Shown: piece after piece, positions 1 to 64,000 of the stretch
Layout of the letters: each line of letters starts with the position of its first letter
Numbering within the stretch: the stretch's first letter is position 1
Assembly: GCA_033442325.1 (NCBI GenBank)
Contig: JAWQFM010000020.1
Span: 201,322 to 265,321, forward strand
Direction: 5' to 3'
DNA: 64,000 nucleotides
Origin: Salpingoeca rosetta
Taxonomy: Eukaryota > Protista > Choanoflagellata
Position numbers and translations under genes: made by a program
Notes under the pieces: generated by a model
Databases searched by the model: none
Told to the model about the DNA's origin: nothing
What the model saw: only the letters and a program-made list of their open reading frames with translations

Positions 1-12258: not shown

Positions 12259-14552
12259 AATCGACAAGCAAGGGCATGCACGCACGCAAGCAAACAAGGA
12301 CGTTGTATTGGTGAACTGTGTGTGTGTGTGTGTCGTGTGTGTGTGTCGTGTGTGTGTGCGTCTGTCTGTCTATCTGTCTGCCTGCCTGTCTGTCTATCTG
12401 TCTGCCTGCCTGTCTGTATGTATGTCTGCCTGCCTGTCTGTATGTGTGTGTGTCTGTCTGCCTGCCTGTCTGCCTGCCTGTCTGTCTGTGTGCCTGACCC
12501 AATGTATGCGCGTGTGCGCCGCATGCGAATAAACAACCCTACCCCCACATCGCAACCCACCATCCCCCACCGCAATTACCTTGTGTCAGTCGCTTAGTGT
12601 GTCGGTCAGAAGCTGGCTGGCTGGCTGTCCATCCCCCACTCCAAGTCACGAACGTCGCCTCACTCACTCCAACAAGCCATCAGCGTCGTCTCATCACCCA
12701 TGCCAGCTCCATGCGGCTTCTTCCAGCTCCTTGGGGTCGTCTTCCCGGACTAAGCTTCAAGCAAGCATCAAACCATACCTCCAACAGAACACCCCTGCGC
12801 TCTTCTTTCACTTCTTGTTCGCAGCAGCGCAGCGCAGTTCACTGTTGTAGGTCGACCCATCCCCACCACCACCACCACCACCAACGCGCAACATGCTGGC
12901 GTTCAACCTTACATCACTTACCACTGCTGTCATGACACACGATCTCATAGTTCAACGGCGTCACCATGATCAGGCGGGTTGTTCATGTGCACGGCGCAAC
13001 ATTGTTGGCATGTTTGTCGCACCGCCAATGCCTCAGCATCCCAGTGCGATACAACCAAGCACCAAGCACCAAGCACCAAGCACCAAGCACCAGCTTGCAT
13101 CATCCTCCTATCAGCACAAAGCCGAGTGCTTTGCTGCACGCATCAACAGATGTCATCAACGCGTGTCTTTTTTGGTTGATTGCCTGATTGCGTGTGCGCT
13201 GTTTAGCTTCGCCGTTCTGCACACACTTCCCATCAGCATCAAAGGCAGTTGCGACAGTCACGTGTGGGGACATTTGCAGCTGTTGGTGTGGTCTTGCTTC
13301 TGCCAGCCGCACACCTTCGCAACATGCAGGTGCCACTCCGCAACACGCTCAATGATCGCACCCCTGCAAACGTGCAAACGTGGCGTGAGTGCTGCACAAC
13401 GTGCATGGGCAGCCGATACGACTTTTCTACGGCAATGCCCGCTAAATTTCGACAGTCAGCTGGAGGGGCACGTGCTGGTGGCGATTCTGCAAAGGCGACA
13501 AATCATTCGCCACAATCGATGGCTCGTATACGTGTTGTTTCGTCATCAATACGCCAAAACGTGTGGTTTTGACACGTTCGCGCGAGTTAGTCTGGCCAAT
13601 TTCGTTTTGCACGGATGTGGCTGCGAACGTTAATTCCCAGAATTGATTCGTCCGTTTGTCCCGCCCACCAGCTTTCATCATGCTCTTGCATCGCTTGACA
13701 AACCAAGCAAGCCAACCAAGCTGCCCCAACAACACAAGCACAACACAACAAACCTTCGCCTCTTTGTTTGTTGCCGCAAAGCGTGCAACCGCCAGCCAGC
13801 CAAAGCGTGCGGTGAGTGTGTGGTAGGGTGGAGAGATCACCATCACACAGTTGCTGAAGGGCTTGCGTGTGTTGCTGTCATCTGCACAATTCTGGGTGGC
13901 ATTTCATCGGCTTGTTTGCATCACAATCAAACTTGCAAACGCACCTTGCATCGTGCCTCCAAACACTTGGTATGTCCTCGCACAGATCCCAAGCGTGTTG
14001 TTTACTGCTCCCCTGTTCCTGCTGCTGGATCATGCAAAAGTTGTGAGCGTGTCGGTTCATTTTCCATACACTCTCTGCACCTCAACTCGCCACAAGGCTC
14101 CAGCGTTTGTTCTCCTGGATCGCACCCAAGCACCTCTCGCTCCGAGTCACAGCCAACCAGCCAATATCCCACTCCACCAACGCGCTACGCCTGTTTGTTT
14201 TTTGTCTTGTGCACGAGACGCTCGATTCCGCAACAGCACAACACAAACAACCACCTGAAACACCCCCACCCAATCACACCCAAGCGCACAGTTCGTTGGA
14301 TCAAGACGTATCGCATATCGCCAACGCACACGTCATTCGCCAACCTGCCACCAATCACACCATCAACACCGCAGAACCACAGCACCACAGCACCACAGCA
14401 CCACAACCCACCCGCACGCCGCCTCGACGTGACATCAGCAACGATAACTTCCAAGTAGCATTTCCTCCACGACCATCTCGACTGCCCTTCCACCTAGCCT
14501 TCCACCTAGCCTTACATCCTCCAATATCACTGCAGCACTCTCGACCCACAAG

Positions 14553-15944
14553 ATGGATTCTTCCACAACAGCTTCGGGCATGGCCACTTACGGCACATAC
14601 CTGGACGAGCTTCTCCAGCAAGCAGGCACCCTTACCAAGCCCATCACTTTCCGCGCAAGCCGCCCCACAGACCTCGACCTCAGCACCGTCCCCTTTATGC
14701 CAGGCGTGCTCTCGCCAGCCTTTGCAACCTCCCCACCAAACATGGGCAGCCAGCAGAAGCAAAGCAGCAGCGACTACTCGCAGCTGTATGCACAGCACTC
14801 CCCATCCCTTTGCCTGCATGCAACGGCAAGCAAATCCGCAACATCCCCCACACCAACAACATCCGCCTTCTCCACGCTCAACACCGCCGCGGCAGCCCTG
14901 GACAGCGGCTTTGGCTTCATCGACAACACCAAGAAGGACACGTCGATGACACCATCATCCCCGCCATCATCCTCATCATCATCGGTGTCTTCATCCCACG
15001 CATCCAAGTCCTCCAACAGCATTGCTACTTCCCAACAGCAGCACCAGCAGCAGGCAGCACCGTTCTTCGACTTTGACACTGCACTGGCAAGCCCCCGCCT
15101 CCGCTTCGAAAGCACAAGCGACAACATCTTCCACTTTGATGATGATGATGTTTTCCCCACAACAACAGCGACAACAGCGACGACAGATGGCGGTGCCATC
15201 AACGTCGGCGCCACTGATTGCTCGCAGAGCCAGGGCAATGACGGTGCCTTCCTGCCTGCGTTCACATTGAATAGCGACGTTCAAGTCGAGAAGCTGCTGA
15301 GCCATGCAGACACGGACCTTTTTGACGCAGCCCTGGAGTCCTTCCTCTCCTCCTCCTCCTCCTCCACCTCCTTGTCGTCTATGGAAGAGCGACAGGCGTC
15401 TGTGGCATCGTCGGCATCAGCACTGTCCGCTGCGTCGTTCTCATCCAACAGCAGCGACGCTGAAGATCTCACCCCTCTGCAGCCCACATCGCACGCAACC
15501 ACAAGCTCGTCTTCTTCGTCCTCCTCATCGTTGCCATCGTCAACGTCATCGCCAGCACACCGTCGCAAGAGCAAGCGGGCACAGCGCAGACGCGGCAACA
15601 ACAGCAGCGTGCGCGCCAAGGGCACAGCAAGCACGACGATGCGCGGGCGCAGCGCCATCAACAAGCGATGTGTGCTTGAGAACGGCGAGATTGATCACGA
15701 GAAGCTGGAGCGCACGCGAGAGATTGCACGCCGCAGCTACTGGCGCCGCCGCAACCAAGAGCTCACCAGCCGCCACAGCGTGGATCAGCGCCTGACGCTG
15801 CTGAACAAGACCAAGGACCTGCTTGTGCAGAAGCGACAGCGGCTGTTGAAGGAGCGGCAAGCGCTGCTGGACCACGTGCGACAAGAGTCCCACGTCTTCT
15901 TCCCGGTCGGCACCATCGACCAGCACCCGTTGCCACTGTTTTGA
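14553..15944 (+). CDS. Intronless atypical bZIP-like transcription factor, copy A (463 aa)
   Basis: Single ORF with a Ser/acidic-aromatic-rich N-terminus (FFDFDTAL, IFHFDDDD, LFDAALESFL). The C-terminal basic region KLERTREIARRSYWRRR is followed by a V-L-L-L-L heptad zipper. Confidence 0.8.
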   Translation: MDSSTTASGMATYGTYLDELLQQAGTLTKPITFRASRPTDLDLSTVPFMPGVLSPAFATSPPNMGSQQKQSSSDYSQLYAQHSPSLCLHATASKSATSPTPTTSAFSTLNTAAAALDSGFGFIDNTKKDTSMTPSSPPSSSSSSVSSSHASKSSNSIATSQQQHQQQAAPFFDFDTALASPRLRFESTSDNIFHFDDDDVFPTTTATTATTDGGAINVGATDCSQSQGNDGAFLPAFTLNSDVQVEKLLSHADTDLFDAALESFLSSSSSSTSLSSMEERQASVASSASALSAASFSSNSSDAEDLTPLQPTSHATTSSSSSSSSSLPSSTSSPAHRRKSKRAQRRRGNNSSVRAKGTASTTMRGRSAINKRCVLENGEIDHEKLERTREIARRSYWRRRNQELTSRHSVDQRLTLLNKTKDLLVQKRQRLLKERQALLDHVRQESHVFFPVGTIDQHPLPLF

Positions 15945-16485
15945 GCTGCCTTATGAAGTGGAGGGGGACACTACCTTCTCATTCTCGTTACATTTTACTC
16001 GATGCGCCGACACTCGTTATTGTGTGCATCAAAATGCTTCCTGCGCCTGCTTGAATGATTTAACTTCTATCTTCACTGACCATCATCATGGTGTTCTGTG
16101 GTTTCTGTACATTGTCACTTTTGCTTGCTTCTCTTGTGTGTTACGATGGTGTGGAGCGGGTCTTGCCTTTGGTGAACGGACGTTGCTTGCATGCAAGCTT
16201 GGGACGTGTTTGTTTGTGCGCTTGTCGGACCCTGTGCTGCCTGAGAACCCGTTCACTCCTCTCCATTCCCCTTGGTTCCGTGACACAGTGGCACACGCTT
16301 CTTGCCTCTTTATTCATTCATTCCTCATTCTGTTGGCCACTCGATGTGGCGCATTGTCACACGAATAATACACACAAACATACAACAGTTGACAAGCAGG
16401 AAAGGCAATGTGCCGGCATTCATACAAGCAAGGTGCGTGAAAAGAAGGGGAAGGGACGCAAGAGTAATGTGGCGGGAGCAGTCCA

Positions 16486-16628
<143 letters not shown>

Positions 16629-16792
16629 GTGGTGCTGGTTCCCAGGCAATCAACGAATCAAGCACTCGGAAGAGCATGAGTCGAGCAGTGATGACAGCCA
16701 CGGCCTTGTGCTGGTTCCCAGGCAATCAACGGCAGCCTCAGCAAAGCAGCAACAGAGCTGCACGTCCCTGCGCGCGCGCGCGCGTGTGTGTG

Positions 16793-16825
<33 letters not shown>

Positions 16826-16830
16826 ACACG

Positions 16831-16898
<68 letters not shown>

Positions 16899-16906
16899 CT
16901 TGGTGG

Positions 16907-17006
16907 NNNNNNNNNNNNNNNNNNNNNNNNNNNNNNNNNNNNNNNNNNNNNNNNNNNNNNNNNNNNNNNNNNNNNNNNNNNNNNNNNNNNNNNNNNNNNN
17001 NNNNNN
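16907..17006. other. Assembly gap (100 N)
   Basis: Run of N. Confidence 1.
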
Positions 17007-17630
17007 TTCGCCTTTACGTTCGAGGGAGTGCCTGTTATCACCAAGCCCACTCCGCTAGCCTATGCTTCCCTGACCGACTCGTGACGGGCTGCTTGTCATA
17101 CCTCGCTTCTGCAACGATCCTCTGTCGTTTATGGTGGCGTGCTTCAGAGGTCATATGTACTGACGTGGTGTGATTCATTCTCCGCGCGTTGATCTCGTAA
17201 TAGTCTATCGTACGCGTTTATGTCAAGCAAGCACACCGATTCGTATATCTTGCTTACTTCTTGCCCACTATCTGTATCTCTCTGCTCCGTGTTTTTGGTC
17301 ACTCCACTCAGAATTTTAGAGGTTACCAGAGATGTCTGCGACTCGTTCGTAGGTGGTGTGTACTCGCACGTCCCTCCCCCCCCCTGTGTCCATGCTCGTA
17401 CCTCTATCTGGTGGCGGATTTCTCGTGATGAGTCTTTGCGCTTTCTTGTTCTCCTCATTATGGTACTTTGATTTCTTTGACATCATTTTAAAAGACTATT
17501 AGTAGTACGAACACTCTTCCTGACCTAAAAAAAAAAAAAAAAAATAAAAATAAAACATAAACACTGCCAGGATCGTGACGGTGCGATCACTATAAGAGAA
17601 AGAGTACATGCGTACCTAATGGGCCTGAGT

Positions 17631-17675
<45 letters not shown>

Positions 17676-19565
17676 CGTGTGTGAAAGGCGCGCGTGTACT
17701 TGTGCCAGACCAATGAGAACACTGTCATAGCGAAGAAGGTTGATCCACATACACACACGCGCGCACACACACATACCCATACCCATACACATTCGATCAA
17801 ACAAGCGCACATAGTACACACAGAGTACACAGACACAGACAAACACACACGCGAACACCCACACATGCATTCGCACAAACGCGCACACACACACACACAT
17901 CAAACACACAAGCGCACCACACACTCAAGCAAACACGCACACTCAAGCAAACACACACACACACACATGCATACGGACACACCTCGAGTAACCAAGCCCT
18001 GGTTTGCTGGTGTTACTGTGATGTGGCTGCTCCGACCGACCAAAGGACCAACCACTGTGTTGGTACGGCAGCCACCATGCATGCAGGAGCAATGTCCGAA
18101 CGTCACTCCATCACACAACGGCGACACCACCCCACCGTCATGCCCTTTCCGCACAGTATGCGGCATCACCCACCCGCGACCGTTTTGCAGGGTGGTGTGA
18201 AAATTCCACACACTTAAGCCCCTGCGCGTGTTTCTGTTCGACGCATGGAAAGCGGACACACGTGTGTGATATCGAGCGCACGTGAGATGCAGCAACGAAG
18301 GGAAGAGGCACGTGTGCCTCGCGTGCATGGGCATATGCAAGCACAATTGATGTGTAAAGCCACCCCAGTTCAAGACCTGATCTGCCGCACACACAGCACG
18401 GAACACGTCGCCTCAGATCCTCATGCTTGACGTTGTTGGTGCAGTCCAGTGCGCAGATCCTCGAGCCCTCAGGTCCTCATGCCACACAATCGCTCAGAAG
18501 CCCACCTGAGTGCACCTGCAGAGCAGCAAGAGAAGCCAAGAGCGAGAGTCGATACGAATGTCCTGCTTACGTCCTCTTCTGTGTCCCGCCAGCACAAGGA
18601 AAATGAAAATTCATGTTGGCTTGGCTTTGGTTGGCAGCTGTGGCTCCCTCATTCCTCCCTTTCTCACTCACACCCCACCCCAGATAATGTGTACTGCTTC
18701 GTTGTTCGGGTGGGTGTTGGCGATGTCTTCGCGTGCGTGCTTCTGGTCGCCAGGAGAGGGTAACACGGGGTAGCGGGCATGGGTGAGTGTGCGTGTGCTG
18801 CACTACTCGCGTTGCCACCATGTAAGTCAAACTCACCATCGTCACAACAGCTTTCATCATCTTGTGGTGTTTTTGCTCACAACTGCTGGCCGAAAATTGG
18901 CCATGAACAAACCACAGCCGAGGAGACACATGCACCCAAGAATGATGGATGGAGAGGACACGATGAGGCCGCCAACAGGAGGAGCAAACAGGAGGAGCAA
19001 CGCAGGAGGGGGGGGGGCAAAGATAACGGGAGGAATGGAGAGCGAGGAGGGGAACAGGAGGAACAGGAGGAGGAAGAAATTGGGGGGGGGGGGAGGTTGG
19101 ATGCAAAAGAGAAGAGAACAAGACAAGAAGACAAGCAGCCACGCACAACACAACGTCTGGATACGGGAATACAGCAAAGGACAGAAGGCGGACATACTGA
19201 CATAAGGGACTGCAAGGGACAGGAGTAATATAATAGCGCACACGCACGCAAAACAAAGAAAGAAAGAAAGCAAGAAAAAGAACACGGCTGTCGTGTGCCA
19301 CAAAGCACAAGGCAGCACACTGATGCACCAGTCAGCCAGTACAAACACCGCCATACCCTCATGCCAGCATCATGAGCACACCACAATCACGGCTGTTGAT
19401 GAGTGTGAGGGCCGTCGCATGATAGATTTGACGATTCCGCCAAACCAACGACAGTTTGAAAGCTCCAGCTGGGTTTGTGTTGTGCATGCACATGTGTGTG
19501 AGGAGTTGGATACGAATAGGAAAAAACCGCGACAGCGTGTGACAATGCACCACACAGGCACTGTT

Positions 19566-19605
<40 letters not shown>

Positions 19606-22600
19606 CGCCATGGACGTCCTCTTCCAGCATTCCTACCCCACAGCTACGTCATAATTGCAAGCACAATCACAAATACATACGCACGCACGCACACACGCAC
19701 GCGCGCGCGCGCGCGGGCATCGCACTGTAGTGCAGGCCATGTAGCGGCGATCGCCGACGCCACACACCCACTTCTCCCAACCCAGAAACTACGGTGCCAT
19801 GACACCGCTCACCGTCAAATGTCTGCAATGCGACGCGTCCATCCACGGTGCACGAGCGCGCGGCTGCCAAGCCCGCATGCCCAAACAATTTAAGACTTAA
19901 GCCCCCGCCCGCGCATACACGAACCTGCGCGCGCGTAAGTGCATGTGTAACATTCAGCACACGTGAAATGCAAGAACGGACTGCACGCCAGGCACGTGCA
20001 TGCACACGTACGACCACAGTTGGAGCCACCACAGTTCAACATCTGATCGATCTACACGAAACGACTCTCAACGCAAACGCACACTCACCTTGTGGCTCAC
20101 AAAACTCCAAAGCTTGTGTTCCAAATGAAAGGCAGGCACTCTCCACAGTGTGCGCACGCTCAAGCAAAGCTGCAATTGGCCCTGTCGTCCCCGACCGCCA
20201 ATTAATCCTCCATCCGACTTTCGGTGGAGTGCAGTGCTCGCACAGCAGCAAAAATAAGACGCACTGTCTCTGTCTGTGTCTGACTACGGTCAAGCAGGCA
20301 GCAGATGGAGACAAGGGCACATAGCCCCGCTCCGCCCCCGCTCAGCGCACGCTTGCACCGCCTGTGTGTCTAATCTGCTTCGTCTGCCAAGCAGTTCCAG
20401 CTCCTGAAACCTGCTACGTTGGTGTTGCCGCATGCCAACCCAGAACCCACATCAAACGCCACGCGTTAGCACATGCACACAACGACAAGGCTAAGGGACA
20501 AGGCTGAGTCCCAGCACACAAACAGTGACAGGGACAGAGAAGTGGTTGAGGAGGAGGACGGTGAAAGAGAATGAACAAGTGAACAAGGGAAGAGGGGTGA
20601 CTGGGCCACGGTCTGTGGAGGGTATGTCAAAGCACACCAGCAAAACAAACGCATGTGCAGCACCCCGAAAGGAAAAACAAGGCACACACATACACACATG
20701 TATGTACACATGTACACACAATCACAAATATACACACATATATGCATCAATACAACGCATGCAAACATGTAACAGGCGGCAAAGCCTCCGACAAACCCAC
20801 TTACACGAACATGAAGAAGGTACGAACAGACGTGCACGTGCACATGTCCCGTGGAAGACGCGCGATAATGCACCGTCATGCTCTCATGCTGCATGGGGCA
20901 GAACTGCGGCCAAGGTGCATTGTGATTCTGTGGTGCCTCCCTCAGCTGCACCTTGTGACAGCGTCACAACAAACATGCACACACACACACACAATGCATG
21001 TCTCGTCACGTGAGCTAACCAGCAGAAGGAGGAAGCGCACGCCAACACACCCAGCAATTCAAACACATGAGGAGAAATGCAATGAGCAGGTCCACAAAAC
21101 AAACACACGTGCAGACACACACACACACACACACACACACAAATGTATGTACACACACAAATGCGAATGCACACGCACACGCGCGCACACACACACACAC
21201 ACACATGCGAACGCGCGCGTACCTCATGTGTAGCATGTTTGGTGTTGGTGCGTCGAGGAGGCGTGTGGCAGATGCGGTGATTGAAGGATTGATCCCGTCC
21301 GCTGCTCTCTTGCTTCTTGGGTGCATTGCGTCTGATTCCAAGACAGAACAAAGACAATTGGCAACTCAATGAACGACCTGAATCTCATCAAGCTTCAAGA
21401 CACAGAGAAAGAGAGGAGAAGAGACGGAATGCAAACAGTTGGCCCCACGTCCATACGTGCGTGAGGGGACCAAGGAGGGTTCAACAGACACAAACCACGA
21501 CAGCAACCTTGCACATGGAGAGGAAATCAAACAAAACAAGGAGCAGTGACAACAGCACATGAAAGAGGGATAAACACACCCTTCTCCCTCTTTTTCGTTT
21601 CTTCCCTTTCATACAACGCCTTGTTGGCATGGCAGACTAAGGCTCAGGCTAAGTACTAGGCTACTCGAGAGAAGTCGGCATCACCCTATCACCCAAACAA
21701 CTAAATAAAGAAAGGCCCCCGCAAGAGAAGACACCACCAAGCCACATAGAAGGGCTTGAGATGAACACCATGTCACCGGACCAATGAAGGCTGGTGTTGG
21801 ACAGTCACATCGCATCAGCATCACATCACATCCTCTCACATCAACATCACATGCAACCACGAGAAAGGAACCAAGGAAGGGGAAGGAAGAAGAAGAAACA
21901 ACACCTTCAACCAAAGAATCCATGCATCAAAACAACAACGAAATTTTTGGTTGCGTGGCCCAGCAGCAAGGAGCAAGGCAAGAGCGGCAGCCTTCTCCTC
22001 GAGCTCGCTTTGCAGCAGAGCACAACGCAACGCAAAAGAAAACAAACCACCGCGCCCCCTCGCCCCTCCCCCTCGCCATCAGGCTGGGACAAGCTCAGAG
22101 ACAGCACAGAGACAGGACACACTTGCTTGCCTTGTCTCCTTGTCCTTTTCCTCTTCCTTCGCTTTGCGGCCTTGGAGTTCTTCTGTTCTTGGATCGCCCA
22201 CCAGCCCACCCATCCATTCAGCCATCCGCGATAGGAGGTGCGAGTGGGTGCTGCTTGCAACAGGCTGTGAGTGGCGCTAGGGCGCTGTGCGCTTTGTAAG
22301 TCCGTCGCTCCCGGTGCTCGCCCCTCGTCACACCGTTGCTCCATAGCAAAGAAAGCTGTCGTACAGCAGAAGAAAGAGCAGAGAGCACAGCAACCTGCTT
22401 CATCCCCTTGTTCGTGTTGGGTGCTGAAGAAGCGTTCCACTTCGTTCACTGACGGGCTGCTGATGATGCCCTAGCTTGACGATGCCAGTACGTTGCTGTG
22501 TGGTCAGCTTTGAGTCTGCTCTGGTGGAGCTGTGTTCTGTTGTGTGCTTGCATGGGCAATCGCCTCCTCGTGCTCAACACCACATGGGGTGGTCCCCATC

Positions 22601-24271
22601 ACCACACACGACACAAAACCTTCGAGTGTTGTTGCTGAGTGTGCTGCTGCTCTGCTGCTGCTGCTGCTGCTGTAGCAACGTTGTGCCTGCACTGCTCTGA
22701 TTGGTGTTGTTGCTGTTCCTCTCTGCGCCGGTTGGCGTATCGTTGCCCTGTCACTGTAGCAACAGGTGCGCTTGGCTGGCCACTTGTTGCGTTGCTGTGC
22801 TGCCGCAGGGTTGCTGCAGACTGCTGTGCTTGCTGTAGGCGAGGGCTGTGGTGGGGCGTATGGCAGGCCATATATAAGCATGCAAAGGAACCGCCGGCGG
22901 TTGCTCTTTCTTTCTCTTTCAGTCTTCTAGTCGATGTCTCTCCTCTCCCCCTCCCTCTTCTGTTGTCGCATCCATCGCCCTCTTGTCCCATTCAACCAGC
23001 GCGTGCGTCTCAGCTGTGTGCAGTGTCAACCGGAAGAGATGGTCTGGTCGCTTGGCACCAGAACAGAACACAAAGCTCTAAAGCTGAAGAAAAGGGATCA
23101 AACCCGAGGTTTTTCGTGTGCTGCGGAGCGGGCAGGTTCGCTCTGTAGCTGCTGGCTGGTTTTTTGTGTTTGGCTTGCGAGGGTGGCTTGCTTCTGTTGG
23201 GTGTTTGCATCATGTTCATGGTGGCTGCAGGGCTGTTGGGTGTTTGCATCATGTCACAACAACAAATTTTATGTCGAATCTGCTGCTCTCAAGCACAACA
23301 ACAAATTTTATGTCGGGACCAAACCTTCACCAAAAGCAAGCCCAAGTGTGCAAGCACAAGCAACCACGACACACGGACGAATGAGTGACGTGGGTGGCGT
23401 TGTTGATGCTTTCACCAATATTCGCTTGTGCCTTCGCTCCAACGCGTCATGACCAAAGGTTAAACGCGGGGCATATTGGACATACACACACATTCCAGCC
23501 CTTCGCGTGTCGCTCGTGGCGGCGCTGCTGTGCGCTTTCTCGCTCTTTGTTTGCACGAATTTAGGCTTGTCTGTTGTGGTTTGGTTTGTCTCCAACACCA
23601 CACAACAAGCAAGGCGGCAGGCGACGGCACACCTGTACAGCGCTACAGCCAAAACACCTAAAGACGAAAAGCCCCACATGAATGTCTGCTGTTTTGTTGC
23701 GGCAATGTTGGGTGGGCTTTCGTCCTGACGCCGCACTTCCCTTCCCTTCCCTTGCTGCTGTCCACTTTCTTCTGCATCAAGGTTGCGTCGCGCAACCCAG
23801 CCAGTTGCTTTGCCACCAACCCACCTATCTTAGTATCTTCTCCACCACAGCTGCACACCACAAGACAAGCCGTCCCACCTCCTCCTTGCGTCGCAGATCA
23901 AAATCAAACACAACACCGCACAACAAACACCGCACAACAAAGACAGCAGCAGCGCATCCTCACTGCATTCCAACAGTGATGGTGCTCGACACTAGCCATT
24001 TTCTCCAGTCCCTCAACTTCAAAGTGCTCAAGTGCGTGCCACTTGCTACTCTGCCGCACGCACTACCCGTCGTCATCGCATTCTCAAGAGCATACGTCCA
24101 GAGACAGAGGAGACGCCAAGCTGTGAAAGCCGTCCAACCCACTCACCACACCGGCACCGATCCAGGACCACACCGAGAGCACGAGGAGTGGCGAACAACC
24201 CGGAAGAACGCGCCTCGCGCATTCCTTAGTCCACAAACGGACAAACAAACAACCGCTGTACCAGCAGCACC

Positions 24272-25636
24272 ATGGACACCCCAACACCAACATCGGAGGG
24301 CGTCGCCACCTACCACACATACCTGGATGGCCTCGTCCAGCAAGCAGGCACCCTTACCAAGCCCACCTGCTGCCGCACAAGCCGCTCCGCAGCAGACCTC
24401 GACCTCAGCGCCGTTCCTTTTGCGCCAAGCATGTGCAGCGGTGACAGCGGCAGCGGCGGCTACTCGCAGCTGTATGCAGAGTACTCCCCATCCCCTTGCC
24501 TGCATGCAACGGCAAGCAAATCCGCAACATCCCCCACACCAACAACATCCGCCTTCTCCACGCTCAACACCAATTCCACCATGATGGCAGCCTTGGACAG
24601 CGGCTTTGGCATCATCGACGACACCAAGAAGGACACGTCGATGACACCATCATCCCCGCCATCATCCTCATCATCATCGGTGTCTTTATTCCACGCATCC
24701 AAGTCCTCCAACAGCATTGCTACTTCCCAACAGCAGCACCAGCAGCAGGCAGCACCGTTCTTCGACTTTGACACTGCACTGGCAAGCCCCCGCCTCCGCT
24801 TCGAAAGCACAAGCGACAACATCTTCCACTTTGATGATGATGTTTTCCCCACAACAACAGCAGCAACAGCGACGGCAGATGGCGGTGCCATCAACGTCGG
24901 CGCCACTGATTGCTCGCAGGGCCAGGGCAATGACGGTGCCTTCCTGCCTGCGTTCACATTGAATAGCGACGTCCCGGTCGAGCAGCTGCTGAGCCATGCA
25001 GACATGAACATGCTTGACGCAGCCCTGGAGTCCTTCCTCTCCCCCACCTCCACCTCCTCGCCTACGGAAGAGCGACAGGCGTCGGCGGCATCGTCGGCGT
25101 CAGCACTGTCTGCCGCGTCGTTCTCATCCAGCAGCAGCGACGCTGAAGATCCCATCCCTCTACAGTCCACATCGCACACAACCACAACCTCTTCCTTCTC
25201 CTCCTGCCCCTTATCCTTGCCGTCATCACAAGCGCAACATCGCACGTTCATGCAGGCACAACCCAGCAGCAGCACCAACAGCAGCAGCAACAGCAGCGTG
25301 CGCGCCAAGGGCACAGCAAGCACGACGATGCGCGGGCGCAGTGCCATCAACAAGCGGTGTGTGCTTGAGAACGGCGAGATTGACCACGAGAAGCTTGAGC
25401 GCACGCGAGAGATTGCGCGCCGCAGCTACTGGCGCCGCCGCAACCGGGAGCTCACCGGCCGCCGGACGGTGCGCCAGCGCCTGACGCTGCTGAACAAGAC
25501 CAAGGACCTGCTTGTGCAGAAGCGTCAGCGGCTGTTGAAGGAGCGGCAAGCACTGCTGGACCACGTGCGGCAGCACCTCCACACCCTCCACCCAATCGGC
25601 ACCATCGACCAGCACCCGTCGCCACTCTTCTTCTAA
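24272..25636 (+). CDS. Intronless atypical bZIP-like transcription factor, copy B (454 aa), paralogue of 14553-15944
   Basis: The central part and bZIP region are near-identical to copy A. The ORF is intact. Homology continues into the 3' flank (~25810-26140 vs ~16060-16351). Confidence 0.8.
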   Translation: MDTPTPTSEGVATYHTYLDGLVQQAGTLTKPTCCRTSRSAADLDLSAVPFAPSMCSGDSGSGGYSQLYAEYSPSPCLHATASKSATSPTPTTSAFSTLNTNSTMMAALDSGFGIIDDTKKDTSMTPSSPPSSSSSSVSLFHASKSSNSIATSQQQHQQQAAPFFDFDTALASPRLRFESTSDNIFHFDDDVFPTTTAATATADGGAINVGATDCSQGQGNDGAFLPAFTLNSDVPVEQLLSHADMNMLDAALESFLSPTSTSSPTEERQASAASSASALSAASFSSSSSDAEDPIPLQSTSHTTTTSSFSSCPLSLPSSQAQHRTFMQAQPSSSTNSSSNSSVRAKGTASTTMRGRSAINKRCVLENGEIDHEKLERTREIARRSYWRRRNRELTGRRTVRQRLTLLNKTKDLLVQKRQRLLKERQALLDHVRQHLHTLHPIGTIDQHPSPLFF

Positions 25637-27032
25637 GTTGCACGTGTGATGGACGTGTGGTGTTGGTATGTTGTCTTCTCGCCCCCGTCGGAGGACACTT
25701 GTTACTGGGTGAAGCGATCCCTGTTGTTGTTTCGACTGCGCATCTGCGTTCACGGCATGCTGAAGTAGTGAAGTGATCCACGCCTGCTTGTTTTGAGTGA
25801 CATGGTTAACTTCTATGTATCTTCACTGACCATCATCATCATCATGACTTGTGGCTTGTGTACATTGTCACTTTGTTGCTTGCTTCTCTTGTGTATTGCC
25901 TTGTTGTGGAGCAGTCTTGCCTTTGGCGAACGAACGTTCTTACGTTGCCGCATTGGGTGTGTACTGTTTTGTACTGTCCCTTGCGCCATGCTGCATGACA
26001 GGTCGTTCGCACCTTTCTATCTCTTTTATCACTGATGCCATTGTTACAGCACTTGTCTGTGCATGCTTTCCTTAACCTGGTCATTCGGTCCTTATTCTGC
26101 CTCTTTATTTCACTTATTCTGTTGGCCACTCGATGTGGCGACGTTACACGACCCAAAACACAATACGCGCGTAATCGTTGCCAACGAATTTTGTTCGACA
26201 CAACGTGAGTTAGGGGCGTATGAGGAGTCACGCGCAAGTCACGCGCAAGTCCACGGAATGATGTTTTGTTCGTATGACAAGAAGTCGCGCCAACACCATT
26301 GGGTCAGGGCCGCCGCTATGTTCATAACTCACACAACTGATGTGATGATAAGCATTTTTGTTTTTCGTCAGCTGAACGTTCTCTGGTGGGCGCAGAGTGC
26401 TCAGGTTCAGTCACATCACGCCGCGACGCAACTGAGTCACTGCTTCCTTGCGCAGCTCACCGTCAATTTGTTCATGTGTGGATTGTCACCCTTTATTCGC
26501 TGCGGGCTTCAGGGACACAGGACTCTCGCCACGGCTGCTGTTGTTCAGTGTCATGCTATGCTCCAGCAACGCACTGCATATCAGCTGGCACAGAAGCGAG
26601 GGCAGGGTGTGCACGTTTGGATTTGCCTGGGTCCCTCTTTCCGAGTCGCGTCTCACTTGAAGTTGCATTACAAAGAACAAGAACAACAAGACGAACCCCC
26701 CCCCCCCCCGAGAAGAAAACAACCGCATGCTTATCTGTCTGTGGTTCAGTACCCACAACCCCTGAGAAAGAAAAAAGGAACTAGAGAGAAGCAGCAATCA
26801 CGTACACGGGGAAAACAGGGGCACACCACGTGAATATACCAACACCAACGGACGGTTCGTGATGGTTCAGACCCAAGATACTTGAGGCCTGGAGTGTTGC
26901 GGCATGACGAGATATCGGTCCTGGTGGTGTACAGTCGTTGGCGGCGCACAATCAGTGAGACGGTTGTGTGTGTGTGCGCATCAAATATAAGCAGATCAGG
27001 CCCAGATGCTCATGCATGGCATGCAGCGAGTC

Positions 27033-30000
27033 TCACCCTGAGTCTCCGCGGTGAGCTGACGGATATCGTGGTCTCGTCTTGCCTGTGGTTATGAGCAAAG
27101 CAACACAGGAAAGCATCGCATCATTGTCAGCCCAGGAACCGCACAAAGTTGCACGCTTGAAGGGAATGCAAGCAAAACAAGCGGATGGCGAGAAACTCAA
27201 CCCACACGAGCACACGCGTAAGTGAACTGACGATCGGAGACGGCGGAGCGTGAGGGCATCGGATGTCTTGTGCATTGCGTTGAGAATGTCGAAGTAAGTG
27301 GCGACGCGCTGCAATTCAAACTCGAGATATTCCTGCTTTGTTTCCCATTGCTGTTCACAGAAGAAAGGGGCGGGGCGGATCAGCAAAACCACGAGCCAAC
27401 ATATGATACATTTGCATGCAAACAACCAAACCACGTGATGGGTGCACTCACTCTTCCACACAATTCAGACCCCAATCTGCACACCTGCCAAGATCGTTTG
27501 CCTTGTGATTTGGCAGCGCGTTCCTCGGATTGGTGGACACTGTGGACAAGACATTGCGCAGTGAGAAGAGGGCGAAGATGGCGGTGGCCACAACCTGCCT
27601 CGAACCCAGGCCCAAACACAATTCATGTGGAGGCAACAGGCGCCCCAAACAGCAAAGTCGTACGGCAGATGTTCACGGCCCTTGTCCTCGCACCTGAGCT
27701 GATCGCGGAGTTGCCGGAGTTGCGCACGGTAGCGCGCGACTTGTTCTTCGAGCGTCTCCGATGACCTCGACATTGGCAGAACCGGTCGCTGTTGGCGGCG
27801 GAGGAAATTAAAGGGGCAGGCGATGCAAGGAATGTGATGGAAGGGCACAAGGGACAAGAGAGGGACACCCAAAACTGATGAACACCCAGACGCAAGCACT
27901 GGCAAAGACAAACACACAGACAAAGGAAAGGAGCAGAAAGAAAACGATCAAACTCTCGTGTGCAGCAACACCGCCACAGACAGACAGACAGACGGAGCCA
28001 TACATGCTCACCTGGAACCCACGCTGTGATGTTGCCGGTGCCGGCAGTGGCGGAGCCGAGGAAGTAGCGGCAATGGTGTTGATGCGCGTAATCCAGTTGT
28101 CCATGCTGCCACTTGTCCTACACACGGAGAGCGAGAGCAAGAGCAAGCACAACAAGAGCAAGACCAACAACGACAAATACAACAAGAACGCCCACACCAA
28201 GGGGAGCTGATGAGCAGCAATCAAACTCTTTTCAACCCTTGCTGCCTTTGTTGAGCATTGGTGTGTTGCGGTGTTTCATCGAGTTCAGGACACGGCGTTG
28301 GTTGAAACGCACGGAACGGTGAAGAGCATGCGCCGGCCCGTCGCTGTCGTCAATTCGAACACGTGGTCACGCTTGGTGTACTCCAGCGCCCGCCTGTACG
28401 CCCAAGGTTGGTGATGCTGCGCGTGAATGCACCAAGGTATGCGGGCGTGTTCATGTGGCAAAGCACAAGACAGCAGGGGAACACGAAACCGCAGGTGGTC
28501 TTACCTGCAGAACGCGTGGTACAACAGCACAACATCATAGACATTGTGCCCGTAGTCTTGAATGGATCGCGGCTGCAGACGCGTCAAGGGAAAAACAAAA
28601 CCACGGACACAACGCCGGCGAACATGCGAGCGAGCGACCGAGAGAGTGTGTGTATGTGTGTGAACATGCAGTGGAAAGTGAAGCGATGGCAGATCGAAAC
28701 ACACTTAGCAGTGAGAGAACAAGCATGTGTGTCATGAGTCGCGCAGTTGCATGAGTGTGCATGTGTTCATGATCTGTATGAACCTGGAAGGATGACTTGT
28801 GGAAGATCAAGTACCGCCCACAGATGGCAGCATGCAGCGTCCTCCAGGCGCGGTGGCGAAAGGAGGTCCGTGCTTGAAAGGCATCAAAGGTGTCTTTCCT
28901 GCCATGGTGTAATGCGTTGGTATGAGGACGTGTGTGAGTGCGTGAGTGAGTGAGTGAGTGCGTGAGTGAGTGAGTGCATGTGCGTGAGTGCGTGTGTGTG
29001 TGTGAGTGAGTGAGTGAGTGAGTGAGTGAGTGAGTGAGAGAGTGTGTGTGCGTGTGTGAGCGCAGAAGCGATGGCAATTGTTTCCTACTGTTGGATGATT
29101 TCTTCGAGCGTCGGAGGCTCGATGGGTTCGCCAAGAAAGAATGCATCGAGGACACGCGAAGGCCGTCCCCGCAGCTGTGCCGTCGTCGGGTAGCGGCGGC
29201 GGATGAGAGGAGGGCGCGGGTAGGGTAAATGAGTATGCCATTGGCGAGACTGGCACGCGCAGATGTACCATTGCAGAGCGATTGGAGGTGTGTGGAAGCA
29301 TATGATACACATGTATCACTTACAACGGAGAAGGAAGGTCTGCCTGCGTTGTCCTGTTGAGCGCCATGTGATGCGGCTGTCTTGTCGTGTGTCGCCACAG
29401 GCACCAGCTGCTCAGCCTTGATGCTGTTGTAAATGTCCTGACACGCAATCAGCACCACAATTATCGAGCAATGAGTTTGTGTGTGTGTGTGTGCGCGCGT
29501 GTGTGTGAGTGTGTGCGAGTGGGTGAGTGCGTGGGTGAGTGAGTGAGTGAGTGTGTGTGAGTGAGTGTGTGAGTGCGTGGGTGAGTGAGTGAGTGTGTGA
29601 GTGCGTGGGTGAGTGAGTGAGTGTGTGTGTGTGTGTGTGAGTGAGTGAGTGAGTGTGTGTGTGTGTGTGGATATGTGTGTGTGTGTGTGGATGTGTGTGT
29701 GTCAAAACATACTTGGAGAAGTTGGCGGGGAAAGTCCGCGCCGTCATTCAGGGCAGCCAGGTTGTAGATGAACTGATCTTGACGCATGCGACGGGTATTG
29801 TTCTGGAAGATGCAACAAGCATACACCAAGTGCTCGTGAGGTTGCAGTGGCGTCGAGCAAGATGGGGCGCCGTCCAGTCACGTACCACGGTGCGAGTCGC
29901 CGGGCGAGAGGGAGGGAGGGAGAGAGAGAGAGAGAGAGCAACAGTCACTCTGTGCACCACAAACACGCCCCCCCACACACACGCACACTCTCTCTTTCCC

Positions 30001-30767
30001 TCCCTCACACCCGCGCACATGTTCTCTCTCTCTCTCTCGCACTCCATGTCTCATTGTTGCTTACTGGCGTGTGCAAGTCTGTGTTGAGGAGGAGGATGGC
30101 CATGGCCAGGGCGTGGATGGCATCCACACTGTATTCTGTTGGGTTTTGCTCACAGTACCGCTCTGCAAAGCCTGTCGGATAATCATGGAGAGAGGTGCCG
30201 TTAGCTCAGCAACAAGCAAGTAGCACGTTGACGGGTCACTGGCAGTGATGACGCCGATAAAGGTGGTTGCGTGACAACATCAAATTGTGTCACCTCCGCA
30301 TGCACATGCGTGATGATCCTCGCGTAGACGCATGTGGGACACGGACTTACTGTACATGATGCGGTCGATCTCCTGTGCCTCTGCGTTGAGGGCAAAGTGA
30401 GACAGGAAGCGCCTGATCGCCGACACAATGTCCTGTGCCTTGAAATCAAACAGCTGCAGGTAGTACATGCATACCAAGCGTTCATACTTGGACCTGGTGT
30501 TGTGCGTGTGTGAGTGAGTGTGTGAGTGTATGTGCGTGAGAGAGTGAGTGAGTGTGTGAGAGGGTGGCGTGGGAATAGACATGCGTTTGTGGTGCAACAG
30601 GCGCACAACGGAATGAGCACGATCCTTCCTCCACGAACGTACTCGGCTCCGATGACGCGCGCAATTTCGTCCTTGTTGATACCCCTGCCCTCATACATGC
30701 TGTGTGCTGTCTCTCGTGCGCGTCTGCGCTCCTCTGGGCTCACCCCAGCCTCTTGCCGTCGACTCAT
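27033..30767 (-). CDS. PSD: PSD/EFA6-type Arf guanine-nucleotide exchange factor (Sec7 + PH + C-terminal coiled coil)
   Basis: Sec7 motifs: YLQLFDF, AIRRFLSHFALNAEAQEIDRIM (Glu finger), FAERYCEQNP, HALAMAILLLNTDLH, RMRQDQFIYNL, DFPRQLLQDIYNSIKAEQL. PH motifs: RAWRTLHAAICGRYLIFHK, YTKRDHVFEL, MDNWITRINTIAATSSAPPLPAP. PSD-typical tail: RPVLP...EEQV...EYLEFELQR. ATG at 30767. The 3' end is approximate, and further small exons to ~26830 are possible. Confidence 0.85.
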
Positions 30768-30788
30768 AGTCGTCGTCACAAGGCGAAG

Positions 30789-30859
<71 letters not shown>

Positions 30860-31160
30860 GTCGTTGGCAGTGCACCAGCACAACAGCACATTCCAACAAC
30901 AACAACGAACGGATATGGGCAATGTTCATTTTATGGTGTCGGGTGTGGGGAAGCCAGAATGATGATGAACTGAACGGACGGACGGACGACGGTGGCAGCT
31001 CTCACGCGTCTCTCATGTTGACACGACGTCACATGTCACAACACAACACACTCGCTGCAACACCATGCACAGGCGCAACAGCAACAGCAACTCGCAGCAT
31101 GCACAACAACCAACGCAAGCACGAACAACGAACAAAGAGGCAACTCGCAAGGGCACATCA

Positions 31161-31658
31161 TTATGATGCGGTCTTGGCAGAGCCGGGCGTGTGGGAATCA
31201 AGGCGTTGGAGCAAGGTCTCCGAGTACCCTGAGCAGGAATGACAGCAGAAGGGCAAGGCGAACATGTGGAGGGATGCTTTGAGTGTGGTGCTCAGACAGC
31301 AGTGGAGCGCACAGGCTGTACAGAGAGAGCACACAACTGTCTCCACACGGAGGACGACGAAAAATGCAAAACCACAAACACACAGACACACACACAGACA
31401 CACACACAGACACACACACAGACACACACACATGCACACGCCTACCTGGGCTGTAATATCGAACAATCTCCTCTGGGAAGCACTCATTGATGGTCAGGAT
31501 TGCCTCGCTCAGGTCAGAGCCTTCCTCCGCTTGAATCTCTTGAATCTGACATGGGTGTAGTGGGCACGTGAGTATGGGAAAAGGAAGTGGGCATGCTACA
31601 GTGTAGCACGCACACAATTGAGAAGCACAAAGGCAAACACACACACGCACACACGCAA

Positions 31659-31717
<59 letters not shown>

Positions 31718-33366
31718 CACACGCACACGCACACATGCAAAACCCCTCTCGTCGCCCCCTGCCGTCCTCAATTGTCTCTCATACGCATGCACAGCGTAAG
31801 CGCCACAACACCTTCTTGAGGCCGCCAGAGGTGACAAATTGCTTGCGCGCCTTTGCATCAGAGGGCAGGATCTTGGCAAACTGCGCCACAACATTCTCCA
31901 GCACGCTCGGCGGTGCATCCGCAAGCAGTGCTGGTGTTCGCGCGCAATGAAGGCGCCAAAGACGAGGGGCAAGCGTGGTTGTGAGAAGAGCAGAGGGAGA
32001 GTATGTCACACGTGCGACAGTCGGACACGGATGCATCAGACACACACGCACGCGCACATGCATCAAACACACCACACCACACACACACACATACACACAC
32101 ACACACCACATCACACACACAACACAACACATCACACACACACAACACAACACATCACACACACAACACAACACATCACATGGATACACAACATACACAC
32201 ACGCCAACATAGTTTGTGGTGTGGTACCTTGCAGGGCGGGCATGTGGGTGCACTTCTGGAGAATGTTCTTGAGCGCACGCGATGCCTTTGCTCGAAGATC
32301 ATCAGACGCGGCTGGATCCATCGTGCATGCAAGCAAATCAGGCAGCACGTTTGCCTCTGCAACGTGGCGGGCGTGCTCGGGGGTGTGCCTGCCAATCTGG
32401 CCCAGGCTCCACGCTGCTGCTGCGCGGATGTGCGATTCCGCCTCTGTGTGCAGGGCGTGGGCGAGCGCGGGCACCCCGTGCGAGACAACCACGGACATGG
32501 CAAGCCGCTCAGAGAACGCAGAAATGTACCCTGGCAGTGTGCGTGGGTGTTGTAGTTTGTGTTGTGTTGTTTTGGTGTGCATGTGCGTGGATGTGAGAGC
32601 TGTGAGCTCCAAACAATCAGCATAGCATTGAGCGCAAACACAAACACGGCGAGACACCACTGCCAACGCCCTCTACCATCCCCGCCTCCACCCCTCCCCG
32701 CCTCCCTCCCTTCTCCAAACCACCGTGCATGCACCCACCGAGGGCCATGATGCCTGGCATTGCGCCGCTGCCGGCCGAGTCGTTGACGTAGTCCACGAGG
32801 GCAATGACACCGCCAGAGTTGACAATGAGCTGCGCAAGCTCCGACGAGTGCTTGGCGACCTCCCTGATCAGCATGGCCACGTTCTTGCGCACATACTCGT
32901 CGGGATCTGGGTAGATGGTGTGTGTGTGTGTGTTTGTGTGTTGTGCGAGAACAAGGTGTGAGATGGCGTAAGGACACGAGGGAGGGAGGGAGGGCCACCG
33001 CAGGTTAGGTCTCAACGTGTGGCACACGCTGACACCTGCATCGACAAACAGACGGACACTCACACGCACGCGCGCAGATACAGACAAACACAAAAACAAA
33101 ACACAAAACACGTACACGCACACATACTGTGTCTCCAAACATGAAGCCATGTGCGGACCTTTGAGGGAGGGGAGGACGGCAGGGAAGATGTAGGCCTCGA
33201 CCACGAGCTCAGCAAGGTCAACCGTGTGCTTGGCAATCTGCAAAACAGGCGAGTGTAGTTGGGATGCGTGGTACGATGTGGGACAGTGCGATTTGAGCGT
33301 ATGTCACCACAAACCAATGCGCACACAAGGGCAATGCAACACACACACACACACACATGTGCACGC

Positions 33367-33434
<68 letters not shown>

Positions 33435-33475
33435 AAACACATCACAGACCAAACACATGCGGACACCCAACACAT

Positions 33476-33513
<38 letters not shown>

Positions 33514-34086
33514 CACATCACAGACCTGGCTGAGGGCGGAGAAGACCTGGCGCTTGAGCTTTGCGTCCTGCACCTCGAGGAGTTGGCTCAGATAGGCAAT
33601 CGCGCCGCCGTCAACAACCGTCTGCGCAAGCTCGGGCGTGTGCTTGGCAATGTCCGACAGCGCAGAGGCAGATATCCGCTTCAGCGTCATCTCGGGCTCC
33701 TGCGGGAGGTGGGGGTGGGGGAAAGGGGGGAAAGTGATAGTTGGTGGTCGACGTGGTAATGGGTGGTTGTGGGTTGGTGCGGGGACGTATGTGAGGGATT
33801 GTTAGAGCCATGCAAGAATGGCAGATAGTGGCGCAACACATCAATGTCAAACTGCACATGCACATGTGTCCATGTTCTCTCTCCACAAACCTGGATGCAG
33901 AGGATAAGCAGCGGCACGGCACCAGCATCCACAACTGCCTGTGCAAGCTCTGTGCAAACACACACACACACACACACACAGCGGAGCAGAGAAGTTGAAG
34001 GGGAACACGAAGGTGAGTTCAAGGAGAAGGGTGTGTGTGTGTGTGAGGGGTGAAGCGAGAAATACAGGGAGCAACAAAGCCACACA

Positions 34087-34119
<33 letters not shown>

Positions 34120-35617
34120 ACTCATTCTCACACATACACACACACCACACACACACACATACATACATACATACATACACACCACACACACATACACATA
34201 CACACACCCACTCATTCTCACACATACACACACACATACACACACACCACACACACACACACACACATACATACATACATACACACCACACACACATACA
34301 CACACATTCCCATGTCATCGCACCAGCGTTGTGCCTGGCAATGTAACCGAGGGCCCATGCTGCGGCCTCCTTCACACCGGGGTCAAACTCGTCCAAGCAC
34401 GTCACCAGCGCACTCACAGCCCCGCTGTCAACAACAGCCTGCAGCAAATGGTCGAGGTTGGAAGTGGTGTGAGTGAGTGTGTGTGTGTGTGCCATGTGAT
34501 GTGTGTGTGTGTGTGTGCCATGTGATGTATGAGAATGGAGAAAAGGACAACGGTGCAAACAATGCGTATTGCAAGCAGGAGCGCCATACATTGTGCAGCC
34601 GTGGTCGCAACCCACCATTGCTAGCTCAGGGCTGTGTTTGGCGACGGTGCGCAGGACAAAGGCTGCGGCCTTCTTGTAGAACCTGTTCTGCTCAGCGAGG
34701 CTGTACACGAGCTGGGGAAGGATGTCATCGTGGACAACGGCAGCAGCCAGCTCGTCGCTGTGGTTGGCAAGGCGGCCAAGCGCAAGGGCAGCCGTCTGCA
34801 GAGAGTACAACCACACACAGGTATCCCGCATGAGGTGGAACGAGTGCATGTGAGGGTGAGGATGCGCCAGGTGGACGACGTAAATGAACGTGGAACGTAC
34901 AGCGGTGACACTCGCTGTTGACAGCAGAACAAACAGCATGTGTGTGCGAAGCAACCGCGCAAAGGAACAGCAATGCCATGCAGAATGCAGCTCATTCTCG
35001 CAACCATGGCTGCTTGCAGCCAGTCGATGACAGGCAAGCACCGTTGGTTGCACACGAGAAGCAAGTGATTACAACACATTCCGCAGCACATGATCAACAG
35101 TGGTCACAAGCAAGCCCACCCACCTGTTGAATTGTGGGCACTGTGTCAATCAGGAGGGGTCTGAGCAACGCCATCACACCTGCGAGGGTGGTGTTGTGTG
35201 TGAGAAGGATGGAGGGAAGATAAGAGTGGAGTGCGGCACATAATGGTGAAACAAACGATATGTTCGTGTCGGCGTCATGGGCGCAGGCATGATGCATGTC
35301 TGTGTGTGTGTGCACGCACGTACCGGCCTCGCGAAGGGCTTCGACATTTTGTGGCCGGGATGACAGATCTGCCACCGTCTGCACGAAGGACGCGCGTGCC
35401 TTTTGGTAGTTCTCAAACACTGCAAATGCCAACACGTGTTGTGTGTGTGTGTGAGTGAGTGAGTGTGAGTGTGTGTGTGGGTGCGGGAGTGAGAAGCTTT
35501 GTGAGTTTGGGACTTTGAACACACACACACACACACACAACGACACGTCGCCTATCTGGAATGCACAAAGACACACACACACACACACACACCTTGCAAG
35601 ATCTGACGGGACGTCAT
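31161..35617 (-). CDS. SPAG6: Sperm-associated antigen 6 / PF16, armadillo-repeat protein of the flagellar central apparatus
   Basis: 13 exons spell MTSRQILQ|VFENYQKARASFVQTVADLSSRPQNVEALREA|GVMALLRPLLID...TAALALGRLAN...LPQLVYSLAEQNRFYKKAAAFVLRTVAKHSPELA...FDPGVKEAAAWALGYIARHN...DAKARKQFVTSGGLKK|IQEI...CFPEEIVRYYSP|GYSETLLQRLD, the recognisable SPAG6 sequence. Confidence 0.97.
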
Positions 35618-35741
35618 CTTGTCTGTTTCGTGTGTGTGTGCGTGCGTGAAGGTGGGAAGCGGGTGGAGGTGGTGGCGGCAGAAGAAGGAAGGTGGGTGTG
35701 CTCGCTGCTGCTTGCTGCTTGTTGTTGTTGGCGTTGGCGGT

Positions 35742-35793
35742 GGTTGGCAACCAAAACAACGAAAATTACCCCAAATCATTCACCAATTGCCAA
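35742..35793 (-). promoter_or_regulatory. Putative RFX (X-box half-site) motifs upstream of SPAG6
   Basis: GTTGCCAA on the minus strand at 35744-35751, inside the quasi-palindrome GGTTGGCAACC, ~130 bp 5' of the SPAG6 ATG. A one-mismatch ATTGCCAA lies at 35786-35793. RFX factors are established regulators of ciliary genes. Confidence 0.6.
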
Positions 35794-36162
35794 ACCTTTT
35801 TGGGTGTGCGTGAATGAGTGAGCGTGAGTGAGTGAGTGTGTGAGTGTGTGTGTGAGTGTGTGTGCGTGTGTCTCGCTCTGTTGCTTGCTTGGCCCTTGTT
35901 GCTGTTTGCTTGCTGACTCCACAGCGTGTTCCATGCGTGGCAGGAACAAGAGCAAAGAAGAAGAAGAAAAACAAGAAGACGAAGACGAAGAAGGAAAGCT
36001 CAGAGCAAGCATACAGCACAGCAAACGCACAAAAAAGAGTACAAAGCAAACCAGGCAAGCAAGGACCACAAGGAGGAGAACACCAACTACAACGCCGAAT
36101 CAAAGAACAACAATGCACAATGCTAGGTTGGGCACACTTTACAGTGCGTGCCTGTATGTGTG

Positions 36163-36608
36163 TCATGACCTTGTGTAAATGTGGTTGAACGTGACCACCC
36201 CAATGCACACCACAGACCACACAACCACGAACAAAATCCAGCCCTTGTGTGAGAAGAAAGACCTGGCATGGTGCGAGGGTGCGTGTGGGAGTACATGTGA
36301 GGGTGAAGGTGAATATGCATGTGTAAGAGCATGCGAGGATGCACACGAGAGCGCGTTGATGCGTGTGTTTGTCTCAATATGACCAAAACACGAGACAGGT
36401 AGTGAGGCACACATGCAAGCTACACACACTCACGGCACCACGGGGAGTCTTACGCGTGAGGATTGTCGTATGTCTCAAAGACGCGCCTGGCCTTTTGGCG
36501 GGCAAAGTAGCACAGCAGGGCCGGGATGACGTATTGAATGCCGACACCAGCATATGACCTGACATCAACCAAGCAACAGCGTGCAGCAGAGAATGAGTGA
36601 GTGAGTGA

Positions 36609-36643
<35 letters not shown>

Positions 36644-37010
36644 TGTGTGTGTGAGAGAGGGTGTGTGTGTGTGTGATGGTGTGTGTGTGAGTGCGGATTG
36701 TGTGTGAAGTAGGAGCAAGGGTAAGAGGAGGAGTGGGAGCAAGGGTAAGAGAGAGGGCTAAAGAAGAATACGAATGCTCCCACAGCGCAACATCCATCTC
36801 CGAGTGCTCACACCCCAACAGTCACCAACCCACCATCACCAACCCACCATCACACCCATCACCCCAACACCCCGCCCGCCCGCACGGGTGCTGCTGGCGT
36901 ACCCGGTGAATGAGACGAGGAAGCCGACGTCCTCCGTGAAGTAGCCGACCAGGATTGGCGGGCCAATTGCAGCAATAGGCAGCACAAACTGGCGTTGCAG
37001 CAACACGCGT

Positions 37011-37099
<89 letters not shown>

Positions 37100-37279
37100 A
37101 AGTGGAAAGGAAGGGGGGCGGTGTTGGTGAGCAAGCATGTATGGTTGAAGGTGGATGGGGAATAAATAAGTCCGTTCGCAGACATGCACAAGCCGAACAA
37201 AAGAAAAGGAAACACACACACACACACACAACATACGCATCCACACACACACACACACACACAACATACGCATCCACAC

Positions 37280-37325
<46 letters not shown>

Positions 37326-37775
37326 CATACGCACCCGTGTGACCCATGCTGGGAAGGGCCTGTCTGGGGGCTCAAAGAGATGTCGCAGGTTGTTGCGCAG
37401 CGTAATGGCGATAATCGGGAAATTCGCACTGCAAGCACACAAGCGCAGAGAACACGTGTATATGTGTGTGCGTGTGTGTGTTTGCGTGTGAGCGAAAGGG
37501 AGGTGGCGTGTAGAATGTGGAATGGGCTGTGACCAGCAGGCATGCTGACACACACGCGCACGCATGTGCAGGCGCGCACGCACGCGCACATCACCCGACC
37601 TGAGCGTGAAGACAGGGAAGAGGCCGAGGAAGTATGAGACAAACTTGGACGGGAAGTCCGTGAAGTTGAGCGTGTACAAATCCTTCAAACTGTCCGCTGT
37701 GAGGAGTTGCAGGACGGCAGCGCGGACAACGTGGACGGAAGAAAGTGGGGTTGAGACAATCATTCACGTTTTCGC

Positions 37776-37819
<44 letters not shown>

Positions 37820-38806
37820 TGGCACAGCGCTCCCACTTGGACATTGCGTCACAACATCGACAATGTCTGCATTGCGTCACGGACCTTGGAACCTGAAGAC
37901 GGCGGTGAGGGAGAGGAGGGCGTAGAAGAGGAAGCACAGCAGGAAATCAAGCGACAGCACCGTCCCAAGCGTTTTCTTCCGCGTAATCGGCGTCAGTAGC
38001 GAAGGCAAGCTGTGATCAGTTGGTGAACAGTCAGGATTGGGGGAGGGGGGAGGGGTGAGGAGTTATCGTGGTTGTTGTGTTGACTCTTGCTTCATCGCAC
38101 GGATACACGCACAAATACACACATACGCACAGGCACACCCTCTGTGCAGCTGTTGGTGCGTGAATGTGAGCCATGGCAACGTGAACCGACATCAGTCAGC
38201 GACACGCACCTGTGATGGCACATGAACGAGTAGATGGAGACGCCAAAGAGGACCGGAAGTCCGGTGGCCTTGAAAGTGCTGACGTCAGACGCATGCGGCA
38301 CGTGGTCGTCGTGGTTGAAGCCCTGGAGGGTCGGTGGGCGTTGTCAAGGGAGGAGACGCGTTGTGAGGTGAGGATGATCAGGGGATGAGGTAAGAAGCAC
38401 GGATAGAGTGGTGGACAATGAGTGAAACAAACAAACAAACAAACAAACAAACAAACAAACAAACAAACAAACAAACAAACAAACAAACAAACAAACAAAC
38501 AAATAAACAAACAAACACACAAACGCGCGTGTGGGACCTTTTTGTTTGCAATGCCGATGAGGGCGATGACGATCATGATGATGAACGTGGACCAGCGCAT
38601 GACGGTGGTGAAGATCTGCAGCGCTTTCGTCTTCTGCGCATTGAAGAAGCAGAAGGGACCGAGCACCACCGCAAATGCAGTCTGGCATGCACAGCGACAA
38701 CAACGGCGGTGAGGAGTTGTGGTGGTGGTAGTGGCGATGGCAGTGAGTGGAAAACAAACCTCTTGGGCATGGAAGCAGCAATCAGCAGAAACACACACGC
38801 ACACAC

Positions 38807-38847
<41 letters not shown>

Positions 38848-40826
38848 CACACACGCAGACACAAGACGAGCGGCGAAGCGGTGTGTCTGACCAGGAAGAC
38901 GTAGTATGCCTGCTGGGAGTCGAGCGTGCCCATGCAGTGGTGGTGGGCATAGGTGTGGTTCTCGTGGTGCGAGTGCGAATGCGCCTGGTGCGAAAGATTG
39001 CCGCTGTGTGCGTGTATATATGGAGAAGGACAGAGAGAGAAAGCGTGAGTGAGGGTGTGTGCGAGGTTGTATGAAAGGGTGTGAGAGCCAGGAGCAAGCA
39101 CAACTATTCCCGCGCGCACGCGCATACACACATCACACATCACACATACACGCACCAGGCGACGGACTGAAGGGACTTTGGGATTGCGACGACGTAGATG
39201 CAGAGGTCGCCGTAGAGATAGATGACGATGCATGCATAGAAGAAGCGAAGGCCCCACGTGGAGAAGAACATCTTGGCCATCTCCGCCTGGCATCATCATC
39301 ACCACAACAAGCACAAGCACCACCACAACAAGCACAAGCACCACAAGCACAACCAGCACAACAAGCAGCACAAGGAGCACATCCAGCGTGACAGTGCGTG
39401 TGTCGCAGAGAGATTAGATTGCACAAACGGAACATGGCGCGAAAAGCGTGAGAGAGGCGCTCGCGGTGAGATGTTGGAGAGGGAACACAGGGGCGAGGGC
39501 ACGGGTGCGAGGTTGTGTGGTACAAAACAAGATGATGCAGAGGCCCAGCCATGTATACGAGTGTGCTGAGTGCGAGAGAAGCTCAAGCATGGGCGAACCA
39601 TTCGCATGCGCATGTGGTCCCTGCCCTCACCATCTCTGTGCGGTGCGTAATCTCAAACGGATTGGCGGCCTCTGTTTCATCTGCGCAGATGTGTCAGGGG
39701 TGATGATGGGGTGGTGACGATGCAAACACAAGTCAGTGGGTGTACTTTGCGCGTACGCTGCCTTCATTGGCAATCCTATCCACACCACAACACGCTGCAG
39801 CGCCCCACCCAGCACACACACACACATAACGAGCGTGCGAAACTCACTGATGAGGGGCGCAACCTCGGAGCTCTATGTGGCGGGCAGCAGCGTTGTCAAT
39901 AACGGTCAAAGTGCGATTGGTGGCGGGGGTGAGCGTCGAAGATGGAGAGGGTTGTTGTTGTTGTTGTTGTTGTTAATGGTTGTTGTGCGACGCAAAGTGG
40001 TGCGCTTGGTGACGCTGTGCAACCGGCATGCGAAGACGCGGAAGCAATGCGGGGCAGCATATACCTGCACATGCCGTTGTCTCTCCTCGTGGCGGCGAAA
40101 GCGGTTGGCGATGGCCATGGCCTCGATCATAAAGGTGACCGTCAAGTACGAGAAGGCCGCAAGCAGAGCAACGAGAATGCATCCTGTCAAGCACAAGCAC
40201 GACATTCATACGCGCACGCACGACGACGACATGGCACAGGCACATGAGCTGGGCTGAGTCAGGGATCGCGAGATGTGAACAAAACCTTGTGCTGAATGTG
40301 TGTGGGTCATTGTGGCTGTGTGTGTGGAAACGTGTGTGTGGTTTGTGTGTTTGTGCGTGCGTGTGATTGTGTGTCAGCTGTGTTTGCACGTGTGTGGAGC
40401 CGCAAAGCCCTTTCTGCGTGGCCTTTGCTGCATCTGCTGTATTTGCTATAACGCACCTCCAATGTAACCGCTCTCGCTGAAGGCCTTTGGCATGGCCAGT
40501 GCGCCTGCGCCGACGATCAAGTTGAAGACATACACGCCACCCACCTGCACGATGTGTTGGTGGGTTGATGGTGTGTTGTGAGTTGTGATGGTTCAACACA
40601 GACAAGCGTGGCAACAAGACAAACTCTCACACACATGTTGACACAAGCAAGCCAGCTAGCACAAGCTGGCAGACGAGCTGACACACAAGCTGGCACATAA
40701 GCTGGCAGACGAGCTGACAACACATCAACGCGCACAACAACATACATGCACAACAACACACACACATCAACAACATCATACCAGGGGTGAGTACGTGGAG
40801 CCGTCATCCACGCCGCCGCCAGCCAT
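36163..40826 (-). CDS. TMEM104: TMEM104 (SLC38A12-like amino-acid transporter family membrane protein)
   Basis: Spliced exons read MAGGGVDDGSTYSPL|VGGVYVFNLIVGAGALAMPKAFSESGY...FSYLTVTFMIEAMAIAN...NPFEITHRTEM|AEMAKMFF...IVIYLYGDLCIY...GPFCFFNAQKTKALQIFTTVMRW...GLPVLFGVSIYSFMCHH...DLYTLNF...YFLGLFPVFTLSANFPIIAITLRNN...RSFFSHKGWILFVVVWS*. The first two exons are duplicated, giving an alternative ATG at 41547. Confidence 0.92.
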
Positions 40827-41698
40827 CGTTGCTCTGGCTGGTTGGTTTGGTTGTTGTTGGAGGGGATTGAAAAATGGGCCTATACGACAGGCATATAGAG
40901 TAGTCGTTGTGATGGCGGTGGTTCGAAGCCATCCATCATCTTCGATGATGACTCACACGATTCATTGCTCGCGCGCTTTGTGATGTGACGTGACACTGAC
41001 CGCGCACTAGAGGGACCTCGTAGAACACACTGAGTGGCTGTGTGTGTGGAACGTGTGTGTGGTTTGTGTGTTTGTGCGTGCGTGTGATTGTGTGTCAGCT
41101 GTGTTTGCACGTGTGTGGAGCCGCAAAGCCCTTTCTGCGTGGCCTTTGCTGCATCTGCTGTATTTGCTATAACGCACCTCCAATGTAACCGCTCTCGCTG
41201 AAGGCCTTTGGCATGGCCAGTGCGCCTGCGCCGACGATCAAGTTGAAGACATACACGCCACCCACCTGCACGATGTGTTGGTGGGTTGATGGTGTGTTGT
41301 GAGTTGTGATGGTTCAACACAGACAAGCGTGGCAACAAGACAAACTCTCACACACATGTTGACACAAGCAAGCCAGCTAGCACAAGCTGGCAGACGAGCT
41401 GACACACAAGCTGGCACATAAGCTGGCAGACGAGCTGACAACACATCAACGCGCACAACAACATACATGCACAACAACACACACACATCAACAACATCAT
41501 ACCAGGGGTGAGTACGTGGAGCCGTCATCCACGCCGCCGCCAGCCATCGTTGCTCTGGCTGGTTGGTTTGGTTGTTGTTGGAGGGGATTGAAAATGGCCT
41601 ATACGACAGCATATAGAGTAGTCGTTGTGATGGCGGTGGTTCGAAGCCATCCATCATCTTCGATGATTGCTCGCGCGCTTTGTGATGTGACGTGACAC
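40312..41698. repeat. Tandem duplication, period ~721 bp, containing TMEM104 exons 1-2 and the promoter-proximal sequence
   Basis: 40312-40996 is nearly identical to 41034-41698. Differences (single-base insertions and a ~15-bp insert) cluster mostly at the distal end of the first copy. Confidence 0.92.
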
Positions 41699-41889
41699 AC
41701 ACACACACACACCACAACCACAGACACACCACAACCATAGACACACATCGTTCTCACAAGCAAGCAAGCAAGCCAAGCGAGGGGTCGTGTGCGCATGCGC
41801 ATTCACCACAGCTCAAGACACACGGTTGGAGCGACACAGCAGGAAAGAAGGAAAAGCGTCATCAACACCACCACATCACCACTCTCGTC

Positions 41890-42952
41890 ATGTCGGGTTT
41901 GAGAAGGGCGGCAAAGCACCGTATGCAGAATCGCCCTGCGTGCGAGCTTCTGGCAAAGGAAGCAACATGCAAAGGCGAAACCCCGCCAACACAGGAACAG
42001 CTTGACGCCATCATCGTCGACATGCAAGACACGTGCGTGCACTCGAGTGGTTCTCGATGGCCTGCTTTCTCTCCATGCGTATGTGCGTGCGTGCGTACAC
42101 CATGCAGCTCTCGATGGGAGGGTGTGGCGATCTCACCAGAAACAACCGCTTGTGTGCTTGTGTGCTTGTGTGCTTGTGTGATCGTGTCACTGCACAGATT
42201 CCAGCGACAGCTGATGATGCGCGTCTTCACCAAGCGCCTCCAAGATTCAGGCCACTTGTGGTCCCACCCGTTCAAGGTGAGACCACTGTGCACCTGTGCA
42301 TGTGTGTGTGTGTGTGTGTGCGTGTGTGTGTGTGTGCGTGCGTGCATGTGCGTGTGCGTGTGCGTGTGTGACTGTTTGTGTGCACATGTGTGTGCATGGT
42401 CGTGGTAATTGCAAAAGAAGCGCAACACTGCATGTCTGTGACGTTTGTTCCACACATCACAGCTAGCCCGCCGTTTCCAAGCTCACAGTGCCTGCCTGCT
42501 TTGTCAGGTGCTCCACGTGTTTGAGTACATTCTTCGCAACGGCAACCCTACCCTGATCACTGACATCTACGTCGTGCGCACTCACATCGCTTCCCTGCGA
42601 GGTAAACCAATCCCCCGAACCACCACCACGCGCGGGAGGTTGTGTACCCTGTGAGTACTTTTATTGTTGCGCCCGCTGACACCCTATTTTTGTCTCTCCT
42701 GCGCTCCTGCGTGTTGCCTGCTCGCCCGTGTCGGGTTTGCAGCGTTCACCTACTTTGACAAGGACAGGAACGGCGTCGATCGTGGTGCTGCTGGTGAGTT
42801 GTCATCCTGCAGAGGCACGAGCTCATCACGTGCATACGTGTGTGACTCAGCTAAAGTCATCTTGCTGACTCACGCAACTGCGGGCTGTGGTGGTTGACTC
42901 TTCCCACACCACTGCGATGTGTCATCCTTCAAGTCCTCACACGTGTGCTCAT

Positions 42953-43027
<75 letters not shown>

Positions 43028-43356
43028 AACCAGTGCGCGCGCAGGCGGGCGTTGTCCTTCAGCTGCTGGACCGTTGGGCACAAGAGGATGACAACACGGG
43101 GTTTGTCTCCTCTTCGGCATCCTCATCCATCGGACCGAGCTTGCATGCAGGCAACTCACAGCCAAGCAGCAGCTCGCAGTCCTCAAGCTACGGCTTCCAC
43201 AACATGGCCTCTCCTTTCGTCTATGATGATGGTGGCAGTGGCAGTGGCAACGGCAACGGCAACGGTGCCGTAACAAGTGCACCACATGGGCAGCTGCTTG
43301 GCCCACCACCAACATCGTCCCCGCCGCCGCCACCACCGCAGCACCAACAGCCATCG

Positions 43357-43388
<32 letters not shown>

Positions 43389-43659
43389 GCGGCAAAACGG
43401 ACGGCCACTCCCCACCCGCCCACCTGCCAACCGGCACCACGCTGACGCTGGCACATGGGCACAACACCAGCATCCCACGTTGGCACCAGGAACACCAGCA
43501 GCAGCAGCAGCAGCAACAACGTCGTCGGTGACAGCGCCAGCCACGCCGGCGACTCCCACCAACAAGGGCACGCCGCTGTCCCGTGGCGGGAGCGTGCCAA
43601 CCTCCGAACGCATCGCACGGCAGCGCCGGGCGCACCAGCAGTGGCAACAACAGCAGGCG

Positions 43660-43691
<32 letters not shown>

Positions 43692-44553
43692 GCAGCAACA
43701 AGGTTATGGTGCACCCCGCCCACCTTCGCCTGAGTACGATCAGCCACTCGTCCGCAGCGGTGGATCCGTGCACGCGTACACATCTTCCAACCACGTGCCT
43801 GCAGGCACGCCATATAGCCAGCAACACGGGCAATTTGACAACGGCAACGGCAATGAGGAGCCCGTTTATGCGGTGCCGTATGCGCACACGCGTGTTGCGG
43901 GCGGGCAACAGCAGCCAGCGCCGGACTACTCGGCGCTTGTGGACCCTGTGCTGCTGACACACGGGGAGGACCCAAGCAGCGGGTACTATGATCCCATGCA
44001 GCTTGTTCGCCAGCAGCATGCCGCGCGCACAGCCCACCCGTCCCGCGCCACCGCCTCCATCTCCGCACGCGCAGCCTCGCACGCCTCCCAGCAGCCAGCG
44101 TATGTACAGCCACTGGCAGGCCCACAGTCCCCACACTACAGCCACCAGCACCAGCACCAGCAGCAACACCAACACCAACATCAGCAACCGCAACACCAGC
44201 CCACCCATCAATACCAACAGCCGCCACCACCGCCTGCCATCACGACAGCACCACCTCCACAGTCACAGCCACCATCCCTTCAAGAGCCCGTCTCCGCCAC
44301 ACTTTCGCCGACAACGGCCACAACAACGACAGCAGCACCCCAGCATGTCGTGCACACCAATGGTGTGTCGGGTGGTGCACACGCGAGCGACGACGACGAT
44401 GGGGAAGAGGACGAGGAAGAAGATGCTGAGTTGGCCGAGGCAAAGCGGCGCAGCGTTGCAGAGGCGCGCTTCCGGCAGTTTATTGAGGAGGAGAGGAGGG
44501 CGGAGGAAGAACAGCTTGCACTCGTGCTGGAACTGAGCAAAGTCGAGATGTGA
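41890..44553 (+). CDS. ENTH-domain protein with a long Pro/Gln/Tyr-rich disordered region and two C-terminal UIM-like motifs (epsin-related)
   Basis: Exons 41890-42032, 42198-42276, 42508-42601, 42743-42793 and 43034-44553 join in frame. ENTH motifs: ELLAKEAT, KRLQDSGHLWSHPFKVLHVFEYILRNG, IASLRAFTYFD..GVDRGAAVRAQA..VLQLL. UIM-like motifs: EEDAELAEAKRRSVAE and EEEQLALVLELSKVE. Confidence 0.85.
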
Positions 44554-44601
44554 CGGCACGGAGGTGACCCACCTCTTGACTCGATGGCGGAAGTGCCGGC
44601 A

Positions 44602-44676
<75 letters not shown>

Positions 44677-44956
44677 TGGGGGGGGGGGTGTTGCCATGGC
44701 GTGTTTTGTTGGGTGTGTGTGGTTTGGAGGCGCTGGTGCAAGAGGAGAGGGACCGGATGGGTGCAGTCTGGCTTCTTGTTGTGACACGTGAATTCGATGA
44801 TGCAGCTATTCGACTTGTTCCATTAAACAACATACAAACCCCACAGCGAGCGAAGCGAGACGTGCTCATGTGATTGAATGTGTGTGTGTGCGTGTGCGTG
44901 TGCGTGTGCGTGTGCGTACATGTGTGTGCGTACATGTGTGTGTGCGTGTGCGTGTG

Positions 44957-45110
44957 TCACTTTGCGTAGAATGCCTGGCCGGATAAGAGCACGTTCGGTG
45001 CCATGGCCACAGACACAATCAGCGCAGCCACGTCCCGCGCAGCAAGGCAGTCCGACGCATCCTAACATGTGCATGCGTGTGCAGTGTGTGTGTGTGTACG
45101 TGTGTGTGTA

Positions 45111-45167
<57 letters not shown>

Positions 45168-45276
45168 TATGCGTGAGAGAGGAGCTATGGGGTGCAATCC
45201 CTCCTCCAATGAGTCTGAAAGGCACGTCGTGCCGTGTGTGTGTGTGCGTGTGTGCACTCAAAATGTAGCGGACATG

Positions 45277-45349
<73 letters not shown>

Positions 45350-48300
45350 GTGTGTGTGTGTGTGTGCGTGTGTGTGTGTGTGTGCGTGTGTGTGTGCGTG
45401 CGTGTGTGCGTGCCAGCAGCTTCTCAGCTGCCTGCATGCGAGCACAAACCAAGCCAAAAACTGACCTCATCGGGATACATGGTTGTGCGCATGCTGGTGT
45501 AGGTTCGGCGTGGAACGACGCAGTAAGCGACAACGTTGTGTGGCTTGCCTTCCAACGCCAGTGTCTCGGTCAAGCATGCAATACCGGCCTTGGAGGCTGC
45601 GTAGGCCGACTGGCCCTCCCGTCCACCTTGCGCCGCGCTGTTGACACGAGTCACAGAAAACAAGTAAGCATGGCAAGCAGAGGGCAATGATATGAGTTGA
45701 GTTTAACGTAACGGTTACAGCCATGCTGATCATCTGGGTGGTGGCTGTCTTAGCCTACAGAGCCTATGGCTCATGTGGCTGAAGTGACTCGTGCCAAAAC
45801 AGCAAGCATTCTAGCCCCGAGCAATGTATGTTGCACATGGTCATGCCTGGGGATGAACCACCCCTGTCGAAAGTCCCCAACTTGCATCAACAAGTATTGT
45901 ACCTTGATCCCACGTTGATGATGACACCACCATGGACTTGCTCTTGCATGCCTGCAAGCAAGCAAGGTGTTCGTTTTTGCGTTAGCGACGAGCAACACGG
46001 GACGTGGCACCACAGCAAGCGGTGAACACAACACGCACACGTGCATTTCGACTTGACTGGCACACTAAATGGCCGCACACGTCAGGTTACTGTACACACT
46101 GCACGCACTTGCGAGGGCGCGCCGTGAGGAATAGAAGCAGCCGCTCAGATTGGATGTCATTATGTTCTGCCACGCTTCATCCGTCTTGATAGTGGGGAGC
46201 ACACACCGCAAATCAACACACGCAGCATACATACAATACATACGAATGACTCGTGAGTGTGTGGTGACGTCATTGGATACGCACAGGGAACAAAACGAAA
46301 CGCGCAGCCATAGAGAGACATGCAAACAGCAAGGTGATGACACATGCACACACACACACACACACACACACAACGAGGAAAGATGTGTGACATGACAAGG
46401 CCAGGGGGCCTGTCGCATGGCCAGATACACAGAATGCAAAAAAAAATAAAAAATCACGAGATACATACCGTTTCCGCAATGGAACGAAGCAGGGCCACGC
46501 CGGCACAGTTGACAACAACATCCACGCGCTTGTACTTGGCGAGCACTTGTGCGTAGGCGTCGTCCACATGCTGTGAGTTTCCCACATCTGCGCATATTGC
46601 CATGCAGCCGTACTCCTTTGCCACATGTGCCACCTCTTCCTCTGTCCGCGCAACCACCGCAACCTGCAGCCGTGAAAGGCAACATCAATGCACACACGCG
46701 TGTGAAGGCGTGATGACCACAACAATGTGAGGACAGGTACGGACACTCGCACAAACACACACACATGTGCAGGAGGGAGAAGCAAGTGTATGCGGTTGAG
46801 CTGGAATGGCAGCCGTTCACACAGGACAATGGAGTTGACAATGCTGAAAGGGTGTGCACGAAGAACATAGCAATTGAGGCAAGTTCCTCCCCCTCCCCAC
46901 TTCCTGCAGGCACAGAATCGCGAACCTGCATGCCGCGCTCTCGAAACCCTTTCACCACGTGTCGTCCAATGCCTCGACCTCCGCCAAAGACAATGGCAAC
47001 CTGAAAGACACGGTAACACGTGCCATAGCATACAGCGTGAGATGAACAAGACACAAAGGCAGACTGTTCAAAGCAAGTACATGCTCATGCTGTTGAGAGG
47101 ACGCAGAGCAGGCACCGCGACACACGCACACGCAAACACACACACATATCACATCACAGATACACACAGATAGGCAAACCTGTCGCATCCGTTGGGCAGC
47201 CAGTTGCTCAGCAGCATGCAAGTCCTGCTTGTAGGTGACCTTCCACACGTTTGGCTGGCAGTCAACGAGCTTGGCGCGAACACCAGCGTACTTGAGCACC
47301 AGGTGCAGCACCTCTGTGCCGTGTTCAATATCATGTGCCGAACAGCTTTCATATGCTTTCATAAGCGCCTCCAGCGAGAATGCCTGCATCAGCAAAATTG
47401 TGAGGGCGGGGTGAGAGATGTACCAGTGTGAAGGTAAGCAGAACCATGGACTGCTCGCAAACACCCACACCCACACAGCTACACCCAACCCACCCACACA
47501 CCCACCCACCCACACACACACACAAACTAAATTGGATCCCTGCAAGCACATGTTACCTGTGGCGTTTGGCTTGCGCGATACTGGGATCGGTCGAGCGACT
47601 CTTCAAGGAAGCCATCAGCGTTTGGTTTGATGACTGTCGAGACAAGAGGTAGTACAGATCCAGCTGCACCACGAACAAAACGTAAAAGCAGAGCAAACAT
47701 GAGCAACCCTCCCCTCAAATATTTTCGGCGCCATAGCAGTCATGAACGATCAGGTACTACTGCTGCTTGCAGGCAAGGTGAAGCGCATTGCATCGCCCGC
47801 CCCTGCAATCACTCTATCACTTGCACGCATGCATGTTCATACACACCTGCTTGGTGCTGCGCTGCAGCTGCTGCGACGTTAAGCACTGTCTTTGCATCCA
47901 CAAAGGGCCTTTGTTCAACAGGACAGACGGATGCATGCATGAATGCAACCGAACAGTGGTGAGTGAGTGTGCATGTATGTGTCTGTGTGTGTGCATGTGT
48001 GTGCATGTGTGTGCATGTGTGTGTCTGTGTGTGAGTGTTGCTTTGACTCGTTGTCAGTGGTGTGGGCGTGTACTTGGTTGCCTGCAGGCAAGGCTAGCAT
48101 TGGGTGCTGTGGTGCTTGCTAACTCCAGCAAACAGCATGGCTGCGCCCATACCTGACGGCGTCATGGACAACGACGACGTTTGGGTGTGAGGGCTTCGAG
48201 TGAATAGCGTCGAGGCCGCGTTTGATGGACGCGTGCCTGCTTGCACCACCCTGAACAAACAGCACGCGCTCAGCCTCGTGCTCAAGCCGCCAGTCCCTGA

Positions 48301-49072
48301 GCCAGCCCGCGCTCTTCTCCAGACAGTTTGCGGCGATCGGCACGACCACCCGGCGCACGCCGGGGACAGCAAGCATCGTGGAGATTGTGTAGTACAGCAA
48401 CGGCTTTCCCTGCAGCACCCAGTACTGCATGCGGGCACGCGAAAGGTAAGAACACGGGAGCATCGGGAGCAGTGAGAGGAGCGAGAGCAGTGGGAGCAGT
48501 GGGAGCAGTGAGAGGAGCGAGAGCAATGAGAGCAGTGGGAGCAGCGGGAGCAGTGAGAGCAGTGAGAACCATGAGAGCAGTGAGAGCGGTGAGAGCAGTG
48601 GGAGTAGTGGGAACAACAACACACGACGCGACGGAAAACACGGTGACACTTGCTGCTGCAAAGTGCTGCCATCTCATGATCTCACCTGTTTCGGCGTCAC
48701 CGAGCCTGTGCGAACGCCGATGCCGCCAGCAGGCAACACCACATCGATGACAACGCCTTTCAATGAAGCAGCAGTCGTTGCGGTCTCCTGATGCAGCTGC
48801 TCCTGTGCTTCGCGCACATCCTGCATACTATCATCACCGTTGCCATCATCGTCATCCTCCTCCGCACGAGAGCGAGGATCCTTCCTCTTCTCATCACCAT
48901 CGTTCCCACCATCGTTTCCGGTGCCACCGGCATTCTTCTCTTCCCTCCTCCTCACTGCTTCTGTGCCATTCTCTCCTCCGTCTTCTTGTTGCTTTGCTCG
49001 CTTCCGCGCCAGCCCATCTTCAAGCCCAGCACCACCAGCACCACCGTGGCCATCCGCACCCGTCTTCGTCAT
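44957..49072 (-). CDS. CRPPA: D-ribitol-5-phosphate cytidylyltransferase (CRPPA/ISPD orthologue) fused to a complete C-terminal short-chain dehydrogenase/reductase, ~567 aa
   Basis: 11 GT-AG exons: 48686-49072, 48153-48424, 47847-47908, 47557-47663, 47180-47383, 46926-47000, 46469-46663, 46109-46184, 45903-45951, 45466-45637 and 44957-45061 (1704 nt, 568 codons, phases consistent). IspD motifs: [67 protein letters not shown] motifs: [34 protein letters not shown]. Confidence 0.92.
48457..48612. repeat. Degenerate 9-bp minisatellite (g(a/g)gagcagt) in CRPPA intron 1
   Basis: About 17 tandem gggagcagt/gagagcagt/gagaggagc units. Confidence 0.8.
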
Positions 49073-49290
49073 GCTCGTTCGTTCTTTCGTTCTTTTGCGC
49101 GGTCTGTGTCAGCAAACAAACGGTTTCCTTCCAGCGCTCACAATATGAATGGTCATTTCAGATTTGATGCAATTTTATGTCAACAGCTTTCGACGCCAAT
49201 CATTCACAAATCCTCTACAAGCAGCAACTTGGGGAAGACGACGAGAGCGCAGAGAGTCAACCAGCCAGCCAGCCAGCCAGACAGCCAGTC
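49073..49290. promoter_or_regulatory. Putative compact bidirectional promoter between CRPPA and CTR9
   Basis: The divergent ATGs at 49072 (-) and 49291 (+) are separated by only 218 bp of AT-richer sequence. Confidence 0.6.
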
Positions 49291-58460
<9,170 letters not shown>

Positions 58461-58465
58461 CGTGG

Positions 58466-58531
<66 letters not shown>

Positions 58532-58998
58532 CCTTCACGTACTCACACGCTGTTGCCTGCAATCTTCTGCACAGAAATGAGCTGAGAGGACAGCAGGGCC
58601 AGTAGCACAACACTGTTGCACGCTATCAACCATACCACCTTGCTGTTGCCTGTGATGCGGAAGGAGTTGTTTACATACATTACACGAGTGATGAATAACA
58701 CAAGATAGTCACACGCACACGTATGTGAACGCGTGCGCGAACAAGAAGAGCAAAGAGGGAGAGACACAGAGAGGGAGGAGGAGTGTTTGGGCAGGTCACA
58801 CGTCACTTAAACACATTGAGCAGTCACGTTACAATGTGACACGTGGCAAGGGATCAAATAACAAAAGAACAAGCTTGAAGCAGAGGTGGCGCAGCAAGAG
58901 AGGTACGCGCATCAGCCAGGAAGCAACGTCCACCAGAGCTTCAAGAGCCGTGTCCAAACATGAGGTAACACGAGTAATCGCGCCATGTGAAGCTGCTG

Positions 58999-59094
<96 letters not shown>

Positions 59095-59159
59095 CTATGA
59101 TAGCGATATGTCGTGGGATGGCGAACGGCAGCGGGATCAATTTGAACCCACGCATTTAA

Positions 59160-60934
59160 CTACACGGCACGGCACATGGCAGAGAACGACTTGAGGAGGG
59201 AGGTGAGCTGTCCGATGCTGTCAAGTTGAAACATCTGTTGGAGTAACGACTCCTTGACGTCCTCTCGCACGCTGACGGGCAGAGCGGCCACAATCGCCGG
59301 CAGCACCTGTTGCAGGATCGTCGAGAAGTTCTATACACCCGCTCATGTAGTCGTGTGTGAGAGAATGTGTGTGTGTTGTGAGTATGTGTGTGCGTGTGCG
59401 TGTATGTGGGAGAAAGTGCGCGAATGCAAGAACCATATGTTGTCTTACTTGCAACTGCAAACAACAACACGTGTACAGAAACTCAGACACCAAGCACACA
59501 CACTCATGCACACATGCACACATGCACACACACACACACACATGAACACACGCTCTCACCAGCTGGAAGGTGCCGATACACCGCGCAATATCCGGGACAC
59601 AGATGGCCGGCGCAGATGTGCACATGGACTGCATGCATGTCTCCACGCATATGTGGCCCACGCCCTTCTCCCCCAAGATGTCTTCGGCCGCGGCGGGCGA
59701 CTTGGCGAGCATACGCAGCAGCTCCACAATGGCGTTGCATGCCTGCTTCACCACGTGTGGCTCCTGCAGCATCAGCGCCGCTATCGACCACTGCGTCATT
59801 GTCAGCACCAGCGGCACGGGCCTGCTCAGCGCAGCCTCGCTCAGAAACACATCTTCGCCAAGCGTGCGCAGCATGCGGCACACGAGGCGAAAGTACCCTG
59901 CTGTTGCATCTGGGCTCTCCACGTGTTGTCCGGCCTCAAACCAACCAACAACGCCGCCGTGGACCTTGCGAAACACATCCAGAAACATGGCTGTGTGCGC
60001 CTCGTCACGCCCGTACACGCTGATGCTGCTGGTGAGCAGATCCACCAAGCACGCGTGCTGCGACTCAACAAACCCCGAGCCGACAGCAGGGGCAAGCATG
60101 CCGATGTTGGTGTCGAGGAGGTGAACATTCACGCGCATGCAGTTCATCAGCATGTCGCACAGCGCCTGCATGAGGGGCTCGTCCGATGAATGGCGAAGAA
60201 TGAGCTGAACACTCAGCGCCGACACCTTGGAAATCAACTGCCGTAATCTCAGACTCTGCAAATGATTTGGTGACAAGGAAAGGAAAGGGGAGGGAGTTGT
60301 AGGAGAGCAGTGGTGTTGGTGTGGAGTGAGTTCAGGTGACTGGTGCTCTCGCTGTGCATGTGCGTGAGTGAGTGAGTGAGTGAGTGAGTGAGTGAGTGAG
60401 TGAGTGAGTGAGTAAGTGAGTGAGTGAGTGAGTGAGTGAGTGAGTGTGTGTGTGTGTGTGTGGCTCCATCAAGGGTCACCTCTTCTTTGATACGAAGAAA
60501 CCGAATGGCGTGGCCGAGCACGCGAATGTCACTCGCTGCAGATGGAGAGCAATGTTGGGCAGTGCGGACGAGCGTGTTAAAGAAGCAAAACAAAGGGAAG
60601 AAGAGAAGGAAGCAAGCAAGGAAGGAGCAAAGAGTAAACGTGAATACTGTGAGCAGCACATGCGCAAGCAAGCGAGCAAGTAACAAACCTGCACACTTGA
60701 GTTGTGTCGGCTGGAGAGCTGCTTGTGCTGTGCACGCACAGTTGTCAATCTCCTCCAGTTCTCGTTGCAGTGTGTTCTGGAGCTGTGGCCCGCACAACGA
60801 ATCACTTGTGTGAGGCAACAGCGCTGAGTGACACGCACACGCATGAACGTTACAGAAGGATGGAGAGAGCGAGAGAGATAGACAAAGAGAGAGAGAGAGA
60901 GACAGACAGAGACAGAGACAGAGAGAGAGACAGA

Positions 60935-60978
<44 letters not shown>

Positions 60979-60993
60979 ACGAGAGAGAGAGAC

Positions 60994-61026
<33 letters not shown>

Positions 61027-61101
61027 CAGAGAGAGAGACAGAGAGAGACAGAGACAGAGAGAGAGAGACAGAGAGAGAGAGACAGAGACAGAGAGAGAGA
61101 C

Positions 61102-61132
<31 letters not shown>

Positions 61133-61151
61133 CAGAGACAGAGAGAGAGAC

Positions 61152-61204
<53 letters not shown>

Positions 61205-61210
61205 CAGAGA

Positions 61211-61241
<31 letters not shown>

Positions 61242-62483
61242 GACACACACGCAGACACGAACACAGACACAAACACACATGCATACATACACACAGAGAT
61301 CCACAGACAGATACAGCAGGTGCCTTTGACCGACCAGATCGACGGCGCGGTCGAGATTTGTCTTGCGGGAGATGAGGACGAGTCCCTCTGCCACCAGCGC
61401 CCGGCTCTCAGTGCTCAGACCATGACTTGCAGCATCCCTGAAGCACGCATGGGATGTGAGTACTCAACGCGCACATGAATTTACATGCGTGTAAAGTATG
61501 AGTAAAACCACGAGTGTTTGGTCAAAAGCACGCACGTATAACTTTTCTCATCTCCTACTCCTCCTGCTCCTGCTCCTGCTCCTCATCATCATCATCATCA
61601 TCATCAGAAAGACCAAAACACGCCTGTCTTGCGGCACCTGTATGCAAGGTTGATGCTGTTGACATATGGGAGGAGGAGATCATCGCATCCTTCGCAGAGA
61701 TCCCGAAACGCTTCGGCGCCCGCGTCAGCCTCCGTCTGCAGCGTTCGTCTGCACACACGCGGAATGCACATCAAGAAGAATTGGAGGGGGAAATGAATGG
61801 GTGTGGGTCGATCCCAACACACATGAACACACACGAACACACACACACACACGCACACACACACACGCACACACACACACACACACACAAACAAACAAAC
61901 AAACAAACAAACACACACACACACACAAACAAACAAACAAACAAACACACACAAACAAACAAACACACACACACACACATACCCCTACCTTGCATCTGGT
62001 GTCCAGTTGCCGCCGGTATCACGGGAAACAACACCTGTCCGCGGCTGCGGCGTCACGGTCAGAAGATTCTTCAGAATGATATCTGGTGCACACACAACCA
62101 AGCAAGCAAAAACATTGGAGAGGCGCGTTCAGTCGTGACCTGTGAGCTGAAGTAAACGTCGGACGACTGCACGTCCTTTCGAGTGAGTGTGCGGGGCGCG
62201 AGAGAACGTGCAGAAGGACTGAAATCAAGAGGATATAACTGTGCGTGTGTGTGTATGTAGCGACGGTACCGAGCATGGTGGTGACTTGGTCTGGTCTGTT
62301 GCGCAACCACGCCCCAAGCGCGCCAGCAACGCGCACACTCGCGATGGAGATGAACTGAAAGAGCAGCGAGAGAAGCAAGAGAATAGATAAGGCGTGATGT
62401 AGTGCGGAGCAGATGAGTGGAAATGCGTTGACAAAGGCAGGCACACACACGCACACGCACAAAAGCAGACATATACACACATA

Positions 62484-62548
<65 letters not shown>

Positions 62549-64000
62549 GGCAGTGACCTTGTTCGGCGGGAGGGACTCGAGCATGGCAACAATACGGGGC
62601 ATGTGCTCGTCGTCAGCGGCCGGCGAGAATGTGGCGGCGCGGTAGATGCACGTCAATGACGACTCAACAGAGAGCCAGTTGTCGTCGCGCAGCCCGGCCT
62701 CAAGCAGCTCCGCCAGGACCTGGCGCAGGGGCGACACAAGGGTGTCGTGTGGTGCGATGAAGTGGTGGTGTGAAGTTGGGGGTGAGAATGGAAGCATTGG
62801 TTGTATAACTGAGTGCGTGCTTGCACGTGTGTAGTGTGAGCCGAAATGTTTGTGTGGCCCGAGCTGGCTGGCGCACGTACATGGTGAAAATCAAAATATA
62901 AACAGCACAATACGCACGCACACGCACCTGCACGCAATTCAACGTTGTGAAGCACGAGATGAACATGATCACGTTTCCAGCTTCGTGTCTGTATTCTGGA
63001 CACAGGTACGGCGGCAGGAGAATGTGTTGTGTGTGAGGGTGAGCGAGAGAGAAAAAGAGAGCATGTATGTGTGTGTGTGTGCATGAGTGAAGGTCAAATG
63101 CGAATGCCCAGTCAATAACAGCACGCATTCGCGCTCCACACCATCAAGCATGACAACCATCCACACATGTGCACAACTCACTCTCGATGCTCTCCTGGTA
63201 GTGTTCATTGAGCGTTTCGATGGCCGGTGGGTACATCATCTTCCGTTGCAGCACTCGAAGCAGCTGCATGATGTGTGGAAGATACACGCGACGCGTCCGG
63301 TGCCGGGTCTCTGCAGCAATGCCGATGGTGATGGTGGTGATGGTGGTGGTGATGGTGGTACAGGTGAGTGGTTGGGGACTGCGCTCACACATCACACGTC
63401 CGAAACAGTCATCAGCGGTGGATGTAACAGCACAAGCATACACACACACATACACATACACACATACACACACGCACACACACATACGCACACATATTCA
63501 CAGCGCGTGCATGGATGTGCGCACCTCGCTCGAGCTCGACGAATCCCTGCAGGACGCGATACCAGACCTTCAGCGTCAGCTCAGACTGCGTCTCCTGCGT
63601 CCCAAACTGACAACCGCATGTGGTGGTGGTTGGATGGTGATGGTGATGGTTGGATGATGGTGATGGTGGTGATAGTGATGGTGGTGGTGGTTGGATGGTG
63701 ATTGTGGTTGGATGCGGGTGAAGGAAGGAATGGAGGGAGGCGTTGATGTGAGCTCGCAGCTGATTGGAACACACAGATACAATGGCGAATTGACATGGCT
63801 GAGGAACACGATGCATTCATGCAAACACTCACACATAGGCAGACACAGACACAGACACAGACACAGACACACACACACACACACACAGGCACACAACAAC
63901 ATCAGCATCAGCGGCTCTCATTCCATGGTAGTGCCCAGTCAACAGCCCATGGGTGCACGGGCCACACCTGGAGGGGGTGGTCGGTCATGTGGATGAAGAG
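59160..64000 (-). CDS. 3' part of an importin-beta family karyopherin, importin-13/transportin-3-like (5' end lies outside the window)
   Basis: HEAT-like exons: ETQSELTLKVWYRVL, YLPHIMQLLRVLQRKMMYP, YRHEAGNVI, DNWLSVESSL, VAGALGAWLRNRPD, AEAFRDLCEGC, ESPDATAGYFRL, AALMLQEPHVVKQACN. The last exon ends LTSLLKSFSAMCRAV* (TAG at 59160-59162), resembling the importin-13 C-terminus. Confidence 0.75.
60862..61241. repeat. Long (GA)n/(GACAGA)n compound microsatellite in a karyopherin intron
   Basis: About 380 bp of gagagagacagaga units. Confidence 0.95.

Follow-up and report, generated by a model that had tools for sequence, protein, structure and literature searches.

Does the gene at positions 44,957 to 49,072 of the window, a stretch of 64,000 nucleotides of the choanoflagellate Salpingoeca rosetta (contig JAWQFM010000020.1), encode one bifunctional enzyme, and could this enzyme represent the ancestral state of animal CRPPA/ISPD? 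The first-pass annotation had proposed an animal-type cytidylyltransferase joined in frame to an intact SDR. The gene, PTSG_07710, lies on the minus strand and consists of 11 exons, running from an ATG at 49072 to a TGA at 44957. All 10 introns (157-404 nt) are of the GT-AG type, and the CDS of 1704 nt is free of internal stops, as had been read from the sequence. The spliced product of 567 aa is identical to the database protein P0001, Salpingoeca rosetta PTSG_07710. Its features are as follows.

Exon 1, 48686..49072, minus strand: aa 1-129, low-complexity N-terminal extension of about 100 aa, CTP-binding loop PAGGIGVR and K128.
Exon 2, 48153..48424, minus strand: aa 130-220, cytidylyltransferase core (SRH, HDAVR), Pfam IspD E 7e-10.
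Exon 3, 47847..47908, minus strand: aa 220-241, matched by a loose end of the RNA contig.
Exon 4, 47557..47663, minus strand: aa 241-276, PLVSTV and SQTPQ.
Exon 5, 47180..47383, minus strand: aa 277-344, includes a 12-residue stretch; end of the CRPPA-type domain.
Intron 5, 47001..47179, minus strand: 179 nt, GT-AG, phase 0, at the domain boundary, removed in RNA.
Exon 6, 46926..47000, minus strand: aa 345-369, SDR glycine motif GGGRGIG with R353.
Exon 7, 46469..46663, minus strand: aa 370-434, VAR375T, D395 and NCAG.
Exon 8, 46109..46184, minus strand: aa 435-460, N446, matched by a loose end of the RNA contig.
Exon 9, 45903..45951, minus strand: aa 460-476, catalytic S475.
Exon 10, 45466..45637, minus strand: aa 476-533, G481-R482, Y488xxxK492 and P518-x-R520-T-x-T-x-M-R526.
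Exon 11, 44957..45061, minus strand: aa 534-567 with the stop codon; the last helix and strand (SGQ.F) recur in the animal CRPPA C-domain.

The two domains meet in phase 0, where the last 22 residues of exon 47383-47180 are followed by the first 12 of exon 47000-46926. Within intron 5, the frame that is open into the SDR exon shows a stop and then 28 Met-free codons, and there is therefore no separate SDR start at this place. Exons 4-7 were compared with four sequencing runs (X4, X17, X18 and X19). Run X4, which is labelled 'RNA?', yielded a contig of 1835 nt from which introns 4, 5 and 6 are spliced out, and it is thus cDNA. At its loose ends the contig agrees with exons 3 and 8, and its offsets are, by arithmetic, those expected of the full CDS plus UTRs of about 62 and 69 nt. 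In run X17 the domain junction is crossed by one raw read, which is the sole raw-read support; none of the 23 reads of run X18 crosses it, and run X19 gave 0 reads. PTSG_07710 is a single spliced transcript joining transferase and SDR. Besides S. rosetta, another five named choanoflagellates and a pair of filastereans carry the same intact fusion, which makes 8 named unicellular holozoans. In S. infusionum, the protein P0004 consists of the transferase only. That two adjacent genes were merged by annotation, or that an IspD of the MEP pathway carries a passenger SDR, is an explanation which agrees with the UniRef name of P0001 (MEP cytidylyltransferase) and with the Pfam IspD match of the N-domain. 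It is already largely refuted and hardly credible, given the spliced contig and the read across the junction, the recurrence of the fusion, and the results for the transferase domain itself.

This domain scored 163.2 with TIGR00453, below the cut-off of 181.3, which all eight outgroup rows pass. The CTP-binding and catalytic residues are present (GxGxR, K128, HDxxRP, TPQ, KxT), as are the CRPPA-type signatures. The best PDB match was human ISPD (4cvh, E 2e-61); S. pneumoniae TarI followed at 9.5e-24. A FastTree analysis, from whose set 14 redundant cluster members or partial rows had been removed (15 for the SDR set), placed holozoan fusions and animals together with a support of 98 (46 of 248 rows). 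The same clade was recovered by IQ-TREE (97/93, with one long-branch row inside) from hand-picked sets, which held 43 and 35 rows for the two analyses. AU tests retained this grouping (p 0.17) and rejected a grouping of the transferase with MEP IspD (p 0.0016) or with the Bcs1-like bacterial fusions (p 1.7e-5). H193, L247-x-S249, S272, G298-T-E300 and W323 occur in almost all of the 15 holozoan and 31 animal-type rows; six of the latter have an animal name and the others were assigned by tree position. The corresponding positions in the Bcs1-like (111) and IspD (70) rows are Q, D, G/A, T-D-D and I/L/V. The N-domain is thus of the CRPPA type and not a MEP IspD, in agreement with the first-pass annotation.

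The SDR domain comprises the full 225 aa (adh_short, 157.8 bits), and the hallmarks named in the first-pass annotation were all recovered: G350xxxGIG356, N421CAG, and the tetrad N446, S475 and Y488xxxK492. One refinement concerns the serine, since S475 aligns with the serine of generic SDRs (16 of 16) and S476 is family-specific. Arginines had also been noted in the Gly-rich loop and after beta-2, and from these residues, R353 and R375, we infer that the SDR uses NADPH. In the predicted two-domain model (pLDDT 85; below 50 at residues 1-21 and 27-78) the SDR part resembles classical SDRs with Z 33-35.5 and rmsd 1.4-2.4. Searches of the ESM Atlas with this domain returned generic SDR clusters only. 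The Pfam profile ISPD_C (PF18706) had no match in P0001 at E<=1, and it also missed four of the five animal-type proteins scanned.

The first-pass annotation had likened the tail to a motif of bacterial fusions, P-x-R-T-x-T-x-M-R. This motif is genuine: among 110 Bcs1-like fusions, P occurs in 110, R in 109, T in 93, T in 103, M in 90 and R in 105. R482, R520 and R526 are present in 14, 14 and 14 of 14 holozoan SDRs, in 24, 22 and 24 of 24 near fusions, and in 106, 109 and 105 of 110 Bcs1-like proteins; in a small control of 16 unfused SDR domains from 8 proteins they do not belong to the residues commonly present, and 0 of the 16 have the three arginines. Transferase-fused SDRs all group apart from unfused SDRs (97 in one tree, 93/96 in another), and those of the holozoans fall together in a single clade (99/94). 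The PTSG_07710 SDR falls outside the Bcs1-like clade (100/98), whose definition rested on proxy sequences from E. coli, Proteus and others. Identity to two E. coli Bcs1-like proteins is 26% and 31%. No Haemophilus-named row occurred among the 120 of 5475 matches listed, and no solved structure of a Bcs1-like reductase was found. As to genomic context, the Bcs1-like fusion in the E. coli O118/O151 cluster, whose O antigen contains ribitol-5-P, is located two genes away from LicD, and a LicD or TarF-like neighbour was seen at five of the seven Bcs1-like loci examined.

Prokaryotic near relatives were an Anaerolineae cluster (that of P0013, with fusions 45-48% identical) and a Clostridia MAG (P0019). 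A metagenome scan gave three loci, all closest to holozoan-clade proteins, and a genome scan of 8 of 64 parts returned IspD and Bcs1-like loci. There were 0 matches in viral contigs and 0 in phages, and of 401 genomes belonging to the same phylum as G002, 0 gave a match.

The C-domain of animal CRPPA matched the holozoan SDR profile at 95.5% (E 1.6e-8), locally over the last 61 columns only, compared with 2% for generic SDRs. In HHalign the holozoan SDR scored highest (55.6), followed by the near fusions (47.9-49.9), the Bcs1-like SDRs (35.5) and generic SDRs (19.9); controls gave 12.9 (reversed) and a block-shuffle maximum of 32.7 of 59. The set comprised 26 full-length animal rows, with five shorter animal-type rows excluded from the C-domain sets, and an earlier set of 22 rows picked by the tail motif gave the same outcome. 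A model of the amphioxus C-domain matched residues 278-451 of 4cvh (Z 16.6, rmsd 2.6, 150 aligned), followed by SDR-type chains (Z 12.6-14.2); in the ESM Atlas it had no match. The SDR of PTSG_07710 is thus related both to the Bcs1-like reductases, by signature and trees, and to the animal C-domain, by profile and fold. Animal C-domains are about 130-190 aa long, GxxxGxG or PxRT occurs in 0 of 26, and YxxxK in 3 of 26, at three different positions. The animal CRPPA tail domain is likely a decayed remnant of a holozoan-type reductase. The likeness of the C-domain to SDRs may already have been noted in Riemersma 2015, the human ISPD structure paper.

One could argue instead that unicellular holozoans gained the intact SDR at a later time, by fusion or by a swap, and that the animal C-domain is of other origin, so that the fusion would not be the ancestral state. 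In the IQ-TREE transferase tree, animals and unicellular holozoans are indeed sister groups, with animals not nested in choanoflagellates, and the closeness of bacterial fusions at 45-48% identity implies that transfer has occurred in this fusion family. However, a placement of animals outside all intact fusions was rejected (AU p 0.0011), the animal C-domain has an SDR fold and resembles the holozoan SDR more closely than it does Bcs1-like or generic ones, and the holozoan SDRs are a single clade. We regard this origin as very improbable.

Our preferred reading, to which we assign a probability of roughly 65%, is that PTSG_07710 is an NADPH-dependent ribulose-5-phosphate reductase and CDP-ribitol pyrophosphorylase and likely the ancestral form of animal CRPPA. 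Because a CRPPA relative is fused to a reductase with all catalytic motifs, CDP-ribitol is likely made in two steps: the SDR would reduce ribulose-5-phosphate with NADPH to ribitol-5-phosphate, from which the CRPPA-type domain would make CDP-ribitol with CTP. In the animal stem, the reductase activity would have been lost and the C-domain kept as a structural part. A phosphorylated keto-sugar substrate is suggested by R482, R520 and R526, which lie next to the catalytic Tyr and the substrate loop; these conserved arginines point to a phosphate and say nothing on chain length or stereochemistry. That the pentitol is ribitol is our assumption. In Bcs1, ribulose-5-P is reduced with NADPH and activated with CTP (PMC10299916), and ribitol-5-P is the preferred substrate of animal CRPPA (PMC4873967). 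We take reduction to precede cytidylylation, but mammalian ISPD forms CDP-ribose and CDP-ribulose as well (PMC4924997), and the reverse order is therefore conceivable.

The enzyme might be bifunctional but follow other chemistry, yielding a different CDP-alditol (arabitol, xylitol, glucitol) or cytidylylating a ketose or aldose phosphate first and reducing the CDP-sugar afterwards. C. jejuni HS:5 makes CDP-fructose first, which an NADPH SDR converts to CDP-glucitol (PMC10918830), mammalian ISPD accepts ribose-5-P and ribulose-5-P (PMC4924997), and the holozoan subclade is separate from the Bcs1-like proteins in both domains. Against this, CDP-ribitol is the product of both characterised neighbours, namely CRPPA, to which the N-domain is related, and Bcs1/Rib, with which the architecture is shared, the substrate-loop arginines agree with Bcs1-like reductases, and the title of a cited reference places reduction before cytidylyl transfer in Bcs1. 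We consider such chemistry rather unlikely. Of the first-pass proposal of a self-contained CDP-ribitol pathway ancestral to animal ISPD, the ancestry and the fusion are supported by transcript, trees and C-domain homology; the protein lies outside the Bcs1-like clade, and ribulose-5-P is the presumed substrate.

More tentatively, the ancestor of animals, choanoflagellates and filastereans may have acquired a bacterial-type bifunctional CDP-ribitol synthase and already made ribitol-phosphate glycans. Animals would have kept the transferase and turned the reductase into a pseudoenzyme, so that mammals would depend on aldose-reductase and kinase routes to ribitol-5-P.

CRPPA/ISPD mutations cause dystroglycanopathies. 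Disease mutations also occur outside the N-domain, the C-terminal partner is without known function, and the source of mammalian ribitol-5-P was long unclear (PMC4873967; PMC13576159). The animal C-domain, likely a decayed reductase, now has living relatives with an intact form. CDP-ribitol and ribitol-phosphate glycans are predicted in choanoflagellates and Capsaspora. Should the more tentative scenario be true, the enzyme of choanoflagellates or of Capsaspora would provide a full-length, working model of CRPPA that makes CDP-ribitol straight from the pentose phosphate pathway. The holozoan fusion might also be used, as a eukaryotic enzyme, to increase CDP-ribitol in cell models. In the literature searched, we found no link between the bacterial-type fusion and CRPPA and none joining choanoflagellates with ISPD and ribitol, or with fukutin; Salpingoeca, Capsaspora, Monosiga and choanoflagellate do not occur in PMC8478517.

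The transferase-SDR fusion type is already known from bacteria. Animal CRPPA/ISPD (human 4CVH, D-ribitol-5-phosphate cytidylyltransferase) shares with PTSG_07710 the N-domain clade, signature residues, domain order and a homologous C-domain ending in SGQ.F, but lacks the reductase motifs there, whereas the SDR of PTSG_07710 is complete and includes the glycine motif, the N-S-Y-K tetrad and the arginine pocket. The same architecture, a transferase followed by a classical SDR on a single chain, is found in two ribulose-5-P reductase / CDP-ribitol pyrophosphorylase enzymes, Bcs1/Acs1 of H. influenzae and Rib of E. coli O118/O151, and R482, R520, T521, T523, R526 and S476 make up the SDR subfamily signature common to PTSG_07710 and the Bcs1-like proteins. 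Unlike them, PTSG_07710 is eukaryotic, has 10 introns and no operon context, and belongs to a separate subclade for both domains, each of which is no more than 26-31% identical to its counterpart in the E. coli proxies. C. jejuni HS5.18 and HS5.17 (CDP-glucitol), likened by pathway, also arrive at a CDP-alditol through a cytidylyltransferase and an NADPH SDR, but as two separate proteins with a hexose substrate and reduction after cytidylylation. The prokaryotic 'bifunctional cytidylyltransferase/SDR' near group resembles PTSG_07710 over the whole enzyme (42-48% identity) and joins it in a transferase clade supported at 100/100.

The gene consists of eleven exons on the minus strand (49072-44957), all 10 introns are GT-AG, and the CDS of 1704 nt encodes 567 aa with 0 internal stops. 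A database search with exon 5 as the query returned an identical protein, PTSG_07710 of Salpingoeca rosetta (P0001, which supplies the residue numbers used here). The first-pass annotation had these exons splicing in frame, without a stop, from a cytidylyltransferase into a short-chain dehydrogenase/reductase (SDR), and both the gene model and the RNA bear this out. No in-frame Met follows the last stop in the intron at the domain boundary. Four sequencing runs (X4, X17, X18, X19) were mapped to exons 4-7. X4 yielded a 1835-nt contig from which all 3 introns of these exons, the boundary intron included, are spliced out; its overhanging ends correspond to exons 3 and 8, and by arithmetic its length is compatible with a complete CDS. 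A single raw X17 read spans the boundary; in X18, the introns on either side have 8 and 2 supporting reads but the boundary intron has none, and X19 has no reads over exons 4-7. The gene is real. Pfam assigns residues 110-336 to IspD (141.8 bits) and residues 344-532 to adh_short (157.8 bits), two domains already displayed on PTSG_07710 in databases, and the AlphaFold model (pLDDT 85) has two well-formed domains behind a disordered N-terminal extension. This extension of about 100 aa (49072-48760, minus strand) is acidic, glycine-rich, mostly disordered and far longer than in aligned relatives; M84 could be an alternative start.

The transferase domain is of the CRPPA type. Its best match among solved structures is human ISPD (E 2e-61; TarI, 9.5e-24), and P0001 fails the TIGR00453 cut-off that 8/8 outgroup rows pass. 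In a FastTree of 248 rows, holozoan and animal-type sequences (animal names on 6 of the 31 animal-type rows, the others assigned through the tree) form one clade of 46 with support 98, within a 69-row fusion clade separate from 70 IspD-type and 109 Bcs1-like rows. In IQ-TREE, run on 43 chosen rows, support was 100/100 for the wider fusion clade and 97/93 for the grouping of holozoans with animals, which also takes in one long-branch row. The AU test did not reject this grouping (p 0.17), and rejected holozoans with Bcs1-like (p 1.7e-5) or IspD (p 0.0016) transferases. H193, S249, S272, G298-T-E300 and W323 are common to holozoans and animals, set against the IspD and Bcs1-like groups. The N-domain is thus closer to animal CRPPA than to MEP IspD, as had been claimed, and with RNA spanning the boundary and the IspD grouping rejected, an annotation artefact or an MEP IspD is highly improbable.

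The SDR was likewise correctly described as complete: all 14 holozoan rows have the tetrad N446-S475-Y488-K492, and the C-domain model matches classical SDRs with Z 33-35.5. Its proposed relationship to Bcs1-like reductases also held, since all transferase-fused SDRs group together against 16 unfused SDR domains (support 97 and, in a second tree, 93/96). Holozoan SDRs cluster in a single clade (99/94), which is separate from that of the Bcs1-like SDRs (100/98). Judged by established SDR rules, R353, R375 and the lack of an acidic residue after beta-2 are consistent with NADP(H) use. Almost every fused SDR retains R482, R520 and R526, and the 16 unfused domains do not have them as common residues; SDR topology would place these arginines beside the catalytic Tyr and the substrate loop, which suggests a putative phosphate site.

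We give a probability of roughly 0.65 to a pathway in which the SDR would reduce ribulose-5-P to ribitol-5-P with NADPH and the CRPPA-type domain would convert ribitol-5-P to CDP-ribitol with CTP. It is less probable, at perhaps one chance in four, that another alditol is made or that cytidylylation precedes reduction; the reverse order has a precedent described for C. jejuni (PMC10918830), and mammalian ISPD is described as taking ribose-5-P and ribulose-5-P (PMC4924997).

The intact fusion is also present in the choanoflagellates Choanoeca perplexa, Salpingoeca helianthica, Barroeca monosierra (in a model of 358 aa without the N-terminus), Savillea parva and Bicosta minor, and in the filastereans Capsaspora owczarzaki and Pigoraptor vietnamica. 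The carriers listed by one of the similarity searches are 50-69% identical to P0001. The Capsaspora ortholog (P0010) is masked by the annotation "notch1-induced protein". In Salpingoeca infusionum, P0004, the tree sister of P0001, is a complete 245-aa transferase-only ORF, reflecting SDR loss or a split, or else a paralog. Next closest are prokaryotic fusions from a Clostridia MAG and an Anaerolineae cluster, with 42-48% identity, together with metagenomic rows. More distant is a large family of bacterial proteins that share this architecture (5475 matches to a Proteus member). Among 30 proteins identified by name, no animal carried an intact SDR and no eukaryote outside the holozoans carried the fusion. 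Transfer of the holozoan fusion from bacteria is plausible, since the holozoan clade nests, on weak branches, among prokaryotic and metagenomic rows.

A profile of 26 animal-type C-domains matched the holozoan SDR along the last 61 columns (probability 95.5%, E 1.6e-8), in agreement with the proposed SDR relationship. It scored 55.6 against the holozoan SDR, 47.9-49.9 against the nearer fusions, 35.5 against Bcs1-like and 19.9 against generic SDRs; controls gave 12.9 (reversed) and at most 32.7 (block shuffles, n=59). For the amphioxus C-domain model (pLDDT 87), human ISPD 278-451 was the top match (Z 16.6), followed by SDR-type chains (Z 12.6-14.2), with Foldseek concordant. The human ISPD C-domain was reportedly described as Rossmann-like by Riemersma in 2015. 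GxxxGxG and PxRT occur in 0/26 animal-type C-domains. Because of the trees, the profile and fold match and the absent motifs, the simplest reading is that a common ancestor had the intact fusion and that the reductase decayed in animals. Later fusion in unicellular holozoans is improbable, as placing animals outside all intact fusions was rejected by the AU test (p 0.0011). Rescue of ISPD-null cells by bacterial TarI alone, as described in PMC4873967, and the absence of ribulose-phosphate reductase from mammalian cells, as stated in PMC13576159, fit reductase decay in animals. P0173, a fusion of the nearer clade whose cluster member P0200 sits on a 193-kb contig, has an SDR with internal deletions that lacks the glycine motif, NAG, S...YxxxK and PxRT, apparently a second, independent decay to a pseudo-SDR.

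A Pfam scan of 86 open frames in the window gave three matches, none tied to glycan synthesis:
11920-12255, plus strand, FSH1 serine hydrolase
30283-30690, minus strand, Sec7
51165-51965, plus strand, TPR exon
A literature search, mainly of open-access material, found no paper connecting unicellular holozoan fusions with CRPPA.

In bacteria, both the fusion architecture and its chemistry are already known. H. influenzae Bcs1 was represented by its published description and by E. coli, Proteus and other relatives, and two E. coli Bcs1-like SDRs are just 26% and 31% identical to the SDR of P0001, which counts against a firm functional call. A LicD or TarF-like neighbour was found at 5/7 Bcs1-like loci examined; two chlamydial loci (L041, L061) had neither among the ORFs scanned. 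Environmental chlamydiae also carry Bcs1-like fusions at L004, L039 and L042, and in a Methanomassiliicoccaceae archaeon (L003:5022-7395) the fusion directly follows a LicD gene, among sugar-nucleotide genes. In an E. coli O118/O151 cluster, the Bcs1-like gene lies two genes away from LicD. According to a review (PMC7685785), the rib gene of this cluster makes ribitol-5-P for a ribitol-5-P-containing O antigen, and Hib Bcs1 is described as converting ribulose-5-P to CDP-ribitol with consumption of NADPH and CTP (PMC10299916).
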